A DNA stretch of 64,000 nucleotides from Schmidtea polychroa (GCA_044892525.1 CM097888.1:37324001-37388000); one strand, 5' to 3'. Counted from the stretch's first letter, positions 1-64,000 are shown. Made by a program: numbers and translations. Notes: generated by a model from the sequence alone, not told the origin.

Positions 1-840
1 CAATAATAATTTATCCACCCGTGTTCCTCAAACAAATATTAAAATAATTATTTAAATAAACAAAAAATTTTAATTAGGGTTGTAAGTTAAATCATGTTTG
101 ATTATTTCATTGACTTTAGAGCCATAAATACAGGCAATCTTATGGAATCATGTATAAATTCCATATGAATTGCTTGTCTTGTCTAAACTTTTTATGGAAT
201 ACATCAGCCACTGTCTAGATTTCAATTGTGAATTATGTAGACTGAAATAAATTGTTTTATAAAAAATTCAAAAATTAAATTTAAATTAGTGATTAATTTA
301 CAAATTTAACATCGAATTTTTGTCTAAAATTAATAATATTAAATTGGAAATTTTAAGAGTCTTCTATTTTATAAGTTTTTTTGTTAAAATATTGGTTTTT
401 ATAATATAATTGAATTGTTTTATCGTTTGAATATTTAAAATAATTTGAAATTGTAAATTTAATCATTATCAATAATAATAATAATAATTGAAAGAGTAGA
501 ATGCACGTTTCAGTTAAAACGGAAAATTGCTAATAAAAATTTAAATTGTATTTATCAAATTACATAAATTTTTATATAAACATTTAAATTAATAAATTAA
601 AGTAAACTTAAAATATATATTATTACTTAATTAATAAATTAAACCAGCATTGAAATCAACATCAAAATTAAAAGAAGAAAAGCCTCGAAGATATTTGTTT
701 TAATATGAAGGGAAAAGCTAGGTTTGTGAAGATATAATAAATTTTAGTTAAGTGATTTTATTGCAGTGATTTTATTAAGTGATTTTATTATTGGATACCG
801 AAAATGAATTTGATGTCGTTGCTGCTAATAATAAGAATAA

Positions 841-1265
841 GAATAAAATAAACAGTACAAGCTTTGTGATACCAAGTGCAAATCCCAATAGTAGACTAGT
901 TTTGAGCTTTTGGCTCTCATCAGTACTATGCAGGAGACGCGAAGATTTCTCTTCGCGCCAGGTAAGTATACAATATTGCTGATTCAACTCTATTGCATAC
1001 TTTCCCCGGTACACTGGAAATCACATCGTTTGCAAATTAGCTTGGTCACAGAAAAAATCTGTAAACTTGTAAACATGGCGTATGAAAAATCATAATCACC
1101 TCTGCGGACTAAAAAATTAGTCGATACACAGATACTGTTTACAAGTGCATCCGATTACCTATAGAATTTTTAACTTATAAAGTAATGGTGTATCACAAAG
1201 CTTGTACTGTTTATTTTATTCAAGTGAGACATCCGAAAAAAAATTTTACACCATTACTTTATAAG
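841..1265. repeat. Interlocked inverted repeats around the hammerhead
   Basis: Perfect 32-bp inverted repeat 841-872 / 1190-1221 and perfect 19-bp inverted repeat 1174-1192 / 1247-1265; ataagaataagaataa at both 831-846 and 1261-1276. Confidence 0.8.
888..929 (-). ncRNA. Minimal type I hammerhead ribozyme motif with one core substitution (G12A)
   Basis: Minus strand ATAGTA-CTGATGA-GAGC(CAAAA)GCTC-AAAA-C(TA)G-TC-TACTAT: 6-bp stem I, CUGAUGA core, 4-bp stem II, AAAA in place of GAAA, palindromic mini stem III and a GUC triplet. Confidence 0.72.
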
Positions 1266-1373
1266 AATAAGAATAATAATTTATAATTCAATGATGTGTA
1301 TTTTAATTTGTAAAATTTCTTCATAATGTGTAATTTTTTCTGAAAAGATTTTTTTAAAATATCAAATTTATAG

Positions 1374-4300
1374 GTCGCTATGTATATAGCTGCACATTTT
1401 GGACATGTCGATTTGGCGTTAACTATGTGTAAAAGAGGGATCACGCCAGGTGAACCGGTTGGTTTGCATCCGTTGCGTCAATGGTGTCCAAATAACCAAC
1501 ACGTTGATAATTTAAAAGCTCCAATTCACGAAGCAGTTGAATGCGGACAGTTGGGAGTCCTTCGAAGTTTTGTACACCAAAATATTACAAGCATTCTTTG
1601 TAAGGATGGCCATGGACTTCAACCACTTAATATTGCATTAAGAAAGAAAATAAAAACTTGTGCCTCTTTTCTTCTTAGTAAACAATGGAGTCGCATTCCA
1701 TTTAATGGTAGCACAATCACATTGTCAATATTCAATAAATTAAAGAAATGGACGGAAAGAGCGAAAGAAAAAACAAGTCTGAGCTTAAATTCAGATAAAC
1801 CTACTGCAAAACCAAGACATTTTCAATCATTCCCATTAGTTGGACAAGGGATTTATATTGATGGATATTCAGCTGATCAAATTAGTAGTAGATCTAAATT
1901 TCCGCCGAAAAAAACCATCAAATCAACTAATATCGAAGCATACTATCGAAATCTCTATGGGATTTCTCCTGAACAATATTTTGAAATTCCTGTTATCAAA
2001 ATTGCTACAAATCGAAATTTTAACCGATCTGGACATAAAAGAGTCAAAAGACTTTCTTCTTCAATAATAGACAAAACTGATTTACAAATAGATACTTCAG
2101 ATGTAGCTACCAAAGATAAACCGTTCAAATTTCCAAAAATTCATTCTGGATTAAGTAAATATATTTATATTCAAAATTCTATTCATATCTAGTTAATACA
2201 TTTCATTTTCTCGTAAATAAATTTTTGTATGAAATTTTGGAAATTTAAAAATTTTTTATTATTTTTTAAAAATCTATAAAAATTTTAAACATTATTTTTG
2301 TCAGGCACGTACGCAGGATGAATCCATGGGGGGCTTCTATATATTATTTTTATATATATTTATATAGAGGGGGGTTATTTATATACAGGGCCGCCGAGAG
2401 GACTTTTGGGGCCCGGGGATATACTTCTTGTGGGGGCCCCTGCCAAGAGCGTGACAAAAAAATTTTCCCCTCGGACTTTGGGCTATTTATAAATGAAGCG
2501 GGAAACCGAAAAATGTCCTAATTGTTATTGGAACAATGTATTCATCAAAAATTCTCTTACAAAAATGAAAACGTTTACAACTAAAATTACAAAAAAAGTA
2601 CAAAAAACAAATTAATTTTTAGAATATTGCTTTCAGAACCTTGCGCCTAGCAAACAAATTAATTACGTCTTGAAAATCAATTTTCTTAGCCATTTCAGAT
2701 TCAATCGACAACATTCCTAAATCATTCAATCGGTGTTGTGACATTGTGGATCTCAAAACATCTTTTATCCTTTTTAAAACACTAAAGGATCGTTCTGCTT
2801 CAGCAAAGGTTACAGGGATCGTACAAAATAATCTTATTGCTATTATTATGTTGGGAAACAATACATCCAGTTTCATTTTTTTAATGATGTTTAGTAACTC
2901 AATGGGCGAGAGAGATTTGTTTTGTATATTGGCATCATAAATTGATTTTAAATGGAGTATTTCTTCACCAAGATTATGGTCAATATTATTTTCATATACC
3001 TTTTGTAATTTTTCGGACTTCTTTTGTATTTCTTCATCATTAAGGTTATGAAATAACCATAATACATTAAATAACGAATCAATTTCTTTAGCCGCATTAA
3101 ATCTTCTTGTAATATTTCCAATAATACAATCTAAGAAAACATTGAAAACATTTGTTCTGAATTCGTCACTTGGTGTCATTTCTAATTCATCCACGTCGCG
3201 AATATCGGAGTCGATGGCGGTCTCCCATTGACTGCTAATTACTAATAATCGAAAATTAGACTTCAGCACTCCCACACCGGTAAAGAAATGCTTTGTAGCC
3301 CAACGCTTAGGTTAATTTCTTATTCACTTTCGGCTTAGTTCACAAACACGATTACTTTATCCGCTTCTTCCTGGAGATTTTCACATTGATCAAACAACTA
3401 CACTTACTACACTATTAATGTTTGTAATTTTTCTTTTAGTTAAATAATAATAGAGTTTGTAAATAATGAAACAGGCTCAAAATGTCAAAAACTAGTGATA
3501 GCAAGCACTTGACTCTTGACAAACAAAATATTGCCACATGTGCTTACCATTACTGCAAGATGCGTTTGTGCCGTGTAGACTTTTTCGCAACGGGGGTTCC
3601 GAAAGCAATCTTGGCAACGGACACTCTCCAGACGTACCCCACACACGCACTACAAAAGGAGGAACATAGTTCCTAAAAATTGAAATCATGATTTTTTCAT
3701 AAAAAAATAAGTGATTTAAATCATGATAGATTTTTTCTCCAGAGCCCCGGGTATTTTCCCCATCAACCACCCCCCCCCCCCTCCCCCTCTTGTCGGGCCT
3801 GTATATATATATATATATCGGCATTCGGAATATTTCTTAAATTGTTTTCAGTTTATATATTTATTAATTATAGTTTTTTATACTGTTGTTGGAATCATGG
3901 GGGGGTTAAACCCCAGTAAACCCCCCCTCTGCGTACGCCACTGATTTTTGTTGTTATATTTATTAAATAATTAAATAAATGTTATCAAGATTTATTAATT
4001 TATTTAACCAATTGCACATAATTTCATCTTTTAGCAAAATTTTAATATAGTGAGAATGATTTTCAACAACAATTATTAATAATAAACAGTTAAAACTAAC
4101 AAATGTCTTTCTTCGTTTTCTCAAAATGAAATTGCACTTACAGTTTTCTAGCTTTGCAAAAAATTATCTCTTATACAGCAGATAGGTTTTATCGCTTGTT
4201 TACACATCGTTTTATTATAGGAATTACATGTGCCGTGCTTGCATGTTTTAGTAATTTTTTTACTCTATTTTGAAAACTATAATAAATTGGTAAATGTAAC

Positions 4301-6065
4301 TTCTAATGAATTTTTTATAATATAATTTATTTATTATTTATAGGAATTTTTTTATCAATTGCAACGCGACGTATACATACGCAATAGTTGCATTCATACT
4401 TGACCATTAATTACAGTTACATATGCTTATAACTTATCTTTCTAAATTTGACGCTATAATATCTCAAAAACATTATTTTCAAGAAAACATAGAGAGAATC
4501 GGTATATGTTATTCTTTATGTTTTTATATTTTCATCCTTTACACTAAAAAAATCAATTAATTAAATGAAAGCACAAATTTATTGATTTGTATCATTGAAT
4601 AAATAGCACTTGATAAATAAATCGCTGAAATTTGTGGTACATAGGAAAATTAATTATTGATTTATAAATACATTGAAAATAAATGAAATACCAAAGTAAA
4701 TTGACCAAAGTTGTCAAAAAATTGTTTACCAAACCATACCGGGTTATCTTGAGTCAATTTAATACTGGCAAAATTAGACTGAAAAAGTAATTTTTGCTAA
4801 TGAGTCCAGAGAAAAATAACATTCCTTTATATATTTTTGTTGGGTTATTGTTTAGCAAGTCGGTTAGTTTCTGACTACTCGTGTCCTTTTCCACTCAAAT
4901 AAGTAATACACAACACTTAACAATTTTATTCAAACTTTACCTCAATTACAATTAGTCACTTGTTTTTATACTTTTCTTTCGCTGATAATTGTTATCGTAA
5001 AATAGGTTGCCAAAGGATAATCAACTTTTCATGTACGATAATTTATAATTCTCTCTGGCTTTACTTGAATCATTCTCTTTCTTTAGGTCTCCTTGATTTT
5101 CGTGAACGCCTTCTGATATTGATTTCTTGGACCAACTGGCGCCTCGTCTGTTTTTGAGTTCTCTTTTTATACTCTTTTTGAGAGGCCAATTATCTAAACA
5201 ATTTGAGGTTATTGAAAATAATTATTATTCATGAAACTTAGGATAAATATTTTAAGGGTTATGCCAACAGTTTAGTTTGTTTACCCCAAATTGTCACTCG
5301 GGAGAATTTGCTTCCCTATCTAATCGGTCGGGTCTCAATTAGCTCGTAGTTTTCTTTAGCCGTCGTGTTTCTCAAGGTTTCGGTCGTTCCATTACCGATT
5401 CATTAACTTTTATTAATTTGTTTTCACGTTATAACTTTCCCTGTGAGCTCCTTATCAAATTTTCATTGTTTCTGAATTTGTCTTTCAGTTTGGTGTTCAA
5501 CCATATCCATTTCCCAGATCAATATTGTTTCAAATTTTATAAATTTTTAATTAATTTTTGCACTTTTGATATTTTTATTGTTTTTGTGTGTTTAAATATT
5601 TTATTTTGTCCATTTCTAAATTACCCCAAAATTTTTAAAAAAATATTTTAATTTCCAGATGATATGAGATCTCGAACATCAAGTATACAAAGTTATGAAA
5701 CTTTTCAAGAAAGTCAGCGAAAAGTTTCTTTGAAGGCAAAGGAAAAGAAAAAAGTCCATAATTCAAATGAACAAAATTTAAAGTTTAACAAAAATAAAGG
5801 CGATACTGGACTACCTCTACCTCTGAAAAGTATAGATTGCACTCCTAGGCCATATTACTATGTCAGGTCGAATCAAACTGATGAAATTTCCACATCTATC
5901 GAAACTTATTATAAAGATAGGGGATATTTGCCCAGAGAATATGCGATAAAATGTTTGACTTTGAGTAATCATTTGAAAGATAAATCTTGGTTATCTCAAG
6001 TTCGAATTGCTATGAATCTAGGAAAGGAAAGTGTAAAGAAAAGTATCAAATTAAAATATGTTTGA
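1374..6065 (+). CDS. ANKUB1: ANKUB1 3' part: ankyrin exon 1374-2154 and terminal exon 5659-6065
   Basis: VAMYIAAHFGHVDL...EPVGLHPLRQWC...KAPIHEAVECGQL...LLSKQWS resembles human ANKUB1 VALYIAAFCGYIEL...EAVGVHPYRAWC...KCPIHAAAEAGQL...LLSKMWS. The last exon AIKCLTLSNHLKDKSWLSQVRIA resembles AIYCLAVASAFKEKRWLQQLEIA. Splice sites tttatag|1374, 2154|gtaaat and ttccag|5659 keep phase 1 between the two exons; stop TGA at 6063-6065. Confidence 0.88.
2302..3943. mobile_element. hAT MITE, outer element of a nested pair
   Basis: Ends caggcacgtacgcag ... ctgcgtacgccactg; perfect 8-bp TSD atttttgt at 2294-2301 and 3944-3951. Confidence 0.85.
2386..3801 (-). mobile_element. Internally deleted hAT element with a C-terminal transposase fragment (ORF 2619-3275)
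   Basis: Imperfect TIRs cagggccgccgagag / ctcttgtcgggcctg; 7/8 TSD tttatata / tatatata; ORF carries the hAT dimerisation motif FCTIPVTFAEAERSFSVLKRIKDVLRSTMSQHRLNDLGMLSIE. Confidence 0.85.
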
Positions 6066-6889
6066 ATTCTCATTCAATAATATGATACCTTTCATGAATA
6101 CATGGATATTTCATTTTTAAATTCAAATTTTCAATTTACTATAAAGTTTTTTATCAACTACCATGTTTTAATATTTCATGACATTTAAAAACTTTCTTTT
6201 TTAAAAATTGCTGAAATTTAAAATGAATCAGTCTTTAAAAAATTAAATAATTTAGAAATATATTTCTATACATTTCAAATAACCCGCACTTTTAAATATG
6301 AACTAGCGTCAAAACCAAAGGCGAATCCCAAAGAGTCTTCTTAGATCCCCTCATTTTCAATATTATTAGTATGCTCAAGGTAAATTTAGATCGACACCTG
6401 GACAGGCCAGGCCAGAAGTCGATCCATGTCATAGGAAATATTTATTTATTTAAATGATCTGTAAATGTGTGATTCAATTTTCTTTTATTATAGCTGTAAA
6501 TTACGGTAATTATTATATTTTTGGATAGTAAGATAAATTTCAAATCATAAATTAAAGTTGGAACAAACCCTTACTTGTCAAATTAGTAAGAACTCAGAAA
6601 TATTGCACAACGTAAAAGTTTACAAGTTTTACAATTCTTATTTTGATAAGATTGTTAAAATTAAAATTTGAATTTTTTCTCTCAGCAGCTAGATATTTTT
6701 TTGCCAATTTTTCAATGGTAAATAAGTGACTGACTATCTCTACAAAATTTCTAATGACATGGTCATCATTTTTAATATTTAATCATTGCTGAAAAGAAAA
6801 TCAAAATGTTCAAAAACTAGGAATTCGTTTTCTAACAAGTTTAGAGCAAAAATTTTAAATTTTATTAAATATGATTAACAGTTAACCAA

Positions 6890-6990
6890 AAACAATGAGA
6901 AATATATCTGTAGCCTCTGACATTTGATCCACAAATAATTGAATTTAGTTATTTCTGTAACTTTATCTCCAAAAGATATGATAAATCTAA
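6890..6990 (-). pseudogene. Possible LINE reverse-transcriptase C-terminal scrap
   Basis: FGDKVTEITKFNYLW resembles the RT motif-7 pattern (V..FKYLG); a short match only. Confidence 0.3.
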
Positions 6991-7019
6991 AATCTTTCCT
7001 TCACAATAATTTTGTCATA

Positions 7020-7290
7020 GATTGTCATAAGTTAATATCGAATTAAGTTAGTACTGGTTATTTTTTATGCAATATTTATGTTAGTTTAGTGCAATACTTC
7101 TTGTTTTTGTTATTATTTTACTTTATTTATGAGTTTCTTTTTTTGATGTCATGTTATTCTTTAATCGTGTTTGTTTGATGTTTTTATATGTTTTTAATCT
7201 TACAGGACTTAGAACTATATTTGCGTGCTGTTCAGCGAATTCCGATCAGAAATCACGTTTATTTGAGTATAAAATCAGTTTTTACCTAAT
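7020..7290. repeat. Partial copy of the 11.6-12.2 kb repeat, same orientation
   Basis: Perfect 33-mer 7253-7285 = 12127-12159, with patchy similarity back to ~7020 / 11903. Confidence 0.8.
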
Positions 7291-7359
7291 ATGCACATGG
7301 TTTTCAAGCATAACCAGAAAATAACTATTAACCATATAAAATTTCATATATAATAATTA

Positions 7360-7731
7360 TTATTGGAAAATTATTTTAAGAATAATTTTATATAATAAAT
7401 CTTGAAATTTCATCTTTTCCAAAACTGGAATAGTGTTTGAATTGTAGCCAATTTTGAAATACAAAATTGGATCCATTTCATCTTTCATGTAAGCTTTCAA
7501 AGTAGATCCAGGAGTAATGCTCAAATCAGACAGTATCCAATGATCGGGTAATTCTGCTCCAAAACAATTCAAAACCAGAACTTTACTCATTTGATTTTCA
7601 CTACCTAAGTGACTGGTGTTTTGTGGAATAGACATTTTCTTGATTATTAATTCTTTGATTTTTCTAACTGTTTCTCCAAATGGTATGTCCATCGAAACCC
7701 GATCATTTTCATATGTAATAAAGACACGCAT
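7360..7731 (-). CDS. ANKUB1: ANKUB1-like N-terminal ubiquitin-like coding segment, opposite strand to the rest of the gene
   Basis: MRVFITYE...GETVRKIKELI...LVLNCFGAELPDHWILSDLSITPGSTLKAYMKDEMDPILY...TIPVLE resembles human ANKUB1 N-terminus MRIFIAFE...DETVEVVKLMI...[40 protein letters not shown]...TMPVME. The frame is open with no stops; the start coordinate is approximate. Confidence 0.8.
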   Translation of the reverse strand: MRVFITYENDRVSMDIPFGETVRKIKELIIKKMSIPQNTSHLGSENQMSKVLVLNCFGAELPDHWILSDLSITPGSTLKAYMKDEMDPILYFKIGYNSNTIPVLEKMKFQDLLYKIILKIIFQ

Positions 7732-8104
7732 GAATTTCTCTATGGTTTTAAACAGATTAAAAATGTAGTTTAGTACAAATTTTAAAAATGTTTCTTTATA
7801 TTTATATGACATATTGCAGTGATGCATATCATCTTTCAGGATTACCAAATGTATCATTATTCATTTGACTGTCTCGGCGAGTAGTTTCAATTATCTTTTC
7901 ACATTTTTAGTCCGTCAAGCGAATTTTGATTAATGATTTTGAAATTTTACATTAGAAAATTTTTGTACTTGTTTCAAAAATAATGAAAAATAGTGTTTAA
8001 ATTAACTGTCTTGTAATTAAAATTTCAATTTGTAAATGATTTTTTGAGGTTCCAGATAAATCATAAATTGTGTCTTCATATAATTTATTTTTATATTATA
8101 ATGA

Positions 8105-8375
8105 CAAAAGAAAATAGAAATTAGAAATTGAAAGATTTTATCAAAAATATCATACGGAATAAATTGGAAATTAAAGTTATAATAAACTAATAAAAAAACG
8201 CTAGAATATTCTATGAAATGACGAAATCCAACAATGAAATCATCAAAATCTAACAAGAAAAAAACTCAAAAAATTAAAAGAAATAATAATCATATATAAA
8301 AACTATTAAAAATAGTACAGAATATTCTAGAAAATGGCCATAGCCAATATGGTGCTGAATTTAATTAAAAATAAA
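8105..8375. repeat. Partial copy of the 11.6-12.2 kb repeat, inverted
   Basis: 19-mer ctagaatattctatgaaat at 8201-8219 is the reverse complement of 11777-11795; further blocks match 11620-11890. Confidence 0.75.
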
Positions 8376-9430
8376 AAAATTACCAATAAAAAATTTCTTT
8401 TAAATAAAATCAAAATTCAAATTGAATAAAAATAATTCGAATCTTTTTAATGCTTCAGTGCACACACACATACAAGCACACAAAATTCAGGGTATATAAG
8501 CAGACACATTTCGATCATAATTAATCTGATTTGGTTAAACAAAATTTCATGAGTTATGCAACTGAAATTTTCTTATTGAAACCTTTTTGAAAAATAAAAT
8601 GTTTTACCATAGTGTTTGATTTTAGTGTTTTACTAAAACGAGATAATTTTTTATATGTAAAAATCATCACAAGCACGACAATATTTTTAGGTACAACCAC
8701 CTACATTATCTACAAGTTAGTAACATGATTTGTACTATGATTTACTAAGAATGAAGTAGTTTACAATGTAACTCCTTGTGCGAACTGTGGACGATGGCAA
8801 GTGATGCGAGGAATGCTCTAACGCTTCTTTGTCTCCACGTGGGAAACCTCTGCATCTCCGTACCATGCTCTCGAAAGGTAAGACGAGTAACTGCTTAACC
8901 TTTAAGGCTAGGATTTAAATTAGGTAGGAAGATAGTGAAACCCAAAATGACATTGTGACATTTTATCAGTTTAGTTGGATGGATGAATACAGTTTAATCT
9001 ATCTAATTTAACTCGTTGTTGAAGTCTTAGTTGTGGATAATTTTATTATATTTTGATGGTAACATTACTATTACAGATGTCAGGTAAATTCCATAATCGA
9101 ATTTTTTCTCATTTTGTTATATATTTTGAATATTTGAGGAAAATATAAATTTTTGAATTTAAATTTGATGTTTTTAAAAAAATTGTAAAAAGTTCTGATA
9201 ATAAAATTAAATGAAATTATTAATGATTTTAAATGCAAATAATTATGAGTTTTAATATTCATATTTTCGATGTGTAAATTTTTAAATGGATTAAAAGTTG
9301 TAAAGTATACCACAATTAAATCAATTCTAAGATATAATAGTTATCTTAAAAGTAACAAGAATCTTTATTGGCTCCCAATATCAAAATTTTCCGAAAGTAT
9401 AAATTTAAAATATTGCAATTATTTATTAAG

Positions 9431-12400
9431 TAGATGTCGATTTTAGACAGTACGAAATATTTAGTAACCAAGAAGATTATAAAATATTAAATTTTGAAAC
9501 TGGCGTGGGATATCTTGTTACTGCTGTAGAAATAAAAAAAGAAATATATATTTTTAAGCATTTATTTAATGATGTATGAATTTTTATTTGAAATACAAAG
9601 ATACCATAATCTTTAGTCAATTGAAGATAAACCAATTTCTAATAAGCTTACGAATTTTGCTCTGAAAAGTGTTCATAACTTATCTTGTGGACGCGATCAT
9701 TCGTTGGTATATGTCTCAATTAAAGATTTTAATTCATCAAGTCTTATATCCATGGGCAATAACACATTTGGACAATGCAGCAGCACAGATAATGTGCTAA
9801 ACTTACATGACAATATTGTGACATTTCCACTTGCCATTTCTCAGGTACTTCAATAATATGGAAACATCTGGAAAGATATTAATTTTAAATTAGTTTATTT
9901 CTCATTTATTTATTTTTAAATTCTATTTTATAACTTTAATTATAATTTTGTATCAATGAAAAATTTTAGAAATTCACTATCATAAAGGTAAAGATTTTAG
10001 ACAATCTGGTTAATAAGTTGATTTAAAGACATTTAAAGTCGAAATATGTATGCCAGATTTTATTAGTAGATGGTTATGTCTCGTCGAGATCTCCCTCCCC
10101 TATGACGCATTTTAATTAGTATTTTTATATAGGTCACGTTACCACGGAAAACNNNNNNNNNNNNNNNNNNNNNNNNNNNNNNNNNNNNNNNNNNNNNNNN
10201 NNNNNNNNNNNNNNNNNNNNNNNNNNNNNNNNNNNNNNNNNNNNNNNNNNNNNNNNNNNNNNNNNNNNNNNNNNNNNNNNNNNNNNNNNNNNNNNNNNNN
10301 NNNNNNNNNNNNNNNNNNNNNNNNNNNNNNNNNNNNNNNNNNNNNNNNNNNNNNNNNNNNNNNNNNNNNNNNNNNNNNNNNNTTCGAGGAGTGCAAATGC
10401 CCAGGGCCCGGGTTTGATTTGTCATGTATTTAAATTTAATTTTACTGACACTTAAGTTGACTTACCTACAATCCATCAGAATAAATTGAACGAATATCAA
10501 CAAGTAGTTAGATCAACATCGGTATCAATATTGAGTGTTCAACGCGAACTGTTATGAAACAAGAAAGACTGAATGGACTTGCAACTATTGCAATGGAATA
10601 TGATTGTCAAAATCATTGAACTTCGATAATATTATAAACGATTTTGCATCAGCTAAATCCAGAAAAAAATGTTTTTTGACTAGCCTAAATTTGAAAATTA
10701 AAGTTTGAATAAAACCCTCAGTTCATTGAATTATATCAATTTTTATTGTTTTTTACATTGAATTTCTCGCAAAATCATTTTTCACTCCCATTCATGCGAT
10801 CACCTGGCTTCCGAACACCTACTAATATTGTTGCGTCCTCCTAGGGCCTTGTGATCGTGAGCGTCTCCGGGGGCTTCTGCTTGAAACCACTGGACGTATC
10901 ACCTCAGCCTTCCATTCATCATCTCCTCGATATTGGGGATCAGTCCAGCCCGAATATCCCGTTCTATGTTGGCCAACCACGCGTGGTTCACACGGGTTTC
11001 CTCTTGAGCATCACCATATTCCTTGATGAGTTTTTTGGAGTGCGGCTTCGGCGACGTGAATCCGTGGATTCGAACCGGTTATCACGGTTACACCAGTCTT
11101 CCTTTACTCTCCTGGTTTCGCGCAGTGATTCGTCTTGACATGAATTTGTAGCCGTCTCTTTTACAACATGATTATGCAATGTTTTTATCTTATTTCACTT
11201 CATTACCTTTATCAACATGAATCACACATACGCACAAACTAACCAATACATTTTAATGATTTATTATTTTTATTCCTTCAAATTTATTTTAGATAAATAA
11301 AATAATATTACAGACTTAGTTTGAAAAACACTCTTCACGAAATTCTATAAGGTATCGCTTCTTGGCTTTAATACTTACAAATCTTAATTTGAAAACAACG
11401 ATTTATTATTTATCGTTTAACCTATAAATTGCAAGTAAGGATCCGGTTCAAGGTTGATGTCAGGATAAATAATCTACTTTATTTCTAATTAGTACTTTGA
11501 AAGAAATTAATAGATTCCATCGTATAATTTAATATCACCAATTTATATTGTGATTCCAATTTTATCAATTTTGCTGACGACTTTTTATTCATCATTTATT
11601 TGTTTTTCTAATTTTTTTTTAATTTTAATTAAATTCGCCGCATGATGGATATTGCCATAGTTTTATTATATAATTCTCATTTCTTTTAATTTTTGAGTTA
11701 TCTTGTTATTTTTTGATTATTTAATTTTCTAAATTTATTTTTTGTAATTAGTTTCGGTACCATGCTTAATCTCGTAATTTCATAGAATATTCTAGAGTTT
11801 TTATCATTTTTATTATAATTTTAATTCTTAATCGATTCCCTTATGCTATTTTTGATAAAATCTTTCTATTTCTAGTTTCTATTTTCTTATTCTATATTCT
11901 TTTATTGCCATAAATTTCAATTTGTCTACCTTCTGTTATTTATTTGTGTTATCTATGTTTCTTTCGTTCTATAATTCTTGCCTTTGTTATTATTTTACTT
12001 TATTTTTGTTTTCATTTTGATGTTATGTTTTCTCTTTTATCGTGTTTATTTGGTGTTTTACTTGCTTTTGAATTTTGCTCAACTTCTGACTATAATTCGC
12101 GTTGTTTAGCAAATTCCGATGAAAATTCACGTTTATTTGAGTATAAAATCAGTTTTTACTCAATAATATATATAAAAACCAGCCATTGCCACCACTGATG
12201 TAGCAAGGTTTCTGTGGGCTTTTATGACGAGCTTTAGCGTTGGATTCCTTGAGTTTTAGAGTCTTAATGGAGTCCCCCGGAAACGTTGGTTGTCTAATCA
12301 AAATAAAGATTATTATCAAACAATTAACGTCATCTTTTGGGTTCCAGGGTCCTTGTGCATTACATAATACACTGTTAAGCTACTGATCACCACGAAAAAT

Positions 12401-15400
12401 ACAAAAAGATCGCATAAGTTGACCCAATACATTAACAAAACGAAATTTCAAGAACATTTTACAAGAATCAACTTTGGGAACCTTTCCCATCAAAAAGTAC
12501 AACCGTTCCATCAACTTTAAACTTGCAAAGAATAAGAATTCCTTTCTCATTCAATACCTTCCTAATTTGTATTTCATTTTTACGAAAGTTAATTTTCTGA
12601 ATTTAGATTCAATGTGGATTGGATCATTCATTAGTTTTAACGAGTAATGGAAAAATATATTCTTGTGGTCTTGGTACAGATGGACAAACAGGATTGGAAA
12701 CTTTTGAAAATGTCAACCAATTTACCGAAATTTCTTTCGGAGATCCTTCAATAAAAATAAAGTATGGCAAATTATGAACGGGTTTAAAATACATACTTAT
12801 AATATTTGAAAATATCACTTAATACACTTAAAATTATTTATTTTTCAAGAGTTTCATTTTAAGGCGTATTATATTTACGTTTTTAAATTTGAATAAAAGT
12901 TTTTGCTGAAACTTAGATTAAAATTGAAACCATTTATTGCTTCGAAAGTTGGAATTTTGGCCATATTTCAATATTAATGAAGAAACATTTCTGTAAATAT
13001 AAGTAAGGTAATAAAGATTTCCAGAAACTTATTCCATCAATTTTATACATAAATATGAATTTATAATTATAAACAGTTCCTCATTTATTTCAAGGAAATT
13101 ATGCTCATCATCCGTCTGCCATCATAATCTATATTAACTGTTAAATAACCGAAAAAATAATGATGTAATAATTACAGGGTTTCCAAAAAAGTTTCATCCT
13201 TTTCCAGAAAAGTTTCATCCTTTTCCAGAAAAGTTTCATCCTTTTCCAAAAAAGTTTCATCCTTTTTTAAAAACGTTTCATCGACAAATATTAAAATAAA
13301 TTAAAAAGGAAGTACACGATTAAGGTAATTATTTAAAAATCTTCATCAGCAAAAGCTTTCCCAATAAACGAAAGCATGTTAGAAAAGTAGCCTTCGCAAT
13401 CCTCTTCCGTAATTAAACTGCTGGCTGATCGAATCGCATCCAAAAGCTGTTCTTTGGTATCACAGTTTGCATCTTTGATCAGACCTTTCCACTTCGAGAA
13501 TAAATTCTCAATTGGATTTAGTTGCGGGCTATAAGGCGGCAAGAATAATACACTATGCCCTTCGCTATTGATCAATTCTCTTATGGCTATAATTTTGTGG
13601 AAAGGAACATTATCCATCACAAAACACCGGTTCGTAATTCCTTCAGATCTCAACTTGTATGATTTAATGAGTTAATTGCATAATCTCAATAAATTCGTTG
13701 CTGATTGAATGTTAATTGTATCAGATTGTGATTTAATCACCAATGCCTCACATAAAATTCTTTTCCACGTATTATTAAAGCTTTTATATAAAATTTTAAA
13801 AGATTTTAAGTCAATTGCTCCTTTACACATTTTAATATGCTATATGACTCACGCATTTCAATCGACCATGTTTATGAACCCGTATGCGGGGATAATAGGA
13901 GGTCTACCCCGGCCTACCAAAAGTCTCTAGTCAGCCAGTTATTTACATATTGCAGTTTATAATGAACAGTAATGGGAACAAATGTCACAAACACACGAAT
14001 ACTGAATGTTCGTAGTGCTGAGAGAGGCGCACTCGTTTAGGCATTGTATCTACCACCTTTGCCAGGAAATCAGGGGAGATGTGTGACCATTCCTTATGCA
14101 GATGCGTTTCCAGTTCGGAGGTGTTTACGGGCAATATGAATCCCTTTGCGAACTCGTCTACCAAGGATGTCCCACAGAAACTATAGGATTCAGATCAGGG
14201 CTTTGTGGAACCCAACCCAAAACGTTAATGCTGTGCTACAGAAAGAATTGCATCATGATGTGCCAACTATGAATTGGTGCATTACCTTGTTGGAAAATGA
14301 TTCCCTGAATTTCTTGGAGAAAGGGAACAAGCTCATTTTCCAGAATATCACGGAGTTCCAGTGACGTCATGTGATTGCTGTACTTCACTAGAGGGCCAGT
14401 TCCACGAGCTGAGAAAAGACTCCAAAACATGATGGAGCCTCCTCCATATTTCACATTTGGCTGAATGCAGGTAGGGTGAAATCGTTCTCCTATGTGACGC
14501 CAGTAGAATTGCTGTCCATCAGATTTTAAAATAGTCCAACTCCTCTCCCGGCACCACTCCAAGCGACGTCGACGAATTGTTTCTGTAATCAAATGCTTCC
14601 TTGCGCAGTATTTGCCATAGAAACCATGAAAATGTAATGCGCGACGAATGGTGGATATGCTGACATGCGCAGGGACAGCGTTAAATGTGGACACTAACTG
14701 GGACAGGGAATACCAACGATGAGCCACCACAAGTCATTTCAGCTGCCGTTGTGTACGGATGCTCAGAAGTTTAGGGCGGCCCGAACGTTGCTCGTTGACA
14801 TATGTCTGCTCTTGGCGGTACTTCCTAAATAAGTAGTTAATAGTTCCTTTGGGATGGCCAGTCAATGCAGCAGTTTCACTGACTTTTTCCATAAGGATAA
14901 CATTCGTAAATAATGCCTTTCTGAAAGTTTGTAAGCTCTCTCCAAGTAGCCATATTCTAAGAAAATGACAATCCTTCATTAACATGACTCACTGTTATCA
15001 CTGTTGTGTGTCTGCAGTGTGAGTAGTCATATTTTGTGTGTACATGTGCGTATGCAGCATGTTGAAGGTGTTGGTGACCTTTGTTCCCATTGCTGTTCAT
15101 ATTTGCACTGCAGACGTTCATTATAACTTTTGGTAGGTCGGAGTATGTGGCATTACACCCATTACATGAAAACTTATACACTAGATCAAACAATAAATCT
15201 ATTAGGATTTGAGATTTATTTCTAAACATATTTAATGATTTTATATATATTGGAATTGCCTATTGATTTCATGACCAAAAATTTAAAATTTTAAAAACCT
15301 TCTGAAAATGGTATAACTAAAACGTAAGATTTTATTGGCTCATCATCATTAAATATCCACTGTTTCGGGCGCTATCAAAAGGCGATCAAAGGTTTCTTTC

Positions 15401-18400
15401 ACCAATCTTTCTACAAAACCTTTTGAATATCAATTTTTATTCAAAAGAAAAACGAGCTTATGTATAATCTTGTTAGATTTTCCAAACGTAGAAGATCATT
15501 TGAAAATCGAAACATTTATCATATTTTTATATTTAAAGTAATATAAGAGCATACAGATCACTTCCACCAGAAAACCCTAAACTTTGAGTCGATACCAACT
15601 TGACCATAACGGGAAATTAAATTTTTGGGTATTAAACTTTTAAGATGTAACACGATATACTTAGGAAAGAAAATGATATTCGATAGTGATTATTATATTA
15701 TTATATATATTATAAATCATCTTAATTTCCACATTTTTAAATAATGAAATCGCCAGAAAAGTTTCGAGTCGTGCTGACACAAATTTGGCTCTAACTGAGG
15801 ATAACAGAATATTTTGCTGGGGAAATAACGAGTATGGGCAGGTGTTCGTCAATACGTATGAGATTCAAATGAATAAACCCATTGAATTGATATTTAATGG
15901 CAGCAGTGAAATCAAAGATATATTGGCTTTAGGATCTTTTTGTCTAGTGCTAACTAAGGCTAATAAAGTAAGATTATTATAAAATAAAATCCATTTTAGT
16001 ATATATATATATATCTCCAACAAATTTAGGCTCTGAAAATTAATGACAGTTAGTAATAAAGACATAACTAATAAAAGTTTTATATGAAAACATCATGAAA
16101 AATGATTTTTTTTTAAATTGAAGTATATTAATTTGGAAATGTGCACGGGAAAATTAGAGCAAATATATTCAAAAGGAACATTGGTTAACTTTTTTCTGAT
16201 ATACCGCGATTTATGACATTTTTGGGTTTCTAGAATTGATACTTGAACATGAAGAAATATATAAAAAAATAAAGAGAGAAAGAAGAGAAGAAACTAAATT
16301 CAAATAGGATTTCGAATTGTGTTACGTTGAAATAGAATGATAGGCTCAAGATATTTTTAAAATACAATTCCCCATCATATTATTAAGAGAAAAAAATTGT
16401 TATTATTATTATTATATTTAATAATTATTACGATTACACTGGCCAATACAAATTTTTTACCAGAAGTGTTCTATTGGACCTTATGAAATATATTTGATAC
16501 TTTAACACGAAGAAATATATATAAAAAATAAATACAAAAAAGAGAATAACTAATTTAAAATAGGTTGAAATAGAATTATGATATTGCTTATTATTTAAAT
16601 TAGTTATGCCATGATTTTATTAAGAGAATAATTTGATAAAATAAATTTTTCAAATACATTATAATTATTACTAGTTATAACCCGTCAAAAATTAGGGAAT
16701 AGATATCATATTTTTTCAGTTCAAATACATAATTATCTCAGGATAATAACACTTGAATATTAAAAAAAGTATAACTTGTGTTCTAATTCATATCTTTTTT
16801 AATTCAACAACAAATTTCAAAAATAAATATTTATGGAGAAATATGTTTATTGAATAATTATGTAGGTATGTTAATCATATTATAAAAAATCAATACTATG
16901 AAATCCATAATAAATATTGCGTTATGTACTAACATACATAGAGAATTATAGAATTTGGCGAATTATTATCATTATTATTTTTATTAAAAAGAGCTAGAAG
17001 ACTATAAATCAGTAAATATATCGATGTTTTTGATATATTTACTGATTTATAGTCTTCAAGCTCTTTTTAATAAATTCAATGGAAAAAAGAATCAGTGGTG
17101 AAATTGGAAAAAAAGTTCTTATAATATTATTATTATTATTGATTTTTTTAAAAAGAGAGCTTGAAGACTATAAATCAGTAATATATCGATGTTTCTTTGA
17201 TACTCACGAATCTTCTGCACTGCCTTTATCAAGTGAATTTGATCATTATTGCATTTAATAATTGTTGTTGGGGAAAAATAAATTTATTTCGTATTTTATA
17301 ATACTTTTATAATAATATTGGTTTAATTATATTTTATTTTATATATATTTTTAATTTTAAATTTTAAATTTAAATCTAAATCCAAACCTGAATTTAAACT
17401 TAAATTCAAATAAACATCTCAGGGGTTTTTTTATTTTATTTATATTAATTTAGTTGAATGTTGATGGACGGTTTAATTTTTTTGATATAAAGAGTCTCTG
17501 CAGCTAATCTTTGCAATGAATTTTTGAACGCATCTTGTAACATTTTGCATTTTGTTTCGTGTAAGAATGGTGCTGAGTGGTGCTTATACATAATTTTCTA
17601 TGTAACAATGTATCGTTGTAATGCTATTTAACGGTATAAAACAAATACTAATTAAATATTAGTGTTAATAACTATGTTAATAATTATATGAGACCCGGGC
17701 TTATATTTTATATAAAAACTTTGAATATTAAAATAGCTTTTTAGAAAATTATTAGGTATTATGATTTTTGTTAAATTTTGTTTATTTCAAATCTTCAAGA
17801 AAGCTTTAGATTACAACAACAAGAAAATAAATCTTTTAAAATTATCAACGCAAGCTTATGAAAGTCAGAATGTTACGGATAATTTAGAAGTGTTTAGAAA
17901 TCCTTCTTGGTACATTTCCCTTTAAAATGGAGTTTATATTATAACGTGTTCTTAAACTATATTTTTTGTTCTTTTTTCTGTTCTTCTGCATATGACGACA
18001 TCATGTTCATTCCATGTTTTTGAGCATAGTACTCATCTCGTAAAAAGTTCACTTTTTGAAAAGTCCAATCGGCTTTTCTTAAACGACATGGTAGATATTG
18101 CAGATGAACATGGATAATATTTTCATCGAGTTATTGCCTTAATTTTTACTTAAATTAGAGTAACTAAAGGTGGGTGTATTGTCTTTAAACAGACATATTT
18201 CAATCGCTTGGAAACAGATGAGATTGAGCGATATAACGATAAAATTCTCACTTAGGATCATTAGTAATAAATTTAACATATTTCAAAAATTTTAAATTGA
18301 AAACATTATTGTTATTATGAGTAAAATTAAATATACAGCTAACACCAAGAATTATACACATAGAGGATGGAAAAATTAAATAAAATAAAGAATGAATTGA

Positions 18401-18759
18401 ATTGAAATCTTGAATATTTTACATGTTTAAAATCTGATTAATTTAAAATTTAATGACTTTTTCAGGTAATGGTATGGGGTTTATGTAAGAATCAAGGAAA
18501 GCCAGCCTCTTATAATAAACCAACAGAAATACAGATGTCAGGTTTTGATGGAAACAATATTGAGGAAGAAATAATCAAATTAAGTGGTTCTGTGCATTAT
18601 GCTGTCTTGCAAACTGTGACTGGTAGAATGTTTTTCATTGGGAACTATTCAACTGATAAATTTAATGTTGAATGTGGAATTTTATCTAATGAAATTATAT
18701 TCCCTAAATCAGTTGATAATTATTGTTGTGGATCTGATAGGTTATTTTTCACAATGTAG
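9431..18759 (+). CDS. RCC1L: RCC1-like (WBSCR16) gene; exons ~9431-9573, 9617-9844, 12607-12761, 15757-15967, 18466-18759; true start not resolved
   Basis: LSCGRDHSLV..SMGNNTFGQC, IQCGLDHSLVLTSNGKIYSCGLGTDGQTGL, FCWGNNEYGQ and VMVWG resemble, in order, human RCC1L SCGRAHSLV..SMGNNSYGQC, ACGQDHSLFLTDKGEVYSCGWGADGQTGL, FGWGNSEYLQ and VFVWG. GT-AG sites are phase-consistent. Confidence 0.85.
10480..10680 (+). pseudogene. hAT transposase C-terminal relic
   Basis: Frameshifted MKQERLNGLATIAME...FDNIINDFASAKSRKK. Confidence 0.7.
11620..12170. repeat. Dispersed AT-rich repeat, most complete local copy
   Basis: Shares blocks with 7020-7290 (direct) and 8105-8375 (inverted). Confidence 0.75.
13175..13950 (-). 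mobile_element. IS630-Tc1-mariner DD34E (DDE_3-type) transposon, 3' half
   Basis: ORF 13333-13653 VMDNVPFHK...LFLPPYSPQLNPIE with 34 residues between D and E; terminus ta|cagggtttcc; four 21-bp subterminal repeats at 13181-13264 plus a degenerate fifth. Confidence 0.85.
14030..15000 (-). pseudogene. Tc1-like transposase relic
   Basis: RSGRPKLLS, VSISTIRRAL, VKYGGGSIMFW, IFQQGNAPIH and PQSPDLNPI motifs, with stops and deletions. Confidence 0.85.
16980..17074. repeat. Fold-back palindrome with 43-bp arms
   Basis: Arms 16980-17022 and 17032-17074 match 42/43; related arms at 17157-17194 and 34669-34777. Confidence 0.9.
17450..17640 (-). pseudogene. Penelope-like GIY-YIG endonuclease C-terminal relic
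   Basis: LQRLAAETLYIKK then, after a frameshift, KPSINIQLN; resembles the PLE ending (L.IAESLYIKKLKPSLN.Q). Confidence 0.55.
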
Positions 18760-19683
18760 AATATTGAATAAATATATCACCGTTTCGTGGGCTTTATACT
18801 TTGAACATTTTTACAAATTTCGTGCTATATTTGTTTTTATTACTTTGCTAATTTTCTTCAAGAACATTTTTTTTAGGAAAAGCTAATTTTAAAAATTCAA
18901 CTTCTTAGTGATAGAAAACACATTAGTCATAAATATTGTGTCATTATGATAAAGTTACAGTTAAATTTCTGGTAACATAATTTTGGAAGAGGACCTTGAG
19001 GAGTATTTTCCGTGAGATATTTGGCTTGACAATTTTTTTTGGAGACCTCTACATAAATTTTTTTTCTTTAGGAAGGGGAAAGGGGTGTTTAAAATTTTCT
19101 TTTTTAATTTTTTAAAATTAAAAAATTTATTTTAATTAAAAAATATCAGGAAATTTTTAAAAAACTTAAATTTTTTTTCAAATCAAATACTCCACGGGGT
19201 AACTCTTCAAGGTTCCCTACTATCATAGTGTCATAATTATAAAAAAACAACTCATTAAAATTGTAGTAATCTGCAAAAAATATACAAATATTCGATACTG
19301 CATTAAATAAAAATAACACTTAATAAAAGAAATGCCGAAATGTTGTGCTGTATAGAAGAAAATATTTTTAATCTATAGTCATAATGAAAATAAATGAAAT
19401 TTTAAAAGATCAAATCAAAAAATAAAGGTATCTTAAAAAGATATCTTAAAATTGAACCTTTTTGATATTTATTTTTAATAAAAATAAATCGTCAAAGTTA
19501 TTTTAAAAAGGTCGTGTAGTGGGTAATGGCGCATTTAAGCTTTGGTGCACACTCAGGACCCCAAATGAAATTAAAAAATAATTATAAATAAATTTTGACT
19601 TTAAATTATGTAAATATAAATTATATTTTAACACTTGTCATAAAATAAAAATGTTATTTCAATTTGTTCAGTTTGAGCTAATA

Positions 19684-19843
19684 CTGTATATACTCGCGTA
19701 TGAGTCGAGAAATTTACGTCAAATTTTCAAGTCACTTCGACTTATATGCGGGTCAAAAAACGTACAAATTAATTTTTAATGAAATCATTAAACCTTTTTT
19801 TTATTTTTGTTACTTCGACTTATACGCGGGTTTCCAATTTAGG
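19684..19843. mobile_element. pogo/Tc2-like MITE left part, interrupted by a hAT MITE
   Basis: Begins tactgtatatactcgcgtatgagtcgag with internal cgacttata(t/c)gcggg repeats; the end resembles that of the 30071 element. Confidence 0.55.
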
Positions 19844-20268
19844 CAGTGCTCGAAGTGGAACAAAATATGTGCCGGGATAGGCATGCTGTGGCACCCAGGA
19901 TTCCAGGCTTTTATGCAGAAATTTTCAGTTGGGGGTGTTCCAAAACTTTGGGGGGTGTCCAACAAATTTTTTTTTGGGGGGGGTGTCCACCCATTTAATC
20001 ATAAGTTTCAGAATATACCTACCTATCCATTACTGCTGCTTGGGAAATTCTTAATTGAATAGAGAATAGAGAATAAAGAATATATATATACATACATATA
20101 TGGATGTACTATGTGTGACCTTAATTGCAGTATTTGTGTGCCTATAAAATGAAATAAGTACCGGGATAAACCTATAGATTATATGAAATGAAGTGCCAGG
20201 ATGCAATTCCGCCTACATAATCAATGCCGGGATAATATCCCGGCTATCCCGCCTCACTTCGAGCACTG
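19844..20268. mobile_element. hAT MITE
   Basis: Perfect 14-bp TIR cagtgctcgaagtg; perfect 8-bp TSD aatttagg. Confidence 0.92.
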
Positions 20269-22722
20269 AATTTAGGACTTAAAAACCTCTTAAATGAGAT
20301 ATTGCAGTAATTAATTTTTATGCAAAACTACATTGAACTTCGGTCGTCTGCTGCATTTTGAAATATTTTAATGATTCCGTAATTTTTAGTGTTAAAACTT
20401 AATGGATTTTTGGTTAACTTTTTTTCATATAGTCTGTACACAACCATTCTTAGACTCAGTCAACATACTTAGCAGAGCCCAAACATGTTTTCGCCTATGG
20501 TTTCGTTTTCTGTAAAAGCTTCATTGCCAGTGGGATATAATAATTCTGTACATGGGGTGTAATTTTATTTGGTTTATTCAATCACGGAAACCAATGACTT
20601 TTGCAAAACCCGTTTGAATTAGAAGTAATAAATCGTTTACAAAATTAGACATTTAAATTTATAATTATGATATTTAGTACACTAAGCTTCAAAATAGATA
20701 ATTGTGAAGTTATGATTTTTTTCTGCAATATAATTAAGGCTCTTGAAATTTGAGATTAAATAAAATTATAAACATTTAAATTTTTTTCCCTCGTTAAAAA
20801 ATAAATTGATATCAAAACAATTCAGTTCATGTTTCTAAAATTTATTAAACAAACGCATCACTTTATCATATCTACTTCAAAATAATAGGATACAATAGTG
20901 ATATTTGTTAATAAATAAGAATTTTATCATTTTTCAAACTTGAAACTTCATGAAACATTTCTAATGAAGTATAATTGTTTGAAGAATTTCATTTATTTTA
21001 ACTGATGCATAAATATTCTATTGTGAAAATTCGATTTGAATTAAGACAATAATAAATAAAATTATCATCTCTGTATTTCAATAGTATCACAATAATAAAT
21101 CCTAAAATATTAACATTTAGGCCACAACTTAGCGACAGATCGAGTTGGAATCCTGGAATTCAGATTTCTTTAAAGAAGAACAACTTTGTAAGACAACTAA
21201 CCTTACGAATTCTGAAATAATACGCTATCTACAATATAACAATGATCAAGAGAACCAACCAATCTCAATAATTATTTAATAAAATTATTTAATTTTCCAA
21301 ATAGAAGTTTTTGATTACAAATACACTTATTCTTCGATTTTGAACGTGTTTAAATTTTTAAAATTATTTTAAAATTTTAAAATAAATATAGAATTAATTT
21401 AAAATCATTGTTCTAATTTTAAATTCTTATGGTTATATTTTTTGTAAATCGACATATTGCAGATGGTACATTTTCCGTTAAGATAGATCAAGATAGATCA
21501 AGGAATTCGAATGTCTATTCAAGCACATCGATTCTTTAAAAAAAATTTAACAAAATCATTACAAATTATAAAAGTTTTCTTAAACTTTAGGTTCGAACCA
21601 AAATTTCAGATAAATTTCAAAGCCTCAAAATTATACATTTTTATGGTTCTTTTTGTTTTATCATAATGATTATTATTTAATAATTCATAATTTCTATCTA
21701 AGATATAAATTTGATTCCTTCATTATTCAAGTTTTTATATCAATGCAGTCCATGAAAATATTAGCTTTCCAAAATTTAATTGCCTTATTAACACTAGTTA
21801 ATTAAACCCGAATAAAATAAATCTTTGAGCAATTTCCATTGAAGAATATTTCGCATTGGGTAATACAAAAACATCAACTTTTGACGAAGCATCTTTTCAA
21901 CTGCACGTGAAATATCGTTTTTCTTGTCGCTTAAAAAATGAAGGATTTCTCAAATCTCTTCAATTGTATAATCAAATAAAAATATATTTAGTTCACCTGA
22001 TTCGTAAAAACATATTAAAAACATATTTTATTTGACTCATACATATCTGTAACTAAATAGAATTTCAGATATTGTAGATTTTGACTAAGTACCTAAGTTC
22101 CAAGTCCTCAATACTACATGATGCTTGTCAGCAAAAATAAATCTACCTCGGATATTCCCTTCAAAAAAATTATACATCTACCTGTTCTTGAAAAGTTCAA
22201 TGGGTTTATTCAAAGTGAATAGAGCCGAATTCCAAAAAACACCCAGAATCCCTAAACAATTCATGGTTCAAGTATATTATGTGTCAAAGACTAATCTCGA
22301 AATTTTTGAAAAAGTCTGTAAGTAGAATAACTAAAACTTTGAAATAATCCAACATGTACTCTACCATGTATTATATTCAGATAAGATAATATATGTCTTG
22401 TGCAATCGGCTACTTTTTCATTTTCCAAATTGATGCCGATTTGGCAGTTGTATGTAAATTTTCCAGATTCGTTGGAGAGTCATATGAGAATATCCTCTTA
22501 TAAAGAAGTTCCTTTAAATTTGAAAGACACCAGTAGTAAATTATTCAAAGATTTTGCTGCTTTAATCATTATTTGACCAAGTTAGAATCCTATATTAATA
22601 CCTGTCATCCAGGTAAGTTAGATTATAAAATTTATTGATTTTTTTTAATTATAGAAAATTTTGTTCTATAGAACCGAGTGTATACATTAAAAATAAATAA
22701 TAATAATAATACACATTAATAT

Positions 22723-23396
22723 CAGTGGTGCCCAAAGTGTGGCACGCGTTAGCCTTTTTTGGCACTCTTTAAATTTCCATATTTGTTAAAGTTTTCGAAA
22801 CAATTATCCTAACCTTGAAATCAATAATTATTATTTATTACTAATTTATAATCAAAAGAGATTAAAAACAAACGATTAAATATGTGTAAAAAATCAATAT
22901 GGAAATTTTATCTTTAATACTAAAATGTTGTATATATTAGAGCTTTGAAAATAATTAAAAATAAACAGAGAAATCGATTACTATATTCAAATTTAAATAT
23001 TCAACTTAAAATAAAGATGAATGATGATCCAATAGATTTTGAAAAATTAGCCAATAATATTAACCCTTTGCGGTCTTATGTCGAGTCTGACTAGACATAG
23101 ACTTTTTCCACGCAGGTCCTATGTCGAGTCTTTTTGAATTATTATTTATATTGTATGATTGTCATAAAATAAAATTTTAATTCCAAAAAATACCTTTTAT
23201 TTAAAAATACCAATTTAGTCCAAGACAATCATATATACAAAAATCATTAAAACAATTGTGAACCTGGTGGGTAACTTTTTTTACGGACCGCAAATAGCTA
23301 ATAAATGATTTTAATAAAAAATTTGAATTTTTAAATTGGCAATATTTATTTAAGAATTTTTTTTGGCACTTGTCGAAAATATTGTGTGCATCACTG
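22723..23396. mobile_element. hAT-like MITE containing a piggyBac-like MITE (23064-23297)
   Basis: Outer ends cagtggtgcccaa / gtgtgcatcactg with flanks cattaatat / cgttaatat; inner ttaa|ccctttgcggtc ... gaccgcaaatag|ctaa. Confidence 0.65.
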
Positions 23397-23532
23397 CGTT
23401 AATATAATGAATATTTTATACAATTTTTCTGTCTTTTTACATTGGATTTTTATGTCATCTTTTTCTTTAAAAGAACTTGTTTGATTTTATTTTGACAAAT
23501 ATCTTAAATCTAATTTTAAGAAAATTGAAAAA

Positions 23533-26500
23533 TCACTTGAAAAGGTGTGCAGATTGCTTAGGAGTATTTACATTTTTTGCTTTATTAACCGAAACTTTGT
23601 TTGATGGTCTAAAGGATTCATTTGAACTTCTTAAAGGAATTTTTCTAAATTGATGCCGATTATCTAAGTGAAATTTATCATTATTAGAATTATTTTCATC
23701 ATCTGCAGATTTTTTATTTCCCAAATAGAATCTTTCGTCAGAACCTTGAGACTGAATATTAGTAACAAATGTTTCTGAAGATTTTCTAAATGAAATTTTA
23801 AATCAAAATTCAAATGTACAAAGTTAGAAATTACTAATAAAATCAGAAACTAAAAATAGATACATTGATAAAAACAATAATAGAAGAAACTTCGTCAACA
23901 ACCTTTGGATAAGTAATCATTAAATAGGACGTAAAACATTACGTAAGTTACGTAACGTAACTACTCCAACTTCATGAAATTTTACAAATATAACACAACC
24001 AACTGAACATAACAGTTCATATAACAATACATATAATACAAGAATCCAAAATTTTATTAAATTTTAAAAATTTAAATAAATTTAATAAAAAGAATTATTA
24101 TCCTATCAGAAAGTTAGAAAATCAGAAGAATTCAAACCCAAACACCATTGGAACCCGAAGAATCTGTGCAAAATCAGAGAAAATGAACCAGGTGTGAATA
24201 TTTGATAGCGAAATGACATTATAAATATATTTTTATAAGTTTTTTATCAAGTTATTTTATTGTTTTTGATTATTATTCTATTGCTTTTACACAGTATGTG
24301 CATAAGTTTGAAATATTAGCAATTCAACAAACTACAAGCATATATTATATATGACAGTTACAATTGAGTAAAATGAGCAAGAAAAGGGTACGCAAGACGA
24401 AAAGGTTAGAAACCATAAATTTAGTCTATTGTTGTACAATTCTTCACCAAGGTTTGTACTCTAAAAGACCTATTACACACAAAATTATGGGCCTGTAGAC
24501 AAAATATTACATTTTATCTAATGAAAAAAGGTGATGCACTTCTTTACATATTACATTTCACCGATTTAGTAGAAATAAATTCTACTAAAATGTCTAGGAT
24601 AAATGGATAACATTAAAAACTTAGATAAAACTTAGATAAAAAATTTGAAAAAAAAGAGATAAAATAAATTCATTTTTCTAAATCATGTAAGTATATAAAA
24701 TTATTTTTACAGAACTAAATAAATTAATTATTTCATAATCAAAAACTGCAATTTATAATTAATAATCATTTTGCAAACCTTGTACAGCCTAGGGACATAT
24801 CAATGCTCGTTGATGATAAAGAAGGGATAGAGACAGAATTAGGATAAATATCTAAAGTTGAAAGTATTGAACTGGAAGATGTAGAAATAACTGTCTTGGA
24901 TTTCTGATGCAAATTTGATAATGGTTGTAATTTCGAAGGAGATTCACTAAAACTTTCTCTTTTGCCCATTTTATTTTGTTTGGAAATTTCAATATTAGAA
25001 GAATTTCTCAAAGTCAATTGCCCAACATATTCATTGGCTCTATTTGGAAATGATTTGATATTTTTTTGAAGTCTCGTTAAGTTGTACGGAAGGTTGGTAG
25101 AATTCGGTCCGTCCCCTGCTTCTAATTTTGGTTTACATTCATACAAAGGAGCTCGATGTGAACCAGCATCTAAGATTTGAAAGTAACATTTTATTCATTG
25201 GAAATTAAAGAAGTGAAATCTAAATAAATTCATATAATTTGAAAAACAAAATTCTGTTTCGACTATTATCTCCATTGAATAAAATGTCAAAATAATAACA
25301 TCTGCAAAAAAATTTTGAAAGGCAGCCTAATTACATTATGCACTTGTTTATAACTCTGGTTTCCCACATAACTAATTTCATCATTTTCATATAGGTATAT
25401 CTATGTTCGCACCAATGTTCGCTATCCCTACATACTAATTTCCCCCGGAATACGTCATCTTGAATTTTTTCAAATTTCAAATTAATTTTGAATATTTATA
25501 GGTTTTACCATTTTATTGATTTGCAAATTTAATATTTTGCACATTTTTTTCATTTTTAGTACATGTTAATAAATTTTGTTTTTGAAAATTTTTAATTCAC
25601 TTTCAATCAGAAGTCAAAATTTAAAAAAAATATTTAGAATAATTCGTTTTTCCAGGGCCGGATCTTCCTTAGGGTGAACTTGACATTTGTCAATATTCAA
25701 AAAGAAATTGTTACAAAATAATCTTATTAGCAAATTTGCTGCAATTAGATCACAGAAAAAGAAGTCGATGAAATTAAATATATTATAAACATTATAATAT
25801 TTTCTTCTTTTTGCTTCTTTTTTTAATTAAAATGTGTTGTGTTGTAGGGCGTATAGGGAGATAATTTTATAATGAAAAGAATATTTTTTCAATACTTATG
25901 TTCGTAAAATGACATTTATAACAGGGGTCTCAAACACGCGGCCCGCGGGCCGCATGCGACCCGCAACGAAAAAACATAGATTTGTAATTTAACCAAACTT
26001 ATTTAACAATTAAAGTCATAATTGGCTGTATAAATTAAAACTTATCTTTTTAATTATTTTTATTTANNNNNNNNNNNNNNNNNNNNNNNNNNNNNNNNNN
26101 NNNNNNNNNNNNNNNNNNNNNNNNNNNNNNNNNNNNNNNNNNNNNNNNNNNNNNNNNNNNNNNNNNNNNNNNNNNNNNNNNNNNNNNNNNNNNNNNNNNN
26201 NNNNNNNNNNNNNTTTTGTTGAGTTTTTAATTAAATAAATATTAAAGTCGGAGTTTCAGACTCCACATGTTCTGAAAAAAAATTATTTATGTTGCGGCCC
26301 GCCGGCTCATAATACTAGTCTAATGCGGCCCGCAGGCCAGTTTGAGTTTGAAACCCCTGATTTATAATATATTCTTGTCACTTGTTTATGTCGGAAATGG
26401 CCGTTATTTTTATTTTGTATCGCAAATACGGTAGCCGACGAGTTTATCGAAAACGAGTTTATCGTAAGCGAGTTTATCGAAAAATATTATTTTTAAGGAA

Positions 26501-29500
26501 TTAAAAACTTTTAAATTTTTTCTTTATATGCAGAAACTTAAAATGTGTTTATAATAGCATTTGTTGCAAAAAATTCGTTTTAGATAAAAAATATTGAAAT
26601 AATGAGGTTTAAGGTAAGAAACACTGAAAACTTTTCCTAAGAATAACCTGCAATGGATTTTCCGCAGGTTTTCATTAATTGTGGGAAATTCCCTTCATTT
26701 ATGCATTTTTTGATTTTGTGTTAATAAGAAAGGGTTTTTATATTTTTGAATTTAATACATATTCAGTTATAAAGTAGTGTGGTTATTAGTGATAATAATT
26801 TAAATATTTAAAAAATTAATTTGAAAATGAATTTACAATTCTTTATTAGAGAAAAAGGAAAACAGAAATAAACTCGATAAACTCGTCATTCGATCAATTG
26901 ATCATTCGATAAACTCGTTTTCGATAAACTTACCGGGAATCGCAAATACAACAGTTTCTACATGGTGTCTTCACAACATTCACATATCTCTTAGATATGC
27001 AAATCAAATTTTTTGGTATTTTTATATATGAGAATATAAATAGTACAAAAGAGGCGCTCCATCACTTCTATGGCAAGGGCGTTAAGCGACCTCGAGCCGG
27101 CACTGGTTATTTCCTATACACTTATAAATTTGCATTATTTAAAAATATTTTCAAAAGATTATTGGTTGCAAAAATAAAAATAAATATACAAATTAAGAAA
27201 TAAAAGAAATTTATTAAAAATAAGTCAAACTTACACTCATCCTTTCCTGTTCTTTTTCGACAAATTGGACTTTCATATCGTCCTTCACTAGTTACAACGA
27301 CAACCTACGTTAAATTTTTGAAACATAACATATAGATAAAAATATATGTATAAAAACAGAAAACTGTTAATTAATTAAACAATTAATAGAAACTCGAGTT
27401 GAGTTAACAATGAGAAAAATCATAATCCTTTTTTTCCAACAGGATCTTTTATTCAAATCAGAAAGATCAATACAAGAATTCAAATTCAATTCAAACATGC
27501 CTAATAAAGTATTTGAAGTTATCACTGAAGTTATATCAACAAAAAAGTTGAAGTTAAGGAAACTGAATAAAATCATTGTATCAATAAATATACAATTTGT
27601 ACTTCGGCAATTACGTAATAATTTATGAAACATCGCAAATTTAAAAGTTTTTAAAAAATTTTGAAATTTTAAAGATAACTATTAATAAATACAAAAAGTT
27701 ACTAAGTTTATTTTGGCATGAAAAGCTCGAAAACATGCAGGAACATATAATTGAGCATTGCAATAATTATACCTAGAAGTCTTATATAATTTATCATAAA
27801 AGAATTGTCATAAAAATATCACCAGTACAATGTCAAAATTAGGTTCTCAAAAAGAGATTTAGTCACATAGTGGTAGAGGTAGGATAAAAGAGCAATATCA
27901 AAAAATAGTGATATTTATAACAGTATGGCAGAATATACAGATTTTGGGGCATGGTCACAAAGTTGCAGAGTAGTTAGTCATCCAAAAACAAAAATTCTTT
28001 GTCACTTGTCGATTTTATATTTCCAGGTATATACGTGTATTAAGTCGTGGAAATTTGACTTCAATCTTTTCCAATTTTGGCACTGCTGAAATTTTACAAG
28101 TTCTAAAACATATTAATGCACCCTTTTCACTGAACTTTTGACATCGGGAATAGTAATTATTATATATCATTTATTATTATTATTATTATTATTATAATTA
28201 TTGTTATTATTATTTTTATTAATTGTTAATATCATTACCGAAAATGCATATTCGTTGTCCGATTTTAAGTTTGAAATTTTACAATATGTTTGAATACCAG
28301 AATAAACTATAACTCTTTGATTCATTTTAACTTCATATCTAAATATCTTTCCCATTGGAGCTTCTGGTGGATTCCAAGTCAAATTCGCTTCTGATCGTCC
28401 CAGCATTATTACATTTGGTCTATCTGGAGCATGAGCTCCTTAAAAAAAGAATTATAATAAATTAATGAGAAAACAACATTTACAATCATCTCTATCAAAA
28501 ATAATAGAATAATAGAAAAATATTTAACACCAATTTTTTATAGTTCAAACAGCTTTTCATCTAAAATATACATTGAAATAATAATCCAAAAAATTTAACT
28601 ATCATTATTTAAATTTAAAATAATTAAATATTAATTTAAAAGTAAAATGTAAAATATATTTTAAATGTTTATTTTAAATATAAATTGGGATATTATAACT
28701 TAAAATGTGTCATGATATTTATTTTCAAATGAATAAATTTTTAGTAATGGAATCATGGAAATTTGATTATAATAAATAAAATAAAAATATTTTTTTATAT
28801 CCGGAAGTTATTCGAATACAAAAACGGCTGAATGATCCGAATATAACAAATTTAATTTATATAAAAAATGTTTTAATTATTTACGTGTTGCTCTTATAAA
28901 GTTAAATTAAGCAAATGTTTAATGTGAAATTTTATAAACTTCTTGTTATCGTTTATTCATTTATTTATTTATCCTTTCATTAATTCTATACACCTCTCAA
29001 CAAACAGTTTTTCAAATTAAGATTGGCTGTGATATTTTTTCCCTTTATTTCTTCTATTTCATGAGATCTATTTTACCATTTATTATATCAACTTCTATTA
29101 ATAAGCTTTGATATAGGATATATTCGATGTACTGATGGCATTTTACGCATCTAAATGATCCCATTTTTTATAGAAATTGCTTGGGATTTTGATTTTATCT
29201 TGTCTTTCTAAATGATATCATGAGTTTTTTATTTTTTATATATTGTTACAATTTCAATATTTAAAAAAAACAAAACTTATTTGTCAAATAAAATGTTTTA
29301 ATAATTTTTCACAACATCAATTTGTAAAATCACAAATCGGGATAACCAGAGTTTTACAGATTTTTTACTTCTACAAAGATTTATTAGAATATTTGATATA
29401 TAAATTTTTTAATAATCTACCTCGTAAAAATTAAATTATTTTCAATAAATTGTCTTGTAATATCAAATCAATACCTAATGACAATGTCGAAACTTCAATC

Positions 29501-32500
29501 TCCACGAAAGCACCTTTACCGCATGCGTTTACAGCACAAACCTAAATAAAATATAGTATCTCATTTAATATAAAAAGAAATATTCAAATAATATTTTTCT
29601 ATATAAAATAAAAAAGTATCAAGGAATGGTAGCGGGACAAAATGGTAGGGACAGAATGAATAAAAAAATAATCAACTAAACTGAAAGATAACCAATAAAA
29701 ATGCATTTTATAAAATATATCTGACTTTAGATAGACTAATTGTTATTAGAAAATCTAAGAGGATCATCAAATATAAGTTATCATTAATTTTCTTTATTGA
29801 CAAAAAATCGGAATTAAGTCAGATGTATTTAACAATCTTCTGTGAACTGAAGAAGATGAAGCCAATCCTTGTACACATAATTGGAATCAGTTTATCAAAC
29901 AAAACCAGTCTTCTAATCTTCCATTTTCTATTGTTTTATTATTATTATTAAACTGAAGACCGAAAAACCAGACATTTATGCTAAATAAAAGCAACTTACT
30001 TACTTTTCTAATCATTAATCTATTCCTTCAAAAAATTAATGCTACATTTAAACTACATTTAAAAAAATTACCGTATATTTCGGCGTATAAGGCGACCGTC
30101 AGATAAGACCAGGTACAAAATTAGAGCAAAAAAAAATTAGATGGGTTTTAGATATGCATAAAAGCAGTATAAATACAACTACCTGTACTGTAACACTTTC
30201 TTTTATATCGGTTGTATAAGAAGACCCACAATTTTCAAGGGTGATTTTTTGACTTATACGCCGAAATATACGGTAACTTATTATTCTACAATTTTGTTCG
30301 TACTATTTTGTTCTAGAACCAAAGGAATTAAAGTATCATAAAATTACGTGTTAAATTAACTAACAGAGATATCGGTAACTGTTTTTCAGAATCACGATAG
30401 AAAAACCTTAAGGTGATTCGAAAATAATTTTCCTAATTTTCTGTCAATTTACAGAATTCATGTTAATTAAACTATTTATAATCAACGTTCTCAAACGGAG
30501 AACAATTAAACATAATTGTATATCTTACAAAATATTTTCAAATGAACGCCAAAAACAGTGCATAAATGATAAATTCTTAACTTTTTATTTCAATTTAATA
30601 GTTATTTCACAGATGTCATAGTTTATCTTGGAGATTTAACACTTTGTTTATAAAATTTTTGTCATATAAGTTTATATCTAAAGAACTAAAAAAATTGGTA
30701 CTAAATGGCTTAATAAAATTATATTTTAACTTCACAAAAAATATTATCAATTGATCTGTCTTTTCAATTAAATAAAGTTTTATTTTCATCTCAAGCCCTC
30801 ATACATGGAATCATTGAATAAAAATAACTCCATATTTCGGTCACGTTAAAGGGTTCAAATGGATTTGGAATCCAGCAAAAAAGGCATGCAAACAAATGAT
30901 TAAGTTCTTTTTACATTTCTTCATTTACGAATAACTGACATAAATGTAGTAGCATCTATTTTTAGGAAAATGGTTAGTAATTCTATTCAACAAATAAGGA
31001 AGCGGGTATTGGTAAGCGATTGGTAAGCGATAATGGAAATATTACGAAGGAATTTATACTTAAAATAAAAATATAGAGAACCATAACGGGCCTGCTTCTT
31101 ATATTAGTCTTACACGATAATTGAAGATTTAAAAAGATTTTAAATAGGGAAAAATTTAAAAAGATTGGTGATTCCGAGAATACGAATAAAATAAAACGAT
31201 GGTCTAATATTTAAGTCTAATAAAGTTGAAATGAAATCTTTAATACAATCTTAAACGAGAATATAAAATTAAATAACCGAAAATGTATATCTGGTTTCTG
31301 GAAGAAGTCCGGAAATGATCGAAGATCTTTCACAAGTTTTCTCAAAATTCCGTTTATCTAAATATTGAAAGATATAATTGAAATTTATATTTATATTTTA
31401 ATTTTTTATTAAAACTAATATTTCTAAGATTATATCTAGTAATTACTGAATATTTGTGTCAAAGTTAATGCGGTCAGATTTTTTTTTAACCCGAAAGCCG
31501 TACAAATAAGATAGGCAAATTTATTTAAACGCGAAAGCAGTACAAAGGATGGAAAAGTGTGGGTTATTATGCGTTCTACAAAAATCTTTTTAAGTAAGAA
31601 AAAATTTCTTTCTATAATTTGTATTTTTTATAACGATATTTTTCATTTGAATGAATTTCTTTCAATAACAAATCATTACAAAAGTCTTACAAAAGTCTTC
31701 ACATGTATAATGGAGATTCATTTTTACTGAAGTAACTACTGATAAAGTTTCTATTTTTAATCTAGATTTTTCATTATTGCAACAATCATTATCAATTGAA
31801 AATACTCTTTCAACTGTCGCATTAGTAACTGTAAGCACATTACAAATTCAACATGTAATTTCGAAGTTTTTATAGGGATATGCTTATCTTTAAAATATTT
31901 GTTTATTTCTAACCAATAAAAGTTAACTTCAATTTTATTTTTATTCAATTCATATAACTTTTCCGTGAAACAATACATGTTTACTAGTCTAAATTCACCG
32001 AAGAGTTATTTGTCATCAATAACAATTTCGTGATTTTTGCGTCCAAAATCTCTTCCCAATCTAATTTATATTTTCTGTAACTCATCATTCTCTTTGAAAA
32101 TCCATATAATCAAAGCTATAATAATTGATTTTCACAATATTATCCAAAACAGTACAAGAATTACATAACATGAGAAACACAGTACTTAAGGAGTGCATAA
32201 AAATTGGGCAGCACAGACCATCAACAAGAACTACCGTATTTCCGAAATTAATACATCTGGTAATCTTACCAAAGTTAACAAAATAATCCTATACTATATT
32301 CAATAAAATTTCCAGGATTTTGATTGCTTGTTTTATGTTTTGTAAGTTTTTGGTATTACACTTTTCAATTGAGCAAAATCATGTTACATATTCAATGTTC
32401 TTGAGACAAAAGCTACTCAAAGGCAGTAACAGTGGATCACCAAATGTGATGATTTCTGCATTCAAAAGATAAAACAATAATGCCAGGATAGTGAACAAGA

Positions 32501-35500
32501 AAACTGTCAATCAGTGATTTCCGATAGTCAACCTAATCTAGTATACAACACAGAAAAATAGATAAACACAGAACAAAATATAAACATTATTTATATAAAA
32601 AAAATTTAAATTGAAGACAGACCATAATGTAATAACAATTTATGTTAAAAACGAAAACTCTTCTAACACATCAATTCTAGTATGGATCAACTACATTAGT
32701 GACCTAATATAATATGCAGTATAAAAAGGCAATATTCATACTATAAATTATGGATAATTAAAGTAAAAACCGAGAAATAAATTCAAAATAATTTTGCAAT
32801 AAAGGATATGAAAAGGAAAATAAAAAAAAGTACTTAAAGTTATGAAAACTCTCAAAAAAGGAAAGTATTAACTACTCAAATTAAAGAAACAAATAAAAGT
32901 CAATATGGTGTAGAATTATTTGAATCATTATTTTAAATTTGAAATTCGTTCAAAAGAGGATGCACGTAGAACATTTATAAAGGGTGACATAGTGTTAATG
33001 AGAAAAGATTTAAGTAATAAAGAAGGCGATAGTTTTGAAAGTCCATGAGGAATAACCGACAAAAGACATGAAAGAAACTATGAAATAAGATTATCAAATA
33101 GTAAAATAATATAGAATGACTCAAACTTTTTAAATTAGGGAGGGAAATGTAAGGATGGAGTTAAATAAAATTTTTAATTTAATTAACTTAATTAACAAAT
33201 TTAATAAATAATGAACCAAAAAATTGTTAATAACATATCAACTTTTCAAAAGTAAATATAGTTATAATAGAATTTTTATAGAATAAAGGGTTTGATGTTT
33301 TCAAGCTCAATATATTTTTAACATTAAAATACCCTCTTTATTCAAATATGATTAATTAATAAACTTTTGAAAATCTTTTGTTTTTTCGCTTACCTTTGAT
33401 CTGCTTTCATTTTTTAATATTTCATTTCCTTTCATTATAATAAAATATCAAAAATTAATTTTCTATGCAACACTAATTTTCAGCACTTTCTTTATCAAGT
33501 GTTATTTATTATTTCTTCATAGATTCCACTAATGTCCTATTTCATAGTAATTTCATTTACATTTTCTACTAAATTTGACAGATATTTAAAACAGGAAAAA
33601 TATTCAATGAAAAAGGTATTTTTGAGACACTTGGGTGAAATTTTCCGAAATTTTAAGAAAATTTATTAAACGAAATAATTTTTTTAATTAAATTTAATAT
33701 ATTTAGATAAATTTAGTTTATGTAAAAAACAAATTTTGATAAAACTAAACAATTAGAACAATAGTAAAATATTTTTTTCATTCTTAAAGGTTTTGCATAA
33801 TTTTATATCAATTAAAATATAAACTGAAAGAAAAACAAAATTAAAACAAACAATCGGTAAAAACTAACACCTTTATTGCCGACCTTAGCATACGGGAAAT
33901 ATTTTTTGATCATTTTCATCAATTTATTTTTACTTTCTTCTGTCATAAATATAAAATTTTTATTTTATTTTTTCATAAATTAAATCAACAGAATTCACAT
34001 AAAACATACATGAATACCCTGAATTTAAATAACTTTAACATAATAAATCTGCAATTGTTGCGAGACTTGGTCATTTTAAAATTAATCCATTAATTGCTTT
34101 AATTCATTCTTCTAAAACCATATTTCACTAAAATGTTATAGAGAATTTCAAAAACAAGTTATCCTTCATAAAAAAATATTACTCTTAACCATTTAATTTG
34201 TTTTATTTTTAAAATTAAAGTTCCAATATACTTTAAAGCTAAAACCAAATGATCTGAATATAAAATTTTACCTAATTATTAGGCGCGCCGAATTTTGCGG
34301 GTCAACTATTGCGCGCAAAATCTTAGCGCGCATTACAACTAAGCAAGATATATACATTTAAACTAAGTTAGATTTCATTAGATTTCATTATCAATGTTTA
34401 AAAATAAATGTTTTAATTTAGTATTATTGGAGTTTATTTAACCATATATAAAATAATTACTTGCGCACAATCGTCGGCACGCAATAGTCGCTGCAACAAT
34501 TATTAAATATAATTTTATCTTTTATAGAATGCCATGCAAAAATTCATTTATTATGCAGTATTTATTATTATTTAGAATTTCCACTTATAATATAATTATT
34601 TGCAACACATACAAATGATAGTATAAGAATTTTTTTTCCAATTTCATCAATGATTTCTTTTTCATTGTATTTATTAACAAGCTTGAAGACTATGAATCAG
34701 TAAATATGCCGAAAATTGGTGAATATCAAAAACATTGATATATTTACTGATTCCTAGTCTTCAAGCTTTTTAATAAATACAAATGATATGTTTAGATTTA
34801 TTTATAATTATTTATTTATATTAAAATGAATTAAAAATAATTATAACTAATAATTGCATTAATGATAAAATTTGAAATTTCTTTAGTCGTAATATTGAGT
34901 AAAGGATATATTAAAATAAAGGATATACTAAATAAAGTACATACTGAAAACGAAAAAAAATCATTACAGGATATGCCGAATATATAGAAATGCGTTGCAT
35001 TATAAAAGAATATAGTAATATATAGAAAATTATTTTACTAATCATATAATTATAACAGTAATCAAATGTTTTTAAGCCTTTAACAAAAAATTAGAAAGCA
35101 GTGACCAGCTTAATAACTAATGCGTGAACTTCTATAATTGAAAACTTTTTACTTTTCATAGATCCAATATTAGAAGTTTGCTCATTGCCTTTAACTAATA
35201 ATAACATTTGTTATTCAACTAATTATAACATTTTGTAAACAAAAGAAAATTTCTTTTGCTTATGATTAAAAAAATCTAAAATAATTATACACCACCTTTC
35301 ATTTGTATTAAACTTGAAATTTTGTACAAATCTTTTTTGGAAATTAATTTTTTCTATTAACAATTAATTTAGATTTATTGAATTGTGTTCGTTTATTGTT
35401 AAAAATTAATTTAATTTAAATTAATTATTTTAAATGAATATTAATTAATTATGTTTTACGAATTAAGTAAGTTGAAAGTAAATAATAAAACTAAATCCAA

Positions 35501-38500
35501 CAAAAATTATTTGCAAAACATTAATTATCTAGTATATTTTTGTCTTATGATTTATTTAAAAATTATTAAATGATTTTAAATAAATTAAATTACTTACTTT
35601 AAAACCTGTTTTAATAAAATATTATAATATTAATTTTATAATTGGAAAATTCAGTTATTGACGCTATTCATTAAAAACATTAAAAATATCATTATTGATG
35701 CTATTGAATGCAAAGAGTTTATTATCGATGTTATTGAATGCAAAGAGATCATTAATGATGGTTTTGAATGCAAAGAGTTAATCAATGATGTTATTAAATT
35801 GAAAGAGATTATGAATGAAGGTTTGGAATACCAAGATCATTAATAAACATTTTGAAGGACAAGATTTTATTAATGATATTATTGAATGGAAGTAGTTTAT
35901 TATTGATGGCATTGAATGCATTGAGTTCACTATTGGCGGTTAAAATTTAAAACTCACGATTATCAATACTGATTGCAAAATGATTGCAAGGGATGTCCTG
36001 ACAGAGTGGTAAGTTAGTTTTTATTTATTTATATATTATAACATATCGGTAGTTGGAATGCAAATGAATGAAAACTGGACTAAAATAATTCAAAAAAATA
36101 TATAAAAATGTCATAAATTCATTGCATTTAATTATAAATTTCCTGAATATATTTATACTATAAATAATACAGAATTTAAAATGAAGTAAAATGTTGTCAA
36201 AAATCAAGTGAAGTCATTGTTCAAATATACAGATCCCGTTCGTAGATTTTTGCCTCTGTCCACCTAAAACCTCTTTATCAACTAGAAAATCTCTGTAAAA
36301 TTTACTAACTCGGGAATTTAAAAATATCTAAACATCTTCCAAATTAAATTTAAGTTAACACATTATAATTGATAACCTTTAAAAAATATTCAACAATAAA
36401 TCGGACTCTACATTTTCTAAGCTAACATAAAGATAAAAATAACAACATCATTGGCACTTTTATTTATATATTTTTTAATATATTTTTACAGTGATACTCT
36501 TGTAGATATAAGTATGAGTAGTTTTATCCACTATATAAATAATATGTATAAATAATATATAATATTTATAAAATATATATCATATACATATGTTTCAAGT
36601 TTGAAATTTATAATTATTGTAATTTGAAAAATTATGACAGATATCATGCGCGCAAATGTTGCCGTACTATCGCTACAGGCTAATAAACTTGCAAATCTAT
36701 GATAAACTAATCAAAACCAGATCTGATTGCTAAAAATTTCTAAAATTAAAATAATTTATTGCTAGACAATGCTAGTTTAATGATGGAAGTGCTACTGGCA
36801 GAGCTTGGAAATGTTGAAGGGTATCGTGAGCAATTCCATAAACAAAATGACAGCAATGAAAGAAATACCATTGTTTCTTTATATTCAGGAGTCAATAATG
36901 ATCACTGCCATGATAATCAGATTTATAAAAATAAAGTAATTTTATTATATTCATTTTAATGTAAACACAAGAAATTGTGACAGATTTAATTTATTAAATT
37001 AAAAATAAATAATATTAAACTCACTCATATAAATAAGGTAATGTTTAATAGATCCATTCACTTTTTCGGGTTCATCCCATCCAATTTTAATTTGTGTTGA
37101 AGTATAGGCAAGAATTCGCAAATTCTTAGGCTCTGATGGAACTATTATAGAAATTCATGTTAAAGATGAATATAAAGATTAAAATAAAATATTCAAGCAA
37201 TGATCTTAGAAAAGCTCAAATTTTTTACACAATCCAAAACTTAAAAAATTTGTGTTGTTTGAAAGAATGAAAAAAAGTAGTAAATATTTTAAACTAAAAA
37301 AACTTTATTTCTTATAATATTTGATAGTAAAAAGGTATTTTGAACTCAAAGAATAATCTAATATTTTTGTTGTAAATTTTTTTATATTTTAAAATAATTT
37401 TTAGTCCACAATAGCCCACAATACAAATTGGGATGATTGTTAAAGAAAACCGAAGGCTAATATTAAAAGTGTTAGACATTCATAAGAAACAGTTGATAAA
37501 CCATTTAAGCGTATCCATTTGGTCTGGTCATTGCTACCCAATATCGAAAATATTCTTATGTTACCGGATGCAATAACTAAGTGACTAGAAACTGTTTGCA
37601 AAATTCGATTAACAGCAACAGTGAAAAGAAAGAAGAACTTTTTCTCGATTTGACGTACCACTCGAAATAGTAACTGAAAATTCTAAGAAGTTTGTATCAG
37701 ATTATATTATGTTGTCTAAGTAAAATGTTTGCCTCTGTCGTTCAAACACTGCACTATTATGTATATTTTAATGAATTCGCAGAGATAATGGTTTAAGCGA
37801 GAATACTACATATGCGTTGTACCGAATTCTTGAAGAATCTCATACATGAGATAATAGAGTTTGGCAACTTGCCCATTTGGTCAGTTGATGAAGGCCACTA
37901 ATTTATAAGACAAACATGAGAATGTACCTGATGGAACACACTTCTTTATCAAAACTGATGAAATAAGGAAACTTAGCATTAATAATTTGTTGAACGGATT
38001 GAAAACTTGTAGCTATCCTTAACAAATCTTATTTATTTATTCCCATTTAATACCAATAGAAAATTAAAATTAAAAATAAAATATTACTGATAATGATATA
38101 AAATACTCACAATCTTCAGCGGTAATTATGGCACAACTATCTGACGAAATTGTCATTTCAATATCGTTAGCAAACTTCAAATAAAATTCATAATTTTTGT
38201 TTGACTCTAAATTTTTTATAGCAGCTTCATTTTTCTTGCCACTATAAGCTANNNNNNNNNNNNNNNNNNNNNNNNNNNNNNNNNNNNNNNNNNNNNNNNN
38301 NNNNNNNNNNNNNNNNNNNNNNNNNNNNNNNNNNNNNNNNNNNNNNNNNNNNNNNNNNNNNNNNNNNNNNNNNNNNNNNATGTATTTATTGAAAAAATTT
38401 TCGACTATAAGATTGACAAGGACTATCTTATAGTCGAAATTTTTTCATTAAATACATTATTCGCAACAAAAGGCTTAAATTATCACTTTATTGTTTTAAA

Positions 38501-38537
38501 TAATAAATGCTGCTACCAAGAAATCATCACTTTATAC

Positions 38538-38571
<34 letters not shown>

Positions 38572-41500
38572 TAGTTAAACATACATGGCAATGATTTAAT
38601 TATAATTAACTATATAAATTAAGGATTTTAAATAAATTTATTAATTTATATAGTTATTATATCCCACCTGATGGTGACAGGAAAACTGTCGAAATATATC
38701 GTGAAAAGAANNNNNNNNNNNNNNNNNNNNNNNNNNNNNNNNNNNNNNNNNNNNNNNNNNNNNNNNNNNNNNNNNNNNNNNNNNNNNNNNNNNNNNNNNN
38801 NNNNNNNNNNNNNNNNNNNNNNNNNNNNNNNNNNNNNNNNNNNNNNNNNNNNNNNNNNNNNNNNNNNNNNNNNNNNNNNNNNNNNNNNCTGACACCAATT
38901 ATAGCAACTAAGACAAATATCATGATTAATAAAATAAAAAATGTATTAATTATTAATTTTTGATGTAGAGGTTTGCATTCGATCTGAAGCTGATGATGAT
39001 TTGGCTGCGTGCTAAATTGTAATACACACCAACCCATATTATAGATGCGTTTGTTCACTGCAAACGAGTGTATAATCCAAATTGTAAAATAAGTAAATTA
39101 TATATAAATAAATATGTAAATATCTATAAAGTGGAGGCACTACATTATTATTTGATGTGTTTTTAATTAAATATAAATTTTGATAAAAACTTGCAAATAT
39201 CAATTAATTCTTTGTTATAAATATACATATTTTCTTGGAAGCCACATACAATAAATGATATATCATGCATGAGCAAAAAACGCTTCAATCTTATTTTGGT
39301 ATTGTTGATGAATCTATAATTTAAATATACAAATAATTTACCATCGTCTTCTTTGCAATACAGGAATGATTTGATTTCAAATCCATTGTTGACTTCTGGC
39401 AAATCCCATGAAACATGCACTTCATAGGGTGAGATTACTGTAATTTAATCAATTTATCAAATGAAATATTTTATATATAAATTTAATATATTTATAATTT
39501 AACATGAATAATTAATAAATAATTTAGTAGCGACCTAACCAAATGATAAATAGCAGTGCGATATACTATAGGTATATATACTATACTATATCATAAATAA
39601 CACTTTTTCTATTATGATATTAAATTTTGTTACAGTATATTGTGGACAGAGGTGTAATTAATAGGAGTGGGGAGCAATTTGCCCATGGGACCGACATGGA
39701 CATGAGAGGGCGCCAGAAGAAGATTCATTGTATTCGTGTTGGATTTAAAATTTTACAAAGCTCGTCTAAGAAGTCAGAAAAGAAACAACTGCAGTTTTCT
39801 TCCTTCGTCAATATTTCTGTGAAAACAGATTTTGATAGCAACTGTCTTGTTCATAGGGTGACAGCAGAAGATTCTCTTATGTTCACTCAGATTTGATGGT
39901 ATGTGGCCTAGCTGCGTGCAGGGACCACCATAGTAATGCCATTTATTGTATAGATACATCTTGCTGCCTGCATGCGGCTGACTTCATGTGATAGCATTAT
40001 GTAAGTAAATCTGTGTCTAGCTGAGAACTTAAGAAACATGGTCATACACCATGGAAGTCTGTAGCCAGGCTGGAAATTGATATTACTATGATATTTGAGT
40101 CACGAGTACCAATGTCCAGTCTCTAAAAAATTTCATCAGGTATTAAAATTTCAATAGCCAGTTGTCAGCGTTCCTTCAGCAAGCTGAAGCTTATTCTCTT
40201 ATATCTAAGAGTGTCGACGAGACAAGATCGTCTCTGTAATCTTGCACTTCTCAGTATATATAAGGAAACAGTTGAAAAAATAGGCTTTGATTCTAGTATT
40301 GAAAAATTTGTGGGCATGAAGGCGAGAAAAATCAAAAGTGACACTGGGGTAGGTGCAAAATTTATACCTTGTATCCGGGCGCCGAATACTGTCGCTACAC
40401 GCTTCTGATTGTGAATGATTTATTTTAAATGAGTAACAGTAGTAAGCCATTTATGATAATTTTATTCCAAAAAATTTTTTGATTAGAAATAAGTTCTTTA
40501 CATTCTAATCAGAACCATAACTAAGAAAATCGTTAGAAATATACATATTGCATATAATAATGTTAAATGTCATAAATATGGTATGGATAAAAACAATCTG
40601 AAATAAAATGAAAATAAAGTTATCACATGTAAATTAATAAATTATGTTGTCTTGAAAATTAAAATGAAAGTTTGATCATAAAATTATGGTATTATTATTG
40701 AAAGTTGGGTTGTGAAAAAAATTATTAAGGGTGCTCGAGATAGAAAAGTTTTAGTATTTGTATAGAAATAAAACTTAAATTTATGTTTAAATCTTTGTTT
40801 TTATTTTCGTAAAAAACAACTTAATGACTTTATTCATAATTAAACTCATTTCATCAATAATTATTTTTGTACATGCTTCAAATACATTTGATTTAATATT
40901 TAACTAATACCTTATACATAATAACTAATTTAAAATTGCTATTTTATAATATAATTTAATAATATTTTATAATACTCATAAAATGAGTAATTGTAGAGGG
41001 ATATTTAACTACCATTATGCTACATTTAATCACCCATTATAAATATTGTTTTGTGTGTGGTAAGGCTATAATGTCCTAGGACTTCCAAAGAAATAATAAA
41101 GTTAGAACAAAGTTATTTTATATTTGAAATGAAACACAGAGATTATAAATCTATAGTTTGTTTTAATGCATTAAGTATTAATTTAAGTTATTTGGCGATT
41201 TTTAAAAAAAAATTTGGTTCAACTAACCTAAGTATTTCTATGTGAGCCTTACCACATATATTTTCTGCTACATATTCTTGTTACAGTTCATGTTTACATT
41301 GCCATTATAAATGGACAAATAACCAATTAAGAATTGTTATATAATTTTTTAAATCCGCATTAGTATTTTAGTTTAATTTATAAAATAAATACAATAAAAA
41401 GAGAACTATTTATTCGCTATGTATTTTTTACTAAACGCTATGTATTTTATAAACACTTTCTATGTAGATAAATACACAGTATCAGTAGAGTAAAACACTT

Positions 41501-44500
41501 CTATGTTAATTAATTAATTCTAGATATTTAATACATTCGCTAAGTAATTAATTAAAAACTATGTAAAATAAATAAATGCGAAGTCAAGAAAACAAGTTAT
41601 AAGTAAAATAAAAAAAACGATATGTCAATTAATAAAATCCATCAATAAATCAATAAAAAAGCTCAATAAAGGAGCCCAATAAAAATACGAATATAACACT
41701 ACGTTAGTCGCCAACTACAGTTAGCAGAAAACTCTGTTAAAAACTTGAACTATAAATTATTTTCCCACACACCCTTTTGAGCATTTAATTATAAAATTTA
41801 ATATATTTTTGGTTAATTGAAGTGTTTGAGAGTTGTAATGTGAATCTAGTATATCATGAAGGACTGTATACCAAGGGACAAGCATAAAGTTAATAAAACA
41901 AGTAAATAAATTATAAATAATAAGAACACTGTAATATTTAATATCTAAAATAATTTTAATAATTTCAAAAAAATATATGCAAATTAAATTTAATCGAATT
42001 TTTCACTGGTACAATATGTTAAACGAATTCCACTAATTAGAATCAAGTGTTTTTAAACCAATTAAATTATAGCTTCATTTACGCTTCATTTATTATAAGT
42101 AATAATGAAGAATACATAGTATAAAATAGCATACTGACTATAAGAAAGATTTGGCCATCGCTTTGTTGACCGATACTTATTGGACCGATTGGGTGGGCTA
42201 AATAATTTAGTAAACTTTTTACTATACTATAATTTATTTTAATAAATCTTCAACTACTATTAGAATGGGCGATAATTGCTTTATATTATTATAATTATAA
42301 ATCGAGGTTAAACAGGCATAAATTTTGTTTAATTGACTAATTTGTTTAGGAGACCCTTCAATCTTCATTTTCTACTTTTCGTTTAAATTTCCACGTCGAT
42401 TCGTTTTTAAGAAACATAAATTAATTGGCATCTCATAATAAAAAATCAACCATGGCTTTTCAAACTCTCTATATTTCACTCTCAATTTCACTCAAAACTA
42501 AATTTTCAGTATGCGTTCTCAATGCTATGAAATATTTATTACTACGTAAAATCACTTTTTTGCGTAACCAAACGAAACCCTAAATTATGTGATCATGATA
42601 ATGTGATAATGATAATCATATCAATTATCATTATTGATATCATTATTTTTTAACCCTTAAATGCATGATTTTTCCTTTTTTAATACTATAAATTGACACA
42701 GAAAATGCTGCGCCAAGCTGTCAAATTTTGACAATTGAAAAAGTTAACTGCCATATTGTGACAGCTTGCGTTTAGAAACTAAGATAAATATTTTTAGCAC
42801 CTAATAAAAGCAAAAAATACTGTGTTTGAGTTACCGTTTAGAAATTATTTAAGGACAAATACACTGATGTATAAATACATCATCATGCATTTAAGGGTTA
42901 AATTAACTCACTTTCCGTGATCGGATCGATCTGAAATTATGATAGCGTGCAATGTTCTCGACAACGAATTTAACTGCCAAATTTCAGCTCAATCCGATCA
43001 CGGAAAGTAGGTTAATTTGGTGTCACAAAATTTTGCGTAGCACATACAAACATACAAACATCAGCGAAGTTAATATAGAGTAAAAATTGAACAAACTTAT
43101 TAAATAGTGAGAATTAAAAACATTGAAATTGATAAAGATAAAAAATGCTAAAAATTAAATATTCACTGACATGTAACATTCGGTTTTGCTGGTTTATCAA
43201 GCGGAGTTAAATTGTTTATGATTTCCTGGCATTCTTTTTTTACTTCGTCTGATAGATTTGGATTCGGCATACAATTCTAAATGAATATTTTAATACGAAA
43301 GCAAGAAATTTCAGTAATTTATATAATTAAATATTCATCAATGGATATTTTCTAAGAATTTAATAATTACTAAAAACAATTAATTTGAGGCACTGATTGT
43401 GACAATTAGATGAAGAAACAATACTTGTGAATAATTAATTCTCTTTCATTGTATATATGGTCTTTGCTCTCATTAATATGACTAGGAGATGAAAGGAAAC
43501 ATTTAAATAAAGAAATTCACTAAATGAAAATAACATCGTATATATAAATGGGATAAACTAAGGGTTCATAGTTATTAATATGACTTTAAATGAACTTTAA
43601 TAACAACAACAATAACAAAATGTATCATCGGCACTAACTAACTACGACGGAAAATGATTAAACAATTCAAAAGTTTTCATTTTTCGCTTCATTTATTTTA
43701 GTGTACGGTTACGTTATTTGTTTTTTCTTTGGACTTACCACATTTTTAACGGCTAAAATGAAAAATTGTCGACTAAAGTGCTGCAAAGAAAACCTTCAGA
43801 TTGAAGTTGGAGAGTATTTTTGGATAAAATTATTACCATGGACGAGACACCACCTTCACTATATGTTCCACAGGAAATCTAAAAAGTGGAAACTACTTGG
43901 AGAGGTATGTTCTAAGTAGATGAGGTCATCAAAAAGTGTTACGTGATGCTAATGACATTATTCAGGCTGATTTTGTAGAAAGTGTGGTTTGAATTAACTC
44001 CAAACATGTGCAAGAAACAAGGAAGCTCCTAAGAAAAAGCAGGGTGTGTGAGCTCTATTACTTACACGTTAATGCCCCTATTCACACAATTAAGGTTTCA
44101 ATGGGTAAAATTAAGAGTTGTGGGTTTAATGTGCTTCCCCATCCTCTGTATAGTCAAGATTTGGCTCCATCACACTTCTACTTCTTTGATCACCTCAAGA
44201 AATCTCCGCTTGTTTAAAATTGGTAAAAAATGTAATGATTTAAAAAATATATGGCTGAATTTGTTATTTTCGTCAATGGATATGAATGTTCAAATAGATG
44301 AAATTATGTCAATTGACTGGTCGATAAGAAAGGCTATAAATGATGCAACTTCTAAAACTAATTACTGATACAAATGATTACCAACTTTTAATACAGAATA
44401 GTATTAATTATGTTACATGAGCATGGAAATTTTGATAATTATTATATTTACTTCAATGACAATATCAAGGATATTACACCAATGATAAATCATACAGATT

Positions 44501-47500
44501 AATATCTAAAACCAGTCGATGTCATTGGAAATATTGGATCTGCAGTTCCTAAAAGGCGTCGAAGTAGACAACCAGATCAGAGTAATATGGTTAATGGATA
44601 TCAATTTAAAATTATACTCAATCGTATTATAAGGTTTAGAAGATCCCCGAACGCAATTCGAATTAATGAATGCACTGAACAATGTGGTAAAAATTTGTTA
44701 ACCAACAATGTTGGATTTATTACATTTTATTAAGAAATCTAATGATGGTTGAGAACAATAATCATGAATCAGAAATATTTGATAGTTCAAGCTGAAGAAA
44801 TGATAGATTGTAAAAGGGAATCTAAAAGGAAGATTTAAGTTTTACTTAAAATAAAAACATCCGAAGTTTATTGTAATCGTATAATACGAAATACAGGTAT
44901 ACTCGGTAATACGGCAGGTATGGTTCCAGACCACCGCCGCAATGTGAGTCACTTGCTTTTTTTCACACGCTACAAGATATAAATACCTTAAAACTTGTTT
45001 ACGCTATCATTTATTATTTGCGCAATAGCACTAGGCTAAAAATAACAGTTTCAATTTAAATATAAATTATGTAATGAAGGATAAATAAAATAAAAATAAT
45101 ATATTTTAGCTTTAAAAACTTTATTAATATCATTGAAGGAAGATTGAAGGAGATAGTTGAGACTCATCATCTGACCCTTCACGAATCTAATTCTCTTTCT
45201 TGGTGGAGATTCTAGCATTGTATTGATGGTTTTTGAGTAAGTGAATCTTTTCTAACTTTTTTCCAATGAAAGTGACTTCCTACTTTTCTTTTCACTAGTC
45301 TAAGGGGTATGTAGTGAAAGTGTGTATACGTAATATACCTAACACTATTAAATTTGGCGGTCAAGTGGAGAGCGATGCGGGTGTTATGAATGATGCCTTC
45401 AACCTTACATGGTTGCTGTAAGAGCGAGACAAGCGCCATAAAACGAGGCATACCTGTAATTTCCAGTTTTGCTTCTGTGTTGTTAGGAAGTGGCAGGTCA
45501 CACTTTTATTCTGATTCAAGGTAAAATATAGTTCGAATATAGCAAGGAAATTCAAAATTCAATTTAAGATTGGGTTTTCAAAGGCCCACTGTTTATGACT
45601 ATTTTACTAATAAACGTAGTCGGTCTAATAAAGATAATGGTAATGGTAACAATAGAGCAATAAAGTCTACTTCTTGTTTATATACGATTTTACGATTTAT
45701 TTTCAAAGTGTTTTACTACTCAAGATTTATAACAAAAAAATAACTAAAAAATAAATAAATAAGTATAACTCCTAAATATCTAGCAATTTTTTCTTAATTA
45801 TACTAGCAAATAATTTGTACTTTATTTGATTCTTGATACAAATAGTCAACAAGACCGAGGTTGCCAATTTTATTGAGTCCTTTTATGATCATCACTTTTT
45901 TGAGTCATGCTATGTTAATATGTCAATAAAATTTGTTTAATTTTGTTTTAAGCAGTTTGAATTGTAATAATTTACAAAGAAATAAAGTTTTCCTACTGCC
46001 GACTACAATTTAATAAACATTATCCTTACTTAATTCCACTATTAGTATTAATGATTTAACACTAGATTTACGGACTGAGCCAATTTGACTCATTCAATAT
46101 TTTATTGCTACATATATATAATACTGATTTTTTTGAATACATATGTTTGTTTTAAGATACGTCATGGAATATAGGTAAATATTAATTACTCTCCTTTACC
46201 TATTTTTACTGATATTTTTATCCGTAAATCTAGTGTTAATGATTATTTATATTTTTCGTTCAAAAAAAATTGATCAGAAATAAAGGCTTCTTGAGAGTTT
46301 GAAAATGCAATCAAAATTGAAAAATAAAAGATATATAATGAACCCCAATATCTAATAATATGAAAAGATTTTAAATGAATCTTACTTTTACATGACTCAA
46401 TATTGTACCATTTTTTCTCAGCAATTTGCACCCAAGGGGCTTCTTACTGATGATTTTTAAAGTCCTGTAGAATTTAAATTAATAAACATATGATAAAATA
46501 ATATGAGTAAAATTGTAAATAATAGATTTTTATTCAACTGTTGGATTACAAAAGCAACCGACAAGTCAAAGTTTCTTGATCCTTGTCATTGAACATTGTC
46601 ATTTTAAAAAGGTTAAAAACTAAATGAATTGAAGAACGAAATAAAGATCATATACTTTTTAGAATATTATTTTTAAAAAATTAAAGAAATTAAATTTTCA
46701 ACAAAATCAATAATTTTACGTCATGCCAACTATTCCAAACGAGTGATAAACCAAAAATTTGTCGTGATACAACATTTCCAAATTGAATATGATGTAATCA
46801 GGGTATTCGGATGTCATATATGGTTGATATAGAATTGAGAATATAGTTAAACATAATTTCCCCACGATAAACATCACTTTAACAGCATACCCGTGATATA
46901 TTTTCCACTTTGTGTTCTTCATTCTTTCTATATTTGTAGACGAAGAGCAATAATATCACCCGCTCATTCTGTGATTCAATCTTTTCCATAAATATTTAAA
47001 AAAAATTTTAAATGTTATTTGAAAGTCAGAAGAATATTCTTGGTTACTAATCTATTTGTTTTAAATTATAGACAAATTTTGGTTCTTTATAAACCACTTT
47101 TATATCTGTTTGAATGTTCTCTACTTTGCTTGTTTTGACATTATTTATAATCATTATAGTTAAATCAAAATGTTGTATATTTAATTAACTTTAACTCTTC
47201 TGGCGCTCTTTTGTCGGTTCAGTAATTGTTTGTTTTATTTAATTATTTATATTTATTATTATTATAATTATAATCCTAGCCTCTATATGGCTAATGAAAT
47301 TGCTCCTTGCACGAGCCCAACCCCAACATTTTATCTTCAAAATTCCCTTTGTAAAACTTAAAATTTAGAAATGACAAAATTTAATTGATTAAACACACAA
47401 ATACACAAATTTAAAAAGTATAAACAAAATAAAAATGCGCTGGGTTATTAATAAAAATCTGACTCTTGTGTTCTTTAAGTTCAAAAATTAACAACAATTC

Positions 47501-50500
47501 AATCAGTTTTTTACAAACTATTAGCCAAATGTAAAATAAACCCTTAATTTGTTTGGTTGACACCGTCGTCAAAGGTTAAAACTGTGTCGTTATTTTTTTA
47601 AATATTCACAAAATGACATGCTTTCATTTTATTCGTTTTCTAATTATTTTTCTCTTTTCTGCTCTCGTTTCTTCATTGCCCCTAACCGAGGAAATTTAAA
47701 TAGAAAAAGTTTGATTAAATTTAAAACTTTTAATTGCATATTGATTTTGAATGAATGTTTAAAAATAAAATTTATTTTTTAATAAAAAGCTTTTAAACTT
47801 AATTTGGTCTATGATTCTTAAATTTTTTTAATAATTTTATTCATAAACGCAATTTAAAATTCATATAGTTTGTCGTTTCTACCTAATCATGGCAGTGAAC
47901 CTGTCGAAATATATTGTATAAGTNNNNNNNNNNNNNNNNNNNNNNNNNNNNNNNNNNNNNNNNNNNNNNNNNNNNNNNNNNNNNNNNNNNNNNNNNNNNN
48001 NNNNNNNNNNNNNNNNNNNNNNNNNNNNNNNNNNNNNNNNNNNNNNNNNNNNNNNNNNNNNNNNNNNNNNNNNNNNNNNNNNNNNNNNNNNNNNNNNNNN
48101 NNNNNNNNNNNNNNNNNNNNNNNNNNNNNNNNNNNNNNNNNNNNNNNNNNNNNNNNNNNNNNNNNTTATTTATAAACTTTTTACACTTACAAAACATCAA
48201 ACCAGATTGTCTCATCATCATTCGATGACAATAAGTTTGTCAAGTTTAAAATAAGTCGGTTGAATGATTCATGATTGATGACCATCTTTAAACCTTTATC
48301 AGAGCCCATCACACTGCTGAGACAAAAACAAGAATTTTTCACAAACGCCATTTCACTACCGTTGGTCATATCAATTAGTTTGTCAATCTGAAATTTTTAT
48401 AATTATAATATTTCCTAAAAATATTCGCAAAATATTTAAATGAAGTTTTTTTTAAAACATTATATTGTATTTTGCTTTACGAGTATGATTATGTATATTG
48501 AACTCGTGACTTTGCCAGTAAATGCCGAATTAGAAACCCCTCAAACAAATAAATATTTTGATAAAATATTAATGTTTAGAAAAACCGTTTTTAAATATTT
48601 TGTTATTTTGTTAGATGCTTTGTGAATTATAGTTAATATTTAGAAAGCAGATTTGAAGAGCTTGATTTAAAGTTTATTAACAAAACATAACTTTGCTAAA
48701 TAAATTTATCAACTCAATAAGATGATTTTGTCAAGCCTCTAAACCATTATCTATTTTGTTCACCTTTCAGTAAAAATTTTATTTATCTTCATTTTGATTA
48801 TTGATCAATGTTTCTCCCTATTAACACAAGTTGTCGGCACTGACTTTTTTTTTGAAATTGTTTTATTAAATATGGGTTTTAATCCCTTATGGATTGTACC
48901 ATTTCTTCCTCCCTCGGGATCTATGCTTTCAATAAAGTCAATTACTTTTTGTACCATATATATGAAATAGATTGTAAACAGTTAAGATGATTCTTTTTCT
49001 TCATTTTTTCCTCTTATTTATCATTGTTCTCATATCCCTTTAATTCAATAAGATAATATTATGACAAATCGTACACTTATTACGGTAACATTTGGTGTCA
49101 AATTAATTATTTTAAATTTAAATATTTTCCAACTGTGTTTAAGTGAATTCGAGTATATCAAAACAACTAAAATTATTAATGATGCTGATATAACTTTCGT
49201 ATTTAAGATAAAATTTAACTTACAAACTTCAACTGATAAATAAGAGAAGTATATGTCCCTATTGTTGATTCTTTATCGAAAATTCTTCCTAGCCCAAATG
49301 CTGCATTCATTCCTCTTCCTAAAATTATTGAAATTATTTAAAATCAAAGATTTTATATAATACTTATGTGCCATCATGCATCAGTTTGATCATGCATGTT
49401 GAACTAGCGGCTCTTACAATAATTATTTGAGGGTTCCATAAATTTTCAAGTTATAAACCACCGCAAGAAATATAAAAGTTTTATCGCATTTTCTCAAAAT
49501 TTTACATTCATAAAAATAAATTTTATATTTTTATTAGTGTAAGGATTTTAAAAACTCATTTAAAATTAAAAATAATTAAAGTACTTATTTATATTTTGTA
49601 TATATCAATTATATCAAAAATCAATTAGCAATATTTTAGGTCAATTTGTGCATTAATGCCAACATTACAAATGCCTCAGTTGTTTGAATATTTGAAAACA
49701 AATTGAGCAGGTTTTGGAGGATTTTGATATTTTATTAAATTGTTTAAATTAGACATTTAAATTAGACAATATTTTTTTGTTAAAAATATAATTTATGATT
49801 TAATAACATAAAACTATAATTTTTCTTATAAATATTAAAAATGTTTTATTTTATGTAAAATTATATGTATATTACTAATGATAATAATAATATAAATAAT
49901 AAATGTTAAATACCTGCATTATCAACCGTTAGACAATAAACAAGATTGATTATGATTTTGTCAAGTAAAGGACTGTTAAGCAAGAATGTGTTACCAGTAT
50001 CATCAATACTTATTCTGAATTATCAATGAATAAATTTATTTTTAATTAATTTTATTAAATTCAACGTTAAATACAAACCGTGCTATTATTAAAGCTGCAT
50101 TACTGGAAATACAAAGATCCGGAGATTGTAACAAAACATTCACTTTATTTAAAAGGTTTGAAAGACTTTTTGGCCGAGATAAAAAGAATTGCCTTCCATC
50201 AGAACTTTCAACCTATATACAATGCCAAGTTTGCTTCATTACAAAAAGAAACTAACTAAACTGCCAATAGTGCCAGTGACATTTAGTACAGTCTCAAGAT
50301 CAGTACTGTCAAGTAAAAATAATAAATGATCTATTGAATTATTCCTGTCGAAATTTTCTTTCGATAAAATTTGGATAATTTTTGATCGACCATCTTCAAA
50401 TTCTGCCAGTGTCCCCAAAATAAATGCGGTATTTCCAACTATTCTAAAATTTCCACAACAAAAATCTTGAAGATTTAATGACAAGGTATCATTTGCTTTT

Positions 50501-53310
50501 ATTTTCAATAAAAATTATTGATTAATTTGAAATTAAAAATTCCCAAGTGCAAGTAAATTAATTTCAGTTTATTTAACCCTTTGAACCCGGGATATAATAA
50601 TGTTTTTTGTTTTGTTTTATTATTCAAATACAGTTTTAGTATGACTTTTTACATTTAAATCTAGAATTACAATATGGCATCAAGATTACCAATACTGGAC
50701 CTATCAGATGGAGAATTTACAATCATTTGAATATTTTTATTCAAGGCTCAAGCACGTCCAAAAAAGTAGGAGGACACCACTACTCGAAGAGAAATGATAG
50801 ATAATTTTATCGCAATATGTGGATAATTGGTGGATAATCGGTGGATAATGTAGCATTCAACAAGTGAAGAAATTATCAAATATTTAAAACCTCACAGAAA
50901 ACTCATCGTTGCTGAGCGTACCAATTTCTATGACTAAAAGCAAAAACTTGGTGAAACTGTAACAGAATTTGCATCTTGTTTAAAACAATATTGTGATTTT
51001 GATAATCTAGAATGACAATATATAATAAGAATTTAGTTTATGAAAAAAAAATAGAACTAAAATTATGTCGGGAAAGATTGTATTTCATAAATAATAATAA
51101 GATCCCATTTGTATTTGAAATAAAATATGGCAAGTTAGAAATTATAGAAGCAATGATCAAATTGCATCAAAATGTGAATGGTGTTTTTGAAAAATATATT
51201 ACACTTGATATGTTTTTCTAGATGAGCCAGTTAATTAAAATAACGATAAAGAATATTTTGTGTGGGTATTAATTAAATGCGACGATATTCGAGTATGATT
51301 GGTTGTATTATTTACAGATGTACTGTTGGCACCGGGATGCAAAGAAAATGCCAATAAAATTATATAATTTTTGCAGTAAATGAAAAAAACTATAGAGATA
51401 CGAGATTAGGAAGATATTTCAACGGAGTTTTGAAAATCTGGATTATTTAATCGAATGTCATAATCGGATACATTATTTAAGAACTTTAACACTGAGTGAC
51501 CATTATGGGCAAGATAATGGTACCCGAATTCGATAACTATGAAGTTAATGTCAGAATTATAAAGAATTTCCAAAAAAGGAAAGGTGAAAATCTAGCGAAT
51601 ATCAAGTCGGAAATTGCGGTGCTTGTTTGTCAAGGCTTGGCTCACAGCTGGGTAAATAATAAGAGCAATAACTGAAGGTTATATGACATGCCCGAGGAAC
51701 CCGACAGAGATTAGAATTTCGATGTTGCTGCTGGCCGCACACTTAAGGTATACTCAGCCTAGTGTGAAAACCGCTTTACTGTGTTCTTTTATCGCAATCA
51801 CACTCACACAAGTGTTTATTTATTTTTTTGAAAAATGTATTACCTTTAAAGTAAATCAATCCATGCTGAAGTCCTAAGTCATAAGCTGTCAGAAATATAT
51901 ATGAAGGACTATCCTATAGCTACTAGGAAACATGTCAGAAGACCTATCAATGAATTCTAAAACCAAAAGTGACACAACATGATTGCTTTCAAGCATATGA
52001 AATTTTAACTTTATAGTTTTACTGGAATTCTGTACCACTATTCCCGGCTAAAATTAACCGAACCCGATAAAAGGTTACAGGGTCCTATGATGAATTTTGG
52101 AGAAGCAGCAGCTGATTTTGAATTCCTAAAGCAAGAAATAATAACAATTCGCAGCGTTTTGAGTGAAAATACTGCAAAAATCTTCAAAGTTAAATGCACA
52201 GCTTTGGGAATTGAAATTGAAAGAAGATGTCCAGAGAACACGCAATGTGTGTCATGAAAAGTGTAATATTCCGTTTTCATCAAAAGATATCTTGATTTTT
52301 GAGAATAAAGAACTTAGATATAAAATTTGGATTCTTACTAGATATAAAAATCCTTCCTTCTGAAAAGGGTAATGAGAAATTGCGTTAAAGTTGCATAAAA
52401 TTTTGATTGTTTTGATTGATTGACGTCAATGGCGAAGAATTAATAACGGAGATTGAAAATTGAAAAATGTTGCTTAAGAAGCGAATTGAAAATTTAACAA
52501 GCACACAGAAATATAACGTATTTCCGAATTTATGCATTTCTCCTGAATATTTTCTTTAAGTATTTTAACTGTTAGCGGTCTTTCAACAAATTAAAACTTA
52601 TTTTATCATATTTGCGTACATTCAATGGGACAAGACCGTCTTAGCAATTTGGCACTTTTCAGCATTGAAAAGGTAAATTTTAAGAAGATTTATTTTGATG
52701 ACAACATTGACCAATTTGCTAGGGGAAGTCAAGGAAAATCTATAGATAGAATTGTATAAACATAATAGACACTTTATAATTATTGGTTTTTCATTTAAAA
52801 TATCATGATTACAATCATATAAGATTAAATATTAATACGAATGTTACAGAAAGTAACTATTTTAAGTTGTGATTTTGAATTTCATTTATAATCATTTAAA
52901 TTTATTTCATATATTTGAAAGTTATTGAATAATAACGGTAACGGCATCTGTGTTTCGTCCACGAGTACACAATATCATAGGAACGCCACTTACCATTACG
53001 GAAAAAAATTAAATTTGTTAAAATTGATAAACTCAGATTTAAATAATCTTTTTCAAAATAATTTAATTATTAATTTTTAATAATTAACTTACATTGGTAA
53101 AGAAGCTCGTAACAGTTTAAAAAGTTGACAAATCAGCATTTCTACTTCATTTTGACTATTTATGTAATTAATTGTCAATTCTTTGTTTTTTCGTAAATCT
53201 TCAATCAAGTCGGCAATAGCTGTAACTGCTTCATCTTCAGGTTTATGAAGTTTCTTAATATAGTCAGACACTAAATATTTCAAATGACAAGCGTTTGTTT
53301 TTAATGCCAT
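23533..53310 (-). CDS. Multi-exon gene: N-terminal ARM-like helical repeats, three FN3 domains, low-complexity Ser-rich tail
   Basis: Exons read by eye: 53093-53310, ~50257-50490, 50079-50212, 49914-50014, 49224-49318, 48191-48387, 43171-43276, 39342-39437, 38111-38251 (runs into a gap), 37025-37141, 29475-29541, 28239-28438, 27235-27304, 24779-25169, 23533-23785. ARM-like motifs GNTAFILGTLAE, SNAALIIAR, MNAAFGLGRIFD, KNSCFCLSS. FN3 motifs VHVSWDLP, PSEPKNLRIL..IKIGWDEP..NG, LTWNPPEAPMG..YSG..ISNLKSDNEYAFSVVVVT. Some linking exons were not found. Confidence 0.75.
25922..26359. mobile_element. hAT MITE (spans a gap)
   Basis: TIR caggggt(c/t)tcaaac matches 13/14; perfect TSD atttataa; gcggcccgc subterminal motifs. 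Confidence 0.9.
26429..26938. mobile_element. MULE-like MITE
   Basis: Inverted 24-mer agtttatcgaaaacgagtttatcg near both ends; 10-bp direct repeat atcgcaaata at 26419-26428 and 26939-26948. Confidence 0.75.
30071..30273. mobile_element. pogo/Tc2-like MITE
   Basis: Perfect 21-bp TIR ccgtatatttcggcgtataag; TA TSD. It sits inside a probable MULE-like MITE ~29622-30329 flanked by aaagtatca. Confidence 0.9.
31700..31990 (-). pseudogene. hAT transposase C-terminal relic
   Basis: TNATVERVFSI...EKSRLKIETL after a frameshift. Confidence 0.55.
32950..33100 (+). pseudogene. Ty3/gypsy integrase C-terminal (GPY/F-like) relic
   Basis: RTFIKGDIVLMRK...FESP*GI...RNYEI. Confidence 0.5.
34669..34777. repeat. 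Fold-back palindrome, same family as 16980-17074
   Basis: gcttgaagactatgaatcagtaaatat ... atatttactgattcctagtcttcaagc. Confidence 0.8.
35691..35928 (+). repeat. Degenerate 30-bp tandem repeat (8 units) reading as a 10-aa repeat
   Basis: IIDAIECKEF / IIDVIECKEI / INDGFECKEL / INDVIKLKEI / MNEGLEYQD; a frameshift in unit 5 and a stop in unit 7. Confidence 0.8.
38380..38457. repeat. Fold-back palindrome abutting a gap
   Basis: Arms 38380-38413 and 38425-38457 differ by one mismatch and one indel. Confidence 0.85.
38665..38703 (+). ncRNA. Degenerate minimal hammerhead-like motif
   Basis: CAC-CTGATGG-T-GACAG(GAAAA)CTGTC-GAAA-T(AT)A-TC-GTG: 5-bp stem II, GAAA, palindromic stem III and AUC triplet; A9 is changed to G and stem I is only 3 bp. 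Confidence 0.55.
39647..40407 (+). mobile_element. Internally deleted hAT element
   Basis: Ends cagaggtg / gcttctg; 7/8 TSD attgtgga / attgtgaa; FSKLKLILSYLR..RQDRLCNLALLSI motif. Confidence 0.8.
42654..42897. mobile_element. piggyBac-type MITE
   Basis: Perfect 16-bp TIR cccttaaatgcatgat; TTAA on both sides. Confidence 0.9.
42902..43082 (+). mobile_element. DINE-1/Helentron-like non-autonomous element fragment
   Basis: 15-bp inverted repeat ctttccgtgatcgga / tccgatcacggaaag, an aaatttcagctcaatccg motif and a catacaaa microsatellite near the 3' end. Confidence 0.5.
43780..44360 (+). pseudogene. mariner (DD34D) transposase relic
   Basis: LHVNAPIHT...VLPHPLYSQDLAPSHFYFFDHLK resembles HDNARPH...LPHPPYSPDLAPSDF.LF..LK. 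Confidence 0.8.
44894..45456 (+). mobile_element. Tigger1-like (pogo) non-autonomous element
   Basis: ta|caggtatactcgg...ggttccagaccaccgc...gagtcac start and ataaaacgaggcatacctg|ta end; TA TSD. Confidence 0.75.
47874..47920 (+). ncRNA. More decayed copy of the 38665 hammerhead-like motif
   Basis: tttctac-ctaatcat-ggcag(tgaac)ctgtc-gaaa-tatatt-gtataag: stems retained, core mutated. Confidence 0.4.
50670..51010 (+). pseudogene. Ty3/gypsy gag relic
   Basis: RKLIVAERTNFYD*KQKLGETVTEFASCLKQYCDF resembles gag (ERFRF...Q..GESV.EF..L...C.F). Confidence 0.6.
51900..52990 (+). pseudogene. hAT transposase relic with one terminus
   Basis: RSFNKLKLILSYLRT..GQDRLSNLALFSIEK at ~52575-52675; gaacgccact end at 52981-52990. 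Confidence 0.65.
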
Positions 53311-53638
53311 TCATTTCATTATACAATACATATTTATTAAATTATATTAATAAGAAATGAAAGCAGCAGCTGATTTTTATATTTCAAATATTCCTAAGGA
53401 CGTTTTGTTACTATATTTATATGTAAATACTTTAGATAAACAAGTTTAAGTTTCAAAAACAAAGTTCCAGTTGGTTATCAATTTTTATAATATATAATTC
53501 ATGAAAGTTTTTAAAATATTATTAATAGTTTCTTCAGAAATAACCATCTAAAATTTAGAGAAATTTTCAAAATTGATTGTCATAACAGATTGAATAAAGT
53601 TAAAGATTTAAACCTTTCAATTTCGGATAGATTTAAAT

Positions 53639-56600
53639 GGCTCCTAATTAAATGCAAACTAAATAATCCCATTTTGCACACTAAAAAATTAACATTTGCT
53701 AACTACACCTAACCGCGAAATATAACATTATCTATAATCTAAAAAAAAATCAATAAATATATATTATAGGAACACACAAACTTATCTGTGTGTAGAAATT
53801 TAATGCTGCGAAATTGAACATATTTATTATAGGAATCTAAAAAGTGAGAGAAAATAATTAAGCATACAAACACAGCATACATAATGAAAAATACATACAA
53901 AATTAAGTAAAGTGTTTTTCATGCTAAATATAGATTGATTAACATATAATTAACATATCAATATTTTCAAATTATTTAAAAAGTTATGTACAAAAAAACT
54001 TTTGAATCAGATTCTGACTGCTCTACTTTGAGCTTTAGGGAAAAAGAAGTAAATACATCGTAAGATTTAATTATAAAATAATTTAGAATATAAAATTTCT
54101 TTAGATTTACAGATATTGAAGAAGATCCTTCGACATCTTTGAATTTGCAGGGAAAAAATCGCAAATCGTAAATTTTAATAAATTATTTTAACAAATTAAT
54201 ATTTTCATAGAATTACAGAAATAGACAAAATTCGAAAGAAGATTACAAAGACTTAAAAAATATTTTATCCATTCTTTACTAAATGTCTTTAAAAAATAAA
54301 TGTTTGGTGATTACTTTACTTATTTATAATTATAAAAATATCTAACTTACATTTTTACGAAATAAATCCAAATAAATCCAAATAAAATACCATAAAATTC
54401 CTAAAAAAAACACCTGAAATTTATTTATCAATGTTATATATTATCAATATTATAAATGCTGACTAACAGTAATATTTAAGAACTTGAATAATGATCTCAT
54501 AATTATATAAAATCAAAATTCAAGTCCTAAAAATTACTTTAATTCAAAAACTTACCTTAAAACGATTTTCGAAAAATTGAAAAAATGAAATTAAGTTAAC
54601 ATTGTCATATAATTGGTGACTCACCTCAGGTGGTGTGCACACCAACGTATATTATAGACAATGTTAACTTTCGCGGTTAGGTGTATTTTTGAAAACTAAA
54701 AAAATGATTTTTGCACACTATTAAATACTTATTTGCTAACTATATTTTGCAAACTAAAAAAATGATTTTTGCACACTATAAAATCGATATTTGCTAACTA
54801 TGTTCTGCAAACTAAAAAATAAATATTTGCACACTATTTTCAAAAATATTTATACATTATAAAATAAAAATTTCAGATATATTTCAATGAATAAAAAAGC
54901 ATAGAGATTACAATTTATTGTGAATGCTTAAATACAACAATTTATAGACATTTAAAAAATGGTTTAACAAAATGTTTTGTATGATGGCTGCATTTTATTT
55001 GCACTAGATATAATAAATTTTTAGTTCTACTGCAACAGCAATGCTTTTCTTGCTTTTGCAGGGCGACCTCTCTTTCTTTTGGTTCCAATTGGAACATTTT
55101 CGCTTCGGTTGGAGGGGCTACAAGCTTTAGTCGAATAGCTAATCCAACAATGTGTTTGCAAAGCATTTTTTTAAAAAAAGAAGGGCAGTTACAGTCTCCG
55201 TTAATCCAGTCATTTTGATCCTTTGGTAAAATAGTAGTCCATGAAAGAAATGCATTAATTTTAAACTCATCAAACGTTTCCCAGTTGTCAATTCCATCGT
55301 AGGTTTCTGTCAAATCTTTTGCAGCAATTTTGTAAACAACACCACTCTCTGTTGATTCTGGAGAAATGGTTTTCTTCAACTTTGCCCACTGGTATGAGCT
55401 AGTCCAAAGTTCCAAGTCAATTTCTGGTTCGGTTTTGATGACTTTAATTCCAGATTCGTAATTGTTGGACCACCTTTCAATCCAATCAACCAATCCAACA
55501 GTAAATTTTGATAGTGAGACTCGCTCTCTCATAGAATCTTCATCTTTCATGACTCGGTTGTATGCCTCAAGGGCATTGTTTGTGCTAGGTGTTAGTTTTT
55601 TGGAACCTTCAAACCAATTTTTATTTGATTTCAGCCATTCAGCTGTGAAGTATTCGACAAATTCCTTGTTTGCCTTCCACTTTTTCAAGAATAAAATTGA
55701 TGCTTTTTCAAAAACTTTTCTGGATTGACTGAGTTGCAAAGAATCAATGTCAGACAAAATTTCCTGTCTTGCATCTTTTGGAATCAAAGAATCCACTTTT
55801 TTCTGAACATTTTTTTTCATATGAGCCCAGTACATAATCACCAATACGTCTTTGCCAAACACTGCTATGAAAGAGTTTTGGATGCTTTTGGATGCATCAG
55901 AAATTAATGTGCTTGGATTGAAGGGAGCATTGAAGATTTTAGGAACTTCATTCTTCAATGCAGTAAACAAAAATTTGAAGTTCTCAGTTTTTTTATCGGT
56001 GCATACTCCAATATCAAAACAATGAAACTGGCGATTGCGATCTGTTGTACCAATAACAAGAACAGGGAAGCCTTGCCATACAAGTTTGTATGTAGCATCT
56101 GCATGAATGTTGTCAGCGTTTAAAGCCATTTTCAACATTGTTTTGGATGAAATGAAGTACCGGAAATATCCAGTGTCCTCATATTTAATTTCATATGCAA
56201 CAACAAATGCTTTGTTATCTGCTTCTGGAACAGCTGAATGAATTTGCAACCACTGATTTAATTCTCCAAGGCTAATGATGTTGGCACCATATTTGGACTT
56301 TCTCAAGGATGCCAGATGATTATTCAGTTGTGTTTGACTCGGTAGGGGTAATTTTTCGTTAGACAAATGTTCTAACATTGCTTTTGGTTTCAATTTTAAA
56401 GCAAACAATTTGTCAATTTCAGCTTTGGCGGTATCTGTCATTGTTGTTCTTGTTTTGATGTTGTCACAATCATGTGCATGTCCTGATCTGTATAGAACAA
56501 CATAACTAGTGCTGGACTCGTACCACAAGTAAACTGAGGCTGAACCTCCTTTTCCCCTCTTTAGTTTTATTTGTCCGAAAACAAAACCACACTTTTTCGT

Positions 56601-57002
56601 TTTTTACAAAATCCTCAGCTTCATTTGAACTTGCAAATGCATTTGCTCTTTTCCAGTCTTTGCAAATTTTTTTCCTTCGAGTTTCAAGTTTTAAAACGTG
56701 TTCTTCATCTTCATTTCCTGAAGAACAGTATTCTGGAACAAAGTCAAACTCTGAATTTTTTTTAAATTCCACCATTGCTATAACGACAAAGAAGTATTTA
56801 TTATGAATAAAACAAACATAGTTAGAAAATAATTTATTTATAGTTAGCATTACTATAGTTAGCTTTTATTTATTATAGTTTGCATTTATTATTTATAGTT
56901 AGCATTTATTATTTATAGTTATTTATAGTTAGCATTTATTATTTATAGTTAGCATTTATAGTGTGCAAATACATTAAGATAGTGTGCATTTAAATTGTAG
57001 CG
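53639..57002 (-). mobile_element. Full-length MULE (Mutator) transposon with a frameshifted transposase (56506-56850 plus 54942-56528)
   Basis: 9-bp TSD gatttaaat at 53630-53638 and 57003-57011; related ends ggctcctaattaaatgcaaacta / cgctacaatttaaatgcacacta; subterminal tttgcacacta and tgctaacta arrays; DDE motifs HADATYK, LISDASKSI and NNALE; SWIM finger CNCPSFFKKMLCKH. Confidence 0.92.
53706..54683. mobile_element. TA-TSD element nested in the MULE subterminal repeats
   Basis: ~33-bp imperfect TIR cacctaaccgcgaaa...; TA on both sides; removing it restores a MULE repeat unit (tttgctaac-ta-tttttg.aaactaaaaaaatg). Confidence 0.85.
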
Positions 57003-57209
57003 GATTTAAATCAAGAAAGACCATTAATTTTTTTCTGGTATAAGCAATTTTCTTGAAAATCTTTTAATTGGTTTAAGTTAACACTTCGTCAAACTTCATA
57101 AAGATTGTCAATAAATTTAAATTATATTTTAACCGTTTGCGAATGGTAGGCCAGCAGTACTGGCTTTAAATTGCTTATACGGTTGCCAGCAATTTTGGCC
57201 ACAAATTAG

Positions 57210-59775
57210 TAGGGAATGAAATACAGACGGAAATTTCAATACAAGTTTTTCGGTATTTCAAAATGATAATACCGGGATATCCATATTAAAATTGATTTTC
57301 AAAAAAATAATTTTTTAAAAATTTCAGTGTTAAATTTATTCAATGAATTTTTAATCAACATAAAAAAAGTTTTACATAATTCACAAAATAAAAATAAAAT
57401 AAACACAAAGTAATATGAAATAAACAAATTAAACATAAAATTCATAATGCATAAATAACATAAAAATCAGGAAGATTTACTGCTTCCTTTAAAATGTCCT
57501 TTTAAAAAACAGAGAGCGTCAAGAGTTTTATCACCCAGTCTGCATCGAAATTTGTTAAAAATTACACCAGCAGCAGAAAAAGCTCTTTTACATTCAACAC
57601 TGGTTGGACGAATAGTTAAAAGTAGAAAGTAGAAATTTGTTCTAAATATTTTCCCCGCACGCCCTCTTCATCAAATAGACTTATTTATTTTTTTAAACAC
57701 TTTGGTAAATCACCAGCACGTTCTGTTTTTTTCCTGATTAATAATTTTTTTGTTTAAAAAAATTGATTCGTCCAGCTTTTCCTTCAATGAACTTTCTGAT
57801 TTATCGACGTCGGAATCAAAAATTTCATTTGATTGCTCTAGTAGAGTTGTATTTTGATTCCAAGGATCTATTTGATTAACAATATCCAACAGTGATTTAA
57901 GAATTGTTGATTTCGATATACGAGGAAAATTGAAATTTCGGTTGATGATTTGACTAGAATCTGTGTAACCTTTATGTAGATAGCCAATTACATCAGACAG
58001 CTCCGCTCTTCTTTCAAATACGCGTTTCATCAAGGCACTTCGATATTCTGTGCTCAGTGATGACTTTATTTCACTAAGACTATCAACCATAAATTTAAAT
58101 GTCGTATCTGCGGAAAGTAAGTTGGCATCTTAAAGACATAATGGCTCAACTACTAGCTTTACTGGCAATAGCGTGGACACTGTTAAGGAAACTCTTTCAA
58201 AATCAGCATCAGTAAACTTTTATTTAAATTTAAATCTATAGATGATTTTTTTATGCTTGATTTTAATTGGTAAAAACGTTTGAGCATTACTATTAAGCTA
58301 TTCCATCTAGTTTTTGATTCCAGGATTAAGCAATATTCCTTACCGAATTCAACAGTTGCATAATCTTGTAGTACCTGATTTTGTGTTGGTGAACGTTTAA
58401 ATGCTTTCACAATTTTCCGAACTTTTTATATAAGCTGATCGAGCTGATTATGGTTCAAGTCAATATCTCGTTCTGTCCCTGTACATTGTATTCCATTACT
58501 AAGCCATCCTCATAGTCATTTCCTTCGTTGGCATCGTAATTATTGCCTTTTTCAGTTTCAGAATCTAAATCCATGTAAATTGACTCATTCGGACTATTGT
58601 TTGTATCTTTGGTTGTACTTGTTTTATATAGAACATCGACGACTGCAAGTTGTATCGCATGAGCCAAACATAATTGCTGAGCAGCCGGTACTAATTTGAC
58701 TACTTTTTTGCATAACTGCTGCACCATCATTTATTAAACAAATGATATTCTTCTCTAAAGACAAACAATAATGATTCAATTTATCACTCAAAAGCTCAAC
58801 ACATTTTACTGCAGGTAAACTTCCATTGATGCGTAGAAGTCCTAAATTCCAAAAACAATTTTCCGAATAAAGGTTAATATTTATGTATCGACGATTTCTT
58901 AGAAAGGTCCACTCATCGAAAGTAATACTAAAACCCTTGCCATTTAATTTACGATCAGATATTTCATTAATTAATAATTGACGAATTTTTTCTAAGATCG
59001 TCAGATGTGATAAATACCTGAATATTAAACCATCACGCTCTGCCATTTTTGCTAGTACCGCCGCTAGTGAGTCATACTTAGTATTTCTGAAATATTTTGT
59101 AATTTAGGTTAGAGGATTCACTTTATCACATTGGGAGCTAGATCCAGCTACAGGTTCAGCCCCAGCATGCTTCCGTAAATTTATTTCATGTTTTGTCTTA
59201 TGTTTGGAGGCCGCTTTTTGAGTCCCTTCCGTTTTTTATAAAATTAGCACACTTGTATTTTGCATAGTTTCCTTTTTCTTCTTTTAGAAAGTAAAACCAG
59301 ATAGAATTTTCATCTCCACCTTTTGAAAGTTGAACAAATTTCATATTCTCCATATTCTAAAATATTTCATTGTAATGAATAAAATATGTCATACATTTAT
59401 ATTTAATAAAATATCAAACTTTGGATTTAACATAAATAAACTTACCAAAATTAATTAATAATTGTCATAAAAATTTTGCTGTACCTACTACGTTATATTT
59501 TCTACGATTTAAATAATTCTGATACAAATTACTACAACTTACTCTGATACAACAAAACTGGTGCTTGTTTATTAATTCACACTAAAAAATTTATGTGGTG
59601 TGCAGTTTATTGGGGGTGCCCCGATTTTGAAGTGATTTCGTGTAAATAGAACGGTATTTATTTGTTAAAATAAAAATTCTAGTTTATATAGCTGTAAAAT
59701 GCATATTTTGTTGTTTAAAATAATATTTTAATTCAATACCAAAAAAAGACCGATATCCCGGTATTGCATTCCCTA
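57210..59775 (-). mobile_element. Full-length decayed hAT element (BED finger plus transposase)
   Basis: TIR tagggaatg(a/c)aatac matches 14/15; fragments SITFDEWT, INDGAAVM, CLAHAIQLAV, KTRWNS and PTSVECKRAFSAAG with several frameshifts; TSD poorly preserved. Confidence 0.88.
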
Positions 59776-60772
59776 GCTCTTAGTTTCCTATAAATATTTT
59801 TCGATTTTTGATGTTGATTTGAAGTATATTGTATTATACACACAAGATGAAGCATCATAGGTTGGTGAAAATGTGTTCGGTTTCTTTGGCTGTCATGCTG
59901 CATAACATTACCACTCTTTATTCTGAAACTTTTGTTGATCACTCTATATCCCTTGTGGATTTGAAAAATCAAGTAGTATTAACCTCTATTCAATGAATAT
60001 TTTCTAACTTATCCTTATTGTATTACTGTGTAATGTGTCCTCCATCCTTTTTCTAATTCTCCATGTTAAATCAATATTGATTTATTGTCTAATTCAGGGA
60101 AATTTTATAGGATTTTATTTGAAAAGTTGATGCATAATATACAAATAAAATGGTGGAAGTTGAATTATTATTATTATTACGTAGATGCATTATTACGTAG
60201 CTTTAATTAGTTTATCAAAACCCTGTTATAAAAGAATTTTTTAGAATTCCCAAAAATTTCGTTACAGCCAAGTTTTACTGCATAATGTTAATATGTTTGT
60301 GAAGAGACACATTTGTAACAAATTGGATTATACAAAACAAATATCTATTATATAGATCTTAAAAGGATAATATATAAAAACGGAGTATTACTAATTATTT
60401 GTGTAATATTTAGTTATCATTCTTCCTTACAATGTTAATTATATTATATCCTGTTAGATATATTTTATGTTGTATTGTATTATGTTGTATTGTATCATGT
60501 TATATTACGCCATGTTATATTAGATAATATCATATTCCTAACGTGATATCTATAAACCCAACAGTTCCAATTTGAAAAACCCTTTATTATCACTAAAAAA
60601 GTTTAATAGTCTTAATTATCGAAAAAATTTACTAACAAAAATATATTTTCACAGTTTTTTCGCATCCCTCATAATCGCAATCAAGTGTAAAATTTAGAAA
60701 ACTTTGCGAACAGCACCAATGTAAAAATGTCCACATATCTCAAAATAGCACAAAATAATCGATCAAAACCAA

Positions 60773-61485
60773 TTAGACAATTCCAACGAAACAAGATGTT
60801 ACAGGATCTGAAGTTTCAATTGTCACAATAAAATTACTAAATTGTTCTAAACATTTAATGATTTCAGAACGGCGCTCATTTATTTGAAAATCAATTTCGT
60901 CTAAATGATGCTCTCCGTTGCACAGCGGAATGATTTTTAAAAATAACCGGTAAAGATCCGCATTATAAGAGGAATCGATGTTTAAATCATCATCTGAAAA
61001 TAACATTGGATAAGAAGTCATCAATTGTGTTAAAAGGTTTCCGGTTTCTTCATCAATGGATTTTGATTTCGGAACTGGAAAGTTTTCCAGCTTAGAAAAT
61101 TCAACGGAATCTCTCCTACCGCATGGAGACAGAATGAAATACTTGTGAACTTGGTAAATCATTCGGTTCATTAGTAACCATTCAAACAATTGAGCTCCCA
61201 TTTCTTCGTCAATTGACAGACTGCACAGAATTTTACTATATGAGTAAGAGGTATTTATTTGCAGTAAAACTTTTGGCAGAAATAAGGATGGAAAAGTATC
61301 ATGAAAACTTTCTAGAAATTTCGAATCCAGATTAACATTTATGAATGGTGCAATACAATATATATTGCTATCCTGGACGGGATAACAAATAATGGCTTTA
61401 TTCCACAACACTAGAACAGTTGCCAATTTTAGACAAAAGTTCAACTGCAAACCACTTTTCATTGATGCCATAAAAATTGTGTCTC
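60773..61485 (-). CDS. NPRL3: NPRL3 (GATOR1 subunit) terminal exon; upstream exons not identified in the window
   Basis: KLATVLVLWNKAIICYPVQDSNIYCIAP and GEHHLDEIDFQINERRSEIIKCLEQF...DPV resemble human NPRL3 [28 protein letters not shown] and [26 protein letters not shown]...DPV. Confidence 0.88.
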
Positions 61486-61696
61486 TTATTGATAAATAAT
61501 TAATAAATCTAAAAGTTGTAAATATAAATAACTTGAATACATTATTGTTAATATATTCAAATAAGTTATATAAGAATTTTAATCAACATCATTACATTTG
61601 ATTTATTGTTTTTCTATATCGAAAGATGAATAATTTATTCAATTTGAAAGAGTAGTTCTCTTGAAATAGTTATTTACTTTAGAAAAATTTTAATAA

Positions 61697-61797
61697 AATT
61701 AAAGATATCCCTCTTAATCGTAGAGGTACCATTCAAATTTTGTCGTGTTCGATTGGTGTCCCAAAATCGACAGTATTCCGAAGATTTAAAGATGGTA
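61697..61797 (+). pseudogene. Short mariner-like HTH relic
   Basis: IKDIPLNRRGTIQILSCSIGVPKSTVFRRFKDG resembles the HTH of DD39D-type elements. Confidence 0.45.
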
Positions 61798-62275
61798 CAC
61801 ACTGATATAAATAACCAGGCCCGTCTTCAATGTTGTTTGTCTTAAGTAAATCTGGGTGGTTATTTTGAATATTTATATGACTATGTATTTATATAGATGA
61901 AAAATGGATTTTATTAAATATATACCGATCGTCAAATGATTTAGCAAAATTTACTTTTTTGGATTTACATTTGTAAATAAATTTTAAATTAAGTAATAGG
62001 TAGATGTGAGCCCCTTACGCCGCCATTAGTTACCGCGCAATGATTAGCAACAGAGGCCCCTATCCCTACTCCTTTCAAAGTTTTTATTTTTATTGATTTT
62101 GAAGTGCAAAATTTTCAAAATAGAAATTCAGGTATTGATTTAAATGTGTAAATATTGATTTAAAAGTGAATAATTAATTTAATTTCTTTCTTTAAATAAT
62201 ATTTAAACTTTTGTAAGTTTTAGCAATTAATATTTTCTTAAGGAAATATGTAAGTAAAGTTGTTTGATTATTAAA

Positions 62276-63230
62276 TTAATTTATAATTATGATGTTTAGA
62301 TTTAGAAATATGAAATTAAAATTACTGAAAGACCAAGCAAAAAATTTGAGAAAGCAAGGAAAGGCATATAAAGAAATTGGATGCATTTTACATATTTCTT
62401 TATTTTCTGCTAGAAATATGTGTACATATGTACCTAAGGGAAATGCTAAGATAGGTCGCAAAAGAAAAATTACGAAGAAGATTAACGTTCGAATAAAAAG
62501 ATAAATTTCCAATATTCAACAGGCTGGCGAAAAAATTACTTCACGAAACATGGTCGAAGATACTGACCTAAACGTTTCCATTAGAATGGTACAAAGACAC
62601 CCACTAAGGATGAAATTAAAATACAAAAGAGCATCACCAATAATTTTTCTTATCAAGACACACAAAGAAAAACGAATGAATACCATAACCAAACGGATTG
62701 AAGACCAGCAGTTTTGGGAATTCACGGCATTCAGCGATGAAAAGAGATTCTCATTGGATGGACCAGATGTTTAGCACAGTTATATCCCGAAATCGCAGAA
62801 ATTATACCGATGTCAACGTCAACTTGTTCCTACAAGTGGTCTTCTCCACTACATAATTGTGGAAATAAATCTAAATGCCAATAAATATATTGACCTCTTA
62901 CGGACAACTAAGTTTTGGGGAAGATGTTACTTTTCAGGAAGATAATTCTCCGGTCCATAAAGCAAAAAAGTTAGAAATTTTCTAATATTTTCCAAAATTA
63001 AGGTCTTAGAGTGGCCAGCCAAAAGCACAAACTTAAACATTGCTGAAAACGCCTGGAAGCTTTTATTCGATTCCGCCATATAAAAACAAGACTTTTTGGG
63101 TAGAAAAAATCAAGGAAGTCATAATGGATATATTTGAAAGAAGGCACATAATCCGGAATTTATATGCGGGTATAAGATCACGATTGTGCAAGGTACTAAT
63201 TCGTAAAGGAGTGTTATGGAATAAATAACT
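62276..63230 (+). pseudogene. Tc1/Tc3-like transposase relic
   Basis: IGRKRKIT, VSIRMVQR, AFSDEKRFSLDGPD, FQEDNSPVH and VLEWPAKSTNLNIAEN motifs with stops and frameshifts. Confidence 0.85.
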
Positions 63231-64000
63231 TAATTTGTGTGTATTGTTCAATTGCTAAAATATGTCGTTTTCATATTCATGATTTTTAAATTTTTGCTAC
63301 CTGCCATTGCAAATTAAATGATATTAAATCTTCCTTTACTTATTCATTAAAATACTTCAAAATGCATAATTAAAATATAATGTTGTCCAAAAAAAATATT
63401 ATAGTTCATGTAAACAAAAAAAACATTTTTGCTAAAACATTTGACGATCAGTATAACTACATATATTTTTGCCATAATGAATGAATATAACTTGTCTACA
63501 GTAATAATACCTAATAAAATCACGAATTAAATTGTAATTTAAATGGAAGCGACTCTGATACCCACCGCAATATTGATTTTAATAGGCACTGCTAAATTAG
63601 TATCTCTCGAATATTTTAAGAACAAAAAGTTGATGTTATATTTTTAATAATAATATAACAAGATATTTCTTTTTGTAACATGTACCATTTTTAAATATAT
63701 AAATTTTGATGTGCGGGGCCCGATTGGGAGCAACTGTGTCAATCGCCTCATATCCGGTTCAGTTTGGGTTTCAAGATACTTTTTTAAACATCGAACATCA
63801 GAAATGGTAATTATTATATAACTAATTAAATTAATATTTAGGATGACGCAGTTTAATAAAACGATTAATTTCGTTGTATGTTTACATGTATTTTTTCATT
63901 GTAGAAATCTGTGTTGTATTTTGTTGAAGTACTTTTATTGAAAATATTTATTAAGATAATATTTATTGAAAATCAGTGAAATGTAAAATATACAAATTTA

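Follow-up and report, generated by a model that had tools for sequence, protein, structure and literature searches.

An apparently strand-split ANKUB1-like gene of Schmidtea polychroa is most probably an intact gene accompanied by an inverted partial duplicate of one of its own exons

Introduction

Can the N-terminal part of a gene lie downstream of, and antisense to, its C-terminal exons? The question is raised by a 64,000-nucleotide stretch of the Schmidtea polychroa genome (GCA_044892525.1 CM097888.1:37324001-37388000; this whole stretch is referred to as the window), in which the ankyrin and terminal exons of an ANKUB1-like gene lie on the plus strand, while a segment encoding a matching N-terminus lies beyond them on the minus strand. 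A preliminary description, made from the sequence of the window, took the gene to be split across the strands and offered inversion, mis-assembly, an inverted partial duplicate or trans-splicing as explanations. The analysis reported here favours, with a probability of about 0.9, an intact plus-strand gene accompanied by a recent, inverted, truncated and dead duplicate of an internal exon.

Data and Coordinates

Positions are given in window coordinates, whereby the genome position on G000:C4 equals 37324000 plus the coordinate and negative values lie to the left of the window (Table 1). The RNA evidence consists of the assembled contigs of two small runs from different studies (X7 and X9), which are presumed to be RNA; such contigs drop rare variants. 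In this AT-rich DNA, matches of about 60% at low stringency were regarded as noise.

Table 1. Features of the ANKUB1-like gene, its inverted partial duplicate and the neighbouring sequence.
Feature	Coordinates	Strand	Remarks
Leader exon (short, coding)	-11602..-11549	+	GTAAGA donor at -11549; 5' end of X7 contig maps here, sole genomic match
Ubl1 exon (coding exon 2)	-6631..-6255	+	Donor CAA/GTAATC at -6255/-6254
Ubl2 exon	-797..-539	+	Outside the window, to its left
Coding exon 4 (ankyrin repeats and linker)	1374..2154	+	Open frame; acceptor tttatag/GTC, donor TTAA/GTAAAT, phase 1
Coding exon 5 (terminal)	5659..6065	+	ORF; stop 6063-6065; X7 record 17 and X9 record 23 start it exactly at 5659
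Low-copy segment	6774..7020	+	One relative only in the genome (80%; -8647..-8418 in ANKUB1 intron 1; same orientation); all 18 candidates scored
Dispersed repeat R1	7031..7291	+	Adjoins inner end of copy; dozens of copies elsewhere in the genome (71-81%); limits set by five other loci
Inverted partial duplicate of ANKUB1-like gene	7292..8094	-	Source -6985..-6112 (G000:C4:37317015-37317888, plus strand)
Copy of ~100 nt of intron 2	7292..7393	-	Parent -6214..-6112; 97/100 identical
Deletion junction, 70 nt relative to parent	7394..7395	-	Between two ATTTATC direct repeats; from side-by-side sequences
Copy of first ~345 nt of coding exon 2 (Ubl domain 1)	7395..7739	-	Internal Met at 7731; Pfam ubiquitin E = 3.4e-4, below the curated cutoff
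Copy of last ~355 nt of intron 1, including acceptor	7740..8094	-	From alignment; acceptor placed by spliced 5' leader of X7 contig
Cut piece of dispersed repeat R3	8022..8094	-	Outermost part of copy
Dispersed repeat R2	8102..8550	+	Starts within ~8 nt of outer end of copy; dozens of genomic copies
Neighbouring RCC1-repeat gene (RCC1L of the preliminary description), first RNA-supported exons	9268..9844	+	X7 records 21 and 22 and joints

An Intact Gene on the Plus Strand

Every exon of the ANKUB1-like gene is found on the plus strand: five coding exons join in frame with GT/AG sites, and the intact gene encodes 625 amino acids. Since the window starts inside the gene, in intron 3, only the last two exons were visible to the preliminary description, which had correctly placed both of them, with open frames, on the plus strand and had rightly noted that the second-Ubl exon is missing from the window. 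It had also proposed an upstream search for a second copy of the first Ubl exon and for the missing exon, and both were found to the left of the window. The short leader exon lies a further 4.9 kb upstream of the Ubl1 exon, and its reading frame is conserved in P0151, a protein from another source.

The features of the ANKUB1 family, namely two N-terminal Ubl domains followed by an ankyrin block, are present in the gene and collinear with named members. The ankyrin exon, which has a single copy in the genome search, has 258 homologues at E<=0.001 and 50 at E<=1e-30 (phmmer), and its match begins at about residue 194-233 of homologues of 600-700 amino acids. The Ubl1 and Ubl2 exons can be aligned, column for column, to the first 190 residues of full-length homologues, with which the 625-residue product aligns end to end, first Met and C-terminus included. 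One homologue, P0011, bears the NCBI name 'protein ANKUB1-like' and scores E = 3.1e-50 (phmmer), and the homologue P0003 is a protein from the flatworm Macrostomum. Pfam matches are weak for Ank_2 on the ankyrin exon (20 bits vs a cutoff of 27.3) and below the curated cutoff for ubiquitin on Ubl1 (E = 3.4e-4), and the Pfam scan gave no match for the Ubl2 exon.

The RNA contigs (1700 nt from X7 and 1736 nt from X9) match the five-exon model to the nucleotide. In both, the distance from the equivalent of position 7395 to the start of exon 5 is exactly 1071 nt, as predicted (31 + 259 + 781); RNA from the minus-strand copy would be 31 nt shorter, and thus the mRNA comes from the upstream exon. Furthermore, both contigs carry the parent-type letters at 7585 and 7601, and for the leader, the Ubl2 exon and those 31 nt, all present in the mRNA contigs, the plus-strand locus is the only source. 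All RNA over 7395-7737 was assigned to the parent-type mRNA contig.

These contigs bear on the notion of a discontinuous gene, whose minus-strand exon would be trans-spliced to the plus-strand exons. Spliced-leader trans-splicing is a feature of flatworms, and the Drosophila genes mod(mdg4) and lola have exons on both strands that are joined by trans-splicing. The likeness to these two genes lies in the geometry inside the window, where homologous exons of one gene occur on opposite strands, and nothing more speaks for such splicing. Here, in contrast, a cis exon with its donor exists upstream on the same strand and is followed by the Ubl2 exon, five plus-strand exons explain the mRNA, the minus-strand piece has no donor, and the mRNA holds no opposite-strand exon sequence. 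Trans-splicing is therefore hardly conceivable at this locus: the RNA contigs fit cis-splicing of plus-strand exons instead of a minus-to-plus joining. The claim of a gene split across the strands, made in the preliminary description, is wrong.

Extent and Source of the Minus-Strand Segment

The minus-strand stretch from 7731 to 7395 does encode a stop-free, Ubl-like N-terminus, as had been described. It belongs to a duplicate of about 0.8 kb, 98% identical to an 874-bp source piece (701 bp at 98.1% in self-blastn, plus a 100-bp continuation at 97%). The 102-residue peptide encoded on the minus strand recurs at 97% identity on the plus strand (C4:37317378-37317683), 7.7 kb upstream of the ankyrin exon and 6.3-6.6 kb to the left of the first base of the window. 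Only these two copies gave near-full-length matches in the genome search, the other matches being short and weaker; an alignment with gaps that carried the duplicate on from 7292 to 7259 was discarded as spurious. The copy is inserted 1.2 kb past the stop codon of the ANKUB1-like gene.

Copy and parent differ by 17 aligned substitutions (some of which, near the inner edge, are doubtful), by single-base indels and by the 70-nt deletion, through which exon 2 lost its final 31 nt, and intron 2 lost 39 nt, along with the GT donor. The end of similarity near 7395, which had been noted from the sequence, is the exact breakpoint of this deletion, and no splice donor follows it because of the deletion. 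The intron-1 acceptor reads ccttag/AGAAAATTC in the parent and ccatag/AGAAATTC in the copy, in which the AG is kept. The direction of copying is given by repeat R3, which runs unbroken across the parent boundary at -6985 and ends exactly at 8094 in the copy; being whole upstream and cut at the edge of the copy, it identifies the upstream exon as the source.

Support for the Assembled Arrangement

The assembler could in principle have created the inverted copy or wrongly oriented the ~14 kb that separate the two copies, since inverted repeats of 0.8 kb at 98% identity can mislead such programs. The left junction (7280-7405) is spanned by none of the listed short-read DNA contigs, the arrangement there being that of the assembly alone, and X1 has a T at 8008 where the assembly has a G. 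At the right junction, the bridge in X1 amounts to 30 nt only, one below the criterion of 31 nt, and a contig of a diverged strain from another study (X5 record 16) crosses it by joining the last 48 nt of the copy to 1.9 kb of unique right flank. Against an artefact, the copy has substitutions, single-base indels and a 70-nt deletion of its own as well as repeat-bounded junctions, and X1 contigs repeat the copy-specific letters (0 differences in record 6). Furthermore, the assembled orientation yields an mRNA of exactly the length of the RNA contigs, and runs of N are absent anywhere between -30000 and 10152, that is, for 30 kb to the left and 2 kb to the right, in agreement with the initial observation that no gap separates the segments on the two strands. 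Mis-assembly, as put forward in the preliminary description, is thus highly unlikely.

The depth of the contigs was also considered: the X1 contig over 7406-7877 has about double depth with copy-type letters only, while the X5 contig over 7395-8076 has about double depth with parent-type letters only. Gene conversion and strain mosaics were rejected as explanations of this pattern. Near-identical paralogues collapse in assembled contigs, with one variant kept, and hence the missing letter type carries no information.

Orientation of the Block between the Copies

A pair of inverted repeats can also be the footprint of an inversion by staggered breaks, in which case the gene body would once have been reversed over 14 kb and placed head to head with the RCC1-repeat gene. 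In the model of Ranz et al. (2007; PMC1885836), such an inversion in Drosophila is reported to leave the order S - middle - inverted S, and this geometry is found here, with inverted copies of a short unique segment flanking the ~14-kb block. Unlike the arrangement in that model, however, the block is not inverted relative to the ancestral state, and the duplication left the gene body in its original orientation. The leader exon, which is coding, sits on the same (plus) strand outside the block that the repeats enclose. In P0151, leader and Ubl exon are joined already, and this protein, at 89% identity, has diverged much further than the duplicate at 98%; since the joint between leader and Ubl exon is older than the duplicate, the present orientation is the old one. 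Moreover, either ancestral order under the model splits the leader from exons 3-5 or breaks the gene, and R3 is whole at the upstream site. The test of the ancestral order of the block thus came out against an inversion of the sequence to the left, which is extremely unlikely.

Flanking Repeats and Origin of the Duplicate

The repeats R1 and R2 bracket the fragment within a few nucleotides. At all five other loci examined they lie start to start in opposite orientation, whereas here they share one orientation with the fragment in between, a non-canonical arrangement. Transposable elements of the Pack-MULE and Helitron type capture gene fragments (transduplication), and the bracketing by dispersed-repeat pieces recalls such capture. 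Nevertheless, the present fragment has one copy besides the parent, its R1/R2 orientation departs from that at the other five loci, and neither terminal repeats nor a target-site duplication nor a transposase was found at it. The adjoining low-copy segment (6774-7020) may be what is left of an earlier local duplication.

Both copies, the structure of the gene and of its mRNA, the deletion and the direction in which the sequence was copied follow directly from the results. In the preferred reading, an intact gene with a dead duplicate, an 874-bp internal piece (exon 2 with the tail of intron 1 on one side and the beginning of intron 2 on the other) was recently copied at the DNA level in inverted orientation, has diverged by ~2%, and was inserted between two dispersed-repeat fragments downstream of the gene. 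A 70-nt deletion by microhomology cost the copy its exon end and donor, and amino-acid changes are accumulating without visible constraint. We infer that the copy arose by a rearrangement of the repair or template-switch type inside the repeats; a two-step origin, in which direct insertion beside an intact element would have been followed by a 1.06-kb local inversion of 7031-8094, fits the junctions.

Is the Copy Functional or Silent?

If transcribed from the minus strand, for instance by divergent transcription from the promoter of the neighbouring gene, the copy would yield a stand-alone Ubl protein of 123 residues or else an antisense RNA against the 3' region of ANKUB1. An open frame of 123 codons, from the Met at 7731 to 7363, spans the whole first Ubl domain, and the acceptor AG is preserved. 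Furthermore, the copy faces away from the plus-strand RCC1-repeat gene, whose first RNA-supported exon begins ~1.2 kb off (GT..AG introns at 9397-9446 and 9574-9616; RCC1 Pfam matches further downstream). The head-to-head position noted in the preliminary description therefore stands, whereas the native promoter that it had assumed does not: with the leader exon so far upstream of the real Ubl1 exon, the copied 355 nt before the ATG are intron, and the first exon lies elsewhere. The copy thus has no promoter, no leader exon and no splice donor.

RNA depth is absent on both flanks of the copy (6366-7235 and 7758-8279) in the two presumed RNA runs, with traces (3-10) only, nearer exon 5 and the edge of the copy. 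No copy-type RNA was found among the contigs of these small runs, in which rare variants are lost, and at 7585 and 7601 both runs show parent-type letters only. Neither the 165-residue nor the 123-residue frame of the copy had an exact match in public assemblies, which carries little weight; no protein of this sequence is on record, and the homologue search with the 123-residue frame returned one protein, the parent-like P0151, which supplied the outgroup and supports the leader exon. All four coding differences between copy and parent are nonsynonymous (codons 32, 44, 49 and 109) and three of them are derived in the copy with P0151 as outgroup, although a sample of four departs significantly from neither neutrality nor constraint. 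At gathering thresholds, Rfam gave no match in 1-10100.

The copy is apparently silent, although a low-level or tissue-specific transcript may exist, and its use as a protein or RNA gene is quite improbable; we infer a dead, non-functional gene fragment. The preliminary description had itself set against a split gene the case that the segment duplicates a normal exon upstream and is not transcribed, and this is what was found (the silence being that of the contigs of two runs). Its proposal of an inverted partial duplicate was right in structure, while the microprotein or antisense RNA attached to it finds no support in a promoter, leader, donor or RNA contig of the copy's own.

In these respects the copy resembles partial 'dead-on-arrival' duplicates and pseudo-exons: an internal exon was copied at the DNA level with pieces of both flanking introns and without promoter, first exon or donor, its substitutions show no visible constraint, and no transcript of its own was seen in the contigs of the two runs. 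It differs from them in lying 1.2 kb past its own parent, inverted, so that a 0.8-kb inverted repeat surrounds the rest of the gene.

Implications

The apparent strand-split gene can be explained by a window-edge effect together with a partial duplicate, and neither unusual splicing nor mis-assembly is needed; the duplicate itself would be an ordinary by-product of DNA rearrangement. For annotation, the gene should be given five coding exons, including the short coding leader exon, and the minus-strand frame at 7363-7857 should not be called a gene. There is a slim chance that the two arms (98% identical, ~13.4 kb apart with exons 3-5 between them) recombine and flip the gene body, which would create a reversible ANKUB1 knock-out allele among strains, or that read-through yields a hairpin RNA leading to RNA interference; neither state was seen. 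If the arms recombined, exons 3-5 would be cut off from the leader exon and promoter and the gene would then look split across the strands; such a knock-out would be recurrent and may segregate among strains. The inverted-repeat arrangement poses a small structural hazard for the locus and provides a possible marker for the comparison of strains.

The ANKUB1-like gene and its upstream exons

The DNA of the window is AT-rich and eukaryotic (22-38% GC), and the layout given in the preliminary description was confirmed by open reading frames and a scan of the assembly sequence: ankyrin and terminal exons lie on the plus strand and a ubiquitin-like (Ubl) N-terminus on the minus strand, with no run of N between them. 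The reading of this layout as a gene split across strands is nevertheless refuted, as the normal Ubl exons are located upstream on the plus strand and RNA contigs fit them. In a six-frame whole-genome search, the 102-aa minus-strand peptide had a second, 97% identical copy on the plus strand (C4:37317378-37317683, i.e., -6622..-6317; negative positions lie upstream of the window, which is G000:C4:37324001-37388000), while the ankyrin exon was single-copy. Inspection of 30 kb upstream of the window for the missing exons yielded both: this parent exon, which runs 31 nt past the point where the minus-strand copy stops and ends at a good donor (CAA/GTAATC), and the second-Ubl exon, correctly placed outside the window beforehand. 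Joined, the four exons encode 604 aa. Over its whole length, first Met to C-terminus, this product aligns with full-length homologs (600-700 aa) that an exhaustive phmmer search had returned for the ankyrin exon; NCBI names one of them 'protein ANKUB1-like', and the best named full-length homolog belongs to the flatworm Macrostomum lignano.

Apart from these, a short coding leader exon was located from a contig of X7, a public run guessed to be RNA. The initial 24 nt of this contig differ from the DNA preceding the ATG, and the first 21 nt have one genome match, on the plus strand at -11569..-11549, immediately before a GTAAGA donor. The leader exon has an in-frame ATG, reads MSVDNEIYDPICYLSNGK and is spliced to the acceptor ccttag/AGAAAATTCATG, contributing 21 residues (MSVDNEIYDPICYLSNGKRKF) to a 625-aa product; the same N-terminal extension (MSVDNELCDPICYLSNGKRKLMRVF...) recurs in P0151, a protein of another source that is 89% identical. 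Because the 5' end of the X7 contig maps to the leader exon and the extension is common to P0151, the gene comprises five coding exons. Since the leader exon sits farther upstream and is spliced to the Ubl exon, the 355 nt ahead of the ATG in the copy are the tail of intron 1 and not the native promoter formerly proposed for the minus-strand segment.

Exons of the ANKUB1-like gene, the minus-strand Ubl segment and the repeats flanking it
Feature	Position	Strand	Basis or remark
Short coding leader exon	-11602..-11549 (G000:C4:37312398-37312451; L012:1468-1521)	+	4.9 kb upstream of Ubl exon
Second-Ubl exon	-797..-539	+	ttttag acceptor, GTTATT donor; phases fit both neighbours
Open exon, weak ankyrin-repeat matches	1374-2154	+	ORF, domain search
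Open terminal exon	5659-6065	+	ORF
Dispersed repeat R1	7031-7291		Within a few nt of copy
Ubiquitin-like N-terminus, stop-free	7731 down to 7395	-	ORF, domain search
Dispersed repeat R2	8102 to about 8550		Within a few nt of copy

Anatomy of the minus-strand copy

The copy matches its parent at 98.1% identity over 8094..7395 (against -6985..-6286) and at 97% over 7393..7294 (against -6214..-6115), the intervening 70 nt of the parent being missing. This deletion, bounded by two ATTTATC direct repeats, takes the last 31 nt of exon 2, the GT donor and 39 nt of intron 2, which explains why similarity was rightly seen to end at about 7395 with no usable donor thereafter. As intron sequence is present on both sides of the exon, the segment was copied as DNA. 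A genome search returned only the parent and the copy as near-full-length, all remaining matches being short and weaker. All four differences in the shared coding part are nonsynonymous; against P0151, N44S, R49S and L109F are derived in the copy and K32R in the parent, a pattern which, though too small for a test (n=4), fits relaxed constraint.

Transcript evidence

Four public runs, each of a different study and two of them guessed to be RNA, supplied contigs that were placed on positions 4800-10000. Each RNA-guessed run gave one long contig (X7 record 17, 1700 nt; X9 record 23, 1736 nt) matching 7395-7737 on the minus strand with four other letters and exon 5 from exactly 5659 on the plus strand, a placement scored as an 'opposite strands' joint. 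This joint is the ANKUB1 mRNA placed on a stretch holding a paralogous copy. Both contigs carry the parent letters at 7585 and 7601, and in both exactly 1071 nt separate the 7395-equivalent from the start of exon 5, as the gene model predicts (31 nt of exon tail, 259 nt of Ubl2 exon and 781 nt of ankyrin exon); the split transcript proposed earlier thus gives way to the plus-strand model. The copy lacks those 31 nt and is therefore not the source of the mRNA contigs. No RNA depth was found over 6366-7235 and 7758-8279 in the contigs of the two RNA-guessed runs, with only traces (3-10) closer to exon 5 and the edge of the copy. The outcome is the one that the preliminary description had itself named as refuting the strand-split reading, an apparently untranscribed duplicate of a normal upstream exon: the minus-strand segment is a recent inverted copy of an internal exon, truncated, ordinary in kind and apparently silent.

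Direction of copying and origin

The dispersed repeat R3 is unbroken in the parent (about -7360 to about -6900), crossing the duplication boundary at -6985, while the same R3 copies cease aligning exactly at 8094 in the copy; judged from this arrangement, the upstream site is the source and the window segment the derived copy. There is no assembly gap near the copy. Contigs of X1, probably the assembly's own strain, match 7406-7877 with copy-specific letters and 0 differences, and X5 record 16, which belongs to a different study and to a strain showing 54 differences over 1.95 kb, runs from the final 48 nt of the copy into its unique right flank. The left junction (7280-7405) is given by the assembly alone, with no listed contig across it. 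Depth in X1 and X5 and the missing other variant are uninformative, as near-identical paralogs collapse in contigs. Strain variation includes G at 7551 in X5, X7 and X9 (A in both assembled copies), T at 8008 in X1 (G in the assembly) and 54 positions plus 8 gaps in the X5 contig over 8047-10000.

R1 and R2, with hundreds of candidate genomic copies, lie start-to-start in opposite orientation at 5/5 other loci examined, and normally form one composite element; a canonical copy occurs at 11560-12166, 4 kb further right. Here they share one orientation with the copy between them, an arrangement suggestive of break repair or template switching within a repeat, perhaps with a subsequent local inversion of 1.06 kb. 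A staggered-break inversion (PMC1885836), leaving inverted repeats behind, yields the same geometry, but is disfavoured by the conserved leader exon, which lies on the plus strand outside the repeat-bounded block, and by the intact R3 at the parent.

Just downstream of the gene, 6774-7020 (247 bp) has a single genomic relative, 80% identical and identically oriented, within intron 1 of ANKUB1 (-8647..-8418; G000:C4:37315354-37315583); this pairing may reflect a local duplication older than the inverted one, or an earlier exchange between the same two regions. The adjoining 6539-6773 is related (71-88%) to units of ~100-150 bp that are tandemly arrayed on other chromosomes (e.g., at C2:5653799-5671531 and at C1:108504486-108505969).

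Other features of the region

The intron between the ankyrin and terminal exons contains, antisense to the ANKUB1-like gene, a 218-aa open frame at 2619-3275 (-), identified as the remnant of a hAT transposon by its match to the C-terminal dimerisation domain of hAT transposases (PF05699, E = 3.6e-10). Likewise, open frames at 13333-14730 (-), between RCC1-repeat exons of the neighbour gene, are identified as Tc1/mariner-type transposon remnants by DDE_3 (E = 4.5e-17) and a Tc3-type transposase HTH (E = 1.7e-9). The 5' part of the RCC1-repeat gene holds a 43-nt GT..AG intron (9574-9616) with RNA contig support (101 nt on the shorter side). No Rfam family reached the gathering thresholds in positions 1-10100.

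Consequences for the locus

The parent exon and its copy flank exons 3-5 as the two arms of a 0.8-kb inverted repeat. No sign of an inversion between these arms was seen in the data examined here; such a repeat could nonetheless mediate a gene-breaking inversion.
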